From assembly GCA_964621445.1 (NCBI GenBank), contig CAZUNO010000016.1, positions 1 to 64,000 of the forward strand: DNA of 64,000 nucleotides, read 5' to 3'. The position numbers and the translations under genes are program-made. Each line of letters opens with the position of its first letter. Positions within the stretch are counted from its first letter, which is position 1. The notes under the pieces were generated by a model. It was not told the DNA's origin. It saw only the letters and a list, made by a program, of their open reading frames with translations, and ran no database searches. This document shows, one piece after another, positions 1 to 64,000 of the stretch. Source of the stretch: Candidatus Hadarchaeota archaeon. Lineage in GTDB: Archaea > CAYQAE01 > CAYVLA01.

Positions 1-1403
1 AACTGCTCCCGGCCAGTTTGTGGAGATCGCCGTCCGGTTGAAGTCGCACACCCCGGTATTGGTTATGTTGATCACGCCAATCTCGCGGGCAATCAGGTTG
101 AGAATATCGGCATGGATATATCCGGAGTTGAAAACGCTGGTTGCAGCCGCGAGGTCGACCAGGGTCAGGTTCCCGAACCAACCGAACCCGAAGTTAGCGA
201 TGTTGATGTGTGACCCGTTGTTGAGGATCTCGAAATTCCCTGCCCTGCCTTTCCCGGAAATTGCCAGGTTTGTGGTTCCTCCGCCATCCCCCTCGATTCT
301 TAGATTCCCGAACTCGTCGTATCCCTGATGATGAAAGTTTATGTTGGCGTTGTTATTTCGTACAAGGACGCTATCGGCCTTCCATTCACCGTTAAACGCG
401 TTTATCTCGGATCGCTCGCTGGCCAGTATCCGTAGGTTGTCGGCGGTCATTTCTCCGAACATGGAATCAAGGTTCATGATTGCCCCGCCCGCCGCCTGGA
501 AGATCAATACCTGAGTTTCAATGCTGCCGGTTAAGGCCAGGTTTCCTACGGCTCCTTCTTTGAGATTGATATCCAGACCCCGTGTCCGTGTTTTTCCGTC
601 CAGTTTAGAATCAAAATGACCTCCATTGAGGTCCAGGGCACGGGTTTCAAGGGTCCCGTTCAGATTCAGGGCCAGGGAGCCGTTCGTGACCTCCAGGGCC
701 AGGTATTCGGCGGTAAGGTTCTCCACGCTGATCGAGTTGCTCGATCCTGTAAAGGACTCCACCACCAGCGGTCCCGTCGTCGAGTTGGACAGGGCCATTC
801 CCAGTTCCCCCCTATTGTAGGCCCATAGAACACCGATTTCAAGGTTGCCGCCGCTCTGGTTGAGTTTTGCGGAGGATTCACGGTCCTTTACGGTGCGGGA
901 GATGTTGATCTCGGCGCGGTCGGTATTGAAGCTTCCCGCGGTGAGGAATAAGTTGGCTTTTCCTCCCTTCTCAGCGAGTAAATTGACCTCTTGGAGGGAG
1001 ATGTTGCCCCTGTTTGTCGGTTTATGCTTCCACCTCGACCTGGATGGAGGCCTAGTCCATTTCCCGATACGGTTCCCTTGTTGGTTATTACCACCCTCGA
1101 ATTCAGGGACTCCATCATCGCCCGTTGAACGGTCAGGTTTCCCTGGTTGTCAATGGAAAGCCGGGGGCTGTAAGTGGAGTTGCCCATGGCCCGGATGGTT
1201 CCGTTGATGGTGGCAGCCGAACCTATTGGTATCTCAAGGCGGGCATCCTTCCCCACCACCAGGACCTCCCCGTCCATGGGAAGGTCATCCGGTGTCAACC
1301 CGGAAACCGGGTCCCAGGCCAGGCAGGCAATACCAAGTGAAGATAGAGCTAACAGGGATATGAAAGCGACCCGGAGGACGGATCTTGAACCGAAAAACCT
1401 CAT
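1..1403 (-). pseudogene. Secreted Gly/Asn-rich beta-solenoid-like surface protein, interrupted by one frameshift near 1020-1060; runs off the left edge
   Basis: ORF 888..1403 starts with a signal peptide (RVAFISLLALSSLGIACLA). The similar-looking sequence continues in the -1 frame (TNRGNISLQEVNLLAEKGGKANLFLTAGSF...), open to position 1 with many NxS/T sequons. Could be an assembly indel. Confidence 0.55.
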
Positions 1404-1456
1404 GGTAAGCGGGACTCAGGGCACTCCTCAAAAAGGTAACCGAAGGTGGTGGCGGG

Positions 1457-2650
1457 TCAAGATTTGAGCTGCTCCGCGAATTCCAGTCCATACCGGTAGC
1501 ATCGTTCCAGGTCCTCTTCATCCGGGTGCCAGTTGACCTTCAGGGGTTCCATGGTCATATCTATCCCGGTTTCCTTGAAAGTCTCGGCGATGACATCGGT
1601 GCTTCCCCCTCCCCAGCCGTAACAGCCATAGGCGGCTCCCACACGGTTCCCAAACTTCAGCCCCTTGATCTCGGATAGAAGCTCGGCCACCTGGGGAAGG
1701 ACGCCGTTATTGAGCGTCGATGAACCAACCAGCACTCCTTCGGCCTCCAGTAGTTCGGAGATAACCTTTGACCGGTGGGTCCGGGAGAGCCTAAACATCT
1801 TGGTCTGGATACCAGCATCAGTTAGCCCATCCACGATACGTCTGGTCATGGCCTCGGTTCCACCCCACATGGTCTCATAGGCAACGACCACCCTTCCTTT
1901 TCCCGCCTCTCCGGTGGCCCATTGGAGGTATTGTTCTATTATCTTGCCAGAGTTCTCCCTCCATATGACCCCGTGGGCGGGAGCGATGGTATCTATGGGG
2001 ATCTCCTTTTCCTGTACCTCGGATATCTTCTTCTCCACCAGATTATTGAAGGGGTTCAGTATGTTAGCATAGTAGATCTTGGCCTCCTCCATCAGCGAAC
2101 AGTGGTCCACCTGGTCATCAAACCTCTCGCTAGTGGCCAGGTGCTGTCCAAAGGCGTCGTTCGATAGGAGAAGCTCCAGCTCTGGGATGTAGGTGAACAT
2201 GGAGTCGGGCCAATGCAACATGGGGGCCTCGAGGAAGCTAAGGGTCTTCTCTCCCAGCGATATCTGGTCCCCCGTCCCGACCGTCTCCAGGGGGATGTCG
2301 GGACCAAACTGCCCCTTCAGGGATTTCTCTCCCATCTTGCTGCACAGAACCGTGGCCTGATCGGCGATCTCCAGCATATCGATGATGCTACCCGAGTGGT
2401 CAGGTTCACCGTGGTTGGCCACGATGTAGTCTATCCGGGAGGGATCGACGAGCTCGGATACCCTATCCACCATCTCCTGGGTGAACTTGGAGTGAACGGT
2501 GTCCACCAGGGCGGTGTTATCGTCCATTACCAGGTAAGAATTGTAGGTCGTCCCCTTCTCCGTTGCGTGATGGGCGCCATGAAAGGTCCTTACGTCCCAG
2601 TCCACAGCCCCGACCCAGTATACGGCCGGGGCAACCTCGATCTGCTCCAT
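1457..2650 (-). CDS. fprA: Flavodiiron protein (FprA/A-type flavoprotein; O2/NO reductase)
   Basis: GTTYNSYL, HGEPDHSG, HWPDSMFTY and NDAFGQH diiron motifs; C-terminal flavodoxin domain (YETMWGGTE, GCYGWGGG). Confidence 0.93.
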   Translation of the reverse strand: MEQIEVAPAVYWVGAVDWDVRTFHGAHHATEKGTTYNSYLVMDDNTALVDTVHSKFTQEMVDRVSELVDPSRIDYIVANHGEPDHSGSIIDMLEIADQATVLCSKMGEKSLKGQFGPDIPLETVGTGDQISLGEKTLSFLEAPMLHWPDSMFTYIPELELLLSNDAFGQHLATSERFDDQVDHCSLMEEAKIYYANILNPFNNLVEKKISEVQEKEIPIDTIAPAHGVIWRENSGKIIEQYLQWATGEAGKGRVVVAYETMWGGTEAMTRRIVDGLTDAGIQTKMFRLSRTHRSKVISELLEAEGVLVGSSTLNNGVLPQVAELLSEIKGLKFGNRVGAAYGCYGWGGGSTDVIAETFKETGIDMTMEPLKVNWHPDEEDLERCYRYGLEFAEQLKS

Positions 2651-2770
2651 GGTGGGGACAATGACCTTGGGTCCAATTAAAGATTTCCCAGCCGCTTTTT
2701 ATTCCTCCATGGTGGCGCGTAAAGCCGCCATTTACCCGATTTTTCACTGGCAGGCAAATATTGAAAACAA

Positions 2771-2802
2771 TTCATTTATATAGATGTGGAAAATATATAA
2801 AC
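2771..2802. promoter_or_regulatory. TATA boxes of the divergent fprA/tfb promoter region
   Basis: TTTATATA (2776-2783) and AAATATATAAA (2791-2801) in an AT-rich gap between divergent genes. Confidence 0.55.
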
Positions 2803-2882
2803 AATAGGTGGGGTGGAGGAAGGTTCCAGGTGGAACATCCCTTTATTCTACACCATTTCGCATTCAATTGGAGGTTTCTTGA

Positions 2883-3818
2883 ATGTCATCTCAATCTGTA
2901 GCTGAGGAAGTAGAGACGAAGCCCAAATGCCCGGAATGCGGGTCCACAAGGCGTTTCGATGACCCTGGAAGAGGCGAGGTCATATGTGGAAACTGTGGTT
3001 TAGTCCTCGAAGACGGTATGTTGGAGAAAGGTCCCGAGTGGCGTGCCTTTGATGCTGAAACCATAAAGAAAAGACAGCGAACTGGGGCTCCCCAGACGCT
3101 GCGTTTCCATGACAAAGGCCTGTCAACGGTGATAGATCCCCGTGACTACGACGCCAGGGGCTCCCCGCTTAAGCCAAAGATGTCCAGGCGAATGGACAGG
3201 CTGAGAAAGTGGGATGCGAGGTCACGTACCTCCGAGTCCAAGGACAGAAATCTTGCCACCGCGCTATTCGAGATGGACAGGATGGGTGGACAGCTGGGGA
3301 TACCCAAGAACGTAATCGAGTCCGCGGCCCTCATGTACCGAAAGGCACTGGAGGAGGACATACCTAAGAGCAGGTCAATCATACTAACAGTCGCTGCCTG
3401 TTTGTATCTGGCCACCAGGCAGTTTGGAATACCCAGAACCCTACAGGAGCTAGCCGAGGTCTGCAATGCCGACCGTAGAAAGGATGTCGGTGGCGTGGTC
3501 AGGATACTGCAAAGGGAACTAGATCTCAATCTACCCCCCTCAACGCCACTCGATTACGTCAGGCAGTTGGCCTCCAAGCTGGATCTTCCTGGAGAGGTTC
3601 AGGAGGATGCTGCCCGAACGTTAAGAGAGGCCATTGCAGAGGGAATAACCTCTGGAAAGAACCCAATCGGCGTGGCGGGAGCTGCAATCTACCTCGCTTC
3701 CCTGAAGGCAGGTATGAAGGTCAACCAAAGCGAGGTCGCAGATGCGTCCACCACGACCCCGGTCACCATCAGGAATAACTGCAGAGATCTCAAGGAGATA
3801 GCTGGAGTAGACTACTAA
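2883..3818 (+). CDS. tfb: Transcription initiation factor IIB (TFB), divergent paralog
   Basis: Zn ribbon CPECG...CGNCG, GPEWRAFD B-reader, HDKGLST, two cyclin repeats; SD-like GGAGGT upstream. Confidence 0.95.
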   Translation: MSSQSVAEEVETKPKCPECGSTRRFDDPGRGEVICGNCGLVLEDGMLEKGPEWRAFDAETIKKRQRTGAPQTLRFHDKGLSTVIDPRDYDARGSPLKPKMSRRMDRLRKWDARSRTSESKDRNLATALFEMDRMGGQLGIPKNVIESAALMYRKALEEDIPKSRSIILTVAACLYLATRQFGIPRTLQELAEVCNADRRKDVGGVVRILQRELDLNLPPSTPLDYVRQLASKLDLPGEVQEDAARTLREAIAEGITSGKNPIGVAGAAIYLASLKAGMKVNQSEVADASTTTPVTIRNNCRDLKEIAGVDY

Positions 3819-3820
3819 TC

Positions 3821-4768
3821 CTACATATTCCTGTAGGGCTTGACCATTTCGTCTATCTCTTTTTCGAAAAGGTCCAGTTTATCCTCTACGGAGGATTCGG
3901 AAGGTTTAACCCGGGGAGTGACCTCTATTTCAACCCCCTTCCTGGCCAGATATGCCTTGGCCACCAGTGAGCCGCTATAGCTCTCCCATACCCTGAGGGT
4001 CTTGTTGACCAGCAACTGGCATTTCGCAGCCTCGTCCAGCTCGCCCTCCATGAAGTGATCAAAGAGAGCCCTTAATAGCTGTGGGTAGGTATTGCATCCC
4101 TCGCCTATCACCGCTCCCGCGCCCAGCGCTAGTGCGGGTAGGAATGCCGTTTCGGCCCCGCATATCATGGTGAAGTCCTTATCGCAGACTGCGGATGACA
4201 GGTCGGTGAAGAGCTTCATATCATTGCTGGACAGCTTCATCCCCCGCACATTGGGCAGGGATGAAATTCTGTCCAGGAGCTGGGGATCCAGCCTGTAAGG
4301 AGCAGGGGTGTACCCCGGTTGGTAAATCACTAGGGGGATATCCAGGGATTCGTCAAGAGTATGATAATAATCGTAGATCTTTTCCCCCAGGTTATCCGTT
4401 CTTTCCAGTCCAAAGCACACGAAAACCGCGCCATTGGCGCCGATTTCTTGGGCATATGTTCCCAGTTCCACCGATTCACCGATGTATTTGTCCTCCTCGG
4501 GACGTCCCTCGGAGAGATCTCCCGAGCACCCCACGAGAACGTAAATGTCATCTTCGGCCTCGTCGACCACCATGTCGGCCATCCTTTTGGTCTCTTCCAC
4601 CGTGAAGCTTTTCATGTTTCCCACGCCGGACCTCACGAAGATCGAGGTGACTGCACCGCTGTCAATTAACCATCTCACGGTACTCCTGATGGCGACTTCA
4701 TCCAGGTTTCCGTTTTCATCACACCCGGTGACCATTGGGGTTATCACTCCGGTTAGAAACTCGGGCAT
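3821..4768 (-). CDS. Dihydrodipicolinate synthase/N-acetylneuraminate lyase family aldolase
   Basis: GVITPMVT start, VIYQPG Tyr, GMKLSS Schiff-base Lys; GTTGE replaced by SGVGN, so probably not DapA itself. Confidence 0.8.
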   Translation of the reverse strand: MPEFLTGVITPMVTGCDENGNLDEVAIRSTVRWLIDSGAVTSIFVRSGVGNMKSFTVEETKRMADMVVDEAEDDIYVLVGCSGDLSEGRPEEDKYIGESVELGTYAQEIGANGAVFVCFGLERTDNLGEKIYDYYHTLDESLDIPLVIYQPGYTPAPYRLDPQLLDRISSLPNVRGMKLSSNDMKLFTDLSSAVCDKDFTMICGAETAFLPALALGAGAVIGEGCNTYPQLLRALFDHFMEGELDEAAKCQLLVNKTLRVWESYSGSLVAKAYLARKGVEIEVTPRVKPSESSVEDKLDLFEKEIDEMVKPYRNM

Positions 4769-4875
4769 GTATTTTCCAGTTACGCAATTTTTGAGCTGGT
4801 TCGTGTTTAGCCCTCCTCCTGCAGGAGGCCGTTAGCCTGTGAAAAATGTATTGACCTGTGGACCTGAAAGGTCGC

Positions 4876-6132
4876 TTACTCAACCTCCGGTCTATCCCCT
4901 GCCCTGGTATGGGATACTTTCCTGTAGAACCTGCGCTGAACCATAACCGTCCACAGGACGAATCCACAGAAAAGGGCGGTTCCGGTAACAGATATCCACT
5001 CCACCAGGTAAATCCAGATGAGAGCCTCGTCCTTGAGCCTGAGGGCCTCCTTCTCCAGTTCCTCGAAAATGGATTCAATTGGTTCACAGGTTTCCAGGGC
5101 GTCCCGGTAGCGGAGTTCGAGGTACTGCCGCTCCGCAAGCGAGATGGTGGTCTCCATCTTCTCCATCTTAGCCATGATATTGTCGGTATTGGCCCCGAAG
5201 GACTCGCTGAATTCCAGGAGGTCAACCAGTAGGGATCTCCTGCGGCTTATCTCCAGCATCTGGTTCCTGGCAAGATGCACGACCTGTATATCCTGGGGAA
5301 CCGGGCGACCGACCATATAGATCATCAGGTTGCTCCCGAAATCGTAATGATACTTCCAGGGTCTAATACCCCTGGAGAGGAGGGATATCTCGCTGGTCAT
5401 GGCGAAGATCCTGGCCCGGTTCTCAATCTCCCAGGTAACCATCAGGGGATCCTTCCCGCCTCCCGGGCAGTTTAGGTGGGCAAGCTGGTCGGCTCCAGGT
5501 CTTAAGGTGACCACGTTGTGATCCCAGGTAATGGGACTTGAGAGCACCGGATCCTTCATGTTCCAGGGAATGCTGGCTATAAGCTCGTGAGCCGTCCTAT
5601 CAAGGACCAGATAACCGTATGGGTTGAATTCCTGGGGCAACGGCTCGGTTGGCAGAAGTTCGGCCACCGAGGTTCCGCCCCAGGACGTTTTTCCATGGAA
5701 CCCACCGAAGGTCTCAGGGCCTCCGGCCATTAACAGAGCCAAACCGGCCTCGCGGACGGACTGGGAGATCAGATCTATATACCTGGAGCCAAGGGCCTCC
5801 CGGGTTGCATAGGCCAAAATAACCACGTCAAAGTTGCTGGTAATATCGTGCAAGCTGCGAGGCATGTAAAGCCTAACCATCCTCTTCACGTCCGCTGTCG
5901 ACAGGGGGATCGATGAGTGAATATGAGCATCGACGAAGGAGACCGAGAACAGGGGATCGGAGATCATTAGATTGAATGGTTGCGATGCGAAGGGCTCGCC
6001 CACGAATAGTATACCGATCTCGTTTCCTTGCCCAGTCGAGACGGAAGGGGCAATGAATAGGACCAGAAGAGGGATTAATACCAGGTACCGGAATGAAGTC
6101 ATGTTGGGAATCCAACTGTAATCCCTGATCAA
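4876..6132 (-). CDS. Membrane-anchored GATase1-like (DUF1355-type) surface protein, paralog A (start may be 6102)
   Basis: Signal peptide; RLYMPR..FDVVIL..LLMAGGPETFGG; helical stalk; C-terminal TM helix (KDEALIWIYLVEW). Homologous to 35360..36598 and 40934..42166. Confidence 0.75.
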   Translation of the reverse strand: MIRDYSWIPNMTSFRYLVLIPLLVLFIAPSVSTGQGNEIGILFVGEPFASQPFNLMISDPLFSVSFVDAHIHSSIPLSTADVKRMVRLYMPRSLHDITSNFDVVILAYATREALGSRYIDLISQSVREAGLALLMAGGPETFGGFHGKTSWGGTSVAELLPTEPLPQEFNPYGYLVLDRTAHELIASIPWNMKDPVLSSPITWDHNVVTLRPGADQLAHLNCPGGGKDPLMVTWEIENRARIFAMTSEISLLSRGIRPWKYHYDFGSNLMIYMVGRPVPQDIQVVHLARNQMLEISRRRSLLVDLLEFSESFGANTDNIMAKMEKMETTISLAERQYLELRYRDALETCEPIESIFEELEKEALRLKDEALIWIYLVEWISVTGTALFCGFVLWTVMVQRRFYRKVSHTRAGDRPEVE

Positions 6133-6165
6133 ACATGAAAAATATATCCGAGAAGTCTTGGACCT

Positions 6166-7845
6166 TCACTCGAATTCGAAGTATGAGGCCGCTCTCCTCC
6201 CGATGGAGGGGTCTTCGAAGATTTCCTGGAATTCCGCTTCGTTTTCCGGTCTCATCTGCATGAAAGCGTTGATATCTTCCTCGCTCATACCCGGTATCAT
6301 CCTTAATAGATCTCTGGATACAGTTTTTGGAGTCAAGGGATGGGAAAGGGCCTCCAGCCGGCCGTTATTGGGCTCGGTCACCCTCACGTCCTGGAGCTGT
6401 CCAACCTTTGCCGCACCGTGAACGAGAAGCGAGGGGGAGTTGATCCCGACCTTTGTGGCCTGTACGGCCGTATCAAGGGACCTCATGGCGTATATGTCCT
6501 TCAGCAGCTGCCCGGGAGAGGCCAACCCGGATTTCAGGGGAGCGTTGATATCGTTTCTCAGAACCTCGAGGTGTTGGTCAAGGTCCTCAAGTTCCTCCAG
6601 GTCATCGCGCTTGGCGATGGTCGTTCCCGGAATGGGGACCAGCCTTCTGGCCACCGCGCCCCTTATGAGTTTCTGGGAAGCGAGTTCCCTAATTCTTTCC
6701 TCATTTATCTCGATGGTTTCCTGGCTCTCCCCTGCCAGGCCGTAAACCAGCTCCACGGCGGGAAGCAGGGTGGGGAGGCCGTTGGGGCCGGTGACCCGCC
6801 CGGCAGAGCTCATCATATCCACCACTTCATTGAAGTCCTGGGTGGAGCAGGCCACGTTGTTTACCAGCTGAACCTCCTCGTCGAAAGTTATGGCCCTCAG
6901 GTTCGGAAAATTACCGTCCGAGCAGTGTTCGACCACGGTCTTGGTTATCTTTTCAGCTTCATCCTTGTCGTTGGCAACGGCAGCCGGGTTGATGTTGAGT
7001 ATGTGCAGGCCCTTTAGCTCCGGGGCAACGCTTCCAGCCCCTTCCAGGAGCCTTTCTATGGCCGAATGGTCCAGGTCCAGGGTCCCGTCCTCCCTGGGGT
7101 CCGAGAAATAGGAGTAGAAACACGGGGCCTGGAAGAACACGTTCTCGCAGCCAAGCTCGGCGATTTTGGATATTTCGGCTACCACGTCCTCGACCGGCCT
7201 GTATTCAACGGTGGTGAAGAAATTCTGGTGGCAGAACGAGCAACCTCCCTGGGCTGCGCTGGGGCATCCGCGATAGAGCTCCACCCCCAGGGATAGGAAT
7301 GAGGGATATCCTGCATTCTGAATGGCCAGCCCGGCCCCGAGAATGGAGAACCTCTCCAGGTCCTGGTTGGTCCTGCGAATACCGGGATCAACACCATCTA
7401 TCGTGGATCCCTCGGATAGAACCTCGTGTGTGAATTTGGATAGGTCGCCGTCCACGACGAGATCGAAGTCCATCTCCCTGGCTTCGGGCTCGTGGACCAG
7501 CACATAGGGCCCGCCCAATATCTTGGGGCACTCCAGATAGGCCACGAAATCGAACAGGTCACCCACCTCGGGGGGCACATCGCCTGAGGCCTCGGTTAGG
7601 TCGACGGAGGGACGGGCCTCTGGAACTCCAGCATAGACCAGAACCAGGCCCGCATCCTGTATCAGCGACGCCTTGTTGCCGGACTTCAGGTCATCAAGGG
7701 TCATGTATATGGCCCTGGCCTTTGAGTTCCTATCCCAGCAGGCCCCGGCTATATACCTCACCTCGGGAGCCAGAAACGGAGGCCTCCCCAGATCAAAGGG
7801 CAGGTCGGAATAACCATCCACGATGACGATCTTATCGATCTTCAA
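6166..7845 (-). CDS. Radical SAM protein with C-terminal helix-hairpin-helix (COG1031-like)
   Basis: IVDGY..P..LG.PPFL N-terminus; RGCPSAAQGGCSFC cluster motif; LRMIPGM HhH-like tail. Confidence 0.8.
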   Translation of the reverse strand: MKIDKIVIVDGYSDLPFDLGRPPFLAPEVRYIAGACWDRNSKARAIYMTLDDLKSGNKASLIQDAGLVLVYAGVPEARPSVDLTEASGDVPPEVGDLFDFVAYLECPKILGGPYVLVHEPEAREMDFDLVVDGDLSKFTHEVLSEGSTIDGVDPGIRRTNQDLERFSILGAGLAIQNAGYPSFLSLGVELYRGCPSAAQGGCSFCHQNFFTTVEYRPVEDVVAEISKIAELGCENVFFQAPCFYSYFSDPREDGTLDLDHSAIERLLEGAGSVAPELKGLHILNINPAAVANDKDEAEKITKTVVEHCSDGNFPNLRAITFDEEVQLVNNVACSTQDFNEVVDMMSSAGRVTGPNGLPTLLPAVELVYGLAGESQETIEINEERIRELASQKLIRGAVARRLVPIPGTTIAKRDDLEELEDLDQHLEVLRNDINAPLKSGLASPGQLLKDIYAMRSLDTAVQATKVGINSPSLLVHGAAKVGQLQDVRVTEPNNGRLEALSHPLTPKTVSRDLLRMIPGMSEEDINAFMQMRPENEAEFQEIFEDPSIGRRAASYFEFE

Positions 7846-8213
7846 GTTATCGTGGCCTCTTGTTCCTTCATTATGGTTTTGAGATCAATGAAGTAAACTC
7901 CCTCCGGGTCCCTGAGCACGATGGGATCGCCTTTCAGCAGGCTCTCCAGGTCGATATCGTAGATGCCTTCCTTGTTCAGTCTCAGGTTCTCTATGGATAT
8001 GGATATCGGTTGATCGGGGTCCGTGGCCTCTCCCAGCAGGTCTCTTATCTGGGCTTCAAGACGGTCAAGGTCCTGGGGGAGTTGGTTCTTCTTGACCTTT
8101 AGACTGGGCTTCTTGAGGTAGAGAAACAGCTTGCTCCCGCAGACGCAGCCCTGCATCAGCTTCTTCGACTCGCTGGAATATATCCTTCCGCATCTGACGC
8201 ACTGGTGTCTCAT
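7842..8213 (-). CDS. oapC: Zn-ribbon protein OapC (DUF2072)
   Basis: MRHQCVRCG...GCVCGSKLF; SIENLR...GIYDIDLESL; GVYFIDL. Confidence 0.82.
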   Translation of the reverse strand: MRHQCVRCGRIYSSESKKLMQGCVCGSKLFLYLKKPSLKVKKNQLPQDLDRLEAQIRDLLGEATDPDQPISISIENLRLNKEGIYDIDLESLLKGDPIVLRDPEGVYFIDLKTIMKEQEATIT

Positions 8214-8585
8214 CTACTCAGTCTCCACATGCATGGAAAGTATACCCGGGCTTCGTTTGACCTTCTTTATCAGCGCCGCGGGCCCAACCACCACTATGCC
8301 CTTCCGGTGACCCAGGGTCTTCAGTATCCGGTCCCTAAATCCCTCGAGGAGGCCGACCTTGCGGTATTCGTCCCCGCTCAGGGTGCAGAGCTCAATGCCC
8401 GGGAAATCGTCGGTCACCGCCTTCATGGTTGACTCGATTAGCATGGCCTCTTCCCGTGGCTCAAGCGTTCCCTCAATGACCACTACCTTTCCTGCCTGAA
8501 CCTTCTCCACCAGGAACTCAACCTTCTCCTTCGGGTCCCGGTTCCTTATGCTCGAAAAGGGAATGAAGTCTACCTCCAGCTTCAT
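8214..8585 (-). CDS. oapB: OapB (DUF2073)
   Basis: VVIEGTL.P.EEA.LIE.TM...FPGIE and VVGPA motifs; lies between oapA and oapC. Confidence 0.82.
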   Translation of the reverse strand: MKLEVDFIPFSSIRNRDPKEKVEFLVEKVQAGKVVVIEGTLEPREEAMLIESTMKAVTDDFPGIELCTLSGDEYRKVGLLEGFRDRILKTLGHRKGIVVVGPAALIKKVKRSPGILSMHVETE

Positions 8586-9211
8586 TCCATCACCATATCA
8601 AAGATCTTTTTGTAAAGTTCGTGGATGTTATCCCCCTCCTTCGCCGATATTGAAACGAACTCCCTGCCGGCAAAGGCTTCGCGTATCCGTTCCGGCTTGG
8701 AAGTGGCAAGATCGATCTTATTTGCCACTATGAGAGTCGGGATGTTCCTTGCCTCGAGATTACCAAGGATGGTGATATTGACCTGGGTGTAGGGATCCAC
8801 CGTTGAATCCATGACTACCAGAACCGCATCAAGCTTGGCAAGCCACTTTATCGAGTCCAGGACTCCTTGAGTTGCCTGTTTTGCCCTCCTCTTGGCCTCG
8901 ACCTCGCTCAGACCATATTTCATGAACTCCCGGTAGTCTACTTTGGTCTCTATTCCCGGAGTGTCGATCAGGTCCATGCTGAACTTCTTCCAGCCGTCGG
9001 CAACCTCCATTCTCTCCATCTTGAGTATCTGCCTGGTCTCATGGGGAATCTCGGACACCGAACCCATTTGGTCGCCCACCCAGTCCCGGGTCAGCCTGTT
9101 GGCCAAGGTGGTCTTGCCCACGTTGGTTGGTCCGTATATCCCCAGCTTGACGTCTATCTTTTTTCTGAAAAGCCTGTAAAATGCAAGTCTCAAACTCTTT
9201 CTAATACCCAT
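8582..9211 (-). CDS. oapA: Era-like GTPase OapA
   Basis: GPTNVGKT (G1), PHETR, DTPG (G3), NKID (G4), SAK (G5); DPYTQVN signature; amphipathic N-terminus. Confidence 0.87.
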   Translation of the reverse strand: MGIRKSLRLAFYRLFRKKIDVKLGIYGPTNVGKTTLANRLTRDWVGDQMGSVSEIPHETRQILKMERMEVADGWKKFSMDLIDTPGIETKVDYREFMKYGLSEVEAKRRAKQATQGVLDSIKWLAKLDAVLVVMDSTVDPYTQVNITILGNLEARNIPTLIVANKIDLATSKPERIREAFAGREFVSISAKEGDNIHELYKKIFDMVME

Positions 9212-9389
9212 GATCAGCCTCCGGGGTAGTTTGCCGCCGAAGTCGGTAGAATGATAAATAGGCTTTTAGGGGATACAACCGCGATCGGCCTCCCTTTTGG
9301 TAAGGATCTCGTTTATTTAAATTTGAGTCCTCACCTTAATTGTAGAGGGAAATTAAATGCCAATAGCAGTAATTTAAACGGATTACGCT

Positions 9390-10094
9390 TCACTGTCTTG
9401 ATTCATCGCCCACGACTTTTCCATCCCGCAAATAAACCGTTCGGGCCGACTTGTCCTGGACCTTGGGATCGTGGGTGGCAAATATCACCGTCACTTCGCT
9501 GTCCTGGTTAAGGGAATACAATAGCTCAATTATCTCCAGACCGGTCTTGGTGTCGAGATTTCCGGTAACCTCGTCGGCAAAAATTATCTTCGGGGACACA
9601 ACCAGGGCCCTGGCAATGGCAACCCGCTGTTGCTCTCCACCGCTGAGCTCCGTGGGTCGGTGATACATCCTGTCCTCCAGGCCAACCCTGGTCAGGACGT
9701 CCTTGGCCAGCTCGTTCCTCTTCTCCTCCTCAACTCTGCGGAACACAAGCGGTAGCTCAACGTTCTCGATGGCATTCATCACCGGTATGAGGTTATAGAC
9801 CTGGAATATGAAGCCGCAGTGCTCCTGGCGGATCTTGGATTTTTCGGCCTGGGTAAGGTCGGTAGTCTCCGTTCCCACCAGCCATATCCTGCCCTCGGTT
9901 GGCCTGTCCAGACCGCTCATGACGTTGAGCAGCGTTGTCTTGCCACTACCCGAAGGGCCCATAACGCTGGTAAATTCCCCTCTATGTATCTCCAGATCAA
10001 CGCCCTGAAGGGCTTTTACCTCAATCTCTCCCTTCTCCCCCATGATGTAGCTCTTGGATAGATTAGAGGTTACAACTAGGGAGTCATCGTTCAT
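9390..10094 (-). CDS. ABC transporter ATP-binding protein, LolD/MacB/FtsE type
   Basis: GPSGSGKT, LSGGEQQRVAIARAL, ADEVTGNLD, THD; start placed at ATG 10094. Confidence 0.92.
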   Translation of the reverse strand: MNDDSLVVTSNLSKSYIMGEKGEIEVKALQGVDLEIHRGEFTSVMGPSGSGKTTLLNVMSGLDRPTEGRIWLVGTETTDLTQAEKSKIRQEHCGFIFQVYNLIPVMNAIENVELPLVFRRVEEEKRNELAKDVLTRVGLEDRMYHRPTELSGGEQQRVAIARALVVSPKIIFADEVTGNLDTKTGLEIIELLYSLNQDSEVTVIFATHDPKVQDKSARTVYLRDGKVVGDESRQ

Positions 10095-10215
10095 GTTTCC
10101 CGCTGACCTGAAGAGAAATATAACTCTTTCCCACTGGCGAAGGCGAACCGTGAGTCCCTTCCTGATCAAATAAATCCGGGATTAATAACCCTCCCAGCGG
10201 GCAGGATACACGGTC

Positions 10216-11016
10216 TCAGCCTCTGTATGGCTCCAGGTCCAGATATACCCTGGAATACCCTAGATCACGCAGCTTGGGGGTGATCTTAGCTCTGAAATCC
10301 TCCACATCAATCGAATCCAGGTGCCGTTTTCCCATCTCTATCCTCGCTTCATCTCCCAGGGTTCTAATCCTCACCACCTCATGACCGATATCTCTGAGGT
10401 AGTTCTCGGCCGCATCTATCCTGGCTAGATCATCTTCCCGTATCCGGTTCCCGCACCGTATCCTGGTGGCCAGACAGGTAGTATTTGGCCGGTCCCAGGT
10501 AGGCAGTTCCATCTTTCGGGATAGTTCCCGGATCTCTCCCTTATCCAATCCATGGTCGGCCAGTGGGGATTTGATTTCAAGTTCCCTGAGCGCGCGGAGG
10601 CCGGGCCTGTCCTTGCTTAGATCATCGTAATTTGTGCCATCCAGCACCAGGTCGTATCCTTCCTGCTCCTTGATCCCGATGAGTGCCTTCATCATCATCT
10701 TCTTGCAGTGGTAGCACCGGTCCGGAGGGTTGGAAATGATGCTCTCCTGATCCAGGAGGGAAATTTCAAGGATATGATGGTTTAGGTCCAGTTGGCTTGC
10801 GATGGAGGTCAACTCCTCCCTCTCCCGTGAGGGAGTGAACTCGGATATCACGGTAACTGCCAGATGACGGCTGCAGACCATCTTGGCCACGTAGGCGAGA
10901 AGTGTGCTGTCGACCCCGCCAGAGAAGGCAATAACCGGGTCACGGCCTCGAAGGAAGGTCTTCATCGCCTCCAACCTGGATTCTGGAGTATCCTTCCCTG
11001 CCCTTTGTTTTGCCAT
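10216..11016 (-). CDS. larE: ATP-dependent sulfur transferase LarE (PP-loop)
   Basis: AFSGGVDS, DRCYHCK, DGTNYDD..DRPG, CLATRI. Confidence 0.88.
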   Translation of the reverse strand: MAKQRAGKDTPESRLEAMKTFLRGRDPVIAFSGGVDSTLLAYVAKMVCSRHLAVTVISEFTPSREREELTSIASQLDLNHHILEISLLDQESIISNPPDRCYHCKKMMMKALIGIKEQEGYDLVLDGTNYDDLSKDRPGLRALRELEIKSPLADHGLDKGEIRELSRKMELPTWDRPNTTCLATRIRCGNRIREDDLARIDAAENYLRDIGHEVVRIRTLGDEARIEMGKRHLDSIDVEDFRAKITPKLRDLGYSRVYLDLEPYRG

Positions 11017-11103
11017 AGGTCTACATTGGTGGGGGGATCAAATAAACATTTCAGAGCAACAGATTCATTACCGGTTATCGTCCAAGACTAGAATCGACGA
11101 GGG

Positions 11104-11790
11104 ATGAAGTTGGATATCAAGGCTATATTTCTGGATTTCGGGGGAACACTGGCCAGAAGGAACCCCGGCATATGGGAAGTTTTCATCGAGACCAGCGAGA
11201 AGCATGATGTCACCCTGACCAGGGAGGAGCTTGACTGGGCGCGGAGTCAGGCAGATGAGGGTCACAGGAGCATTGACTTCCTTACCCTTGAATTGATGGA
11301 TACCTTTTGGGTTGACTGGTTCAGGCTAATGTTGGAGAATCTCGAGATCGAAGGCGGCGAAAAACTCGCCCGGGAAATATACCGAGACCTAAAGCGGGAA
11401 TCAACCATAGATCTCTACCCTGAGGTAAACGAGGTCCTGGATCAACTAGAAGAAGGGTTCAATTGCATCGGCATAGTGTCTAACTATAACTGCAGGCTGG
11501 AACCAATTTGCAGGGAGCTGGGCATTGCCAATAGGTTTCAGTTCATATTAGCTTCGGACGTGGTGGGATTTGGAAAGCCCGATGCCAGGATATTCCAATT
11601 GGCATCCAGCCTGGCCCAGGTGAATGCCAATCAATGTCTCCACGTCGGCGATTCCTTTGGCTCCGATTACGTGGGAGCAAGAAATGCTGGTCTAAAAGCA
11701 TTGCTGCTGGATAGGGACGGGGAGAACAGGGAGATCTCCGACGCCGAAAAAATACCCGACCTGAGAGCAGTTCCGGAACGCTGCCTCTGA
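11104..11790 (+). CDS. HAD-superfamily hydrolase
   Basis: DFGGTL, VSN, KPD..IF, HVGDS..SD motifs. Confidence 0.88.
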   Translation: MKLDIKAIFLDFGGTLARRNPGIWEVFIETSEKHDVTLTREELDWARSQADEGHRSIDFLTLELMDTFWVDWFRLMLENLEIEGGEKLAREIYRDLKRESTIDLYPEVNEVLDQLEEGFNCIGIVSNYNCRLEPICRELGIANRFQFILASDVVGFGKPDARIFQLASSLAQVNANQCLHVGDSFGSDYVGARNAGLKALLLDRDGENREISDAEKIPDLRAVPERCL

Positions 11791-11861
11791 GATTTCCACC
11801 CTCCGGTTTCCGCAACTATTTTATCCTTTGGTGGTTCTCGACAAATGGGAGGCATGAACAG

Positions 11862-12059
11862 ATGAGGGGCAAGGACCATCTCAAGCGAGCTTCATTCCTT
11901 ATCACTTTAGGGATAATCTGGGTTTTGTGGGAACAGGGTAGAGTAGAATCAATACTGAAATTCGCGGGCCTGGTTCTGTTGGTTTACGGGTTTTCGGTAG
12001 TTGTTATTGAGGCCGCCGACCTACAGATTTCCGGGTCCTCCCGGAGGCCGGGATCTTGA
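11862..12059 (+). CDS. Small two-TM membrane protein
   Basis: Two hydrophobic segments, GGAGG SD, stop overlaps the next start (TTGA). Confidence 0.5.
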   Translation: MRGKDHLKRASFLITLGIIWVLWEQGRVESILKFAGLVLLVYGFSVVVIEAADLQISGSSRRPGS

Positions 12060-13159
12060 ACCCCAGGACGGGCTGCATACTCATTGCGGTTGGCATCTTC
12101 TTCCTGGCTTTGACCAATATCAGCTGGGGAGAGATATACGGGCTGGTCAAGGCCTATGGAGTGATTGCGACGGGAATCGTATGCCTGGGTACTTTCATGT
12201 CCTTCTGGTCCTCGGATAACGAGGCGGTCCGGATCGGTGCAGAGTTGACCTATCACATCGCGGGGGCGGTGGCCGCCGCGGTGGTGGTGGGCACCCTCCT
12301 CTCCACATTGGGAGGAATTCCATCATGGCAGTTGAGGAATGAGGGTGACTGGGAGGGGATAAAGATCAGGGAGTTTAAAATCAGCGTTCCCGTCACCCAG
12401 GAAAGAGCTCTTCTATCGTGGGATGTTCCGGAGATAGAGGCCAAGATAGTTCCCTGGAATAACTCCGAGATCCTGATCTCGGGACAGATACAGGCCTATT
12501 CAACGGTTTCACCTCAGGATGCATCCTCACTTCTCAATGCGACCAGTCTTGAGCTGTTGAAGACCGGAGAGGGGCCCAGGTTCAACCTGAAGTTGTCGGG
12601 AGGAGAGGAATCATTGACCGGCCTTTCAAAAAAGGTGAAGATAGTGGCAGAAGTGAATATACCCTCCGGCCAGGCTCTGGACCTCGACCTAAAAGCCATA
12701 GGCGGCCATTATGAGATGGATAAGGGTCGAATAGGGACCGCAAATCTCGAGATACTGAGCGGTGATCTCATCTTCCTGGGTCTGGAAGGGCAGGAGCTAG
12801 ATGCCTCAACGGTAAATGGGAACATAAATGGATCACTGTCCTTCGGCTCGGCCGATCTCTCAGTAGTCAACGGAAGGATGGAATTCATCGCGGGTGCCAG
12901 GAACTCGGATTACGCCCTGAGCACGGTCAACGGGGATATCCGGATGGAAGTGCCGGCCTCGGATGAGCTGGGCCTGTCCATGAAGACCGAGGTCATAAAC
13001 GGGGAGGTTGATTTCGATGTGGATGATATCCAATATGGGGTGAATAGGAAGGAAGAAAAAATGGCCACCACCAATAACTATAAATCAAAATCAAGGAAGA
13101 TCGAGATTCTGGCCAGTACGGTAAATGGGGATATAAACTTGGTTAGCCTCCAATCATAG
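12056..13159 (+). CDS. Membrane protein with DUF4097/'toast-rack' beta-repeat domain
   Basis: Three N-terminal TM helices; repeated STVNG(N/D)I motifs. Confidence 0.78.
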   Translation: MNPRTGCILIAVGIFFLALTNISWGEIYGLVKAYGVIATGIVCLGTFMSFWSSDNEAVRIGAELTYHIAGAVAAAVVVGTLLSTLGGIPSWQLRNEGDWEGIKIREFKISVPVTQERALLSWDVPEIEAKIVPWNNSEILISGQIQAYSTVSPQDASSLLNATSLELLKTGEGPRFNLKLSGGEESLTGLSKKVKIVAEVNIPSGQALDLDLKAIGGHYEMDKGRIGTANLEILSGDLIFLGLEGQELDASTVNGNINGSLSFGSADLSVVNGRMEFIAGARNSDYALSTVNGDIRMEVPASDELGLSMKTEVINGEVDFDVDDIQYGVNRKEEKMATTNNYKSKSRKIEILASTVNGDINLVSLQS

Positions 13160-13819
13160 GTGGCTGATTAGATCCCTCAAGTCATCAATTACATGGGGGA
13201 CAAGGACCTCTTCTCCCACCCTATTGATGAGAAGGGGTTTCATTCCAACCTCTTCAGATGGTCGGTAATCCAGCTCGACGTCATCTCCCACGAAAAGGAT
13301 GGCTGACGGTGGTATTTCGAGCTGCCTGGCCGCGCGCAGGAAGATACGGTGATTTGGTTTTCTCCTTCCCGCCTCATCGGCGGTGGTAGTTGTATCCAGG
13401 TAATCTTCTAATCCGGTCTCACCGACCAGATGGGGTAGGTCAGAGGACAGGGCATTGGTCACCACACCGGCCTGGATGTCGTTTTCCACCAGTTCCTTAA
13501 GCACATCCTCGGCATCCTTGAAGGGCTCCGCCTGGAGCCGGTCAAACCAGTGGGAGTCAATATAATTTGCCAGTTGAAGGCGTCTGGAAACTATGCCTAG
13601 GTTCTCCAGAACACGCAGGTTCCACTCCTTCCAGAAACTGGAGGTGACGTAGTAGTCGGGTCCAAATGAACTCTCCGCCTTTTGTACCGCCCTCGATATC
13701 TCGTCCTCGGTCTTGGAGATTCCCTTTTCCTCTAGAAAGGACTCTATTACCGGCCAGGGGTCCGGTACCTTGACTAGCGTGCCGCCCAGATCGAAGAGCA
13801 CTGCTTTGATTTCTTTCAC
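13154..13819 (-). CDS. HAD-superfamily hydrolase
   Basis: FDLGGTL, VTN, KPN..IF, FVGDD..LD. Confidence 0.88.
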   Translation of the reverse strand: MKEIKAVLFDLGGTLVKVPDPWPVIESFLEEKGISKTEDEISRAVQKAESSFGPDYYVTSSFWKEWNLRVLENLGIVSRRLQLANYIDSHWFDRLQAEPFKDAEDVLKELVENDIQAGVVTNALSSDLPHLVGETGLEDYLDTTTTADEAGRRKPNHRIFLRAARQLEIPPSAILFVGDDVELDYRPSEEVGMKPLLINRVGEEVLVPHVIDDLRDLISHL

Positions 13820-13896
13820 CTTTGGACCTCGCCATGATATAGGGATAAATCCATGTATTTATGGTTCAGGTAATCTGCGATATGCGCATTGGAGGA

Positions 13897-14784
13897 CTAG
13901 ATTCTGTCCAGCATTTGCCGTATATTCTTGAGGCACACCCTGGAGGCGTACTCGCCTTGAGATGAGAAATCCCTTCCCCCTGGCTTGCTGATGAGTTCCT
14001 CGTCAAGTTTCTCCTTTGGACGCCAGTGAGTCTCAAGAGACACGCATCCCTTGTAGCCGTCCTCCTTCAGGGCCTTCAATTGACCTTCTATGTCGACTTC
14101 CCCGGTCCCCACGGGGACACACTCCGGTTTACCGGTGTCCTCGTTGATCACCACATCCTTCAGATGTACATGGGCGATCCAGTCCTTTATCGCCTCATAT
14201 CCGACTGGGTACGCCTCCTCCCTGGCATCGTCATAATAGGCATTTCCCGGGTCCCATATCGCTTGCACGTTCTTGGAGTCGATTTCCGAAAGGAACCTGT
14301 CGAGGTCAACACCGGTGCCTATGAAACAGCTTTGCTCGTTTTCCACTTCTAGGATGATATCTTCCTTCTCCGCTATCTCGGTGGGCAAGGCGAACTTGTC
14401 GACTATCTGATCCCAGTATTTGGATAAGCCATCCAGCCCCTCGCGGCGCCAGAAAGTAAATCCCCTGACGAGATCGGTGTCAAGTTCCTTAGCGATCTCG
14501 ATGCATCTCTTGAATATCTCGATGTGTTCCTGGTACTCTTTTTTATCGTCAATTTCGCATTTCAGGAAGGGAGCTGCTATGCTTATTACCTCGAGACCCG
14601 CGGCATCCAGCTTTCGCTTAATCTTGTCAAGGTGCTCCTGCTCCAGGTTCTGGACACTGACGTCCCAGGTTGATCGGACCTCTATGGAATCAAGATCGTA
14701 GTCCTTAGCAGTCTCAATTACCACGTCAAGATCCTGGGAGACCTCATCGTTTATGACTCCGAGCTTAAACGGTATTTCGGGCAA
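13897..14784 (-). CDS. Sugar phosphate isomerase/epimerase (xylose isomerase-like TIM barrel)
   Basis: VENE, WDPGN, HVHLKD, SLETH metal motifs; GAGGAGG SD. Confidence 0.88.
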   Translation of the reverse strand: MPEIPFKLGVINDEVSQDLDVVIETAKDYDLDSIEVRSTWDVSVQNLEQEHLDKIKRKLDAAGLEVISIAAPFLKCEIDDKKEYQEHIEIFKRCIEIAKELDTDLVRGFTFWRREGLDGLSKYWDQIVDKFALPTEIAEKEDIILEVENEQSCFIGTGVDLDRFLSEIDSKNVQAIWDPGNAYYDDAREEAYPVGYEAIKDWIAHVHLKDVVINEDTGKPECVPVGTGEVDIEGQLKALKEDGYKGCVSLETHWRPKEKLDEELISKPGGRDFSSQGEYASRVCLKNIRQMLDRI

Positions 14785-14864
14785 TATCCATATCCTCCTC
14801 TAGGGAAGGTGCGCCTTGGGGCAAATATATCTGTTTTGCCACCTTTCTCGCTTAGCGTTTTGAC

Positions 14865-15023
14865 TCAGGAGTTCTGTTTGCAATCGCGGAGCCATTCGAC
14901 AAGTTTGCTACGAACCAGCGATGAAACACTTAGACCTTTTCTTTTTGCTAGTTCATTCAATTTTTCCCGCGTTTCCTGGGAAACGGTGATCGAAATTCTC
15001 GCCGATTTGCTCTGGGTGGACAT
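14865..15023 (-). CDS. Ribbon-helix-helix (CopG-like) DNA-binding protein, 52 aa; absent from the ORF track
   Basis: Translated by hand: MSTQSKSARISITVSQETREKLNELAKRKGLSVSSLVRSKLVEWLRDCKQNS. Alternating beta-strand followed by LA..KGLSVS.LVR; TATA TTAATAAA at about 15072-15065. Confidence 0.8.
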   Translation of the reverse strand: MSTQSKSARISITVSQETREKLNELAKRKGLSVSSLVRSKLVEWLRDCKQNS

Positions 15024-15170
15024 ACCTGAATATTCCCCGATTTTCCGCGCCTTTACGGCAGTAGTTTATTAATAGTATCTATAGCGGTTGTGTTGACATA
15101 CATAGGGCACAGTGGGTAATGAAAATATCACCGCTAAAATCGTGACGCCAGGAAATCTTTTTATACTACG

Positions 15171-15187
15171 TGATGCAAACTGCATCA
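15171..15187. promoter_or_regulatory. Perfect 7-bp inverted repeat TGATGCA-AAC-TGCATCA, candidate operator
   Basis: Lies directly downstream of a plus-strand TATA (TTTTTATA 15158-15165) and near the RHH gene. Confidence 0.45.
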
Positions 15188-15197
15188 TACTTAGGAA

Positions 15198-15263
15198 CAG
15201 GGCCGGGAGAACTGGGGGGATTGTTTGGGGGGATTGCAAGAAATAGTAGTCCTCCCAACCCTG
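15198..15263 (-). ncRNA. Candidate small RNA: 16-bp stem with a C-rich loop (2x CAAUCCCCCC)
   Basis: On the minus strand CAGGGUUGGGAGGACU pairs with AGUUCUCCCGGCCCUG with all three non-WC positions as G-U; BRE/TATA GAAAGTTTTATAT about 25 nt upstream. Confidence 0.5.
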
Positions 15264-15437
15264 CGATTCCCTCTATACTAGGGGCCCCATATAAAACTTT
15301 CCAAAATTTTGACATATTCTCTGCGACCCGTATTGTGCCCTAGGAGTAAATCACCATTGATTCTTGGTGCGGCACCGCTGTAGGGAGAAGAAAATGATGA
15401 TTACATTAATTGCGTTTTCAAATTTTGAATTTCTGGG

Positions 15438-16715
15438 ATGACCGGAGGAGCAACCAAACGGAACTTCATCTTAGTGACATTTCTGGCAGGGCTGCTATTA
15501 GGCCTACTCATCTATACCTCTTTCTATGGTGGTGACCGGGAGCAGTTCGAGTTCGTGGTCATTGGCGATAGCCAAGGGAAACCCGGGCTGGATTCTCTGG
15601 TGGGAAATTTCGATGACCTGGGTGTAGATTTCGTAATCCACCTTGGGGATTCCGTCCCCCTGGCCAGGGAAGGTCTGTTCCAGGAGTTCATGAGCACGAT
15701 CAATAAATTGAACTGCACTTTCCATATGACCCCCGGAAATCACGATGTCAAGGGAAATGACTCACTTTACTACTCCTATTTCGGAGCTGGCGACTACTAC
15801 TTCGACAGAGGTGGTTTTAGATTCATCTCCCTCGATACCTCCAGTCAGGATATATCGGAAGATCAGTTCGCATGGCTAGAGAATACCCTCCGCGACTCGG
15901 GCCCGCTAGAGGTTATAGTATTTACCCATGTTCCTCCGTATAACCCGCTCCCCCACATTCCCCACTCCCTCAGGAATCAATCAACATCGGTGAGATTCAT
16001 GGACCTGATGAGCCAACAGGGGGTTAGATTAGTGCTTTCGGGACATGTTCACCTTTTCAACAGCACCAAGATAAAGGAGGTCCAGTACCTGGTGTCCGGG
16101 GGCGGAGGAGCAGATCTGGTGGCAACACCGGAAGAGGGTGGATTTCACCACTACCTGCACTTTGAAGCGGAGGGAGAGGATTTAAACTGGTCCGTGGTAC
16201 CATTCGATTTGAATAACTCGGAGAAGAAGGTTGAGATCTGTGGGTCCCAAAACGTGACCTTGTCAATGACCGAAGTGATGGGCATGGATTCCCTCCAGTC
16301 GCAGAGCTCATTCCAAAACAACTTCGGGAACTGGAGGGCCCAGGGGCTGTACAGGGGGGTACCCATCAGGGACCTGGTCGAACTGGTCGGCGGTATGGAT
16401 GAGGGAGATAGGTTAGAGGTAATTAGCAGCGATGGCTACATGCAGACATATTGCTACCCCAATGTCTATCCCAACTCATCCTGGCAGCAACTCCAGGGGG
16501 ACATGATTCTTGCCTACGAGTTCAATGGAACCTTCGGGCCACAATGGGAGAAAGGGCCTCTGATCGTGTTTACCCCTCCTGACGGAGGGTACAGCAACGA
16601 GGATTGTGTCAGGACCTCCTTCCCGGGACAGGGCTGTAGCAACTATTTATCGGGAGGTTCCAGATGGATCAAGGACGTGGAAAGGATAATCGTGGTCCCC
16701 GGGGAGAAAGAATAG
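15438..16715 (+). CDS. Membrane-anchored calcineurin-like metallophosphoesterase fused to a molybdopterin-oxidoreductase-like C-terminal domain
   Basis: N-terminal TM; GDSQ, HLGD, GNHD, HVPP, GHVH; C-terminal GVPIRDL..SSDGY..ILAYE.NG..GPL..WIK. Confidence 0.78.
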   Translation: MTGGATKRNFILVTFLAGLLLGLLIYTSFYGGDREQFEFVVIGDSQGKPGLDSLVGNFDDLGVDFVIHLGDSVPLAREGLFQEFMSTINKLNCTFHMTPGNHDVKGNDSLYYSYFGAGDYYFDRGGFRFISLDTSSQDISEDQFAWLENTLRDSGPLEVIVFTHVPPYNPLPHIPHSLRNQSTSVRFMDLMSQQGVRLVLSGHVHLFNSTKIKEVQYLVSGGGGADLVATPEEGGFHHYLHFEAEGEDLNWSVVPFDLNNSEKKVEICGSQNVTLSMTEVMGMDSLQSQSSFQNNFGNWRAQGLYRGVPIRDLVELVGGMDEGDRLEVISSDGYMQTYCYPNVYPNSSWQQLQGDMILAYEFNGTFGPQWEKGPLIVFTPPDGGYSNEDCVRTSFPGQGCSNYLSGGSRWIKDVERIIVVPGEKE

Positions 16716-16773
16716 TTGGGGTTTCCGGAAAACCCTTTTGTAGGACCGGGAGAACCCTTTACCGGATGAGAAG

Positions 16774-18252
16774 ATGTCCGAACCGGGATTTGAAGAGCCT
16801 CCAAATATCGTTTTCATACTGACTGATGACCAGGGATACTGGGCCATGGGATGTTCAGGTAATCGGGAGATAAGGACGCCCAATCTGGACCGGCTGGCCG
16901 ATGAGGGTATGCGATTTGAGAACTTCTTCTGTTCCTCGCCGGTCTGTTCACCAGCCCGGGCCTCGATAATGACCGGACGCATACCATCCCAGCACGGCGT
17001 ACATGACTGGATCAGAAAGGGAAATATGAGAGAAGATGATAGCCCGGCCATTGAGTATCTGAAGGGTATGACGGGGTACACTGACATACTCGCCGCTAAC
17101 GGGTACTCCTGTGGTATGTACGGAAAATGGCACCTCGGAGACAGCCTGCAGCCCCAGAAGGGCTTCCAGAACTGGTTCGTTCACCAGACCGGGGGTGGCG
17201 ATTATAACGCGGCCCCGATGATAAAGGACGGCAAGCCCTACACCGAGGATCGATATGTGACCGATGCCATCACCGATGAGGCACTGGATTTCCTGTCAAC
17301 AAATGGGAATAGGAAGTCTCCATTCTATCTCAGCGTTCACTATACGGCTCCCCACAGCCCATGGATCGACCAACACCCCCAAGAGATCGTCAATTCCTAT
17401 GACGGATGCAGCTTCGATTCCTGTCCTGAGGAACCCCCCCATCCCTGGCAGATAAATTCAGCCCCCAGGGGTAAGGGAGAGAAAAGGAGGGAGATTCTGA
17501 AGGGCTATTTCGCGGCAGTAACCGCCATGGATTCCAACGTGGGAAGAATCCTGGATGAACTTGAGAGAATGGGCATCCGAGAGGAGACCATGGTGGTGTT
17601 CATGAGTGATAACGGGATGAACATGGGCCACCACGGATTTTTCGGCAAGGGCAATGGGACATTTCCCCTGAATATGTACGATACCTCTGTTAAGATACCG
17701 GCCATAATGTCCATGCCGGGAACCATACAGAGTGGGGTCGGCGACGAGGGACTGCACAACCAGTACGACTTCATGCCAACCTTGCTCGATCTTCTTGGGT
17801 TTGAAAATCCTGCCGGTCGATCCCTTCCGGGAACAAGCTTTGCCGGAGCCCTGCTTGACCAGGAGAATCAGGGTCGCCGGGAGGTGGTGGTTTTCGATGA
17901 GTACGGTCCGGTGCGCATGATCCGAAACAGGGAGTGGAAGTACGTTCACCGGTATCCCTACGGGCCCCACGAACTCTACGACCTTTCGCGAGACCCCGAT
18001 GAACGGGATAACCTCTACGGCAGGTCCGAGTACCTGGAAAAGGTGAGGGAACTTAGATCGGGTCTCGATGAGTTCTTCCTTAGATATGTGGATTCGAGAT
18101 ATGATGGAACCCAGCAGGGGGTTTATGGCAAGGGGCAGATAGCCATGGCCAAAAGGCCGGGGAGAGGAAAGAAGGCCTTCAACGGCCAGTTCAGGTATCT
18201 GGACTCTGAGGGGAATAGAAGACCAAGTACCTACTTCCCGCCCGAACTCTGA
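16774..18252 (+). CDS. Cys-type (formylglycine-dependent) sulfatase
   Basis: PNIVFILTDD, CSPARASIMTG, GKWHLG, SDNG, GK. Confidence 0.93.
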   Translation: MSEPGFEEPPNIVFILTDDQGYWAMGCSGNREIRTPNLDRLADEGMRFENFFCSSPVCSPARASIMTGRIPSQHGVHDWIRKGNMREDDSPAIEYLKGMTGYTDILAANGYSCGMYGKWHLGDSLQPQKGFQNWFVHQTGGGDYNAAPMIKDGKPYTEDRYVTDAITDEALDFLSTNGNRKSPFYLSVHYTAPHSPWIDQHPQEIVNSYDGCSFDSCPEEPPHPWQINSAPRGKGEKRREILKGYFAAVTAMDSNVGRILDELERMGIREETMVVFMSDNGMNMGHHGFFGKGNGTFPLNMYDTSVKIPAIMSMPGTIQSGVGDEGLHNQYDFMPTLLDLLGFENPAGRSLPGTSFAGALLDQENQGRREVVVFDEYGPVRMIRNREWKYVHRYPYGPHELYDLSRDPDERDNLYGRSEYLEKVRELRSGLDEFFLRYVDSRYDGTQQGVYGKGQIAMAKRPGRGKKAFNGQFRYLDSEGNRRPSTYFPPEL

Positions 18253-18383
18253 CCTCGATAGGCCAATTCCATGCCCCAAAATGGGGCCCATTATGTAATT
18301 CCCTTAAATTTTCTAAACCAAAACGGGTGCCATTTAAGAAAGCCGAGTCATTTTGAGTGTGTAGCCTGTTTGGGAGGTCCCCT

Positions 18384-20108
18384 ATGAAGAAGCGGCCCAA
18401 GACCGGAAGCTTAGAGCTGACCGTAGATCAAGATAGGATATTTACTGAGCTTAGTGAGAGGCTTTACACTACCTATCTTGAGGCATTTAGGGAATTGATA
18501 ATCCAAAATCCCTTCGATGCCGATGCTAACAAGATAGAGGTCAACGTTCAACCTGACTGCATCGAGGTCGAGGATGACGGGACCGGGATGGACATCGAGC
18601 TGATAGAGGAGTTCCTGATAATAGGTTCCGATTCAAAGATGGAGTCCAGACATACGAAAAGCGGTCGGCCCTTCATCGGGGGCAAGGGCATTGGCAGGCT
18701 TTCATGGGCCCAGCTGGGGGACAAGGCAGTGATCTACACCCAATGCGGGGATGAAGCCCACTTCATAGAGATGTCGAGGGGAACCAGGTCTGTAAGCGTC
18801 CACGAGGTATCGCCTCTCTGGGATCACAGCGGCACCAAGTGGACCATAAGCGAGCTCCACAAGAGGATAAAGCCCAACGAGGTATACAATTACCTCTGTG
18901 AAACGGGCGGTCTACTGACCATATTTTTTGAGGATTTCGACGTCGAGGTTAATGGCAAGTCCCTCCAGGACCAACTGCCGGAGGGGAAGAGCTTCGACAT
19001 AGAGCTGTCCACCAAGGACGGGAAGGAGATCAAGGGGGTCGCCGTCCTCACCGGAAAGGTGGAGAGGATGAGCGTCTGCGTTAATTACGTGAAGGTCGTG
19101 GACAGGGTTTTCGGGGGTCTAGGCGGTTTCGTAAACGCCAACTTTCTGCGGGAGACGAGCGACAGGAACAGCATAGTTGAAAATGATGACTACAAGTGGT
19201 TCGTGAGACGGCTGAGGAGATATCTCAGGGATAAGATGGTGAGGTGGAGCCGGGACGAACAGCTGGTAAGGTCCTACCTGGAGACCTTCAAGCACCTGGC
19301 TCGATCTCTGAGATCAACTTCCATAGCCAAGAAGATGCCGGTGGAGGTCATCGGGGTGGGCGAGAAGAAAATTGGAGATCTCAAGGGTGAGATAGTGTTC
19401 ACCAGTTCCCACGACGACAGGGCCGAGATGGCGGTCCTGAATGGATACACTGTTGTTCTGGCCACCGACGAGTACATACCCAGGCTGGTCAAGCAGGTCC
19501 ATTCCGAGGCCAAATCGATCGAGGATGTCGACGTTGGAGGAAGGGCGGAGTCCTCGGCCTCCTCGGAAAGAACCAGAAGGCTCCTCAGCTCCGCTGGGAT
19601 GCTGGTGAGGCAGGCTTTCGATGTAATCGAACCAGAAAGGGTCTATGAACAGACCGGCGTGTCGATAAACGTGCCCAGTGTAGATATCAACTCGGTTAGG
19701 GCCAGAAAGGCGAGGGAGCCAAAGGAGACCGACGATAACGATGGCAAGGAGTTAGCCGATGGTAACAAGAGCGCCGGGGCCAGAAACCGGACCAGGCTGG
19801 CTACCAACACCATAACCGCCCGGGGAATCAAGATCTCCTTCGTCGAGTATAGTAATAAGGCAGAGCCCTCCTTCTCTGCCCCCTCGGAGATATACCTCAA
19901 TACCAATAACGAGTTCGTGGACAAGGTGCTGGACGCACCGGATGAACTGATGCCTCTATTCCTGGTGGACCCGGTTGCACACGAGCTGGCCCACATAATG
20001 CTGGATACGCGGGTTCACGACGAGGACTTCGTAAAGCTGAATGACTACCTGAGATATAACCTGTTTATGGGTCACCTGTCCGAACTCAAGCCCGGCCGCA
20101 AGAATTAA
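18384..20108 (+). CDS. GHKL (Hsp90/MORC-like) ATPase with a C-terminal HExxH zincin-like motif
   Basis: ELIIQNPFDA, DDGTGM, GGKGIGRLS, GT; middle region FL..TSDRN; C-terminal HELAH....HDEDF; GGAGG SD before ATG 18384. Confidence 0.8.
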   Translation: MKKRPKTGSLELTVDQDRIFTELSERLYTTYLEAFRELIIQNPFDADANKIEVNVQPDCIEVEDDGTGMDIELIEEFLIIGSDSKMESRHTKSGRPFIGGKGIGRLSWAQLGDKAVIYTQCGDEAHFIEMSRGTRSVSVHEVSPLWDHSGTKWTISELHKRIKPNEVYNYLCETGGLLTIFFEDFDVEVNGKSLQDQLPEGKSFDIELSTKDGKEIKGVAVLTGKVERMSVCVNYVKVVDRVFGGLGGFVNANFLRETSDRNSIVENDDYKWFVRRLRRYLRDKMVRWSRDEQLVRSYLETFKHLARSLRSTSIAKKMPVEVIGVGEKKIGDLKGEIVFTSSHDDRAEMAVLNGYTVVLATDEYIPRLVKQVHSEAKSIEDVDVGGRAESSASSERTRRLLSSAGMLVRQAFDVIEPERVYEQTGVSINVPSVDINSVRARKAREPKETDDNDGKELADGNKSAGARNRTRLATNTITARGIKISFVEYSNKAEPSFSAPSEIYLNTNNEFVDKVLDAPDELMPLFLVDPVAHELAHIMLDTRVHDEDFVKLNDYLRYNLFMGHLSELKPGRKN

Positions 20109-20157
20109 CGGTGCCACCAAACCATTATATCCGCGGTGGCTTGAATTAAACAGTAAA

Positions 20158-21060
20158 TTGATAGGACTTCTAGGCACAAATCCAGAGAGCTGGCGCCTCG
20201 GGGAGATGGAGCGAGCCCTTGACGGGAGAGGCATGGATCATGTCCCTCTGTTTCCCTGGCTATTCAACACCACCATGAGCGAGGGCTCCGTTACCTGCAG
20301 ATATGATGCCCGTGAGGTGACCGGGGAGTACGCGGAGTCATGGCTTGACCTGATCTATGTCATGTCCATCGGTTTCAGGGACCTACCCGAAGCTCTGTAC
20401 AAGCTCCGCATCCTAAGACATCTCTCCAGGTCCGGTATCAGGATCGTGAACTCGGTGGATACCATTCAGGGCTGCAGAAACAAGGTCCACCAGACAATGG
20501 TCCTGGCCCATGAGGGATTCCCGGTTCCCCAAACCCTGCTTACAGAGAGCGTTCACCTGGCGGTTGATTTCATTATGAAAAACCAGCCCTGCATTCTGAA
20601 GCCGACAACCGGTCTCCAGGGCAGGGGCCTGTTGATGGTCCCCGAGGGAATGGACATTGGAGAGGTGATCGACTACGTTTCCTGGTTCCAGGCCAGATAT
20701 GGAAGGGACGTTATCTGCGTTCAGGAGTACGTTGAGCACCAGAACTACGACATCAGGGTTCTGGTGGTCGGGGGGGAGGTAGTCTCCAAGATGAAGAGGT
20801 TTAACCAGGATAGCTGGAAGACCAATATCGCCGCCGGTGCCAAGCCCATGCCCTGCACGGAGGACGTCGATGAGTTGGCGCTTTCCGCAGCCGAGGCCGT
20901 GGGCGGTGAGATAGTAGGCGTTGACGTACTCCCCTCCTCGGAGGGAAAGCGCTATCTGCTCGAGGTCAACGCGTTTCCGGGCTGGACCGGGCTGCAGGAG
21001 ATTACCGACTTCAGCATAGCCGGCTCCGTTGCCGAATACCTGGGCTCCCTGGAGGGTTAA
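20158..21060 (+). CDS. RimK/LysX/MptN-family ATP-grasp alpha-L-glutamate ligase
   Basis: NK, VPQT, LKP..G.QGRG, QEYV, DIRVLVVGG, WKTNIA.G, GVD, EVN.FPG. Confidence 0.88.
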   Translation: MIGLLGTNPESWRLGEMERALDGRGMDHVPLFPWLFNTTMSEGSVTCRYDAREVTGEYAESWLDLIYVMSIGFRDLPEALYKLRILRHLSRSGIRIVNSVDTIQGCRNKVHQTMVLAHEGFPVPQTLLTESVHLAVDFIMKNQPCILKPTTGLQGRGLLMVPEGMDIGEVIDYVSWFQARYGRDVICVQEYVEHQNYDIRVLVVGGEVVSKMKRFNQDSWKTNIAAGAKPMPCTEDVDELALSAAEAVGGEIVGVDVLPSSEGKRYLLEVNAFPGWTGLQEITDFSIAGSVAEYLGSLEG

Positions 21061-21081
21061 GTATGACCACTGTTGGGGCCA

Positions 21082-22488
21082 CTATCCTATGTCCTGCTTG
21101 TTCCTGGGCACCATTTCCAGTTTTCCCCGGTAGGACTTGACCAGCCCTATGACCTCCACCTCGGTTCCCACCGAAAGGTTGCTATGGGGTTGGAAGGTCA
21201 GGTAGATCCTCATCTTCCCCTCTTCGCCCTTCAGGGTAATCGAACAGGACCGGGAGTATCGCTTAATGGAGGAGATCCGACCCCGGGTTCGCACCAGGGT
21301 GAAAAGATCATCCTCGGAAATATCCTCCAGCTCCCTGTCCGAAATGGGGGCGTTTTCAACCTTTACCTGTGAAATATTTCGCGGCACCACCTGCAGTTTA
21401 TCCTTGTACTCTCCAACCCTTCCCGAAATGGTCACTACATCGCCGAGCTGGACGTCGAGCTGGTTCCCTGAACCAAAGATCGGAACGTCCAATTGGGTAC
21501 CGTTGTAAATGGTCAGGAACATATTCTTGCCGGATACGAACCGGCTGACCACCGTTCCCCTTATCCTCACGTTCTGGCCCACCATCTCTTCGTTGAGCTT
21601 TTCGAAGGGCATGGTGTTGGCCCGATCGAGACTTACATCCAATGCATTCATTTCATCACCTTTCCTAGTTAGAAGTACCTCAACCAGATCCCCCTGAACC
21701 ATTCCCTCGTTGACCAGCCCCTCCGGAAGTTCCAGATAGCCAGTTCGGTCATCGAGCTTTGGTTCAGAGGAGTCGAGTATCAGCCTTCCCCGACAGAGGT
21801 AAACTCCGTCCTCCTTGCGGATAGCGGATATCTTAACTGGATCAAGCCTGGGGGATGTTGCCAGTATCTGGCTTACACGGAGGTAGATTCCCTGGTCGTC
21901 TCTCTTTATGGTACCCGCCAGGGTAAGCTCCCTACCAGCCTCTTCGACGTAGTCCTTGGAACCATGAACTCTTAGGGTAGAATTTTCATCCACAAGATGG
22001 AAGGTCTGCCCTCTGACCTGGAATGAGATTCCCTGAGTCTTCACGGTTTGGCCAATTCTACACTTGGCCTCGGCTATTGACAAGGGCGGGGTGGGGACCA
22101 ATACAACGTCCCTCTCAGTCCTGGGCACCACCTGGTCGCTATCACGGTACTCCTCCACGGTTCCAATGACCTTTACCCTGTCCCCCACGGATAGGGCCGG
22201 GGTCTTTTCCGCTATATTGCTGAAAAGGGGGACCTCGCATTTGCCGGACTCGTCCTTAAGCTGCAGGAAAAGATGTCCGGCCTCGTGCCTTCTGATGTGG
22301 GAAATGGTTCCCACTATCTGCACGATTCTGCCCTGGTACCTTTCAAGTAGATTAACGCTGATCGGTTTAGGTTCGACCAGTAGGGAAAGACCATAGATGA
22401 TGGCAATTCCGGCCAGGCTGCTGATTAGGCTGATCCTGATCAGATTCCGATTATCCACGACCCATAGTTGGGCGAAAACTTGATTCAA
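21082..22488 (-). CDS. N-terminally membrane-anchored protein with multiple tandem OB folds
   Basis: TM helix, then repeated V.I.G.I...H.FL.L.D.SG / GD.V.V.G.V.EY.D..QVVPR units; real start may be GTG at about 22458. Confidence 0.75.
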   Translation of the reverse strand: MNQVFAQLWVVDNRNLIRISLISSLAGIAIIYGLSLLVEPKPISVNLLERYQGRIVQIVGTISHIRRHEAGHLFLQLKDESGKCEVPLFSNIAEKTPALSVGDRVKVIGTVEEYRDSDQVVPRTERDVVLVPTPPLSIAEAKCRIGQTVKTQGISFQVRGQTFHLVDENSTLRVHGSKDYVEEAGRELTLAGTIKRDDQGIYLRVSQILATSPRLDPVKISAIRKEDGVYLCRGRLILDSSEPKLDDRTGYLELPEGLVNEGMVQGDLVEVLLTRKGDEMNALDVSLDRANTMPFEKLNEEMVGQNVRIRGTVVSRFVSGKNMFLTIYNGTQLDVPIFGSGNQLDVQLGDVVTISGRVGEYKDKLQVVPRNISQVKVENAPISDRELEDISEDDLFTLVRTRGRISSIKRYSRSCSITLKGEEGKMRIYLTFQPHSNLSVGTEVEVIGLVKSYRGKLEMVPRNKQDIG

Positions 22489-22550
22489 TACGACGGCTGC
22501 AGGGTCGAAAACACTCTAAAAGGAAGTTCCCACCGGGGAAATCCCTGTTC

Positions 22551-24356
22551 CTATAGGTACCCTGACATATGGCCCAGCCCGTATTGATCCAGGGTTTCCC
22601 CTGTAACCTGTCCCCTGTCGTTGAGTCCCAGTTTACCATACACCAGTTCCTTGGTGTCGGCTAGTAGTTCCCTGGTGGTCGTCCTTCTGAAAGCCCTTTC
22701 GGGAAGGATATCGTCCCGGGAGTCAAATCCGTTCTTGTTATCAATCATCCTGGAAAGGATATAGGTCTGGTAGGAACTCTTTTCGATCTCGTCCTCGTCG
22801 GTCTTGGTGTTGATCAGATTCCTCATCAGTTTAGGAAGTTCAGGTATCAGTACCTTGCGGGTGAAGTAGCAGGCTCCATTCATCTGGCAAATCATGCTGG
22901 TTGGTATGGCTTCCACTATCTGCTGGGACCACCACTCGGAGCTGGCGACATCGTCCGGATTCTTCAGGCCTACGGTGTAGGTGCCAAGGGACGTGTGGCA
23001 GGCCCCTCTCATAGCGAAGGCATATCCAAGGTTGCTCCAGAAGGGGTAACCTGCCCCCTCCAGGCCCTTGACCTGCATGGCTATGTCCTGGTCGCCCAGT
23101 TCCTCGCTTGCCTTCTTCACACCCTCGGAAAGCAGTTGGCCCTCGTCCTCTCTATTGGCTATCTTTTCAACTAGCTCAATAAGGGCCTTCTTGTCACCAA
23201 AGGTGGGGCCCTTGCCCTTCCTTTCGTTGTGTTCGAAGTACCAACCTATTACCCCGCCCGTAGACATGGCGTCTATGCCCTGGACATCGCAAATCTGTAT
23301 GGCCCTGGAGATGGCGTATGGGTCATATATTCCGCAGTTGGGTCCCAGGAGGTCAACGTTCTCGTAATCCATCTTCCACAGGGTTTTCCCTTCCGGGTCC
23401 TTGGGGATCTTCCAGCACATTATGGGGCATGCGCACCCCTTCCTGGATATCGACCAGTCGTTCTTCCTGAGGTACTCGGGGTCCAGCTTGTATGCATCTT
23501 CGGGGTCCAGGTTCCGGAAGTTCTCGGCCGGTAGGGCCCCCAGGGGTACCAGGAATGCCCAGTTGCCTCCCCAGGTCCCGTGTTGCTTATATTTCTGGGT
23601 TCCTGTTCCCGAGGCTAGTTCGCGGTTGATGGTCTTTATCCACTGGTCGAATTCCTCGTCCGGTGACAGGGGTTCTGGAGTGTGATGCTTGCCTCCCTTG
23701 AATCCGATGGCTTTCACGTTCATTCCGGCAAGCACCCTGCCTGGCCCACCTCTGGCGGCCGCTCGCACGTGGTCATTGGGCATGTAGCTGACGTGAACGC
23801 TGGCGAACCTCACCCCACGGAAGGCGGCGGGGCCAGCCGTGATGCTCCCCTTATATCCGTCCTGGTAAAGGAGGTCCACGGTCTCCATGGTGGTTACCTC
23901 CGGGTCGAGACTCCTTAGGGATACCTTCCTCTCCTTCTCGGATGAGTCTATCATTACTCCCACCGGGTCATGGGCCTTTCCCTCCAGTATCACCCCATCG
24001 ATTCCACATGACTTGATGTGGGGCCCGCAGAGTCCACCCCCGGCCGCGTAGGCGATTCCGTATTTCCCGTTCTTCTCTTTCATGGGTGAATAGAAAGATA
24101 CGTAGGTCCTGGTGCACCCGCTGGGAACCCCGTTCTTGGGAAGTCCGGTCAGGAAACCGGTGTTGACGATAAATTTCTTGTAGGGATCGGTGCAGGGACT
24201 GTCCGAGAGGAATTCCTGGAAGGAGAAACCGATGCCTCCTATCCTTCTCCTCAGGCTTACCCCCCCGTATTTTTCACGGTCCTCCTCCATCCAGTCGAGG
24301 AATTCATATGTCTCCTTATCCAGGTCATATTTCAGTACCTGACCACTTACAGTCAA
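22551..24356 (-). CDS. aor: Aldehyde:ferredoxin oxidoreductase family (W-pterin) enzyme
   Basis: SPM, GxDG..LEGKA, AAARGG.G, KAI, DYE, CDVQGIDAMS, QVKGLE, RGACH. Confidence 0.85.
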   Translation of the reverse strand: MTVSGQVLKYDLDKETYEFLDWMEEDREKYGGVSLRRRIGGIGFSFQEFLSDSPCTDPYKKFIVNTGFLTGLPKNGVPSGCTRTYVSFYSPMKEKNGKYGIAYAAGGGLCGPHIKSCGIDGVILEGKAHDPVGVMIDSSEKERKVSLRSLDPEVTTMETVDLLYQDGYKGSITAGPAAFRGVRFASVHVSYMPNDHVRAAARGGPGRVLAGMNVKAIGFKGGKHHTPEPLSPDEEFDQWIKTINRELASGTGTQKYKQHGTWGGNWAFLVPLGALPAENFRNLDPEDAYKLDPEYLRKNDWSISRKGCACPIMCWKIPKDPEGKTLWKMDYENVDLLGPNCGIYDPYAISRAIQICDVQGIDAMSTGGVIGWYFEHNERKGKGPTFGDKKALIELVEKIANREDEGQLLSEGVKKASEELGDQDIAMQVKGLEGAGYPFWSNLGYAFAMRGACHTSLGTYTVGLKNPDDVASSEWWSQQIVEAIPTSMICQMNGACYFTRKVLIPELPKLMRNLINTKTDEDEIEKSSYQTYILSRMIDNKNGFDSRDDILPERAFRRTTTRELLADTKELVYGKLGLNDRGQVTGETLDQYGLGHMSGYL

Positions 24357-24361
24357 TTTTT

Positions 24362-24625
24362 TCAGCCTCCTCCTATCGGTGAAAGTAATTTAACGATGTC
24401 GTTATTGCCGATTTCCGCTTCCTTTTTCTGGGGTTTTGTCCATACTCCGTCGTTTACAACTACGGTTAGGGATTCTATGGCGTCCTTTTCATACAAGTAT
24501 TTTGCCATCTTGGGTCCGTAACGTCTTGCGAGTTCATCCAACATATCCGGTATATTCGAGGCATCCGTGACATATTCCTTTTTTCCCGCTATCGACCTGA
24601 GTATGCCGTAGAGCTCAACGATCAA
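24362..24625 (-). CDS. MoaD/ThiS/SAMP ubiquitin-like sulfur carrier
   Basis: Beta-grasp size, C-terminal PIGGG, directly upstream of aor. Confidence 0.87.
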   Translation of the reverse strand: MIVELYGILRSIAGKKEYVTDASNIPDMLDELARRYGPKMAKYLYEKDAIESLTVVVNDGVWTKPQKKEAEIGNNDIVKLLSPIGGG

Positions 24626-24724
24626 ACCAATCGTGACCGCGATTCCCGGGTATAATGAAAATGTAACATATATCTCCCCTATTTTCCGGGGAGTGGAACG
24701 TCAAGATGGGTTCTCTCCCGGTAT

Positions 24725-25228
24725 TTATAGACCCTTTGGTCCATGGGATGGGTACTTTCGACCGGGCAGATACCGGATTATCAGGACCATGGCCGCCACG
24801 ATGGAGATGAAGATCAGGGGCAGTATGCTGTCAGACCATATTACTCCCCAGGAAAACTGCTGGAAACTCAGGGGGAAGAGCAGGACCTGACCCCCTCCGT
24901 AGGGATGGAGGAGCGAATCCCAAACCAGGTGGATTACTACCCCAGCCGAGAGAAAACCAAATACGGTGTTCCTCTTGTTCTTTGGGAAGAAACGGGAAGC
25001 TAGGAGGGCAACGAGTAAGGCGCCAACCGGGGTGGCCAGGGGTAGTGAAAACGCGACCAGATCCACACCGGCATAGGTTTTCAGAAGATAAAAGGGCTTT
25101 ACAAGGTCCGGAAGCACGCTCCCCACGGCGGCCGCCCCCAGGTGGGTCTCCGCATCCCTTCTACCCAGAAGGAAGGTAATCTCGCAGAAAACCACTGACG
25201 ATAGCACATAGGTCAGCCAATCAGGCAT
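24725..25228 (-). CDS. Membrane-bound metal-dependent hydrolase (DUF457/YdjM-like)
   Basis: MPDWLTY, GSVLPD, HLVWD, LLFPLS; start reassigned to ATG 25228, which overlaps the upstream stop. Confidence 0.72.
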   Translation of the reverse strand: MPDWLTYVLSSVVFCEITFLLGRRDAETHLGAAAVGSVLPDLVKPFYLLKTYAGVDLVAFSLPLATPVGALLVALLASRFFPKNKRNTVFGFLSAGVVIHLVWDSLLHPYGGGQVLLFPLSFQQFSWGVIWSDSILPLIFISIVAAMVLIIRYLPGRKYPSHGPKGL

Positions 25229-25685
25229 TCCTACGCCTCCATTCCATGCTGCTAAGGTCGGGTTTCCATTCCCTGAGGAAAAGGACCAGGATGGCCCCCA
25301 GGCCAACGAAGGACAGTGCATAAAGCCTCCTAGTGTCCCGGTATACATGGATCTTGTTTACATCCAGGTAGGCCCGTTCCGAATACAGTGTCCCGTACAC
25401 GATCACGTACTGGCCTTCCATGAGCTCCTTACCCCCGCCATAGACCGCGGTGATTTCATCCCCCATGGTAAGCAGGGTGAATGTGCCGTTTTTGGGGTTT
25501 AGATCCCTTATGGTCCCCTCGGACCGGAAGCTGACGTTCTCGTAGCGCACGGGGTCCTTCTTGATTTCATCGACCGATGAGTGGCGTTTCCCGTATTCGT
25601 AATGTGAGTAGAGGCAGAGCGAGAGGATGATGAGGATAAGAACCGCCTTCAACGGTATGCGGGCCATATCTAGCATGGAATTCAC
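25221..25685 (-). CDS. Membrane protein with a single OB-fold-like domain between two TM helices
   Basis: TM, EI..DP..YEN, G.YVIVYG.L, second TM; coupled to the downstream hydrolase. Confidence 0.65.
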   Translation of the reverse strand: MNSMLDMARIPLKAVLILIILSLCLYSHYEYGKRHSSVDEIKKDPVRYENVSFRSEGTIRDLNPKNGTFTLLTMGDEITAVYGGGKELMEGQYVIVYGTLYSERAYLDVNKIHVYRDTRRLYALSFVGLGAILVLFLREWKPDLSSMEWRRRNA

Positions 25686-25722
25686 ATCTCACTGAGCCGT
25701 TTAATCAAGTATTACCAGCTTA

Positions 25723-26742
25723 TTAGCATATCCTGGGCGCTGGATCCGCTACCGGGGGCTCCATTAGCCTTCGGCCACCGATGGTGGTCTCCACCACCAC
25801 CTCGCCTGGGTGTTCCCGGGTCACGGTACCGATAGTACGGGCCTCTGCACCGTGCTCGGTCGATTTCACTGAGGCCAGGACCTCCTCCGCAATGTCCTGT
25901 CTAACCCCCATTACCACCTTTCCCTCGTTGGTGATGGAATATGGATCCACTCCCAGCATATCGGCGGCTTTCCGAATATCGTCCTTGACCGGTATACTGT
26001 CCTCCTCTATCTCCATTCCCACCCCGGACTTGGTTGCCATCTCATTGAGAGCATTTGCCAGTCCACCCCGGGTGGGGTCCTTCATGGCGTGAATCCCTCC
26101 AACTCCCATCCCTGCTTCCACCACATCCCACACCGGTCCCACGTCCGACCCCGTTGAGAGCTGGAAATCGAATCCCTCCCTTACAGATAGTATGGATATC
26201 CCGTGGTCTCCCACCGAACCGGAGACCAGTACAGCGTCCCCCGGTTTCAGGCCGCTATCCCGGACCACTGACCCCTTGTCCGTGATCCCGATCCCCGCGG
26301 TGGCAATGATTAGCCCGTCGATATCGCCCCTCTCGATCACCTTGGTGTCCCCGGTAATGAGATCCGCCCCCACCTCCTCCAGAACCGCGTTCATGGAGGA
26401 TATTATCCGGTTAAGATCTCCTCTCGAGAAGCCCTCCTCCATGACCAGGGCACAGGACAATGCAAGGGGTTTTGCCCCCATTACCGAAATGTCGTTGATG
26501 GTTCCCGAAGCGGCCAGGCTGCCTATATTGCCTCCCGGGAAAAAGATGGGTTTAACGGTATGCGAATCGGTGGTGAGCACTATCTCCAGGTTTTTCCAGG
26601 TCACAGAGCCGGAGTCATCGAGGTCCTTCAGGGTGACCCCATCCCTTCCGCATCGGGTAATGTTGCCCAGGATGCTCTGGGTTATCAGCTCCATCATGGC
26701 CGCTCCCCCGGAGCCCTCCTCGATTCCTATGGCGTCCTTCAT
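25723..26742 (-). CDS. hypE: Hydrogenase maturation protein HypE
   Basis: GSGG, DSHTV.PIFFPGG.IG, GDTKV, DPTRGG, C-terminal PRIC; ATGA overlap with hypD. Confidence 0.95.
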   Translation of the reverse strand: MKDAIGIEEGSGGAAMMELITQSILGNITRCGRDGVTLKDLDDSGSVTWKNLEIVLTTDSHTVKPIFFPGGNIGSLAASGTINDISVMGAKPLALSCALVMEEGFSRGDLNRIISSMNAVLEEVGADLITGDTKVIERGDIDGLIIATAGIGITDKGSVVRDSGLKPGDAVLVSGSVGDHGISILSVREGFDFQLSTGSDVGPVWDVVEAGMGVGGIHAMKDPTRGGLANALNEMATKSGVGMEIEEDSIPVKDDIRKAADMLGVDPYSITNEGKVVMGVRQDIAEEVLASVKSTEHGAEARTIGTVTREHPGEVVVETTIGGRRLMEPPVADPAPRIC

Positions 26743-27842
26743 TTGGTGACTCGTGCCTCCTTCCTTTTCCGTCCATAGTCCAGCCATATCTTACATGTTC
26801 CCTCGCTGGATACCATGCAGGGGCCCACGGGATTGTTGGGGACGCATCTGGTTCCGAAAAGGGGACAGTCCACGGGGTCGGCGGAGCCAAGCAGGACATC
26901 TGCGCAAAGGCAACCTGGAGGCATTTCATTGCCCTTGCCTGGCTGGATTCCAAACCTCTCGTGGACATCCAGTTCTCGGTATTCATCCCTCAACCTAAGG
27001 CCGGATGAGGGAAGGTTCCCGATACCCCTCCACTCGCTGTCGCAGGGCTCGAAGACCTGATCCATGACACGCTGGGCCCTGGGGTTTCCCTTGTCGCGAA
27101 CACATCTGGAGTACTCGTTGAATACCCGAGGGCTTCCCTCGTTTACCTGTTTCACCAGATCTATGAGGGCCAGCAGGATATCCAGGGGCTCGAAACCCGC
27201 GATTGCCGCGGGTATGCCATATTCCTGGGAAAGAACCCGGTAGGGTTCGGTTCCTATTATCGTGGATACGTGGCCGGGGCAGATCAATCCGTCGATTACT
27301 ATCTCTCCACTATCGATGAGTGACTTGAGTGCGGGTGGTATTAGCCGGTGGGATATCATGAAGGAGAAGTTATCAGGTACCCCTGAAGCGATGGTTGCCG
27401 CGGTGAGGGGAGCCGTGGTCTCGAAACCTATGGAGAAAAAGGCAGCGGGCTTGGAGCTCCCGCGGGCCATGTTGATGGCGTCGGTGATGCTGTAGACCAC
27501 CTTAACATCGCCCCCCTCCGACCTCGCGTCCCTGAGGGACATCTCACTGCCGGGGACGGCGAACATGTCCCCAAAGGTGTACACCCTGGCGTAGTCCTGG
27601 GAAATGGTTATCATGGTGTCTATCTCAGAGGTGCTGGTGACGCACACCGGACAGCCCGGCCCTGCAACTATGGAGATGCTGTCGGGTAGTAGCGAACGAA
27701 TGCCGTAACGGGTGACCGTATTCTCGTGGGTTCCGCATACGTGAAGGAACCTGAGGCTACGGTCGGGGGTGATATCGGCGAGGATGCCGGTCGCCTTTTG
27801 CACCGCTTGCTTGCTCCGGAAGGATGAGAGGTCCATTCTCAT
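26739..27842 (-). CDS. hypD: Hydrogenase maturation protein HypD
   Basis: HVCGTHE, GPGCPVC, GFETTAP, PGHVS, GPCMVSSEGTC. Confidence 0.96.
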   Translation of the reverse strand: MRMDLSSFRSKQAVQKATGILADITPDRSLRFLHVCGTHENTVTRYGIRSLLPDSISIVAGPGCPVCVTSTSEIDTMITISQDYARVYTFGDMFAVPGSEMSLRDARSEGGDVKVVYSITDAINMARGSSKPAAFFSIGFETTAPLTAATIASGVPDNFSFMISHRLIPPALKSLIDSGEIVIDGLICPGHVSTIIGTEPYRVLSQEYGIPAAIAGFEPLDILLALIDLVKQVNEGSPRVFNEYSRCVRDKGNPRAQRVMDQVFEPCDSEWRGIGNLPSSGLRLRDEYRELDVHERFGIQPGKGNEMPPGCLCADVLLGSADPVDCPLFGTRCVPNNPVGPCMVSSEGTCKIWLDYGRKRKEARVTK

Positions 27843-27845
27843 ACC

Positions 27846-28067
27846 TCAATCCCTGACCGCCTGTAGCTGGCGGAGAAGTTCCAGGGTCTGGTTGGCGTCC
27901 TCCTCATCCATCTTCTCTATGGCGAATCCAGCATGCACAATGACGAAGTCCCCCACGGTGCAATTCTCTATTAGGGAGATATCCACCTTGCGCTTGGCCC
28001 CTTCAAAGTCAACTACCCCCCTTCTCCCCTCTATCCTCTCTACTCTGCCCGGTACGGCTAGACACAA
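27846..28067 (-). CDS. hypC: Hydrogenase assembly chaperone HypC
   Basis: MCLAVPG, VIVHAGFAI. Confidence 0.95.
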   Translation of the reverse strand: MCLAVPGRVERIEGRRGVVDFEGAKRKVDISLIENCTVGDFVIVHAGFAIEKMDEEDANQTLELLRQLQAVRD

Positions 28068-28206
28068 GCTGTTCGACCTTCTGGTGGTGGAGAGGTAGGG
28101 ACATAAAAAATACTTTCTTCTAACCCTTCATGGGTCAATCTGGTGAACTGGCAGGGACCGTCCTCGCAGGATATATTTTAGATCAATTACTCAGCACCTA
28201 TTCGCG

Positions 28207-30507
28207 ATGCAGCTCCGGGTTCTCGTTCAGGGAAGGGTACAGGGCGTTGGTTTTCGGCCCTCTGTATATAGGTTCGCCAAATCCCTGGATTTGAGGGGTT
28301 ATGTCCGAAACCTGGGTAACGGGAACGTGGAGATCCTGGTTGAGGGCGACCAGGGGACGGTGCGGGAGTTCCTTTCCGGCCTGGAGGGTTCCCTCCCGCC
28401 CCTGGCGGAAATCCTGACCATGGAAACCGAGGTATTGGAGGGAAAACCGCAAGGGGAGTTCCGGATAGAACCCAGCAAGTCCCCCTCGGGAAGCACCTCC
28501 AATTCATATGTGCCACAGGACGTGGCGACCTGTGACAGGTGCCTGGAGGAGCTCCTGAACCCGGATAACAGAAGGCATGGCTATCCATTCATAACCTGCA
28601 CCGATTGTGGCCCCAGGTATAGCATATCCGGTGGCCCGCCCTTCGACAGGGATAGGACATCCATGAGTGATTTCCCAATGTGCGAGCGGTGTCGAGCCGA
28701 GTACGAGGACCCCGGGGATAGAAGATACCACGCCCAGACCATAGCCTGTAGGGACTGTGGGCCCGGAGTCCGGCTTATCGGTCCCCAGGGAGAGTTGATG
28801 GTCGGGAAACCAATTATCGGGGCGGCCAAGCTCCTGGAAGAGGGGGAGATAGTGGCCGTCAAGGGCCTTGGAGGGAGTCACATCGCCTGCCTTACCACTG
28901 ATAACTCCGCAGTTCGGAGGCTGAGGGAGATACTGGGGAGGCCCTTCCAGCCCTTCGCGCTAATGGCTTCATCGATCGAGGATGTGAGGAAATTCTCCTC
29001 GGTGAGTGAGAGCGAGGAGGAGATGCTCCTGAGCTGGCGGCGGCCGATCGTAGTCCTGGACAAACTCGATCCCTTCCCCCTCTCTCCGCTTCTATCTCCC
29101 GACCTCAGCAATATCGGGGTCATGCTGCCCTACACCCCCCTTCACCACCTCCTTCTTTCCCGGGTCGATGACCGGGCCCTGGTAATGACCTCGGCAAATG
29201 TTCATGGCGAGCCGATGATTCTAAAGGAAGGGATGATGAGGGAGAAGGTGGGGGAGATAGGTTACCTGCTCTGGCATGACCGGGAGATAAGGAACAGGGT
29301 AGATGACAGCGTGGTCAGGTTCCAGGGCGAGGACCCGGTTCTGATTAGGAGGAGCAGGGGATATGTACCACACCCGGTTAGTTTGGGGTGGAGCAGCGAG
29401 GATTGTATACTTGGGGTCGGTCCTGAACTCAACTCCGTGGCCTGCATAGCCAAGAATGGCCTGGCCTACCTGACCCAGCATATCGGTAACACATCAAACT
29501 TCGATACCTACGGATATCTGCGGGATGCGATATCATCGCTAATGAAAAACACCAGCACCCAGGACTTGGATGCCATTGCCCATGACCTTCATCCCCAGTT
29601 CCTTTCGACCCGACTTGCCAAGTCCATGTCCGGAAAATGGGGCTGTCCCACCTACGCCGTACAGCATCACTATGCCCATCTGTACAGCCTGTTGGCAGAA
29701 CACGGGTTGGAACCCACCACCAACGCGCTGGGGATAATCTGTGACGGGGTGGGCTATGGTAGCGAGAGGGAGTCGTGGGGAGGCGAGGTGCTGGCGGTTG
29801 GCGACGAGGAACTCAGGATGGGTTCGCTTCAGCCACAACCATTGATCGGGGGAGACCTGGCATCGCTGTATCCGGTCAGGATGGTGGTGGGTATCCTTGC
29901 CCGGGAGTACAGGGAGGCGAGGTTAAAGGCGGTGGTCAAAAAATACTGCCACGAGGGGCTTAGAAAGGGGGAGCAGGAGCTTGACCTCATAATCGAACAG
30001 CTCAAAAAGCGATTCAACGTCACCTGGACCACCAGCACGGGAAGGGTTCTGGATGTCATATCGGCTCTGCTGGGAATAAGCTATGAGAGGACCTACGAGG
30101 GCGAGGGCCCGATGCGACTGGAGGGCGTTGCCTCGCGTGGGGATCCCAAATCAGTCGACCTGCCCGTGGATGTAAGCAAGAAGGAGGGGAGGTACGTGTT
30201 CGACACCATGGCCCTGGTAAGAGGGGTGGTGGAGGCCCTGGAGGCCCGGCGCCCCAGAAAGGATATCGCCGCTTCCGCCCAGGAATCACTGGCAGAGGGA
30301 ATCGCGGAGATGGCCAACCTCTGCGCCCGGGAGATGGAGCCGGATTTCGTGGGCTGCTCTGGAGGTGTGATGTACAACCGGCACATAGTCTCCACCATAG
30401 AGAAGAAACTGGACCACCAGCTGGTGAGGCACACCTACCTACCCCCGGGGGACGGCTGTATCTGCGTGGGCCAGGTAACCGCTGCCTACAGGCAGAGGAG
30501 TTTATGA
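28207..30507 (+). CDS. hypF: Carbamoyltransferase HypF
   Basis: GRVQGVGFRP acylphosphatase domain, Zn fingers, KGLGG, QHIG, HDLHP, QHHYAH, DGVGYG, PPGDG. Confidence 0.96.
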   Translation: MQLRVLVQGRVQGVGFRPSVYRFAKSLDLRGYVRNLGNGNVEILVEGDQGTVREFLSGLEGSLPPLAEILTMETEVLEGKPQGEFRIEPSKSPSGSTSNSYVPQDVATCDRCLEELLNPDNRRHGYPFITCTDCGPRYSISGGPPFDRDRTSMSDFPMCERCRAEYEDPGDRRYHAQTIACRDCGPGVRLIGPQGELMVGKPIIGAAKLLEEGEIVAVKGLGGSHIACLTTDNSAVRRLREILGRPFQPFALMASSIEDVRKFSSVSESEEEMLLSWRRPIVVLDKLDPFPLSPLLSPDLSNIGVMLPYTPLHHLLLSRVDDRALVMTSANVHGEPMILKEGMMREKVGEIGYLLWHDREIRNRVDDSVVRFQGEDPVLIRRSRGYVPHPVSLGWSSEDCILGVGPELNSVACIAKNGLAYLTQHIGNTSNFDTYGYLRDAISSLMKNTSTQDLDAIAHDLHPQFLSTRLAKSMSGKWGCPTYAVQHHYAHLYSLLAEHGLEPTTNALGIICDGVGYGSERESWGGEVLAVGDEELRMGSLQPQPLIGGDLASLYPVRMVVGILAREYREARLKAVVKKYCHEGLRKGEQELDLIIEQLKKRFNVTWTTSTGRVLDVISALLGISYERTYEGEGPMRLEGVASRGDPKSVDLPVDVSKKEGRYVFDTMALVRGVVEALEARRPRKDIAASAQESLAEGIAEMANLCAREMEPDFVGCSGGVMYNRHIVSTIEKKLDHQLVRHTYLPPGDGCICVGQVTAAYRQRSL

Positions 30508-30511
30508 ACGG

Positions 30512-32422
30512 TCACGGCGATAGATCCTCGCGTTTATAGTAAATGAGGGTGCCGCCCTCCTCGCCAACCACCAGGTCCGGTATCCCCTCCCTGAACTCGG
30601 CCACCGTGGGCCCACATGCGTGGTGGCCTAGAAAGAGGGGATTCTCCTTGAACTTCAGGACCTGTGGGAACCGGAACAGGGGATCCTCATCATCCCCCAC
30701 GTTTTTCAGGAATAGAACCGCGGACCCCGGTAGACCCAGGGACTGGGGAAGTCCCTCCTCCGCATTGGGAACCGAGCCGTGGCGATGGGTTCCCACCAGG
30801 AGGTCCATCTCGCCGTCGCCGTCCCAGTCAACGAGGTTGAGTTTTAACCGGCCTCTTCCTCCGGCCCCCCAGAAGTTAGCATCGATGGGAGAACCGTTCT
30901 CCAGCCTGAGCTTACCGCCGTCCTCCAGGTTATAATCGTCTATCTTACGATAGAGATGGAACTGGTCATCGGTGTCAAGGGTTATGTAGACCATGGTCCC
31001 TCCCATTCTTCCTACTGCAGGTTTGACTCTCCATGTCCCGTGTAGGTCCAGACCATCGCAGTATATGCTATGAGGGGCAGCGAGGGAGGGACGAGTTAAG
31101 GTGCCCCGGTTCAGGAAAACGGAATGATCGGCAGTTATATCGCTCATCACTATATCCGGCAAGCCATCTCCGTTCCAGTCAACGACCGTGGGGCAGGTAT
31201 AGCCCCACCGTGCCTCATCCGGGCCCTGAATGCTGCCTCGGTAACCGGCCTGAACGTGAATCTCGGAGCCCCCTGCCTTGAGGGGAATGCCGTTATCGAA
31301 ACTGGGGTCGGAGTTTGTCCCTCGGTTCCTGAAGAAGAGTATCCTGCCCTCCGAGTTCCCACATACTATGTCCAGGTTATGGTCCCCGTCCCAGTCAACC
31401 ATGTTGGGCACAGGAAGGGACCCTGCATAGATGCTGGCATCTAGCTCCAGAACGGGCAGCGGATGGCTAAAAAGGGGCTCACCTGCGTTCGAAAACCGAT
31501 CCAGGAACCGGTAGTAATACAGACAGCCCTCGCCGCCCACTATCAGGTCAGACGAAGGACCCGAACCCGGGTAGCTCAGGGGGCATGCTCCAACCGTGGG
31601 GTGGCGCATGATGTTTTTCTCCGTATCAATTATCGGGACTTTTTGGTGCCGACCGTCGGACCTCGGATAAAGGAATATCTGGCCCAGGTGTGAGCCGGAA
31701 ACCACGTATTCCCGGCCCAGACCCAAATCCAGGGTGGTAAGTCCCTTGATCGAGAATGCCGTATCTCTGGTTGAGGGGGATATCCTGGTGGCCTCTGCCT
31801 CCGCGAGCTGGTTGAAGGAGGGAGCCCTCAATCTGTACAGGGCCGAGTAAGGTATAGAGCCCCTCCAGATACCAGCACCATCAAAGGGCCGGTAATCCGA
31901 TTCGCGCCAGCTGGCATCCGTGGGTTTGAGGGACCTCCCATCCTTAACCGATAAATAGACATCAATCTCCCCATCCGGTCCTGGAACCGGGAGAAATCGT
32001 TCTACGGGTCCGGTAAGGGCGCGAAGGTTCACCGTTTCCCCCGTTTTGCCCATCCTCTTCTGCTGGGGATCGTATATGTAGTCGGTAAGGGAGGTTTCCG
32101 AGCGAGCGTAGAGATGAATTTCCCCCCCTGGATGCTCAACTACCTTTATCTCCACATCGCCCTCTCCAAACAACTCCTGGAAGGGGAGCTCGATTTTGCC
32201 ATCCCTCTCAAATACCGGGACCCCGCGTCCGGTTTTCTCCTCGTATCTAAATAGAAAAAGTCCTGGATCTGCACCATTGCTGGTTGATAGGAAGATATCC
32301 GGGTATCTCCCGCCGGTCAAGCTAGCCACCCCCACGGGTTCGGTTATCAATGCCATGGCAATGGGACCCCGCCCATCAGCCGATCCCACAGGAATTTCAC
32401 AGCCACTGCTCAATGTACTCAT
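30512..32422 (-). CDS. FG-GAP/VCBS repeat protein
   Basis: Repeated VDWDGD..LD / VDWNGDGLPD motifs; no signal peptide. Confidence 0.8.
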   Translation of the reverse strand: MSTLSSGCEIPVGSADGRGPIAMALITEPVGVASLTGGRYPDIFLSTSNGADPGLFLFRYEEKTGRGVPVFERDGKIELPFQELFGEGDVEIKVVEHPGGEIHLYARSETSLTDYIYDPQQKRMGKTGETVNLRALTGPVERFLPVPGPDGEIDVYLSVKDGRSLKPTDASWRESDYRPFDGAGIWRGSIPYSALYRLRAPSFNQLAEAEATRISPSTRDTAFSIKGLTTLDLGLGREYVVSGSHLGQIFLYPRSDGRHQKVPIIDTEKNIMRHPTVGACPLSYPGSGPSSDLIVGGEGCLYYYRFLDRFSNAGEPLFSHPLPVLELDASIYAGSLPVPNMVDWDGDHNLDIVCGNSEGRILFFRNRGTNSDPSFDNGIPLKAGGSEIHVQAGYRGSIQGPDEARWGYTCPTVVDWNGDGLPDIVMSDITADHSVFLNRGTLTRPSLAAPHSIYCDGLDLHGTWRVKPAVGRMGGTMVYITLDTDDQFHLYRKIDDYNLEDGGKLRLENGSPIDANFWGAGGRGRLKLNLVDWDGDGEMDLLVGTHRHGSVPNAEEGLPQSLGLPGSAVLFLKNVGDDEDPLFRFPQVLKFKENPLFLGHHACGPTVAEFREGIPDLVVGEEGGTLIYYKREDLSP

Positions 32423-32534
32423 GTCTAACAGCTACCGAATATGGAAAGCCCATAAAGCCCTTGAATATGTCTTCCTTTCATCCGGCAATAGATATAAGCC
32501 CGGTCCGGGCCCCGGTTTTGCGTGGTGAGAGAAC

Positions 32535-33704
32535 TTGGTTCATGGAGAACTGGATCTGTGGTGGGGGGACCCTCACGTTCATAGCAGCGTTTCGAGAAGG
32601 TGCTTCAAGTTTGGTTTGGAACCGGAGGGCTATGATGGGTCACCTGGCGATTGCCACCGTTATGCCCGGGATGAGGCGGGAATGGATTTCTCCGCGGTGA
32701 CCGATCACGACTGCACGCGAGAGAAGAGGGAGATGACCCCGCGGGAATGGGAGGAGGTGCGGGAGGCCGCTGAGCAGTACAATGAACCCGGTCAATTCGT
32801 GGCCTTCCCGGCATTCGAATATAGCAATCGCCGCCAGGGCCACTATCATGTCCTATTCTCCCATCCATGCGTCGTGGGCGGTTGATGAATACCCAACCCC
32901 GACCCACCTCTGGTCTGCCCTTGACGTCCACGATAGAAGGGCTCTGACCATCCCACATCACATAGCCCGGGCCGGCATGCCCAATGACTGGAGCTACTTC
33001 AACCCCCACTACGAGGCGGTTGTGGAGATATGTTCCGTATGGGGTTGCTACGAGTTTCCGGGAAATCCGTTCGAGTGTGATCCTAACTGGTCATCGAGCG
33101 ATCCCCGGGGATTTGCCCGGATGGGCCTGGGGAAGGGCCTAATCTTCGGATTCGTGGGAGGAGGGGATATACATGACGGGCGAGCTGGAGGCCGGGCCTA
33201 TGACTGGCAGACGGGGGAAATCCCGGAACGCTGGAAGCGGGCCGCCAGATACAGGAGAAACCCCGTGGGAGGGGGGTTAGCGGGCGTCTATTCGAACCGG
33301 TTGAGCCGAGACGGCCTCATCGAGGGACTGCGTAAAAGGAGGTCGATTGCCTGCACTGGAAGCCCCACGGAGGTCAGGATGCGGGTTGATGACCTTTTCA
33401 TCGGCGACGTCTCCCCGGCCAGCGATGATCAGACCCGAAAAAGGGAGATAGAGGTGGAGGCCGCTAGCCACCGCTCACTGAGAGCCTGGAGGTAATCAGG
33501 AACGGATATATCCTGTTCCATCTGCCCTGCAATGGAAAGCGGGAAAGATTAGAATTCACGGATGAACTTCCCCTTGTCGAGGTTGATCCCAGTATTTCCT
33601 CGGACTCCGGTAATCTAGTATATTACTACGCCCGGGTCACCAGGGAGGATTTTCACATGGCCTGGTCCAGCCCCATCTGGCTGAAGACCGAGGGTCATGG
33701 GTGA
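32535..33704 (+). pseudogene. PHP-domain metallohydrolase (DUF3604/CehA-McbA-like) split by two frameshifts
   Basis: Part 1 WGDPHVHS..DFSAVTDHD..FEY..GHY. Part 2 IPHH..EICS.WG..GGGDIHDG..GGLAGVY. Part 3 (hand-translated) LEVIRNG...YYYARV...AWSSPIW, stop at 33702-33704. Confidence 0.75.
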
Positions 33705-33744
33705 AAGATTTAAGCCCCGCTAGGGGCTATATAGTGGGAGAGAA

Positions 33745-34140
33745 ATGCCTATAGTAAGCCTCAGCGTTCCTGATTCACTCATGCGGGATCTTGAACTGAT
33801 GACCGATGTGGTGGGTTATTCCTCGAGAAGCGAGGCGATAAGGGACGCCATCAGGACCTACATATCGGAACAGAGAATGTACAGGCGGGTAAAGGAGGAC
33901 GTTTTCAATGCCATAATGTTTCTCTACAAGAACGGGGAGGATGAGAGACAGAAGCTGGAGAGGCTGAGATCAAAGTACTCAAAACTCATAGAGGGAGAGA
34001 TAACCTTCGCCATCAGCAAGGATAGGAAGGTATCGGTCCTGCTAACCCGTGGCAAGAGCGACGAGATTCGAATGTTGACCTCGAGGATAAGGGGCATAAA
34101 GGGAATGGAACAAACGAGATATATCATGGCCGAGCAGTAG
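33745..34140 (+). CDS. NikR-like RHH+ACT transcriptional regulator lacking the Ni ligands
   Basis: MPIVSLSVP...GYSSRSEAIRDAIR; the C-terminal ACT-like domain has no His or Cys. Confidence 0.78.
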   Translation: MPIVSLSVPDSLMRDLELMTDVVGYSSRSEAIRDAIRTYISEQRMYRRVKEDVFNAIMFLYKNGEDERQKLERLRSKYSKLIEGEITFAISKDRKVSVLLTRGKSDEIRMLTSRIRGIKGMEQTRYIMAEQ

Positions 34141-34150
34141 GGGACGGAAA

Positions 34151-34873
34151 TTGGTAGGAGACTTTGATGGCAGGGCCATCGTTAGAAGGGATTTCTGGCA
34201 TTCGGGCATCCGCTATCTATTCCAATGGAACCTGAGACACCATCGTAGTTTCGACAGCCATCATAGCAGGGATCTTTGGCATGCACTATCAAAGGTGGCC
34301 GATGGGAGGGTTCCCCTCAACGTCTTCGAGAGCCAGATATATGATAGGGCTTCAAGTCTCAGAACTCCAAGCCGGGAATCGGATGAATGGTTCATCGATG
34401 ACATGGAGGATAGGGGGATTCTGGATGTAGATGTGGTTCGAGATGATTACGCCTCCATCTGTAGCAGCATATCTCCCCTAAAGAAGGTGAAGGATAAACA
34501 CCTACAGGTACAGGACTACCTCCTCAAGAACGATGAAGCGGCCATAGCAATGGAGGTTCCCGTTTGGTCCGGCTTTCTCAGACTAACTGGTCACATTGAC
34601 CTGATCAGGATCAGGGATGAACGGATAGAGATAGTTGACTACAAGCCCGAGGGCCGGTTCCTGCGATCGATGCCCCAGGTGGCGGTCTACAGCTATCTTC
34701 TGGATTCATGCTATCCGAACCTGCAATTGGAGAATATGAAGTGCGTGTCTTTCAACGAAAGCGAGGCCTGGATGTATTCCCCGAGCATCCTTCGTCATCT
34801 TGCAACCCGCCTTGATGATGGGAACTTGGTCGAGGGCATTCTTCAGAGATACGACATGATGAGAGGTAGATAG
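34151..34873 (+). CDS. PD-(D/E)XK nuclease family protein (RecB-like motifs)
   Basis: H..VQ..L, EVPVW, GHIDL, VDYKP, QVAVY. Confidence 0.75.
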   Translation: MVGDFDGRAIVRRDFWHSGIRYLFQWNLRHHRSFDSHHSRDLWHALSKVADGRVPLNVFESQIYDRASSLRTPSRESDEWFIDDMEDRGILDVDVVRDDYASICSSISPLKKVKDKHLQVQDYLLKNDEAAIAMEVPVWSGFLRLTGHIDLIRIRDERIEIVDYKPEGRFLRSMPQVAVYSYLLDSCYPNLQLENMKCVSFNESEAWMYSPSILRHLATRLDDGNLVEGILQRYDMMRGR

Positions 34874-35351
34874 GACGACAAACAGGGCCAGGGGCAAAGT
34901 TTGGCTTGAGAAGGACGGTAAACCCCTCATAGGCAAGGGGAGAGCAAAGCTCCTAGAGTATATTGAGGAGACGGGATCCATTAGGGAAGCCGCCTCTGAG
35001 ATGGGATTATCTTATAGATATGCCTGGGAGATGATTTCAAAGATGAACCAGGCCTGTAAATCTAGGGTTGTATCCTCGAAGCGGGGGGGCAGTCAAGGTG
35101 GAGGGTCGCAACTGACGGAGGAAGGAAGACAACTCCTCAAACTCTACCGGGAGGCCGAGGAGTCGGGCATAAGGCCGGACGGGAGTGCAAGCGGCCTCCT
35201 TCATTGCCGGATCTCCGAGAAAAGGTCAGGGGACGATTTTGTAAAGCTTGCCACCCAGGACGAGGAAGCGGAGATTATCTTCAGGAACACCGGCCTCTTC
35301 TCCGAGATGGAGGAGGGAGACGAAATTCTTATAGCTTTGAAGAGGGAATGA
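34863..35351 (+). CDS. ModE-type winged-helix regulator; start codon unresolved
   Basis: In frame upstream of ATG 35001: KVWLEKDGKPLIGKGRAKLLEYIEETGSIREAA, then MGLSYRYAW...GGSQGGGSQLT; degenerate TOBE-like tail. Confidence 0.75.
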   Translation, partial: EVDRTTNRARGKVWLEKDGKPLIGKGRAKLLEYIEETGSIREAASEMGLSYRYAWEMISKMNQACKSRVVSSKRGGSQGGGSQLTEEGRQLLKLYREAEESGIRPDGSASGLLHCRISEKRSGDDFVKLATQDEEAEIIFRNTGLFSEMEEGDEILIALKRE

Positions 35352-35359
35352 GGAGATAG

Positions 35360-36598
35360 ATGGCGGGGGCTCGGGTTATTACATACGCCGTTCTGATGGG
35401 CCTAATGGTTACCATCTTTGCTTTGGGGAGTATTGCAGGAGCGGAGGGGATGATGGCACCGGGATCCAGGATAATCAGTACCCTGTACGTGGGAGACGCA
35501 GGTACCAGGTCCTGGAGACACCTGGCCATGGACCCCTTCCTTTCGCTGACCCCGATACCAGCCGCGGTGGGGTTATATCCCAAGGAGCAGATAAGGAAGC
35601 ATGTAAGGCTCTACATTCCCCGGAATTACGAGAGCTACCTGGGGGGAGTGGACCTGCTGGTGATGAGCGACTCGGATCGATCGGTCTTCACCTCAAAACA
35701 GCAGGTATGGTTCAGGGACGGTGTGATGGATGGCGGTGGGTCCCTGATTATGGCTGGTGGATTCGAATCTTTCGGAGGAGCGGGGTGGGGCAATACCTGG
35801 AAGGGCTCGGCCGTTGAGGATGTTCTACCCGTGTGGTGTCTGAACTACCAGGCCTGGGACTTTCACCCCTTTCTGGCCCGGCCGTCCAGGGACCAGATGG
35901 ACAATCCCTTCGTGACCTCCCTCGACTGGGAGACCATGCCCCCCTTCAGCGGGATGAATATAGTGACCCCCAAGATAGGTTCGGAGACCCTGCTGGTGGC
36001 AAGTGGCCCTGGTTTGGATATTAATCGGGAGCCGGTCCTGGTTTACCTGGAGGTGGGGAAGGGAGCAAGCCTGGCCCATATGCCGGACTGGACGCCGGCC
36101 TGGGGAACTGATATCTACGAAAACTGGGAGTACTATGGGGATTACCTGATTAACATGGCCTACCTGGTGGCCGGAATACCGGTCCCCCAGCAGCTGAATC
36201 TGGTTCATCTGGTGAGAGCTGAGATAGCCTCCTATTCCTCGATGAGAGGAGTGGCCATCTCTACCCTGGAATTTGCGGACAAATTTGGAGCCAGGATAAC
36301 ACCTCTGGAAAAAAGGCTGGCAAAGGTTGAGGAGATGAAGATGGAGGCCGATTTGCATTATCTTGAGCAGAGGTACGAAAATGCGTTGGATGCCATGTCA
36401 GAAATCGCCAGCGAGTTCCAGGCCATAAACCAGGAGGCGATCAGGGTCAAGGACCAGGCCCTTTTCTGGGTGTATGTAGTTGAATACGTCGCCGTGACCG
36501 GCGTGGCTCTGATATCCGGACTATCAATATGGGTCCTGATGATCAGGCGTAGCATATACAGGGAGGCTGGCACCACCAGGCTGAAGTTTCAGCATTGA
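35360..36598 (+). CDS. Membrane-anchored GATase1-like (DUF1355-type) surface protein, paralog B
   Basis: Signal peptide; RLYIPR..VDLLVMSD..LIMAGGFESFGG..VEDVLPV; DWTPAWG; stalk; KDQALFWVYVVEY TM. Confidence 0.78.
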   Translation: MAGARVITYAVLMGLMVTIFALGSIAGAEGMMAPGSRIISTLYVGDAGTRSWRHLAMDPFLSLTPIPAAVGLYPKEQIRKHVRLYIPRNYESYLGGVDLLVMSDSDRSVFTSKQQVWFRDGVMDGGGSLIMAGGFESFGGAGWGNTWKGSAVEDVLPVWCLNYQAWDFHPFLARPSRDQMDNPFVTSLDWETMPPFSGMNIVTPKIGSETLLVASGPGLDINREPVLVYLEVGKGASLAHMPDWTPAWGTDIYENWEYYGDYLINMAYLVAGIPVPQQLNLVHLVRAEIASYSSMRGVAISTLEFADKFGARITPLEKRLAKVEEMKMEADLHYLEQRYENALDAMSEIASEFQAINQEAIRVKDQALFWVYVVEYVAVTGVALISGLSIWVLMIRRSIYREAGTTRLKFQH

Positions 36599-36600
36599 TG

Positions 36601-37101
36601 CTATTCGCTGCGCTGTTTCTTTATCCCGGTCTGGAATATGAGCTCGTCGATTCTGTTAGGGTCGCGTACACTTCTTAGAAAGAAATGGTCCTCGCCCGTA
36701 TCTACCCTCACCGTTCCGACATTGAACATCCGCTCTAACCATGACTGTATTATATCGCATCGCTCCAGCTTTTGGAAGGGGATGGAGATGGTGTTCCTTC
36801 TCAGTATGCCCACCGTCTTGAAAACCCTGTACTCCGATATCTTGTACCTGGTCCTATACCTCTTCAGCTCCGCACGGGCCACGATAATTATGGCTATTAA
36901 TAGACAGAAAAGGACAAGCCACATGTTTAGGCCATAGCCTAGGAGGGACAGGGAGGGGATTATGGAGAAGAAATCGATCCACAGGATGAACCCTATGATC
37001 AGGATCAGGATGGCGCCTATATAGCTACCCAGATAGAGAATCCTGGAAGGCTTGAATTTGAGGAGAATCTCCTCGCTCTCCGTTTCTTGGTTCCGTGACA
37101 C
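36601..37101 (-). CDS. Membrane protein with bacterial PH (bPH_2) domain
   Basis: Two TMs, then Y.I...RV...GIL.R....IP...QSW.ERMFNVGTV. Confidence 0.75.
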   Translation of the reverse strand: MSRNQETESEEILLKFKPSRILYLGSYIGAILILIIGFILWIDFFSIIPSLSLLGYGLNMWLVLFCLLIAIIIVARAELKRYRTRYKISEYRVFKTVGILRRNTISIPFQKLERCDIIQSWLERMFNVGTVRVDTGEDHFFLRSVRDPNRIDELIFQTGIKKQRSE

Positions 37102-37193
37102 GTTGTTACCCCCTACATCTAGACACCGTGGCTTTCATAAATGGGATCGAGCCGTAAACCCAGGTCTTTGCAAAACACGCGGCCGGGGCCTGG

Positions 37194-37946
37194 CTAAAAA
37201 TTGGAGTCGCCGGAAGCCAGATTGCCTAGCAAGCCGCCTCCTCCCCGCTTTTTTTCTCCTCTGTCCACGTTGGCAGCTCTCATTATTCTGTCCGCGAGAC
37301 GTGAGAAGGGAAGGGTTTGCAGGTAGACGGTTCCCGGTCCCGAGAGATTTGCCAGGAACAGACCTTCACCGCCGAAGAACATGGTTTTGACGCCCCCGGC
37401 CCTCTTGATATCGTAATCAACCGTGTCCTGAAAGGCCACCAGGCATCCCGTATCCACCCTCAGCGATTGACCCGGGCCCAGGTCCCGCTTGATTACCGTG
37501 CCACCGGAGTAGGTGAATGCTAGCCCCTGGCCCTCGAGTTTCTGGAGTATGAATCCCTCGCCCCCGAAGAACCCCGCTCCGAGACGCTTGGTCAAAGCCA
37601 CCGTTATGTCGATGCCCTCGGTTGAGCAGAGGAAGCTGTCCCTCTGGCAAAGATAGCTATTTCCAGGGGTGATCTGCAGGGGTATGACCTTCCCCGGATA
37701 TGGCCCCGCAAATGCCACCTCACCGTCCTGGCTTGTGCACTCGAATGTGGTGATAAAGAAGCTCTCCCCGGAGATGGCCCTCTTTATGCCCTTCATTATG
37801 CCTCCCCCCGTCGAGGTATCCATGTTGACCTCATCGCTCAGGTAGAGCATGGCCCCGGCCTCCGCCTGGAGCTTCTGTCCGACCTTCAAGTTGAATTCCA
37901 CGGCCTGCATGTCGTCTCCAATAATCTCGTATTCAACATCAGCCAT
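37194..37946 (-). CDS. AIM24/TIGR00266 family protein
   Basis: YEIIGDDMQ.V, AEAGAM, GESFF, GGEGFILQ, VDTGCLVAF, GGEGLF, LQTLPFSRLA. Confidence 0.9.
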   Translation of the reverse strand: MADVEYEIIGDDMQAVEFNLKVGQKLQAEAGAMLYLSDEVNMDTSTGGGIMKGIKRAISGESFFITTFECTSQDGEVAFAGPYPGKVIPLQITPGNSYLCQRDSFLCSTEGIDITVALTKRLGAGFFGGEGFILQKLEGQGLAFTYSGGTVIKRDLGPGQSLRVDTGCLVAFQDTVDYDIKRAGGVKTMFFGGEGLFLANLSGPGTVYLQTLPFSRLADRIMRAANVDRGEKKRGGGGLLGNLASGDSNF

Positions 37947-38073
37947 GCTTTCCACTGCCTTTTCCATGGCTTAAATCTCTTTGCGAATAACTATGAAGGG
38001 AGGAAAATCCGATATGTGGTACGCAGTATTTATCAAAAGGGGCAGCATTATACTGGGCGAGGGGGAATCCTCG

Positions 38074-39465
38074 ATGGACCGAACTCGCATTACTCGCCTG
38101 ATACTAAGCTTCTCAGTACTAATATCCGTCCTGCTTCCGGTCATGGCCGACCGGGGCATGGTCCCTCTCTCCGGGGTGTCCATTTATGGCCCGGGCCAGA
38201 AGGCCATCGTGGCCTGGAATGGCTTCGAGGAGGTATTGATACTCTCCACGGACGTGTATGCGGAGGAGGAATCCAAGGTGCTAGAGTTTCTTCCCCTCCC
38301 CAGCAGGCCGGACCTCATCAACGCCACCGATTTCTCGCCCTTTGAGAGCGTTCAGGATCTGCTGAATGATTACGGAAATTTAAAGACCGGTTCAAGGGGG
38401 AAGCTGGACGACGGCGGGATAGAGATCATATTCCATGAGGAGATAGGTGCCCACGATATCACCGTGGTTAGGGTCGATGATTCGGATGATTTTCAATCCT
38501 GGGCCAACAGGTTCCTGGAGGATTCGGGTATTAGTGGCCGGGTTTCCGGTAGGGACCTTTCCCGGTCAGTTGATTCCTATATCTCCAAGGGATACTCATT
38601 CTTCGTACTGGACCTGATACAGGCATCCCCCGAGAGAAGAAGCGTTGAGCCCCTGATCTACAGGTTCAAATCCGATCATCTCTATTTTCCCCTTGAGGTT
38701 TCCCGCTTGGCCTCGGGAAGCGTGGATATCACCCTATTCACGGTTACCGGGGGGCCCATATATGAGGAGGACCTGCATCACAAACTCTCCCTTGCCAACC
38801 GGCAGGGCCCGCTTCGACGCCCGGTGAGGTTCCGACTTGCTGAGTCCCGTCTCGATGATATTCATCCCAAAATAGGGGATCTCTTCCATGATGACGTATG
38901 GCTCAGCGTGGTCGAGTACCACGGCGAGCTCGACAATCTCGATTTTGATCTGGCCCTCAACAGGATTCAAACCCCGACCGGTGACATTCTAGTCATCAGT
39001 CCGTTCTTCTGGATAGGCTCCGGTGTCGCCCTGGGTATACTAATGGGCATCGTGATCTCTCAGTTAAACATGGGCCTTCTCAGGCTGGATTTCAAGCGTC
39101 TGGTGGCATCCATCGATTTCATCATCGTGTTCCTGCTTATGATCCTGGCCTCGGTGATGTCCTATTCCTGGTCGGGTTACGTATTCTGGATACTTGTCCC
39201 CCTGGCCATCCTCACCCTTTATTTCGCGATTCGTAGCGGTGATAAGAAGATCATGTTGATCTATATCCTTCTACCGATTCTAGGACTTACCCTTATCTTC
39301 ACGGTACTCTATGCCCACCTCCTGGAGATGGTAATGGCCCTGGTATTCTTCCTAGGCTTCCTGCTTGCTGCGGCCTTTCCTCCTAATGGTGAAAGATCAT
39401 TGAGCCGGGCCTTTAGCCGGAGCTCCAGGTGGATTAAGAAATCAAGGCGAAGAGGATCTCTATGA
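38074..39465 (+). CDS. DUF2330-like secreted domain with a C-terminal multi-TM anchor
   Basis: Signal peptide ending ADRG; QKAIVAWNG.EE.LILS, F.PLPS.P, IGAHDITVV, PL.Y.F; about five TM helices. Confidence 0.68.
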   Translation: MDRTRITRLILSFSVLISVLLPVMADRGMVPLSGVSIYGPGQKAIVAWNGFEEVLILSTDVYAEEESKVLEFLPLPSRPDLINATDFSPFESVQDLLNDYGNLKTGSRGKLDDGGIEIIFHEEIGAHDITVVRVDDSDDFQSWANRFLEDSGISGRVSGRDLSRSVDSYISKGYSFFVLDLIQASPERRSVEPLIYRFKSDHLYFPLEVSRLASGSVDITLFTVTGGPIYEEDLHHKLSLANRQGPLRRPVRFRLAESRLDDIHPKIGDLFHDDVWLSVVEYHGELDNLDFDLALNRIQTPTGDILVISPFFWIGSGVALGILMGIVISQLNMGLLRLDFKRLVASIDFIIVFLLMILASVMSYSWSGYVFWILVPLAILTLYFAIRSGDKKIMLIYILLPILGLTLIFTVLYAHLLEMVMALVFFLGFLLAAAFPPNGERSLSRAFSRSSRWIKKSRRRGSL

Positions 39466-39542
39466 TGAAGAATAGGTTAAATAGACAAAGTGACAATCAA
39501 AGCCATTCGTAAAGAGGTTAGCCGTGATCCGAGGAGATAGCG

Positions 39543-40166
39543 ATGTTTGGTATAGGGAAGGATAAGAAGGTTTGGGATCCAACGGACGAGAAGGAAGAGG
39601 AATCTATGGAGGAAACGTCCAACCCCGGTGACCCCAAGGATGGGGACGAGGACGCCGCATTGATATCCGAGATGGATAGAGAATACCTGGAGGCCCTGGC
39701 CGAGCTGGATTACGGTGACGACGCCGTTAACCTCCTGGATAAGGCATACCATAAGAGGAGGAAGGAACCGGGAAAGCTTCTGACCCCTTCGGAGGAGGAG
39801 GAGTTCCAGTCCCTAGCGGAGGAAGAGGAAGTAGATGAGGCATCCGAACTCCTGGAGGAGGCCTACCACAGGGCCAAGAAGGAGGAGGAGAGCTTCCTCT
39901 CACCGCTGGACAAGGAATACGTCGATATGCTGCAGGAGCTCGGCGAACGGGAAAAGGCTAAGACGATTCTCGATGATGCCAGGGAGAGCTTCGATGCACG
40001 TAAGGCCGAGCGGGAAGAACATCTTCTGACACCAATCGACAAGGAGTATATGGACAGGCTCATGCAGCTGGGCTTGAAGGATGAGGCCCGACAGGTCCTG
40101 GACGAGGTCTATCGTGGCAAGAGATCGGATGAGGAAAGATTGGGAAATCTGGTAAACCAGGGCTAG
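39543..40166 (+). CDS. Acidic alpha-helical protein with four ~40-aa tandem repeats
   Basis: Repeats L(S/T)P.DKEY...L.ELG..DEA..LLD.AY; AGGAG SD. Confidence 0.75.
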   Translation: MFGIGKDKKVWDPTDEKEEESMEETSNPGDPKDGDEDAALISEMDREYLEALAELDYGDDAVNLLDKAYHKRRKEPGKLLTPSEEEEFQSLAEEEEVDEASELLEEAYHRAKKEEESFLSPLDKEYVDMLQELGEREKAKTILDDARESFDARKAEREEHLLTPIDKEYMDRLMQLGLKDEARQVLDEVYRGKRSDEERLGNLVNQG

Positions 40167-40933
40167 TCGAGGGAGCTTAGGAGGCGGGAAATATTCCCCC
40201 CTAGAATCCTTCTCCGGGACGCAGGTGGGATATCCGCTTTTTCGACCTGGAGCAGCGATGATTTGTAGTAGTGAAGTGGGGCATTGCTTCCGAAAACAAG
40301 CCTTGAATCCCCGTGGTCCCCTACCATTCTCCGGATAAAACCTATGGGAAAGGACCATTCACACCCCACCAGGACGTTATCGGTTCGGGACAGAATTTTC
40401 TCAACCTCCGCAGCCTTTGCGTTATTGACCACCAGCGATAAATCGGGGTGGGACGTGGCGGCATCTATTATCCCCTCCACCTCCGTACCCAGAATTCGAA
40501 AAGAGGGATCCAATAGTCGACGGTCCCTCATCCTGGTGGAGATGAATACCAGCTGGTTCTCGCTTTCAGCGCTGTCCAGCAGTTTTCTGGTCCTTGAATC
40601 GGAGAGCCGGTAACGGTGGTGAGAGGGTACCATCCGAATGATTGGATGGGTTGGCCCCAGGGGCGGGTTGGTGGGATTAACCACAGGAACCGGTATCAAC
40701 CCCTCTATCCCTGAAGCGCTTCTCTCAAGCGCCCGGTTGGCGGCCATGTAGTCGCGATGAAAGATTGCGCCCAGGCTGGATACAAGACATGTACCGACGC
40801 TATTCTCCATTGAGACCCTCCTGAGTGATGCCGGCTCATTGAAGGGCAGGGGTCTGGTAGGCCAGTTACCGACGTAGCAATTGGTATCTATGGTTCCCCT
40901 CAAATCGCTTAGCTCCGGTCCGTCTGAGTTCAT
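40163..40933 (-). CDS. Amidohydrolase_2-family protein (degenerate metal site)
   Basis: IDTNCYVGNWP, VFGSNAP, ILGGN. Confidence 0.75.
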   Translation of the reverse strand: MNSDGPELSDLRGTIDTNCYVGNWPTRPLPFNEPASLRRVSMENSVGTCLVSSLGAIFHRDYMAANRALERSASGIEGLIPVPVVNPTNPPLGPTHPIIRMVPSHHRYRLSDSRTRKLLDSAESENQLVFISTRMRDRRLLDPSFRILGTEVEGIIDAATSHPDLSLVVNNAKAAEVEKILSRTDNVLVGCEWSFPIGFIRRMVGDHGDSRLVFGSNAPLHYYKSSLLQVEKADIPPASRRRILGGNISRLLSSLD

Positions 40934-42166
40934 CTAATCGGGTCCTTGCTCCACTAGCTTGGTGGTCCTGACATCGTGATATAGCTTCCTTTTCACCATG
41001 ATGGACCATAGCAGGGACCCGGATACGAAGAGTGTCGAACAGGTAATCAGCCATTCGATTATGTAGACCCAGAGCATGGCATTGTCCTTGACTTTCCTGG
41101 CCACGGCCTCCGCCTGGGCGAAGCCATCGAAGGCCCGTTGGAAGGTCTCCTCACAGCCCATGAAGTCCTGTTCCAGATATTGGTTGGATGCGGTTTGGCC
41201 CATCTCCTCCAGCTTCCATATCCGGTCCTGAATCCTCTGCGTGTTTGCCCCCAGCCTGTCCACGAAATCCTTCAAGGATATTAGAAGTTCCATCTTGTTC
41301 CTGAATTCTCGAAAGTTGATCTTAAGTCTGTGAAATACGTCCACGTCCTCGATGAGGTCCCTTCCAGTGGAGTATAGGACCATGTTGATGATTATATCAC
41401 CGCCGTAGGGATTATCCTCCCCAAACCAGCTACCGAACCCGATGAATCCCCCGCAGGTCATGGTCCTCCCCTGGCCGTGATCCCAGGAGACCAGGAAGGG
41501 TACCTCGCTGGCGAAATTTCCATATTGGTAGGCCAGAACCCCGGCGGTCTGTCTGGGTATCACATATCTTGATACTATGGATGTGACCTTCTCTACCCCG
41601 TAATCCACGTACGGGGTCATCACCGGATCGGGGAATTGCCTGTTTATCCTGATTATGTACAGGTCTAGGGGGCTCTCCCCGCCGCCCCCTCGGGCCACCA
41701 CCGCTGGCGCGTCGTTGGGGAAGGCCTTCTGGGTGAGGGAGTTCGCCCAGGAGCTGTGAATCTGGCCAATTATGCTGAACACGCTACCGTCGTTGAACCC
41801 CCCTGCTCCCTCCACTATCCTGGTGTACAGCCAACTATCCTGTTTATTGGTAAAAAGGTAGTATTCGGGAGCGAGGAGCATGATGTAGTCAAATGTTTCC
41901 ACCTCCTCATAGGTTCGGGGGAAGTACTGCCTGATGTATTTCTGCATCGCCTTCATTCCCCCCTTGACCGCGGATGATCTTGAGGGAACTGCCGTGTAAC
42001 TCATCATGGGATCCTCTCTAAACAGGACCTCCGCGTGGTGGCCTCCGTTGACCGTTCCGATGAGAAGGGCATTGATCTTTTCCGTTTGGCATGCGGAGGG
42101 CGTTAACCAGGCGATCACTAGGATAAGTGCCATTAGAGGACGCCTGCCCGGGAGGAGATAGGGCAT
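40934..42166 (-). CDS. Membrane-anchored GATase1-like surface protein, paralog C (divergent head)
   Basis: Signal peptide; EDP, RQYFPRTYE..FDY; stalk DFVDRLGAN..YLEQ; KDNAMLWVYIIEW TM; RKLY..VRTTKL tail. Confidence 0.75.
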   Translation of the reverse strand: MPYLLPGRRPLMALILVIAWLTPSACQTEKINALLIGTVNGGHHAEVLFREDPMMSYTAVPSRSSAVKGGMKAMQKYIRQYFPRTYEEVETFDYIMLLAPEYYLFTNKQDSWLYTRIVEGAGGFNDGSVFSIIGQIHSSWANSLTQKAFPNDAPAVVARGGGGESPLDLYIIRINRQFPDPVMTPYVDYGVEKVTSIVSRYVIPRQTAGVLAYQYGNFASEVPFLVSWDHGQGRTMTCGGFIGFGSWFGEDNPYGGDIIINMVLYSTGRDLIEDVDVFHRLKINFREFRNKMELLISLKDFVDRLGANTQRIQDRIWKLEEMGQTASNQYLEQDFMGCEETFQRAFDGFAQAEAVARKVKDNAMLWVYIIEWLITCSTLFVSGSLLWSIMVKRKLYHDVRTTKLVEQGPD

Positions 42167-42241
42167 GGTCAGTAAAAAATTGCAGCATATAGATAACTAT
42201 TGGCCTTTAAGCCTCCCCGGGAGCCTGCTTATAGCTTGTCT

Positions 42242-43039
42242 TTAGGATCGACGATCCCTTTCCTGGAGCCTGGCCAGGGCCATGAAATTTCTTCCCAGTA
42301 TTTTCTGTCTTTCCTCAGCGGTGACCCGGGCCGATAATACCTTGCCCAGGTTGGGAAGATATCCGGAGGCTGGGGCATCGGACCCGAAGAGAACCCTGTC
42401 CGCTCCCAAATGGTCAACTGCGGCCTCCACCATTCCGGCCTCGTTTATGCTTCCACAGATGTCCACCGACACGTTCTCGCGGTCCTCCACCTCCCTTGCC
42501 CCGCTTTCCCACTGGCCACCTATGTGGGCCATGATAATGGGGACCTCGGGGAATGAGGAAGCGAGATCCCCGATCTCTGAGGGCAGCGTCTGGTATCCCT
42601 TACCCAGGACGGTGCCCCTTCGCCAGGCGTGGGCGAGGACGATGAGATCTTTGGTCCGTGCCGTCTCCATAACCGGGTAGACGCGCCTGTCATTTGCTGG
42701 ACAGGAAATCCATATCTTGATTCCAACAAAGGCGGGATGGCTAGCATATAGATCGACCTGGTCTTGGGCCTCGGCGCCCCTGGTCGGGTCCAGGTAGATG
42801 TAGCCCCAGAGGCCCTGGTTGTCCTCAACGGCATCGGCTACCAGTTCATTTCCCTTCCCTACGTTTCCGGGCGCGGACCAGTCCCAGTGGGAGAGACAGG
42901 AAACGCATACCCCGTCTATTTGCAGTCTCTGGGCCTCGTTTACCAGGACCGGGATGTCGCTCCGGTCCCATAGATGGGCATGGCAATCGATGATCGTTTC
43001 CCTAAATCCATGTGGGAGATTCTGAATGTTTCCTGCCAT
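42242..43039 (-). CDS. Amidohydrolase_2-family metallohydrolase
   Basis: IDCHAH, GIK, LAH, MAHIGG, LFGSD. Confidence 0.85.
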   Translation of the reverse strand: MAGNIQNLPHGFRETIIDCHAHLWDRSDIPVLVNEAQRLQIDGVCVSCLSHWDWSAPGNVGKGNELVADAVEDNQGLWGYIYLDPTRGAEAQDQVDLYASHPAFVGIKIWISCPANDRRVYPVMETARTKDLIVLAHAWRRGTVLGKGYQTLPSEIGDLASSFPEVPIIMAHIGGQWESGAREVEDRENVSVDICGSINEAGMVEAAVDHLGADRVLFGSDAPASGYLPNLGKVLSARVTAEERQKILGRNFMALARLQERDRRS

Positions 43040-43231
43040 CTATAGGTTCATGCTCCCGGGTTTCCGTTATACTATCCTATTAAAGCATTTTTACCATTAT
43101 GCAGGCCGCACAGTTACGGTGATGGTAAGCCTCTTCGAGGGTTTCGATCAGGACCTTGATTTCTCTTTCGGATGTTCCGGCAAGTCATAGTTTTAAGTAA
43201 CTCGGCCAATGAAGTGGAGAGGCCGGATCAC

Positions 43232-44221
43232 ATGGCGAAGATCTACTACGATGAAGAGGCTGACCTTTCATATCTGAAGGATGGAACGGTTGGAATAGTC
43301 GGCGGGGCCGGAATACAGGGTAGTGCCCACTCGATGAATCTAAAGGACAGCGGAATCGACGTTGTGGTTAGCGAACTTCCTGGCAGCGAGTCCTGGAAAA
43401 AGGCCGAGGAGATGGGCTGGGATGTAATGACCACAACCGAACTTTCGGAGTGCTCCGATGTCATTGCCCTGCTTACCCAGGATGATGTACAGCCGAAGGT
43501 GTATGAGAGCCAGATCGAGGAGAACCTGGAGTCTGGAAAGGCCCTGGTCTTTGCCCATGGATTCAACATTCACTATCACCAGATAATGCCCCCGGAGGAC
43601 GTCGACGTGTTCATGATCGCTCCCAAGGGCCCGGGGTCATTGGTCCGTGACATGTACGAGCAGGGAAAGGGAGTGCCAGCCCTGGTGGCGGTTCACCAGG
43701 ATGCTACCAGCAGCGCCCTTGATACGGCCCTGGCCTATGCAAAGGGCCTGGGCTGCACCAGAGCAGGAGTCCTGGAGACCACCTTCGCCGAGGAGACGGA
43801 GACCGACCTTTTCGGGGAGCAGACGGTTCTGTGTGGAGGGGTTTCCGAGCTGATAAAGGCCGGATTCGATACCCTGGTGGACGCCGGATACCAGCCCGAG
43901 TGCGCCTACCTCGAGGTTTGCCATGAGCTCAAATTGATCGTGGATATGATACATACGGATGGCATAACAGGTATGAGGAAAAGGGTCAGCGACACCGCGG
44001 AATACGGGGATATGACCAGGGGAAAGCGGGTTATAGACGACAGGGTGAGGCTGGAGATGTGCGAGATATTGAAGGAGGTTCAGAACGGCGAGTTTGCCAA
44101 GGAGTGGATCCTGGAAAACCAGGCCGGCCGACCATCCTTCAAGGCCCTCGAAAAAATGGAAGCGGAGCACCTAATAGAAAAGGTCGGTAAGCGCATCCGC
44201 TCCATGATGCCCTGGATGTAG
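43232..44221 (+). CDS. ilvC: Ketol-acid reductoisomerase
   Basis: [43 protein letters not shown]. Confidence 0.96.
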
Positions 44222-44237
44222 AATATGGTCCTGCGCC

Positions 44238-44756
44238 CTAGGGTACGGGAGGGCGGGTGGATTCGGGTCCGCGCCCCATGGCAACGGTACCCGTTCTGGC
44301 CATCTCCCTGATCCCGTGGGGCCTAAGCAAATCGACCAATGCCTCGATCTTTTGCTGGCCTCCGGTTATCTGCATGGTAAGCGAGGTGGTGTTTACGTCC
44401 ACGACCTTGGCCCGAAAGACATCGGCATAGTTCATCAGCAGGAGCTTGTCCTGCTCCGATTTGGCGTTGACCTTGACCAGGCAGAGCTCTCTAATCACGC
44501 TGGTTTCCCGGTCAAGGTCCGAGACCTTAACCACGTCAAGCTGCTTGTTCAGCTGTTTCTCCACCTGCTCAAGCACGGAATCGTCTCCCCTGACTATGAT
44601 GGTCATTCGGGAGATGTCCTCCTTTTCCGTGGTTCCAACCGCTATGGATTCGATGTTGAATCCCCTTCGGCTGAAAAGTCCGGCTATTCGGTGTAGTACC
44701 CCTGGCTTGTTCTCAACCAGGGCAGCTATGATATGGGGACGTATCACTTCAATCAC
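44238..44756 (-). CDS. ilvN: Acetolactate synthase small (regulatory) subunit
   Basis: VENKPGVL.RI.GLFSRRGFNIES, KQLNK, RELCLVKV, RTG. Confidence 0.95.
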   Translation of the reverse strand: MIEVIRPHIIAALVENKPGVLHRIAGLFSRRGFNIESIAVGTTEKEDISRMTIIVRGDDSVLEQVEKQLNKQLDVVKVSDLDRETSVIRELCLVKVNAKSEQDKLLLMNYADVFRAKVVDVNTTSLTMQITGGQQKIEALVDLLRPHGIREMARTGTVAMGRGPESTRPPVP

Positions 44757-46509
44757 CTCTGAATCTGAAGCTTTCTCGTTTGCACTTCTCGGATAGCAGC
44801 ATGTCGTCTATGCGACCGCCCGCCGGTACCATGGGTAGCACGTTCTCCTCTTTCTCTATCTTTATGTCCACCACGGTAACCACATCGCTGGAGAAGGCCT
44901 CATCGAGGGCGGGCCCCACATCTCCCGGCCTGGTGACCTTTATACCGTTCGCCCCGTAGGCCTGGGCCAGCTTGGCGAAGTCGGGAACTTCGGGAACGGC
45001 TTTTCCCTTTCCAACCCCGGCATGATCCAGAAGAGTGGCCGATGCCCTCTGATCATAGAACAGGTCCTGCCACTGATAGACCATTCCCAAGGTCCGGTTG
45101 TCCAGGAGGCAGATCACTATGGGTATGTCCTCGATAACGCAGGTCGCCAGTTCCTGTAACACCATCTGGAAGCTTCCATCCCCGGCCAGGTCCACGACAT
45201 TGAGGTCCGGACGGGCCACCTTGGCTCCTATGGATGCCGGGAAACCGAATCCCATGGTGCCCAGACCACCGGAGGATATCCAGCGATTGGGCTTGTCTAG
45301 CTTGAGGAAATGCGCTCCCCACATCTGGCACTGACCCACCTCGGTGACCACGATGGTATCGTCATCTATGATCCTGTTAAGCTCCTTCATGATCTTCTGG
45401 GGCTTGATCGGAACCTCGTCGTACTCGCCCTCCAGGCAGGAGTCACACTCGCGGATGAACTCCTTGACCTTCTCCCCATAGGCCGTCTTTTTCTTTCCAT
45501 GGTCGATCCTTGAGATATCGGCGTTGAGCTCGGACAGTACCTGTCTGGCATCGCCCACTATGGGAATATGGGTCTCTATGTTCTTGCCTATCTCCGCCGC
45601 GTCGATGTCGATGTGTATTAACTTTGCGTTGGTGCAGAAAGTTGATGTATCCCCGGTAACCCGGTCCGAGAACCTCATGCCCACTGCAACTATCACGTCA
45701 GCGTCGCTGAGTATGTCGTTGGCGACCTTTCTACCGTGCATGCCCACCATGCCCAGGGCCAAAGGGTGGCTGTCTGGGAACGATCCCTTGCCCATGAGGG
45801 TGACCGCCACCGGTATCATCAGGGATTCGGAGAGCTTCACCAGCTCCTCCCCGGCATTGGAGGCAATCACGCCCCCGCCGGAGATTATTATCGGTCTCTC
45901 CGCGTTAGCCAGCATCTTGGCGGCCTTCTTTATCTGGTTTGGGTGTCCCTTTGGGCTGGGCCGGTGACCCAGAATCTCGACGTCACGTTTGTACTCGAAA
46001 TCGATCTCCTCTTGCTGGGTGTCCTTGGGCAGGTCTATGTGGACCGGGCCCTTGCGACCGCTGGTGGCTATTATGAAGGACCTCCTGACGGTTTCAGGTA
46101 TCTCCTTCCCGCTGTTCACCATGAAGTTGTACTTGGTTATGGGCATGAATATGCCGACGGTGTCGGCCTCCTGGAAGGAGTCGTTCCCTATCATGCCCGT
46201 GGGCACTTGCCCGGTGACCGCTATTACCGGTATCGAGTCATAGAAGGCGTTGGCAATACCCGTGGTCAGGTTGGTGGCGCCCGGGCCAGAGGTCGCGAAA
46301 CAGACCCCGACCTTGCCGCTTGCTCGGGAGTAGCCGTCGGCGGCGTGGGATGCAGCCTGCTCGTGGCGTACCAATACGTGCCTGATGTCGGATTCATATA
46401 GTTTGTCGTACACATCGATCATGGCACCACCTGGGATGCCAAAGACGTGTTCCACTTCTTCCTTCTCCAGGGCCCTTATCAGGGCCTGTGCTCCAGGCAT
46501 TCTAGGCAT
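44749..46509 (-). CDS. ilvB: Acetolactate synthase large subunit
   Basis: FGIPGGA, RHEQ, TSGPGATN, SGGLGTMGFG, GDGSFQM. Confidence 0.96.
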   Translation of the reverse strand: MPRMPGAQALIRALEKEEVEHVFGIPGGAMIDVYDKLYESDIRHVLVRHEQAASHAADGYSRASGKVGVCFATSGPGATNLTTGIANAFYDSIPVIAVTGQVPTGMIGNDSFQEADTVGIFMPITKYNFMVNSGKEIPETVRRSFIIATSGRKGPVHIDLPKDTQQEEIDFEYKRDVEILGHRPSPKGHPNQIKKAAKMLANAERPIIISGGGVIASNAGEELVKLSESLMIPVAVTLMGKGSFPDSHPLALGMVGMHGRKVANDILSDADVIVAVGMRFSDRVTGDTSTFCTNAKLIHIDIDAAEIGKNIETHIPIVGDARQVLSELNADISRIDHGKKKTAYGEKVKEFIRECDSCLEGEYDEVPIKPQKIMKELNRIIDDDTIVVTEVGQCQMWGAHFLKLDKPNRWISSGGLGTMGFGFPASIGAKVARPDLNVVDLAGDGSFQMVLQELATCVIEDIPIVICLLDNRTLGMVYQWQDLFYDQRASATLLDHAGVGKGKAVPEVPDFAKLAQAYGANGIKVTRPGDVGPALDEAFSSDVVTVVDIKIEKEENVLPMVPAGGRIDDMLLSEKCKRESFRFRGD

Positions 46510-48127
46510 CTCTTTTTCCTCCTTTTCGCTTCTCCGTATGGAAAAGCCTGTTGATGGCCTCTATCATGGCCTCAACGCTTGCCATTACTATGTCTGTGCT
46601 AACTCCTCTAGCCGTTGTCAGGTTTCCCTGTTCATCTTGGACCTTAACTGTAACCTCGGCGACGGCATCGCTGCCTCCGGTTATGGCCTCCAGCCGGTAC
46701 TCCATGAGTTCGACCTTGGCCGACTCTCTCACCACGTTCTTTATGGTCTTGATAGCGGCATCCACCGGGCCGTCACCTATGTTGGAGCCGGATACCGGTT
46801 TCCCATGGAGGTTTAGCGACAGGGAGGCGGTGGGGATGGTTCGATCCCCGGTAACCACGGTTAGATTGCCGAGCTCCAGGGCACGTTTCTCCTCCGGTAC
46901 CCTGCCTATAACCGCTTCGGCGATGGCCATTAGATCGGCCTCGGTGATCTTCTTACCCATGTCACCTATTTTCTTGACCCTGCGGGAGATCTCGGAGATC
47001 TGCTTCTCGTCGCCATATATGCCCAGTTCCCTTAATTTTGCAGATATGGCATGAACGCCGGTATGCTTTCCCAGCACTATCCTCCGTTTGCTTCCAACCG
47101 TCTCGGGAGTGAGGGCCTCGTATGTGGAGGCCGAGCCGAGTATTCCGTGGACGTGTATGCCGGATTCGTGGGCAAATGCGTTTTCCCCCACGATTGCCTT
47201 GTTGGGCTGGACGGGGACCCCAGTAAGGCGGGATACCAACTGGGAGGTGGGGCATATCCTCTCGGTCACCACCCCGGTAGTGATGCCATAAAAGGAGTGA
47301 AGGGACATGACAACCTCCTCCAGAGAGGCATTGCCCGCCCTCTCTCCCAGCCCATTGACGGTAACGTGCGCCTGCTGGCCTCCGTTCTCGATGGAGACCA
47401 CGGTATTGGCAACCGCTAGGCCGAAGTCGTTATGGCAATGGACCGAGATGGGTATGCTGATCTCGTGGTTCAGACTTTCCACCAAACTGCCCATGGACCT
47501 GGGTATCATGACCCCGACCGTGTCGGGAACGTTAATCCTGTCAGCGCCCGACTCCTCTGCGGTCTTGAATACCCTGATCAGAAATTCGATCCCGGTTCTG
47601 GTGGCGTCCTCTGCAGAGAATTCCACGGTCACCCCATGGTCCTTGGCATAGGCAATGCCGTTTCCTGCCTTCTCTAGGGCCTCCTCCCTGGTCATCTTAA
47701 GCTTGTGCTTTAGATGAATATCCGAGGTAGCTATGAAGGAGTGGATACAGTCAACGCCGGCGTCCAGGCCGAGATCTATATCCTTGGTGCTCGATCTGGC
47801 CAACGCACACACCTCGGATTTCAGGCCCAGGGATGATATCTCCCTGAAGGCCTCCAACTCTCCCTCCGAGGTTGCCGGAAACCCGGCCTCTATGGTATCC
47901 ACCCCAAGCTCATCTAGAGCGGTGGCAATTCTGATCTTCTCATCCACAGTGAGGGAAACGCCGGGCGTTTGCTCGCCGTCCCTCAGTGTAGTGTCGAATA
48001 TCCTTACTCTCTCCGGGAGCTTGACGCCCTGGAGAGACCTTTCGTCATAATCAGAGACGTAGAACCCCGTCCCTCCGCATATTTCATCAATCCTTTGGCA
48101 GCCCGCTTTAACCCCGGTAAACGCCAT
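46502..48127 (-). CDS. leuA: 2-isopropylmalate/citramalate synthase with LeuA regulatory domain; true start uncertain
   Basis: DTTLRDGEQTPG, HCHNDFG, GERAGN, FAHESGIH, GPVDA; the ATG at 48127 lies inside the SRP RNA. Confidence 0.88.
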   Translation of the reverse strand: MAFTGVKAGCQRIDEICGGTGFYVSDYDERSLQGVKLPERVRIFDTTLRDGEQTPGVSLTVDEKIRIATALDELGVDTIEAGFPATSEGELEAFREISSLGLKSEVCALARSSTKDIDLGLDAGVDCIHSFIATSDIHLKHKLKMTREEALEKAGNGIAYAKDHGVTVEFSAEDATRTGIEFLIRVFKTAEESGADRINVPDTVGVMIPRSMGSLVESLNHEISIPISVHCHNDFGLAVANTVVSIENGGQQAHVTVNGLGERAGNASLEEVVMSLHSFYGITTGVVTERICPTSQLVSRLTGVPVQPNKAIVGENAFAHESGIHVHGILGSASTYEALTPETVGSKRRIVLGKHTGVHAISAKLRELGIYGDEKQISEISRRVKKIGDMGKKITEADLMAIAEAVIGRVPEEKRALELGNLTVVTGDRTIPTASLSLNLHGKPVSGSNIGDGPVDAAIKTIKNVVRESAKVELMEYRLEAITGGSDAVAEVTVKVQDEQGNLTTARGVSTDIVMASVEAMIEAINRLFHTEKRKGGKRDA

Positions 48128-48426
48128 TGGTGGGTTCGTCGTGGCAGACGGGTTGACCGGTCCTTACCTCGTCTCCGTGACCCTTCAAGCGCCAAACGTC
48201 CTTCCTACCACTGCTCCGTTCCCGGCCTGGTGGGGTTCGGAAAGCTAGGATGGTTACAGCCTCCTTCCGGAGACGGCTCCACCTCCGCCAGCCCTGAAGG
48301 ACGGAGAGTCAACGTTCGGGACTCGGGCCCTATCTACCACTGCCGAACCGCCCAAGGGTTTCGACCCCGCTTATAGGCGATTTCGGGCTACAGGAGACGC
48401 CTAGCCTCCCGCCTAGTCTACTGGGT
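48108..48426 (-). ncRNA. ffs: Archaeal signal recognition particle (7S) RNA
   Basis: Minus strand Alu domain CUAGGCGGGAGGCUAGGCGUCUCCUGUAGCCCGAAAUCGCC; helix 6 with GGAA loop; helix 8 CCGAACCCCACCAGGCCGGGAACGGAGCAGUGGUAGG; helix 1 GUAGAC/GUUUAC; TATA-like CTTAATA at about 48513-48507. Confidence 0.93.
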
Positions 48427-48549
48427 TTGGCCGCTGGCTGCCTCTGTCTTCGGCTCGGCAGCCGTGATCGGCTTCCGTGCCGAGGGACCTACATGAATAA
48501 TCGGGCTATTAAGTCTTACTTGAAACCGGGGCGTGGCCTTGCCCGTGGC

Positions 48550-49632
48550 TCAGGACTGCACGGTGAGATTTCCAACCTCTCGCAGGTCCAGTACCTCGGC
48601 GACGATGAACACTTTCCGGGTTCGGTTAACGCTGAACCTGATTCTAGTTGAGGGCAAATCCTGGGGTATGGTGAGCGAGGAGGTATTGATGACCTCGGAT
48701 CCCTCGATGGTTTTTCCCGCTACTTTGAAGGGATAGGTATCGCTCCCGAACACCGATACCTCCAGGGGCGGCCCATCCGGCGACCCTGAATAAAAGCTGA
48801 CGTTCGTGCCGAATGAGGCCCAGACCTCCAGGAATGCGGTTTCACCTGGATTCACGGTGTTGTTCAGGACGCGAAGGTTGAAGTATGATCTCTGAAGCAC
48901 GTCACGACCAAAGGCAGGCGTAAAATAGGTCTCGATAAAGGCAGCGGAGACCAACATGATTATGACCACCAGGAAGATGGACCATGCCCTCCTGGACCTC
49001 AGTATATTTCCCGCCCGTCGGTGAAAACTGTCCAGATCCCCCTTCTCAAGGAGATGATTTAGATTCACGGCGTGGGCATATCCCAGCGTGGCAGCCAGGA
49101 CTACGGCGGGCAGTTCCAGGATTCCATGGGGCAGGATATATGCAAGGTATATCCAGATGGCCCTTATGTCCAGACCCTGACCGGTGGAGAATAATCCCAG
49201 AACCAGGCCATTCATGAACACCACCGCCAGGGGTAATAGAAAGATGATCAGGGAACGTTCCTTATAGGTTTGGTTGCCCTCGCCCAATAGCCTGTGTATG
49301 AGGTCGGTAAACCTCCCGGTGCTGGCCGGGGTTTGATCCGAGCCCATTGCCCAGCGAACAAGGGCTACCCCGCCAAAGGCGGCGACAAGGGACACGAAGG
49401 TATTATTGACTAGCAGGTACATCGCCGTGACCGCCTCCTCGGTTCCCATGACCGGGGTGAGCGGTCCCTGTATGATTTCCAGGGGCTTGGAGATCCTAAA
49501 GTAGAGAGCATCCTGAAGCAGGGCTAGCAGGGGCTTGAATACCAGGTTGAGGGTCAGGCCGATGATAAGCCCGAGGGCTACGGCGATAAGGAAAACTCTC
49601 GCTGGTCGTATGTAACGGCTAATCTGGGTCAC
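48550..49632 (-). CDS. SpoIIM-family membrane protein with a soluble C-terminal beta domain
   Basis: YLLVNN, FMNGLVLG, ILPHGILELPA, AAFIETY.TP. Confidence 0.8.
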   Translation of the reverse strand: MTQISRYIRPARVFLIAVALGLIIGLTLNLVFKPLLALLQDALYFRISKPLEIIQGPLTPVMGTEEAVTAMYLLVNNTFVSLVAAFGGVALVRWAMGSDQTPASTGRFTDLIHRLLGEGNQTYKERSLIIFLLPLAVVFMNGLVLGLFSTGQGLDIRAIWIYLAYILPHGILELPAVVLAATLGYAHAVNLNHLLEKGDLDSFHRRAGNILRSRRAWSIFLVVIIMLVSAAFIETYFTPAFGRDVLQRSYFNLRVLNNTVNPGETAFLEVWASFGTNVSFYSGSPDGPPLEVSVFGSDTYPFKVAGKTIEGSEVINTSSLTIPQDLPSTRIRFSVNRTRKVFIVAEVLDLREVGNLTVQS

Positions 49633-49661
49633 ATATATTCACTGCTTAGGTGATGTTGGCG

Positions 49662-50678
49662 CTAATTGTCGATGCCTTTTTGCTCCAGCTCACGTTTAAG
49701 GGTATCGGAAAAGGCCTTGGACGCATCCTCGAATTCGTTGGAAACCTCGATACTCTTCATCTTCTCTTCAATCTCGGAGGTGTCCTCCGCTATGTCCTTC
49801 AGGTGTTCCAGAATTTCCCAGGCGACGAAGGTGCGGTTCTTCTCAATGTCGTCCTCGACTTCCTTCATATAGTATTCGAGCGATTGTTCGTTATTACCCA
49901 TCTTCTGGTAGCATTCCGCCGCATTTCTATATCCGTAGGCTGGCTCGTTGGCGTACTCTGCGTCCTTGAGAAATGCATCGGCCCCTTTCTCTACGTCGCC
50001 GGCGCGGACAAATGCCTGCCCGGCCCTTGAAAATCCATCGGAGTATTCCACATGGGCCCTGTCGGTTTCGGCCTCCGCGTGTTTCAGAAAGTACTCTGCG
50101 GATTTCTGGTAGTCCTCGAGCCTGAGGTAGTTCTCGGCCACCTTCCCGTAGTCCCTAGCTACCCTTATTAGGTGTTTTTTCTTCTCACTTATCTTCGTCG
50201 AGCTAAGATAATCATCAATCGCCTTCTGATATTCCTTGGCCCTTTCGAAAGCATCCGCGGCCGCTGCATACATATCGCATGCCCGGGTCGTTCGTCTATC
50301 ATCCTTGGCCTTCTCACCGGCGTTGTGGTAGTTCTCTCCGGCCTTGGCGTAGTGTTTCTCGGCCTCTTCGGGCATTTTCTCCGCCGCTACCCGATAGCCG
50401 TCACCTGCAATGGAGTACCTGGGCACCCTCTCGGCCGCTTTGGCGTAGTTTAGGGAGTGGGTAACGAAATTATCCGTATCTCCCGTCTCCTTGAACAATG
50501 CAGCAGCCCTTCTATACCCGTACATTGCGTTTTTCGGGTTGTCCTCCTGGTGCTGCTGTGCGAACTCCACCCACTTGGGCGCAGCTTCCTTTGGGGGAAG
50601 GCCTGCCGTTTTCCTTTCATATTTCTCCAGGCTTGGCTTGCTCGACAAAGCGGACTTGATTCCCGATAGAATTCCCAT
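49662..50678 (-). CDS. SNAP/TPR-like helical repeat protein
   Basis: Repeated A...Y..AA..F/Y.......KA...Y pattern; start MGILSGIK follows a GGAGG SD. Confidence 0.7.
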   Translation of the reverse strand: MGILSGIKSALSSKPSLEKYERKTAGLPPKEAAPKWVEFAQQHQEDNPKNAMYGYRRAAALFKETGDTDNFVTHSLNYAKAAERVPRYSIAGDGYRVAAEKMPEEAEKHYAKAGENYHNAGEKAKDDRRTTRACDMYAAAADAFERAKEYQKAIDDYLSSTKISEKKKHLIRVARDYGKVAENYLRLEDYQKSAEYFLKHAEAETDRAHVEYSDGFSRAGQAFVRAGDVEKGADAFLKDAEYANEPAYGYRNAAECYQKMGNNEQSLEYYMKEVEDDIEKNRTFVAWEILEHLKDIAEDTSEIEEKMKSIEVSNEFEDASKAFSDTLKRELEQKGIDN

Positions 50679-50680
50679 GT

Positions 50681-51094
50681 TCAGATCTCCTCCCATATAT
50701 CTTCTTTCAGAAAGGCCGGAAGATCCTCGACAATTTTAGCATCTGCAACCAGTTGGGCCCTATCCTTGGAGACCTTGTCGTAGACGGACCGGGACTTACT
50801 GATAACCTCATCTCGTCCGAATACGTAACCCAGACTGTCAACGATGGCCTTGGTCAGGCTGTTGAAGCCGTTTTTCATGACTTCCACATCGGCTGACATG
50901 TCCTGGGCAACCAACTCTCCATTCTTGACCTCAACCGCCTCCAGGAATCTATGATCTTCTCTGGTGCTTTGGAGCGCTGGCTGGACCAAAACGTCTATTG
51001 CTTGCTCACCAATTTTTCCCGAGTAGTTGGACATGGTCTCGTTCAAAACCGACGAGTAGAAATCGATAATTTCGTCCGTAACTGCCAAATACAA
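50681..51094 (-). CDS. Small helical hypothetical protein (start probably TTG 51088)
   Basis: Strong AAGGAGG SD; 2 bp gap to the SNAP-like gene. Confidence 0.65.
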   Translation of the reverse strand: MYLAVTDEIIDFYSSVLNETMSNYSGKIGEQAIDVLVQPALQSTREDHRFLEAVEVKNGELVAQDMSADVEVMKNGFNSLTKAIVDSLGYVFGRDEVISKSRSVYDKVSKDRAQLVADAKIVEDLPAFLKEDIWEEI

Positions 51095-51359
51095 TCCTCC
51101 TTTGAGGTTTCCGCGTCCCGAAACTCTCCTAAGCTTGCCCCGAGGTCGGAACCTTCACAGTGGACCTATTATAGCCGCCCCTTTCGACTGATAAATGTGT
51201 TTTTGATGAGACCCTTACTGCGGGATAATTAATCCTATGAGGAGCCACATTCCGTTTTCGGGTCCATCAGGAGCCCCTGATTTGCTAGAGGGCGGTAAGG
51301 AAGTCGGTTAGACTTTTTAAGAGAGCCCCCGCTAAATGAAGAAACCAGGGGATTTCTGA

Positions 51360-52763
51360 TTGGACTGGCGTGCATCGTATATGGAGGCCTTGAACCGTTT
51401 CGGATCCAACCATCCACTTCCAAGAGGGGTAGGAGTAGCTTTCAACACCAATATAGATGGGATAATCCATCTCGATGGCCAGCGGATACAGGGCTTAATG
51501 TCTCAGAACAGAGAGATATCCGATCAGGCATTTCATAACCGGTCCCAGGCCCCAGATCAAATTAAGAACCCGGTTGACGTGATGATCGCTCTTCTAAACC
51601 TCCTGGAAAGGGGGGCGGGCGGGGAATATATGGTTCATGACAGGGATATCTACCAATGGTTGGTTTCAAGCCTTGGCATAGACAGGTTTCGCATGGGGGG
51701 AAACGCCGGAATAATGGCCAACGCTCTTAGCAGGCTGGGGGCAGGGTTCGTGATCCCTCATGCAGTTCAGCTGCCCAGGAAACAGGCCGAGCTTTTCCTG
51801 GATGAGGATAATATACTGCTGCCGGTTCCGGTGGACGGAGATGTGAGCTTCGCCCATCCTGCCCAGGCAGCCCGAGACGATGAGCAACTCGTTCATCTAA
51901 TTCTCGAGTTCAAGGAGGGCACCAGGATACGTTGGGATGGGGAGGAGTTGCAGTGCCCTAGGAACAACCGTCTAATCATCAACGCCGATCAGTACAATGG
52001 GAGGGTGGCGGTGGACCCGGCCTTCGTTAAGGGGGTTGAACGGAAGGTGCGGGACATGGATAAGTTCATACTTACCGGTCTTCATATGCTTAACAGGGAA
52101 TACCCGGATGGTTCAACCCATGTTGACCGGCTTGAAGAGGCTTTGGGGTATATCGAGAACTGGAGGGGAATGAATCCCGATCTAAAGGTCCATTTTGAGC
52201 TGGCGGATATTCGGGATGAGGCCATCCGGGGGGAGGTCCTTAAGCGTACCAGTAGAATTTCGGATTCAATAGGAATGAATGAGGATGAGCTATCCATGAT
52301 ACTCGGCCGTGAAGACCTCTTGGCTGGCCCGGCATCGATCTTAGAAGCCATGATGGATTTCCAGTCAACATACGGGTTCGCCAAAACCATGCTTCACAGC
52401 AAGGACTTCGTGGTATCACTAGTATCCGAGTATTACGGGGTGAGCCCGTCCGCGGTTGCCGATGCCCAGATGGTGGGCATTGCCTCCTCCCAGAATAGAG
52501 CTAACAGCGGCGAGTTCGGATCAGTCGAGGACCTGGTCAATCTCGTATCATCATCGAGGTTAGCTCTCTCCCGGGCTGGCGAGGAATTGTACCGCCGGTT
52601 CAGCGATCTGGGAGATCCGGTTAGAGAGGGGATATGGAAGCTAGACGGGGGCCCGATTCACGTGGTGATGACTCCCTGCTTGCTCTCCAAGAAAACTCGG
52701 AATACGGTTGGATTGGGCGACTGTCTCACCGCGGGCTGTGTGATCAGCGAGATAGAGAGGTGA
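51360..52763 (+). CDS. ADP-dependent glucokinase/phosphofructokinase
   Basis: FNTNIDG, RMGGNAGIMAN, VHLILEF, PRNNR, H.ELA, S.GMNE.E, TVGLGD. Confidence 0.9.
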   Translation: MDWRASYMEALNRFGSNHPLPRGVGVAFNTNIDGIIHLDGQRIQGLMSQNREISDQAFHNRSQAPDQIKNPVDVMIALLNLLERGAGGEYMVHDRDIYQWLVSSLGIDRFRMGGNAGIMANALSRLGAGFVIPHAVQLPRKQAELFLDEDNILLPVPVDGDVSFAHPAQAARDDEQLVHLILEFKEGTRIRWDGEELQCPRNNRLIINADQYNGRVAVDPAFVKGVERKVRDMDKFILTGLHMLNREYPDGSTHVDRLEEALGYIENWRGMNPDLKVHFELADIRDEAIRGEVLKRTSRISDSIGMNEDELSMILGREDLLAGPASILEAMMDFQSTYGFAKTMLHSKDFVVSLVSEYYGVSPSAVADAQMVGIASSQNRANSGEFGSVEDLVNLVSSSRLALSRAGEELYRRFSDLGDPVREGIWKLDGGPIHVVMTPCLLSKKTRNTVGLGDCLTAGCVISEIER

Positions 52764-52770
52764 CGTGTAG

Positions 52771-53355
52771 ATGTACCTAGCCATCGGAGGCATAGACGGT
52801 TGCGGCAAGAGTACCCTGCGGCGCAGGTTGGTTAGCCACCTCGATTCCAGGGGGATGGAGGTGGTTGGTTTCTCCGAACCCTATCACCCGTTCGTAAAGG
52901 AGTTACTGGAGACAACCGAGAGTGCATGGACCGATGTCCTCCTTTTCGCCCTCGATCGATGGATGCTAAAGCCAAAGCTGGAATCCTGGATAGAGGAGGA
53001 CAGGACCCTCATTGCCAGCCGGTCCATCTACTGCTCGTTGGCCTACCAGGGGGCCCAGGGGCTTTCCTGGGAGGAGATTCTTAATGCCAACAACTGGAAG
53101 GAGCTGATCCTTCCCGACGTATTCCTACTGGTTGATATAGATCCAAGCACGGCCATGTCCAGGGCTTCGGGAAGGGAAAAATTCGAGAAGAGGGGTTTCC
53201 TTAGAAAGGTTAGGAGGGAGTACATGAGGATCTATAGCTCCCGCGATGAATTTCCCAGCCAAATGCTGTTGGTGGATTCGAGTGGATCCTCCGAGCAGAC
53301 CTTTAAACGGGCCATGGATTCCCTCCGAGATTTCCTTCCTCTTGGCGACCGGTAG
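52771..53355 (+). CDS. tmk: Thymidylate kinase
   Basis: GIDGCGKST, EP, LFALDR, SLAYQG, PD...LVD, FEK..FL.KVR..Y. Confidence 0.9.
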   Translation: MYLAIGGIDGCGKSTLRRRLVSHLDSRGMEVVGFSEPYHPFVKELLETTESAWTDVLLFALDRWMLKPKLESWIEEDRTLIASRSIYCSLAYQGAQGLSWEEILNANNWKELILPDVFLLVDIDPSTAMSRASGREKFEKRGFLRKVRREYMRIYSSRDEFPSQMLLVDSSGSSEQTFKRAMDSLRDFLPLGDR

Positions 53356-53595
53356 TTGAAGCATTACGCCGGGTTCCCAAGCTCAGAAGTATGTATAATT
53401 TGACAGCTGAGGTCAGAACTTTTTGAATAGGATGATATATGAGGCGACTTCTCGGCCAGAGTGGGGGCATAAATTCCAGAGATTCCTGGATATTTCAGAT
53501 AACAAATCTCCGCTTTAGGGAAACGTTTGGTTGGGGGAACTCAATGTTCCCTTAACATCCCTTATACTACAAATCATCTATCAATTCATAACATC

Positions 53596-53787
53596 ATGGA
53601 CCATAATATGACCAAGGAAAGTGAAAGGCGGCTGGCCGGTCTTCACATCACCATATCCAACATAAAGGACAGGGAGGACAGCAAGGTGCCCAGATCTGCG
53701 TTGAAGTCCATAGTAGATCGTGTTTCGGATGCAATAGAGGAGATAGGTCTCAAGGCACGCGTGGAGGCCTCCGAGAACAGGGGTTGA
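53596..53787 (+). CDS. Small hypothetical protein (~60 aa)
   Basis: ORF after TATA-like CTTATAC (53561); fills the gap up to a convergent gene. Confidence 0.45.
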   Translation: MDHNMTKESERRLAGLHITISNIKDREDSKVPRSALKSIVDRVSDAIEEIGLKARVEASENRG

Positions 53788-53794
53788 AATGGCT

Positions 53795-54844
53795 CTATAA
53801 CTCGCCCAACCGCTCTAGTATGCGGAGATAATTACCAGGAATTCCCCCCCTTTCCACCATCCGCCTAAGATGTTCCTCCCTGTGCTCCCTAGCTCTTTCG
53901 CTCAAGGAGGATCGATTCGGTTCGAAGTACTGGCCGGTTTCATACCTGGCGGTCTCACGGTCCCATTTCTCGGATATGATGCCAAAGAAAGTTGATGAGA
54001 GAAATGAAATGGTTGCTAGTACTAATGTGGGGTTGGCGTATTCCATAAATTGAAGGGATACCCAACCGAGAACGGTAATGGCCAGAAGATAGATGAGGGA
54101 ACCGGAAAGGGAGGTCAGTATTCGCCTCCTCTTGGTCTTTTTCCAGGTCTCATCAAAACGTGCGATGAAGTCCTGATCCCCCTCCGGGGGCAGAACCACA
54201 TCGGCGACGGGTTGAACTGCGGCAATATCCCTATTTCGGGTGGAGGGACCGGCCGCAACCAGCCTCTTTCCCTCTCCAGGGGATTCGGTTACATCCTGGA
54301 TGGCGGTTACCGTGGGCAAAAAGGCCTTGTTCCCGGTTTCATCTACCAGCCACACGTTATAGATGGTGGACCCAAATCTCCTCCCTCTGGTACGGGTTTC
54401 GTATATGTATCCGCTGACCTTGCACATGGAATCCGTCTCGATATCCCCGAGGGAATCCATCATCGGAACTTCCTCCAGAATGCGGCGTCTCCTTCCATGG
54501 GTTAGGTTCATGATGACCAGGCTAGGGATTATTCTTAGGAGGGCTAGAAGAACCAACATCCACCAGACCCCATTCACCATGGCCCAGATTCCCCAGAATA
54601 TGAACAGGAAGGTGAAGGGAACGGAAATTAGGTTGGTGAGCCTCCGAAACCGGAAGTAGGAATGCTGGCGTGGAAAATCCAGAAAGACCTCGGGCTCCTC
54701 GCTGGGGAATAGGTAGAATACGACCCCGGACAGGAGAAAGGCAATACCAAGATAGCCTATTTCCGGCCGGGGATATGCAAATAGAGCCATTATACTTACC
54801 AGAAGCCCGATAATCGAACCGCGGAGCCCATATTTCCTAATCAC
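53795..54844 (-). CDS. Multi-TM membrane protein with an internal OB-fold-like domain
   Basis: About four TMs, then CKVSGYIYE...VWLVDETG...LVAAG, then two more TMs. Confidence 0.6.
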   Translation of the reverse strand: MIRKYGLRGSIIGLLVSIMALFAYPRPEIGYLGIAFLLSGVVFYLFPSEEPEVFLDFPRQHSYFRFRRLTNLISVPFTFLFIFWGIWAMVNGVWWMLVLLALLRIIPSLVIMNLTHGRRRRILEEVPMMDSLGDIETDSMCKVSGYIYETRTRGRRFGSTIYNVWLVDETGNKAFLPTVTAIQDVTESPGEGKRLVAAGPSTRNRDIAAVQPVADVVLPPEGDQDFIARFDETWKKTKRRRILTSLSGSLIYLLAITVLGWVSLQFMEYANPTLVLATISFLSSTFFGIISEKWDRETARYETGQYFEPNRSSLSERAREHREEHLRRMVERGGIPGNYLRILERLGEL

Positions 54845-54903
54845 ATATTGGCTTTGGACTGGAGGCTGGTAAGTCTTCCCATTTTAGGGGCAAGAGTTAT
54901 TTT

Positions 54904-55662
54904 TTGTCCAAATACATCCCATCCGAAATGGCTGACAGGGATATCTTCGGGCAGGTGATCGTCCACCATTACGAGGGGAGTCAGGACCGCCCTTGCCTGA
55001 TAGAAAGGGACGATGGGTTCGTGTGGAGGGAACCAATGTTACCCTATTTCTGCAGGAGGAAGGATTGGACTCCCGAGGAAAAGTTGTTTCTATCCCATGC
55101 CGGATCCCGGATACTTGATGTTGGATGTGGCCCTGGTCGGCATTTGCTCGATCTCCAGGAGGATTCACTGGCGGTCGGTCTGGATCGTTCCATCAGGGTT
55201 TTAAGGGTGTGTCAGGACAGAGGGGGCGATAACCTGGTGCTGGCATCCGCAGATAGGTTACCATTCAAGTCTGGGGTATTTGACACCGCGCTCTTCATGA
55301 GCAACGGGCTGGGAATATCGGGCGCGATGGAGGAGACCAGGGAGATGATATCCGAGGCGGGGAGAGTTCTCTCCCAGGGGGAGGGCAAGCTCATAGCCCA
55401 TTCCACAGACCCCAGGGATCCTAATTCAGGCCTGGGTGAGTCCTATATATCAAGAAACCGGGGGAAAGGCAGGGAACCGGGGCTGCTTCGCATCCGCCTG
55501 AGGTATGGCGACCTGGCCGGTCCCTGGTTCGATCTTCTTCTTCTTACGAGAGATGAGGTCAAGGACCTGTTGGCTAAAACTGGTTTCAAACTGGTAAAGG
55601 AGGCCGATTGGGGTCCTTCATGGACCGGTTCCCAACTATATCTAGCCGAAAAACATCGGTAA
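54904..55662 (+). CDS. Class I SAM-dependent methyltransferase
   Basis: ILDVGCGPGRH, GLD.S, LPF...FD. Confidence 0.85.
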   Translation: MSKYIPSEMADRDIFGQVIVHHYEGSQDRPCLIERDDGFVWREPMLPYFCRRKDWTPEEKLFLSHAGSRILDVGCGPGRHLLDLQEDSLAVGLDRSIRVLRVCQDRGGDNLVLASADRLPFKSGVFDTALFMSNGLGISGAMEETREMISEAGRVLSQGEGKLIAHSTDPRDPNSGLGESYISRNRGKGREPGLLRIRLRYGDLAGPWFDLLLLTRDEVKDLLAKTGFKLVKEADWGPSWTGSQLYLAEKHR

Positions 55663-55783
55663 ACGGAACTTTGTGCAGGATTTTATCCTCGTGAAATGAC
55701 TTTGAAAAAACCAAGGAGTATGGATAAATTAAAAACTTGCCTTGCCTATTCCGGTTAGTAATTTTTCCGGCGAGGTCTTCAAC

Positions 55784-56452
55784 ATGACCAAAGAGGATGA
55801 GGATCTGCGTGAGCAGGAGGAACAGGAGAAGGATGCGGACCGCATCCAGGACCAGGAATCCAGCGAAGAGGAATCCAAGGAGGAGACGGATTCAGCGGAG
55901 GGGAAGAGCGAGGAGCCCAGCGAAAAGGACCAGAGAATCCAGGAGATAAAGGCAAAGCTCGAGAAAACCCAGTCCGAACTAGAGGAGCAGACCGAGAAGG
56001 CAGAGGACCACCTTGAAAGGCTTATGAGGCTCCAAGCAGAATTTGAGAATTACAGGAAGAGAGTGGAAAGGGAGAAACAGGAATACATCAAGTATGCATC
56101 GGAATCAATCGTCAGCGAACTGATCGATGTGGCCGAGAACCTGGAGAGAGCCGTCGAGGCCTCTGGCAATAACGGCAAGAACGGTGACCAGGATTCGCTG
56201 GTACACGGGGTGGAAATGACCCTTAAACAACTGAAGGACATCCTGAGCAAGGAGGGCCTCTCTGCCATAGAGAGCGTCGGAAAACGATTCGATCCAAATT
56301 ATCATGAAGCGGTTGGTCGGGTGGATACCGATGAGGCAGAGAAGGATACCGTCGTTAGGGAGATCGGGAAAGGCTATACCCTCAACTCCAAAGTTATAAG
56401 ACCGGCTAAGGTACAGGTTTCATCCGGAAAAAGAAAAGAAGAAGAGGAATAA
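55784..56452 (+). CDS. grpE: Nucleotide exchange factor GrpE
   Basis: [24 protein letters not shown]...VIRPA.V.V. Confidence 0.95.
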
Positions 56453-56463
56453 GAGGTGTTACA

Positions 56464-58338
56464 TTGGGAAAGATACTCGGAATAGATCTTGGAACTACAA
56501 ACTCGCAATGTGCGGTTCTGGAAGGCGGAAAACCGACCATAGTTCCCTCGGCGGAGGGGCCAACCTATGCTGGAAAGATGTTCCCCTCCGCAGTGTGCTT
56601 TACGGAGGATGGCCAGGTATTGGTCGGCGAACCGGCCCGCAGACAGGCCTCCATGAAGCCGGACAGGACGATAGTTGGCATAAAGAGAAAGATGGGAACC
56701 GACTACAAGGTGAAGATCGACGACAAAGAATATACCCCACAGGAGATATCGGCCAGGATTCTACGCAAGATAAAGGACGATGCCACTGATTTCCTGGGAG
56801 AGGAGGCAAAACAGGCGGTGATAACGGTTCCCGCATACTTCAATGACAATCAAAGGCAGGCAACCAAGGATGCGGGAGAGATAGCAGGGCTCGAGGTTCT
56901 GAGAATAGTAAACGAGCCAACTGCCGCTGCTTTGGCATACGGCCTGGACAAGGAAGGAAGCCTTAAGGTGACCATCCTGGACGTGGGAGGGGGGACCTTC
57001 GACGTCACCATAATGGATATAGGGGAAGGAGTTTTCGAGGTCCTTTCCACCAGCGGTGATACCCAGCTCGGGGGCAGCGACATGGATCAGAAGGTCGTCG
57101 AATGGATAGTTGACAGGTTCGAAGAGGAGAACGGAATAGATCTCCGTGAGGACCAGACGGCCATGCAAAGAGTTCGTGAGGGTGCGGAAAAGGCTAAGAT
57201 AGAGCTGTCGAACACGGTTACCTCCCAGATAAGCCTGCCCTTCATCGCCAGCGATGATCAGGGACCGAAGAACCTGGAGATAGAGCTCACCCGTGCCAAG
57301 CTGGAGGAGCTCATAGACCCAGTCCTGGACCAGCTTGAGCCACCAATTCGAACCGCGCTTAAGGACTCCAAGCTAACACCGGATGATGTTGATAAGATAA
57401 TCCTGGTTGGAGGACCAACCAGGATGCCCTCCGTTAGGGAGAGGTTCTCCAACATACTGGGAACCAAGCCCGAGAGGGGAATCGATCCAATGGAGTGCGT
57501 TGCCATGGGAGCGGCCATCCAGGGCGGAGTTCTCTCCGGAGAGGTAAAGGATGTGTTGTTGCTGGATGTGACTCCTCTGACCCTGGGCATAGAGACCCTG
57601 GGCGGGGTATTCACCAAGCTGATCGAGCGAAATACCACCATACCGACCAGGAAGAGCAAGATATTCAGCACGGCGGCCGATAACCAGACCAGCGTTGAGA
57701 TCCACGTGCTCCAGGGAGAGAGGGAAATGGCCCAGGACAACATCTCCCTGGGCAAATTCACCCTTGTGGGAATTCCTCCCGCTCCCCGAGGCGTGCCACA
57801 GATCGAGGTGACCTTCGATATAGATGCAAACGGCATCCTTAACGTGAGCGCCAAGGATCTGGGAACCGGGAAGGAACAGAAGATCACCATAAGCGCCTCC
57901 ACAAAGCTGGGTGATGATGAAATCGACAGGATGATGAAGGAGGCCGATAAGCACTCCGAGGAGGACAAGAAGAGGCGGGAGTTGGCAGAGGCCAGGAACA
58001 ATGCGGACAGCGCCGTGTACTCGGCCGAGAAGACGCTCAAGGAGATGGAGGACAAGATCAGCGACGATCAGAAATCCTCTATCGAGAAGGGCGTGGAGTC
58101 GGTAAAGGAGGCCATGTCCAGCGAGGACGTTTCAAAGATCAATGAAAGTGTGGAGGAACTCAACAAGTCTCTGCACGAGGTTTCATCCAAGATATACCAG
58201 GAGGCGGCAGCCGAGGCTGCGAAACAGGGCGAGGCCGAGCAGGGCGAGAAAGAGGAAAATAAATCCGGTCAGGCCGGCAAGCAAGGCGATGAATTCGTGG
58301 ACGCCGATTACGAGGTAATGGATGACGAAGAGGAATGA
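56464..58338 (+). CDS. dnaK: Chaperone DnaK (Hsp70)
   Basis: [38 protein letters not shown]. Confidence 0.98.
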
Positions 58339-58359
58339 TCACAGCCTGGGTGTTACTGA

Positions 58360-59520
58360 TTGGCCAAAAAGCGCGACTACTACGATGTTCTAGGGGTGTC
58401 CAGAGACGCGAGTACCGAGGAGATAAAGCGCGCATATAGAAGACTTGCTAAGAAGTACCATCCTGACAGGAACAAGGACAACGTAGAGGAGGCCGAGGAG
58501 AAGTTCAAGGAGGTCTCCGAGGCCTATGAAGTCCTGGCCGATGATCAGAAGCGTTCCAGGTATGACCGATACGGCTTCTCCGGTATCAGCGACGAGTTCA
58601 GCGAGGGAGGATTTGACTGGTCGGATTTCAGCCACTTCGGGGACATAAACGACATCTTCGGCGGAGGGTTTACTAATTTCTTTGGCGGGGATTCGATATT
58701 CGATATGTTCTTCAGCGGGGGAGGCCGGGGTGGAAGAGGCCGCGGGTCGGACATCCGCTATGATATGGAGATAAGCTTCGAGGAAGCGGCCTTCGGGACC
58801 GAGAAGGACATTCAGATAAGGCGGGAGGACAGCTGCCCGAGCTGCGGTGGAACTGGCGCCCGGGATGGAACCGCCCTGAGGACATGTCCTCAATGCGGGG
58901 GTAGGGGACAGGTCCGTGATGTCCAGAGCAGAGGTTACAGCCAATTCGTACGAATACATCCATGCTCCAAATGCGGCGGCAAGGGGCAGATAATCGAGGA
59001 GAGGTGCCCGGAATGCGGTGGTTCGGGTAAGGTCAGGCGAATGAGGAAGATCTCCGTAAATGTTCCCGCCGGGGTGGATGACGGGTCCCGGCTCAGACTC
59101 AACGGAGAGGGTCAGAGTGGCGAGGGTGGTGGACCACCCGGGGATCTATACGTGGTTATCCACGTCAGGCCCCACGAGATCTTTGAGAGGGATGGGGCGG
59201 AGATACTAGTTGAGGTCCCGGTTGACTACCCGACCCTGGTCCTGGGTGGAGGGATCCAGGTCCCGACCCTGGAGGGTAAGGCCAAGGTAAAGATCCCCAA
59301 GGGTACCAAGAGTGGAACCGTTCTCAGACTCAGGGGCAAGGGGGTCCCCGATCTCAAGAGGGGAGGTAAGGGGGACCAACACGTTAGGGTAGTCGTGGAC
59401 ATACCGGAAGACCTATCGGGTAGGCAGAAGGAGCTAATCGAGGAGCTGGGCTCCATGGAGGGGGACGGGGAAGAGAAGAAGGACAGAGGGTTATTCGATA
59501 GACTTAGGAGTAAGGACTAA
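58360..59520 (+). CDS. dnaJ: Chaperone DnaJ
   Basis: HPD J-domain, G/F region, four CxxCxGxG repeats. Confidence 0.97.
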
Positions 59521-59563
59521 GGTAGGTATAATTGGCTAGCAAGGTAATACGGAGGTTTAGGAA

Positions 59564-60127
59564 ATGAGGATCTCTGGTATACTGGGAAGCCGTGATACAG
59601 AGGGAAGAACCAGCCGAGCATGTGGCTCTTTTCTGGAGGGATTTGCAGAAAGCGGTTGGGAGCATGATTCGGTCTTCCTAACCCATATGAATATAGAGAG
59701 ATGTCGCCAATGTGATGATGATGGGTGGGGTGAGTGCAGGCAGGGTACCTGTGTAATTGATGATGACTTCGACTCCGTGGTGAGGGAGATCAGGGGCTCC
59801 GATGCCATACTCTTTGCAACCCCCGTCTACTACTCGGATCTCAGTGAGAGCATGCGTGCTTTCCTGGACAGGTTGAGAAGGATAGTAAGGGTCAGCAAGG
59901 AAGGAGTTCAGGGTAAGCCCGCATTCGGGATATGTGTAGCGGGGGGAGGTGGGGGAGGGGCTCCCTTGTGCACAGCCCGACTTACCGAAATACTTGATAA
60001 ATGCGGTTTCGATGTTTTAGATATGGTCCCTGCCAGGAGACAGAACCTGGAGATCAAGTTAACCATTCTCAAGAAAACGGGAGCCTGGTTCGGCCAGGAG
60101 CTAGGTTCATCGACTACCCATGAGTGA
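59564..60127 (+). CDS. Iron-sulfur flavoprotein / NADPH-dependent FMN reductase family
   Basis: LGS...GRT, CRQC...C...C, ATPVYY, FLDRL. Confidence 0.82.
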   Translation: MRISGILGSRDTEGRTSRACGSFLEGFAESGWEHDSVFLTHMNIERCRQCDDDGWGECRQGTCVIDDDFDSVVREIRGSDAILFATPVYYSDLSESMRAFLDRLRRIVRVSKEGVQGKPAFGICVAGGGGGGAPLCTARLTEILDKCGFDVLDMVPARRQNLEIKLTILKKTGAWFGQELGSSTTHE

Positions 60128-60187
60128 GAGCCCGCATCGGATCCTGGAAACGAAAAAGAGAAATGCAGGCATTTCATTGGGAAGGGC

Positions 60188-62893
60188 ATGGCCAGGATTA
60201 CCTCCCTTGTGCTTCCTCTATTAGTGATCATCGCGCTATCTCCCTGCGTTCTGGGCGAGGAGAGAATTGACTGGCCCATGTGGAGGGGAGACCGCAATAA
60301 CTCCGGGCACTTCCCTCTGCCCGGGAACATGAACCGAACCCCCGATGTACTCTGGAAACACTTTACGGGTGGATACGCGGACCAGGCCATCGGGTGGGAT
60401 GTGAATGGTGACGGCGAAGAGGAGGTAATCCTGCTCTCAGCAGGAATGATCAGGGCAGTCTCTAAATCCGGAGAGGAACTTTGGTCCACGTCCTCCTTGG
60501 GCCTGAGTGGCTTGCTGGGTGTGGAGGACCTGGGTGGTGATGGCCTCATGGACCTTATTGCCTGCAGGTCCTCGACAATCACCATATTCGTCCTGGATCT
60601 GGAGACGGGAAGTATCAACTGGAATCACACGTTTCCCTCTCCCTCTTCCGGTATCGGACGGCCTGGATTCAAGATCGCCAACATATCGGGTAGGTTCGAG
60701 GGACCGGAAATCATTGTCTGGCCATCAAAGTCAAGCATTGGCTACGCTTTCGGGTTCGTCAATGGGTGCGGGGAACTTTTATGGCAGGCGAATGCCTCCC
60801 AGACCAGGAATTTTCCACCCCCCATAGCGGTAGCTGATCTGGATCTGGACGGAACCAAGGAACTGGTCCTGGCCACCTTTGAAAGGATATACTCCTTTGA
60901 CGGGGAAACCGGTGAGCCCAAGATGTCGATACATTCACCGGGCATCAATCGCAACTACGGTATAATCTACGTTCTTAATCTAGATGAGGATCCCTACCCC
61001 GAGATACCGGTCCTCTGCTCAAACCTCAACGAGCATCTCTGGATGGTGGACAACGATGGAAGTAACCTTTCCGAGATGTGGGACGTCTTTTTCGAGTACT
61101 CCTACCCGGAGGACCATAAGGAGCTGCGTATAACCGTGGACTCGGTGTGTGACGTGGACCGGGATGAGGACATGGAGATCGTGTTCAGCATCTTTGACTC
61201 ATCCGCCGACGGCAGGTGGCAAACCAAGATATGGGATGCTTTGACCGGGGAGGAGGAGATGGACATTCCGGACCATTATCTCATGCATATTGCAGACCTC
61301 GATGGCGATGGAATGGACGAGGTGGTGACCAGTGAGCAGTATGGAAGAAGCACGAGATATCACTCCAATGTTACCATATGGAGGGATGCGGCTCCGGCAG
61401 AAATTCTAAGAAACTGTGGTCTGGTTGAGGACAGGTGGGCGCCGTTCCCCGAGGGGATCAACAGCATTGCCAGCATAGAAAGGTGGATGGAGACGGATGA
61501 TGGTTACCTGATAAGGGCCAACGGCTCGCTGGGCGTTCTTAATTTAAACGAAGGCGGTGCCGAGATTAACTGGATTTTGGATGAATCCAGAATCCAGGCC
61601 TCATTGAGCATAAAGGGTGTCTTCGAGGGGAGCGGGATAATTGCCAGCGGGAACGACGGACTGCTAAGGGTCTATGATGGGGGCGGGAACCTGGTCACCA
61701 GCTGCGAGACTGGCGGGTTTCTGCCCTACCCCACGGCCGCCGATGTTGATGGGGATGGACTGTCCGAGGTGCTGGTCAGGAGAAGCGACGGGCATCACAT
61801 GATCCTGGAGTCAAATGGGTCGGAGAAATGCCGGTTCTCGGCATTCTCGAGAAGTGCCAAGTTTAGCAAGGACGGGTCCCTGATTTCATGGGATATCGAT
61901 GGTAATGGGGATATGGAGATAATTGCCGCCGGGGATGGATCGCTTAAGCTGCTGGATGCCCAGGGAGTGGAGAAGAGGAAGTACGAGATGCCCTCCAGGC
62001 CCTACGACTGGACGGTGGGAAACGTCACCGGAGATGATTACTGGGATCTATTCGTCTCCTGCTTGGGAAGTGGTCCCCACACCGCCCAGACCATGGCCCT
62101 GGACGGGGAGACAGGGGAGATCATATGGGAAAAGGACTGGGGACCCTACGCCGGGTTCATCGGAATTATGGACTACGATGAGGACGGCCTTGATGACCTG
62201 GTGGTCAGGGAACACTTTGATTTCTACGTGATTATTGGACCCACGGGAAGGGAGAAAAAGGGTAAGGACCTCTGTGGTTACCATGTCCCCATTATAACGG
62301 ATGTCGAGGGAGACGGGACCACCGAGGTAATCTGGGGAGGAGGATGGGGGAGCCTGTCCATGGATCGGAAACGTAAGATTGAGAATGAGTACGGTAAGTT
62401 CCTGTACATGACCCAGATATGGGTCAACCTATTCGGGGGAGGGGATAGCAGGGAGGTTTACGGGCAGATTCCCGGAGTTGCGGATATAGATGGCGACGGG
62501 ATTAAAGAGATCGGGGCAGGCAATTCCAATGGCACCCTCCATATCTTCGGGGGCGAGAAGGGGGAACTCGAGGACGATTATTGGCTAGGATCAACTCCCT
62601 CGGATGTGGTGAGCTGTGACATAGATTCGGATGATTTGCCGGAGTTCATATTCGGAACCCGGGATGGAAGTTTGATCTCCTTGGGAGCGGAGGGTATGGA
62701 GTGGGAGTACGATTTTGGATATGGGGTCGGAGATCCCATAATATGTGACCTCGACCTTGACGGGATGGCCGATATATTGGTGCCGGTGATGGATGGGAAC
62801 CTATATGCCCTTCACATCGGGGAAATGAATTCCTGCTCGCTTCTTGCCTTTACCTTGATCGTCTGGATACTCTGTAAATGGGGAAGGTCCTAG
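60188..62893 (+). CDS. Large secreted FG-GAP/PQQ-like beta-propeller protein with a C-terminal membrane anchor
   Basis: Signal peptide; WPMWRGD..NSG; many D.DGDG..E repeats; IGE followed by a hydrophobic helix and basic tail. Confidence 0.82.
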   Translation: MARITSLVLPLLVIIALSPCVLGEERIDWPMWRGDRNNSGHFPLPGNMNRTPDVLWKHFTGGYADQAIGWDVNGDGEEEVILLSAGMIRAVSKSGEELWSTSSLGLSGLLGVEDLGGDGLMDLIACRSSTITIFVLDLETGSINWNHTFPSPSSGIGRPGFKIANISGRFEGPEIIVWPSKSSIGYAFGFVNGCGELLWQANASQTRNFPPPIAVADLDLDGTKELVLATFERIYSFDGETGEPKMSIHSPGINRNYGIIYVLNLDEDPYPEIPVLCSNLNEHLWMVDNDGSNLSEMWDVFFEYSYPEDHKELRITVDSVCDVDRDEDMEIVFSIFDSSADGRWQTKIWDALTGEEEMDIPDHYLMHIADLDGDGMDEVVTSEQYGRSTRYHSNVTIWRDAAPAEILRNCGLVEDRWAPFPEGINSIASIERWMETDDGYLIRANGSLGVLNLNEGGAEINWILDESRIQASLSIKGVFEGSGIIASGNDGLLRVYDGGGNLVTSCETGGFLPYPTAADVDGDGLSEVLVRRSDGHHMILESNGSEKCRFSAFSRSAKFSKDGSLISWDIDGNGDMEIIAAGDGSLKLLDAQGVEKRKYEMPSRPYDWTVGNVTGDDYWDLFVSCLGSGPHTAQTMALDGETGEIIWEKDWGPYAGFIGIMDYDEDGLDDLVVREHFDFYVIIGPTGREKKGKDLCGYHVPIITDVEGDGTTEVIWGGGWGSLSMDRKRKIENEYGKFLYMTQIWVNLFGGGDSREVYGQIPGVADIDGDGIKEIGAGNSNGTLHIFGGEKGELEDDYWLGSTPSDVVSCDIDSDDLPEFIFGTRDGSLISLGAEGMEWEYDFGYGVGDPIICDLDLDGMADILVPVMDGNLYALHIGEMNSCSLLAFTLIVWILCKWGRS

Positions 62894-62949
62894 TCACCGG
62901 GCAAAGAGATATACGTATGTCTAAACGAATCGTAGGGTGGGGTAGAAAT

Positions 62950-64000
62950 ATGATAGATGTACGAGAGACGGGTGCGCTGGGCGATGGAGAGACCAAGGAT
63001 ACTCAGGCCATACAGACTGCAATTGACGCTTGCCAGGAGAACGGAGGGGGGACCGTCCATTTTCCTGCCGGAAGGTATCTTTCAGGAACCATCACCATGG
63101 GCAGTAATGTGATTCTCCATCTCGATGGTGGGGCAAAACTGCTGGCCTCAAGGGACCCCAGTGACTACCCCGAATCCCGGGCCCTTTTGTGGGCCGAGGA
63201 CGAGGAAAACCTGTCCATCATGGGTACGGGGACCATCGACGGCCAGACCACGGCCGATCTGGGAAGGAGGCCCGGGCATGCCGGGGAGGAGAAGCCCTCC
63301 TTCAGGACCAGGATGGCTCTATTTGAAAATTGCGAGAAGCTCCGGGTGCGGGATGTGACCATGCAGAACAGCGACTCCTGGACCCTTCACCTTCGACATT
63401 GCCAGGACGCCGTCGTGGACGGGGTGACAGTGCTCAACAACTATTTCAGGACGAATACCGACGGCATCAACCCGGATACCTGCCAAAACGTACGTATCTC
63501 GAACTGCCACATCGTGGCCGGGGATGACTGCATCTGCCTAAAATCCCGGGACGGGGGTTCATGCGAGGACATCGTGGTTACCAATTGCACCACTGAGTCC
63601 ATAGCCACGGCCATAAAACTGGGCACCGAGTCCAGCGGGGATTTCCGCGACATCCTGGTCAACAACTGCACGATACGTAACTCAACGGTGGGACTGGGGA
63701 TCTTCGTCAAGGACGGGGGGACCGTGGAACGGGTTACCTTCTCGAACATCTCCATCCGCACCCTGGATGACCCCGCCCTGGTCAACGCCCCCCGACTTGG
63801 GGAGGCTATTTACCCAATTTTCTTCGACCTGGAGAGAAGGACCGATGAATCCCCGGTAGGAGAGATTAGGGACGTTTCCGTTAGCAATATCCATATTCGC
63901 AGCGAAAACGGGGTTCTGATACAGGGTATGGAGGAGAGTCCCATTCTAGGGCTGTCCATGGAAAACGTTAATTTCAGGGTGAACCGTGGATTTGACTTCT
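62950..64000 (+). CDS. Glycoside hydrolase family 28 (pectin lyase-like beta-helix), truncated by the window edge
   Basis: Hand translation: MIDVRETGALGDGETKDTQAIQTAID...FPAGRYLSG...NTDGINPD...GDDCICLKS; open to the end of the window. Confidence 0.88.
   Translation, partial: MIDVRETGALGDGETKDTQAIQTAIDACQENGGGTVHFPAGRYLSGTITMGSNVILHLDGGAKLLASRDPSDYPESRALLWAEDEENLSIMGTGTIDGQTTADLGRRPGHAGEEKPSFRTRMALFENCEKLRVRDVTMQNSDSWTLHLRHCQDAVVDGVTVLNNYFRTNTDGINPDTCQNVRISNCHIVAGDDCICLKSRDGGSCEDIVVTNCTTESIATAIKLGTESSGDFRDILVNNCTIRNSTVGLGIFVKDGGTVERVTFSNISIRTLDDPALVNAPRLGEAIYPIFFDLERRTDESPVGEIRDVSVSNIHIRSENGVLIQGMEESPILGLSMENVNFRVNRGFDF

Follow-up and report, generated by a model that had tools for sequence, protein, structure and literature searches.

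Processing by a cut at bulge-helix-bulge (BHB) motifs and subsequent RtcB ligation has been described for tRNA introns, pre-rRNA and two mRNAs, as well as for a single permuted SRP RNA. Eukaryotic intron-encoded snoRNAs are likewise stable non-coding RNAs lying within a removed part of an mRNA precursor, with one promoter for both, and provide an analogy only, since their host genes rely on the spliceosome and exonucleases rather than on EndA and RtcB.

Among the archaeal systems, the SRP RNA of Thermoproteus tenax and T. uzoniensis is described in the available text of Plagens et al. 2015 (PMC4731332) as flanked by a leader/trailer BHB cut by the tRNA-splicing endonuclease EndA, with a circular product and a TTAATA-type box driving a leader-containing precursor; in that case a permuted gene order goes with the loss of helix 1, and the helix-8 loop has to be rebuilt by ligation. 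Haloferax volcanii HVO_1309 has a BHB intron of 46 nt in its 5' UTR, between promoter and coding gene; for this piece, which is not known to have a separate function, the available text of Schwarz et al. 2020 (PMC7714728) describes removal by EndA in circular form, with the exons shown to be ligated. Circular pre-16S and pre-23S rRNAs, which belong to rRNA operons, are freed as stable RNAs from a polycistronic precursor by a BHB in their flanks and then circularised (Danan et al. 2012, PMC3326292); for the 7S RNA of Sulfolobus and Halobacterium, the available text of the same study gives internal circular segments only and no whole-molecule BHB excision.

The present analysis deals with a window of 64,000 nucleotides from Candidatus Hadarchaeota archaeon (contig CAZUNO010000016.1, positions 1 to 64,000), in which an SRP RNA gene stands ahead of leuA, ilvB and ilvN. 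Compared with Thermoproteus, this SRP RNA is co-linear, its junction caps an intact helix 1 and it precedes a protein-coding operon without a terminator; it works like the Thermoproteus type and is not a member of it. Compared with HVO_1309, what would be excised is an entire essential RNA with a predicted length of 319 nt, and exon ligation, demonstrated in Haloferax, is putative here. A non-permuted BHB-flanked SRP RNA was not found in the main texts of openly accessible papers. Known enzymes very probably act here in a new arrangement, a whole non-permuted SRP RNA being placed in the leader of a biosynthetic operon.

The SRP RNA gene and the BHB strands at its ends

The SRP RNA, present as a single copy in the genome, matched the Rfam model RF01857 at 196.5 bits (E 9.5e-47, curated cut-off 96.5 bits) over model positions 1-317. 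It is co-linear with the model and its helix 1 is paired, so that the gene is not permuted; the ends near helix 8 and the loss of helix 1 that define the Thermoproteus-type permutation were not found in it. A preliminary description of this DNA had claimed a non-permuted SRP RNA enclosed by a BHB, which is borne out by the model match and by direct reading of both strands at their places in the window (Table 1). Structural features of an EndA substrate, namely a 4-bp central helix with two 3-nt bulges on opposite strands and helices h and h' flanking it on both sides, were found. In the window and its nearest relative (L036), one additional base leaves the register ambiguous, the 5' bulge counting either 3 nt, with an inner helix of 2 bp plus a 2x1 loop as first described, or 4 nt; in the other six of the eight family sequences the register is unambiguous.

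Table 1. Features of the SRP RNA-leuA-ilvBN locus in the window
Feature	Position	Strand	Remarks
Promoter-like box GTAAGACTTAATAGC	48505..48519	minus	TATA-like TTAATAG at 48512-48506
Leader (putative 5' exon)	48443..48485	minus	5' limit inferred; contains GGCUGCC 48463-48457
BHB 5' half	48424..48442	minus	GGCAGCC-A-GC-GGCC-AAA-CC, read from sequence
BHB 5' half, parts	outer 48442-48433; central GGCC 48432-48429; AAA bulge 48428-48426; inner CC 48425-48424	minus	
SRP RNA, full length	48115..48423	minus	Rfam RF01857
BHB 3' half	48097..48115	minus	GG-GGUU-AAA-GC-G-GGCUGCC, read from sequence
BHB 3' half, parts	inner GG 48115-48114; central GGUU 48113-48110; AAA bulge 48109-48107; outer 48106-48097	minus	
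Predicted cuts	5' between 48427/48426; 3' between 48108/48107	minus	after second base of each bulge
Predicted excised, circularised RNA, 319 nt	48108..48426	minus	from BHB geometry
Mini-ORF AUG...UGA, MRRDGVLRL-stop	48051..48080	minus	out of leuA frame; leuA is +1
Candidate slip site GUU-CUA-C	48065-48059	minus	within mini-ORF
leuA (2-isopropylmalate synthase) frame, slip site to stop	46502..48064	minus	Pfam HMGL-like, HCS_D2, LeuA_dimer
ilvB	46509-44749	minus	overlaps leuA stop; Pfam TPP_enzyme_N/M/C
ilvN	44756-44238	minus	Pfam ALS_ss_C with ACT
ilvB + ilvN block	44238..46509	minus	same-strand genes downstream of leuA

The window family comprised eight distinct sequences, drawn from four genomes and six metagenome loci (four of the latter new), and the SRP-leuA region was aligned over 10 sequences, 8 of them distinct. 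The BHB was kept in all eight with pair-preserving changes, in agreement with the covariation check that the preliminary description had proposed. In alignment A1, 95.1% of the pair cells were standard as compared with 24.2-48.9% when the partners were slid by 1-3 columns, and the observed percentage paired was reached by 4 of 500 shuffles. Every cell of the central helix was paired (100%), three of its four pairs being changed on one side among the distinct sequences; the outer helix of 10 pairs was paired in 93.8% of cells with both-side changes at two pairs, and the inner helix together with helix 1 in 94.4%. Changes on both sides were seen at 4 BHB pairs in A1, a modest covariation because the eight sequences are close kin. 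Bulges of exactly 3 nt with a 4-bp central helix were present in 6/8.

A first, loose BHB scan with a 3-bp outer helix matched 9-62% of shuffles and a stricter scan was therefore used instead. The strict scan matched 7/8 family loci, an outer-helix indel accounting for the miss of the remaining one (L011), as compared with 5/106 other archaeal SRP loci (2/26 and 3/80), with no convincing BHB among them, and 149 of 17,000 flank shuffles. Judged from these sequences, the BHB at the SRP RNA is lineage-specific, and its combination with an SRP RNA within the leuA leader is a trait of the window genome and its close relatives. Minimum-energy folding was discarded as a test of the BHB. The folds formed none of the four central-helix pairs in any of the 10 rows, a forced BHB carried a penalty of 1.7-6.7 kcal/mol, and RNAalifold predicted the outer helix and helix 1 and not the central helix; with the central helix lacking from the minimum-energy folds in every case, folding is unable to decide on the BHB.

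Evidence for a circular RNA in a relative and the candidate processing enzymes

The existence of a circle of about 319 nt is directly supported by RNA contigs, all of which come from a relative. Its SRP RNA was recovered from metatranscriptome runs X12, X17 and X19 as contigs of 349 nt each, 83% identical over 222 nt, in two rotations (record start 54, 44 and 54). The overhang of these contigs passes from the SRP 3' end through ...GGCU-GA to C-C and the SRP 5' end, so that the junction falls inside both bulges, and its sequence is the one expected for cuts after the second bulge base; the junction letters fit equally well if each bulge is cut after its first base, a 1-nt ambiguity. The length points the same way on the assumption of an assembler word size of 31, since a contig of 349 then equals 319 + 30. 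The contigs represent the SRP RNA of that relative and indicate presence, not the ratio of circle to linear form. The 319-nt size and the back-splice junction predicted in the preliminary description are supported by the contigs of a relative, with the cut base placed to within one nucleotide.

Genes for EndA in a two-repeat form (373 aa), for a further EndA-like protein and for RtcB are present in the genome. In the tRNA introns Gly-UCC, Gly-CCC and Phe-GAA of the same genome, the BHB strands follow the order seen at the SRP RNA, each bulge lying 3' of its central-helix strand. The assignment to the EndA/RtcB type made in the preliminary description is supported by this strand order and by the enzyme genes, and EndA and RtcB are the presumptive acting enzymes. 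Intron calls of aragorn were dropped as a positive control: a strict BHB coincided with 3/20 short calls, many of which are apparently false, which makes for a thin control, and the mirror-order BHB was found in 0/20. Being bracketed by a cut site of the tRNA-intron type, the SRP RNA of the window lineage is very probably excised and closed into a ring, which may also be its working form.

Promoter, leader and the start of leuA

The GTAAGACTTAATAGC box, conserved in 10/10 aligned sequences, is the sole A/T-rich box upstream of the SRP RNA, and in 8/8 family loci its TATA-like part precedes the SRP RNA start by 82-93 nt; transcription would begin about 25 nt downstream of TTAATAG. Closer to the gene, an A/T box (8-mer with at least 7 A/T within 60 nt upstream of the SRP RNA) was found in 0/8 family loci as compared with 26/26 and 75/80 other archaeal loci, and a T-run of at least 4 within 60 nt downstream in 0/8 as compared with 13/26 and 44/80. 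The SRP RNA is followed by leuA in 10/10 sequences, with the mini-ORF AUG 16-26 nt past the outer helix, and leuA-ilvBN begins within about 35 nt after the SRP RNA in the window family. The lack of a promoter-like box beside the SRP RNA, the lack of a T-run and the fixed synteny suggest co-transcription, the precursor probably continuing into leuA-ilvBN. The second GGCUGCC of the leader was read directly at 48463-48457; the alternative hairpin that had been thought to gate processing has a counterpart in 1/8 family leaders, is therefore not conserved and was rejected.

Reading of the codons confirmed that the leuA frame is open across the predicted junction and that an ATG stands directly before TAG (48494-48489), as had been claimed. 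This ATG (48494), the sole one in frame in the spliced leader, was rejected as the leuA start since it precedes TAG and is probably upstream of the transcription start, and ATG 48127, inside the SRP RNA, was rejected as being in frame in the window genome only. In relatives, a stop codon interrupts the leuA frame after the SRP RNA and ahead of the conserved N-terminus, namely TAG (L011), TGA (L015) or a TGA overlapping the mini-ORF AUG (L031 and L033), and no conserved in-frame ATG, GTG or TTG was present upstream of the conserved LeuA N-terminus in the family alignment. An alternative answer to the missing start pointed out in the preliminary description is offered by the conserved out-of-frame AUG mini-ORF. 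Its AUG, preceded at 6-10 nt by an SD-like GGAU(U/G)GA, its stop and GUUCUACGUCUCU are kept in 8/8 distinct sequences; the stop is UGA except for UAA in L034/L035, and a GGN codon varies synonymously in the mini-ORF frame only. An AUG and an early stop in one frame, a conserved protein in the +1 frame and a conserved slip heptamer, as expected for a +1 frameshift, were found in 8/8 family sequences, suggesting that leuA may be translated from this mini-ORF by a +1 frameshift at GUU-CUA.

The leuA genes of Methanosarcinales carry an AUG mini-ORF in 60/61 distinct sequences and no in-frame start in 51/61; their candidate slip site has NUU in 61/61 (UUU 35, CUU 23, GUU 3), followed in 61/61 by a Leu codon (UUA 53, CUA 8). 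The candidate shift cassette of leuA reads AGGGAUCGN-NUU-YUA-Y. A role of CUA as a rare codon or one with a missing tRNA-Leu(UAG) was set aside as too weak, CUA accounting for 13% of Leu codons in the genome and a UAG-anticodon tRNA being absent among the 42 predicted tRNAs of a MAG that is 96% complete. Known +1 shifts covered in the available text of Atkins et al. 2016 (PMC5009743) include prfB (CUU-UGA-C, internal SD) and Ty1 (CUU-AGG-C, hungry codon), with which the candidate leuA shift shares an SD-like purine run a few bases before NUU, a following codon that is slow or limiting and a stop soon afterwards in the starting frame; it differs in that the next codon is a Leu codon in an archaeal leucine-synthesis gene. 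The available text of a 2021 review on archaeal recoding (PMC8211752) gives only one proven frameshift, a -1 case, and no description of a leuA frameshift was found in the main texts of openly accessible papers.

Proposed maturation of the SRP RNA and its alternatives

Taken together, we consider it probable that a precursor made from one promoter is processed by BHB excision and circularisation of the SRP RNA, and that the remaining RNA serves as the leuA-ilvBN mRNA. A single promoter about 85 nt upstream would give a precursor of leader, SRP RNA and leuA-ilvBN, in which leader and trailer would pair, forming an outer helix (about 10 bp) and a central helix of 4 bp between two 3-nt bulges on opposite strands, with helix 1 as the inner helix. 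Cleavage by EndA after the second base of either bulge and ligation of the excised piece by RtcB would yield a covalently closed 319-nt SRP RNA with a 7-nt loop closing its helix 1. BHB processing would thus stand in for a terminator as well as for a dedicated 5' end close to a promoter. The RNA left behind, probably after exon ligation, would be the leuA-ilvBN mRNA. The interpretation given in the preliminary description is partly supported: the BHB, its conservation, the enzyme genes, the relative's junction and the 319-nt size speak for it, read-through into leuA-ilvBN and exon ligation are putative, and the gating hairpin drops out. More tentatively, the SRP RNA may be a BHB intron of an operon leader with one constitutive promoter and a ligated mRNA, the output of which would be set purely at translation by a leucine-sensing +1 frameshift at GUU-CUA of the 9-codon mini-ORF; this fuller version is possible but less likely than not.

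It is on the unlikely side that the BHB serves SRP RNA maturation only, the flanks being discarded and the leuA mRNA arising as the bare 3' product or from a weak promoter of its own inside the SRP gene. The RNA contigs end short of the flanks, so that no exon junction is visible in them, and a CUAUAA-like stretch in the SRP 5' domain might serve as a TATA-like box, yet its conservation is accounted for by the SRP fold. On the other side, the order and spacing of SRP RNA and leuA are fixed in 10/10 sequences, the SRP gene is G+C-rich and without a further A/T box, and, as far as the available texts go, the same enzymes also join the flanks, both of rRNA operon excisions and of the Haloferax 5' UTR intron (PMC3326292, PMC7714728).

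Unlikely too, and to a slightly greater degree, is a circle that is only a transient intermediate, as for circular pre-16S rRNA, reopened and trimmed to a linear SRP RNA. Since helix 1 is intact and co-linear, the window SRP RNA would function without ligation, unlike that of Thermoproteus, and presence in contigs gives no proportion of forms; however, three runs gave a closed unit of equal length instead of a linear SRP contig with free ends, and the ends of helix 1 show no sign of a further processing motif. Finally, it is very improbable that the flanks merely extend helix 1 or form a stem for other nucleases, with a coincidental likeness to a BHB and a linear SRP RNA, since, even though in the computed folds only an internal loop separates the outer helix from helix 1, and another archaeal genus (L028, L257) lengthens helix 1 by plain flanking pairs, the exact BHB geometry and fully paired central helix described above and an RNA junction inside both bulges argue for a true BHB.

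Excision from the shared precursor as a ring being the preferred reading, the BHB machinery appears to form both ends of an essential RNA of the normal, non-permuted kind, which thereby appears to share its promoter with amino-acid synthesis genes. The arrangement of SRP RNA and leuA offers a clean natural test for mRNA exon ligation around a large excised RNA in archaea, and the candidate leucine-sensing frameshift of leuA would gain two lineages, the window family and the Methanosarcinales. If the ring is the working form, the SRP is able to function with a closed helix 1, which would bear on circularisation as a general archaeal stabilising strategy beyond the repair of gene permutation.

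The BHB around the SRP RNA and its conservation in the family

Search of the whole window genome recovered one SRP RNA copy, a full-length archaeal RNA. Its flanks match the letters given in the preliminary description exactly, and it is non-permuted as claimed there, since Rfam RF01857 is matched over model positions 1-317 with helix 1 kept. The flanks together form a bulge-helix-bulge (BHB) with the strand order helix, central strand, bulge, helix on each side. In this genome three genuine BHBs of tRNA introns share that order and the mirror order occurs in 0/20, a thin control because aragorn intron calls are noisy. In the window and its nearest relative, L036, one additional base permits two BHB registers. 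The BHB-bracketed SRP RNA is a real feature, and the circle proposed to arise from it is backed by RNA of a relative.

Features at the SRP RNA-leuA locus (window positions)
Feature	Position	Strand	Basis or remark
SRP RNA, full-length archaeal	48423-48115	minus	Rfam RF01857, 196.5 bits, model positions 1-317
BHB 5' flank, outer strand GGCAGCCAGC	48442-48433	minus	sequence read
BHB 5' flank, central strand GGCC	48432-48429	minus	sequence read
BHB 5' flank, bulge AAA	48428-48426	minus	sequence read
BHB 5' flank, inner CC	48425-48424	minus	sequence read
BHB 3' flank, inner GG	48115-48114	minus	sequence read
BHB 3' flank, central strand GGUU	48113-48110	minus	sequence read
BHB 3' flank, bulge AAA	48109-48107	minus	sequence read
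BHB 3' flank, outer strand GCGGGCUGCC	48106-48097	minus	sequence read
Mini-ORF, AUG to stop	48080-48051	minus	nine codons MRRDGVLRL, SD-like run upstream; 8/8 sequences
Candidate slip site GUU-CUA-C	48065-48059	minus	within mini-ORF
leuA, ilvB (overlaps leuA stop), ilvN	3' of SRP RNA	minus	same strand block
ilvC			convergent to leuA-ilvB-ilvN block
SpoIIM-family membrane protein gene	upstream of SRP RNA, ends at 48550		

Five species genomes of the window genome's GTDB phylum were compared, four of which belong to one order and family and carry the same BHB-type flanks (4/4). The fifth (L023) has an A/T box immediately upstream of its SRP RNA and no BHB in the flanks. A metagenome scan by a 24-base SRP word added six further loci, four of them new sequences, bringing the family to eight distinct sequences. 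Over 23 named pairs of the family alignment (A1), standard pairs occupied 95.1% of cells, compared with 24.2-48.9% when the 3' partners were slid by 1-3 columns, and the observed pairing was reached by 4 of 500 shuffles. Every cell of the central helix is paired, though three of its four pairs vary (GGCC/GGUC, GGCC/GGUU, GGCU/GGCU), and in the outer helix a G-C pair is exchanged for A-U, the G-U intermediate being present in a sister sequence. Checked in related genomes as the preliminary description had suggested, the BHB thus keeps its pairing through changes of pairs, and the covariation is modest because the family sequences are close kin.

In every sequence, energy folding left the central helix unformed, with a cost of 1.7-6.7 kcal/mol for the BHB above the minimum-energy fold, and RNAalifold returned the outer helix and helix 1 only, separated by an internal loop. 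A second GGCUGCC in the leader, formerly proposed as an alternative partner of the outer stem that could gate processing, proved unconserved, with a counterpart in one of eight family sequences. Most family members retain, 5' of the BHB (48488-48443), a UCGGC...GCCGA stem round a variable hairpin, which might protect the 5' exon.

Comparison with other archaeal SRP RNA loci

A strict scan (4-bp helix, two 3-nt bulges, inner helix of at least 2 bp, at least 8/9 outer-helix pairs) matched seven of eight family loci, L011 being missed because of an outer-helix indel. It also matched 2/26 and 3/80 non-family archaeal SRP loci (first and second set) and 149/17,000 shuffled flanks. None of the five outside matches is convincing as a BHB: those of L028 and L257 are slips inside a repetitive helix 1, while those of L029, L216 and L217 are rich in A/T or G·U and would place the cuts at a distance from the SRP ends or at unequal intervals around them. 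The flanks of L028 and L257, both of one genus (g18), lengthen helix 1 by ~9 pairs without bulges; their letters differ between both genomes with pairing retained in each, and they may represent a separate, non-BHB processing stem.

The 60 nt upstream of the SRP RNA contained an A/T-rich 8-mer in 26/26 and 75/80 non-family loci and in 0/8 family loci. Within 60 nt downstream, a run of at least four T occurred in 13/26 and 44/80 non-family loci, and not even three consecutive T in any of the eight family loci. In several non-family loci devoid of such a run, the SRP RNA runs directly into a tRNA gene. At L002, L004, L005, L012 and L022 the apparent 5' end of a tRNA gene, judged by eye, lies a few bases 3' of the SRP RNA with no T-run in between, which hints at joint SRP-tRNA transcripts whose maturation falls to tRNA-processing enzymes. 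The family has in common GTAAGA(C/G)TTAA(T/A)AGC, 82-93 nt upstream of the SRP RNA, and the leuA start region directly 3' of it (10/10 aligned sequences). With no signals of its own and leuA adjoining, BHB processing is therefore the obvious route to both SRP RNA ends; that leuA shares the transcript, that the exons are ligated and where transcription starts are inferences.

RNA of a relative and the candidate processing enzymes

The window organism was not found in any RNA run searched, its best-matching runs being of DNA, with a microbial mat and a hypersaline lake as their sources. SRP RNA contigs of a relative (37 differences and two indels over 222 nt) were recovered from four sediment metatranscriptome runs. 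Three of these gave a contig of exactly 349 nt, the aligned part beginning at record position 54, 54 and 44. From a closed 319-nt circle, a de Bruijn assembler with a 31-letter word yields a 349-nt contig with varying start; the word used here was presumably of 31 letters, and both the length and the differing start points are therefore expected of such a circle. In L034, which has the same central-helix strand as the contigs, the predicted circle is likewise 319 nt (310 nt of SRP RNA plus 9). Past the SRP 5' end the contig overhang runs back through C-C, GA, the GGCU strand and the 3' strand of helix 1, and leader sequence is absent from it. The circular SRP RNA put forward earlier as probable is thereby supported by contigs of the relative that read across a junction inside the BHB. 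They are direct evidence that RNA of this lineage is circularised within the BHB, and concern the presence of circles, not their share. The junction retains three of six bulge bases, as predicted if both bulges are cut behind their second base, the site stated in the preliminary description, but cuts after the first base predict identical letters and fit equally well.

Runs X17 and X19 contain a second, more abundant contig (197 and 210 nt, depth up to 316), which matches only the conserved SRP 5' domain (48360-48411) before continuing into sequence unrelated to it; this contig probably represents a different organism's SRP RNA.

The window genome encodes RtcB and, on contig 2, a two-repeat EndA of 373 aa. 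A second EndA-like gene (contig 9 of G000, 28248-29771; L038:520-2043) encodes a 507-aa protein in which the endonuclease domain is matched twice and the N-terminus gives a weak match of Sen54 type.

The Thermoproteus SRP RNA is described with a BHB, EndA and a circular product (PMC4731332), the elements proposed to work alike here, whereas the window SRP RNA is unpermuted and retains helix 1. Similarly, the Haloferax 5' UTR intron is a BHB-bounded piece ahead of a coding gene (PMC7714728), but the piece predicted to be excised here is a whole essential RNA. The proposed release also resembles rRNA excision from operons; within 7S RNA, circular segments only are recorded by Danan et al. (PMC3326292).

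Start of leuA

The earlier claim that leuA lacks a start after the SRP RNA holds insofar as no in-frame start is conserved, but an out-of-frame AUG is kept in 8/8 sequences. An in-frame ATG at 48127 was rejected as the leuA start: it lies within the SRP RNA and is unconserved, and the relatives' frame is closed by stops. The mini-ORF opened by the out-of-frame AUG ends in UGA (UAA in L034/L035); overlapping it, in the +1 frame, is the conserved LeuA N-terminus (FYVSDY...). Variation at a GGN codon is synonymous in the AUG frame but yields Gly, Val or Glu when read in that of leuA.

The top-scoring 60 of 101 Methanosarcinales genomes plus seven loci (L122-L181; L050, L053, L054, L102, L109, L114 and L119) gave 61 distinct sequences, 60 of which have an out-of-frame AUG mini-ORF and 51 no in-frame leuA start. 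A near-invariant AGGGAUCGN-NUU-YUA-Y core has two variable bases, which in the AUG frame are base three of an Arg codon and base one of NUU. NUU is followed by a leucine codon in 61/61, and the mini-ORF stops three codons later in 53/61. The core, the leucine codon and the early stop fit a leucine-sensing +1 slip, in which the P-site tRNA would move from NUU to UUY with a leucine codon waiting at the A site. From these sequence patterns, a leucine-sensing +1 frameshift is a candidate for the leuA start in the window family and Methanosarcinales. As rival explanations, LeuA could start by non-AUG initiation, at ACG or AUC of the conserved Gly-Thr/Ile, or the mini-ORF could be a leader peptide with LeuA started by another route. 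The literature searched, including reviews and surveys and represented by partial texts, yielded no description of a leuA frameshift.

In Bathyarchaeia, LeuA-like loci L072, L081, L104 and L120 have, ~60-40 nt ahead of the DTTLRDGEQ motif, a different mini-ORF, MGYCFI-stop or MGNRFI-stop, in which UUU precedes an isoleucine codon at the corresponding place. The LeuA-like frame is again +1, with no in-frame start beside the conserved N-terminal stretch WGIALSN; such a layout may sense isoleucine and belong to a paralogue resembling citramalate synthase. In Thermoproteota loci L057 and L060 the mini-ORF ends WN-stop.

ilvB, with its start codon at 46509, shares 8 nt with the end of leuA (46502-46509); therefore, translation of ilvBN may be coupled to that of leuA and, hence, to whatever governs the leuA start.
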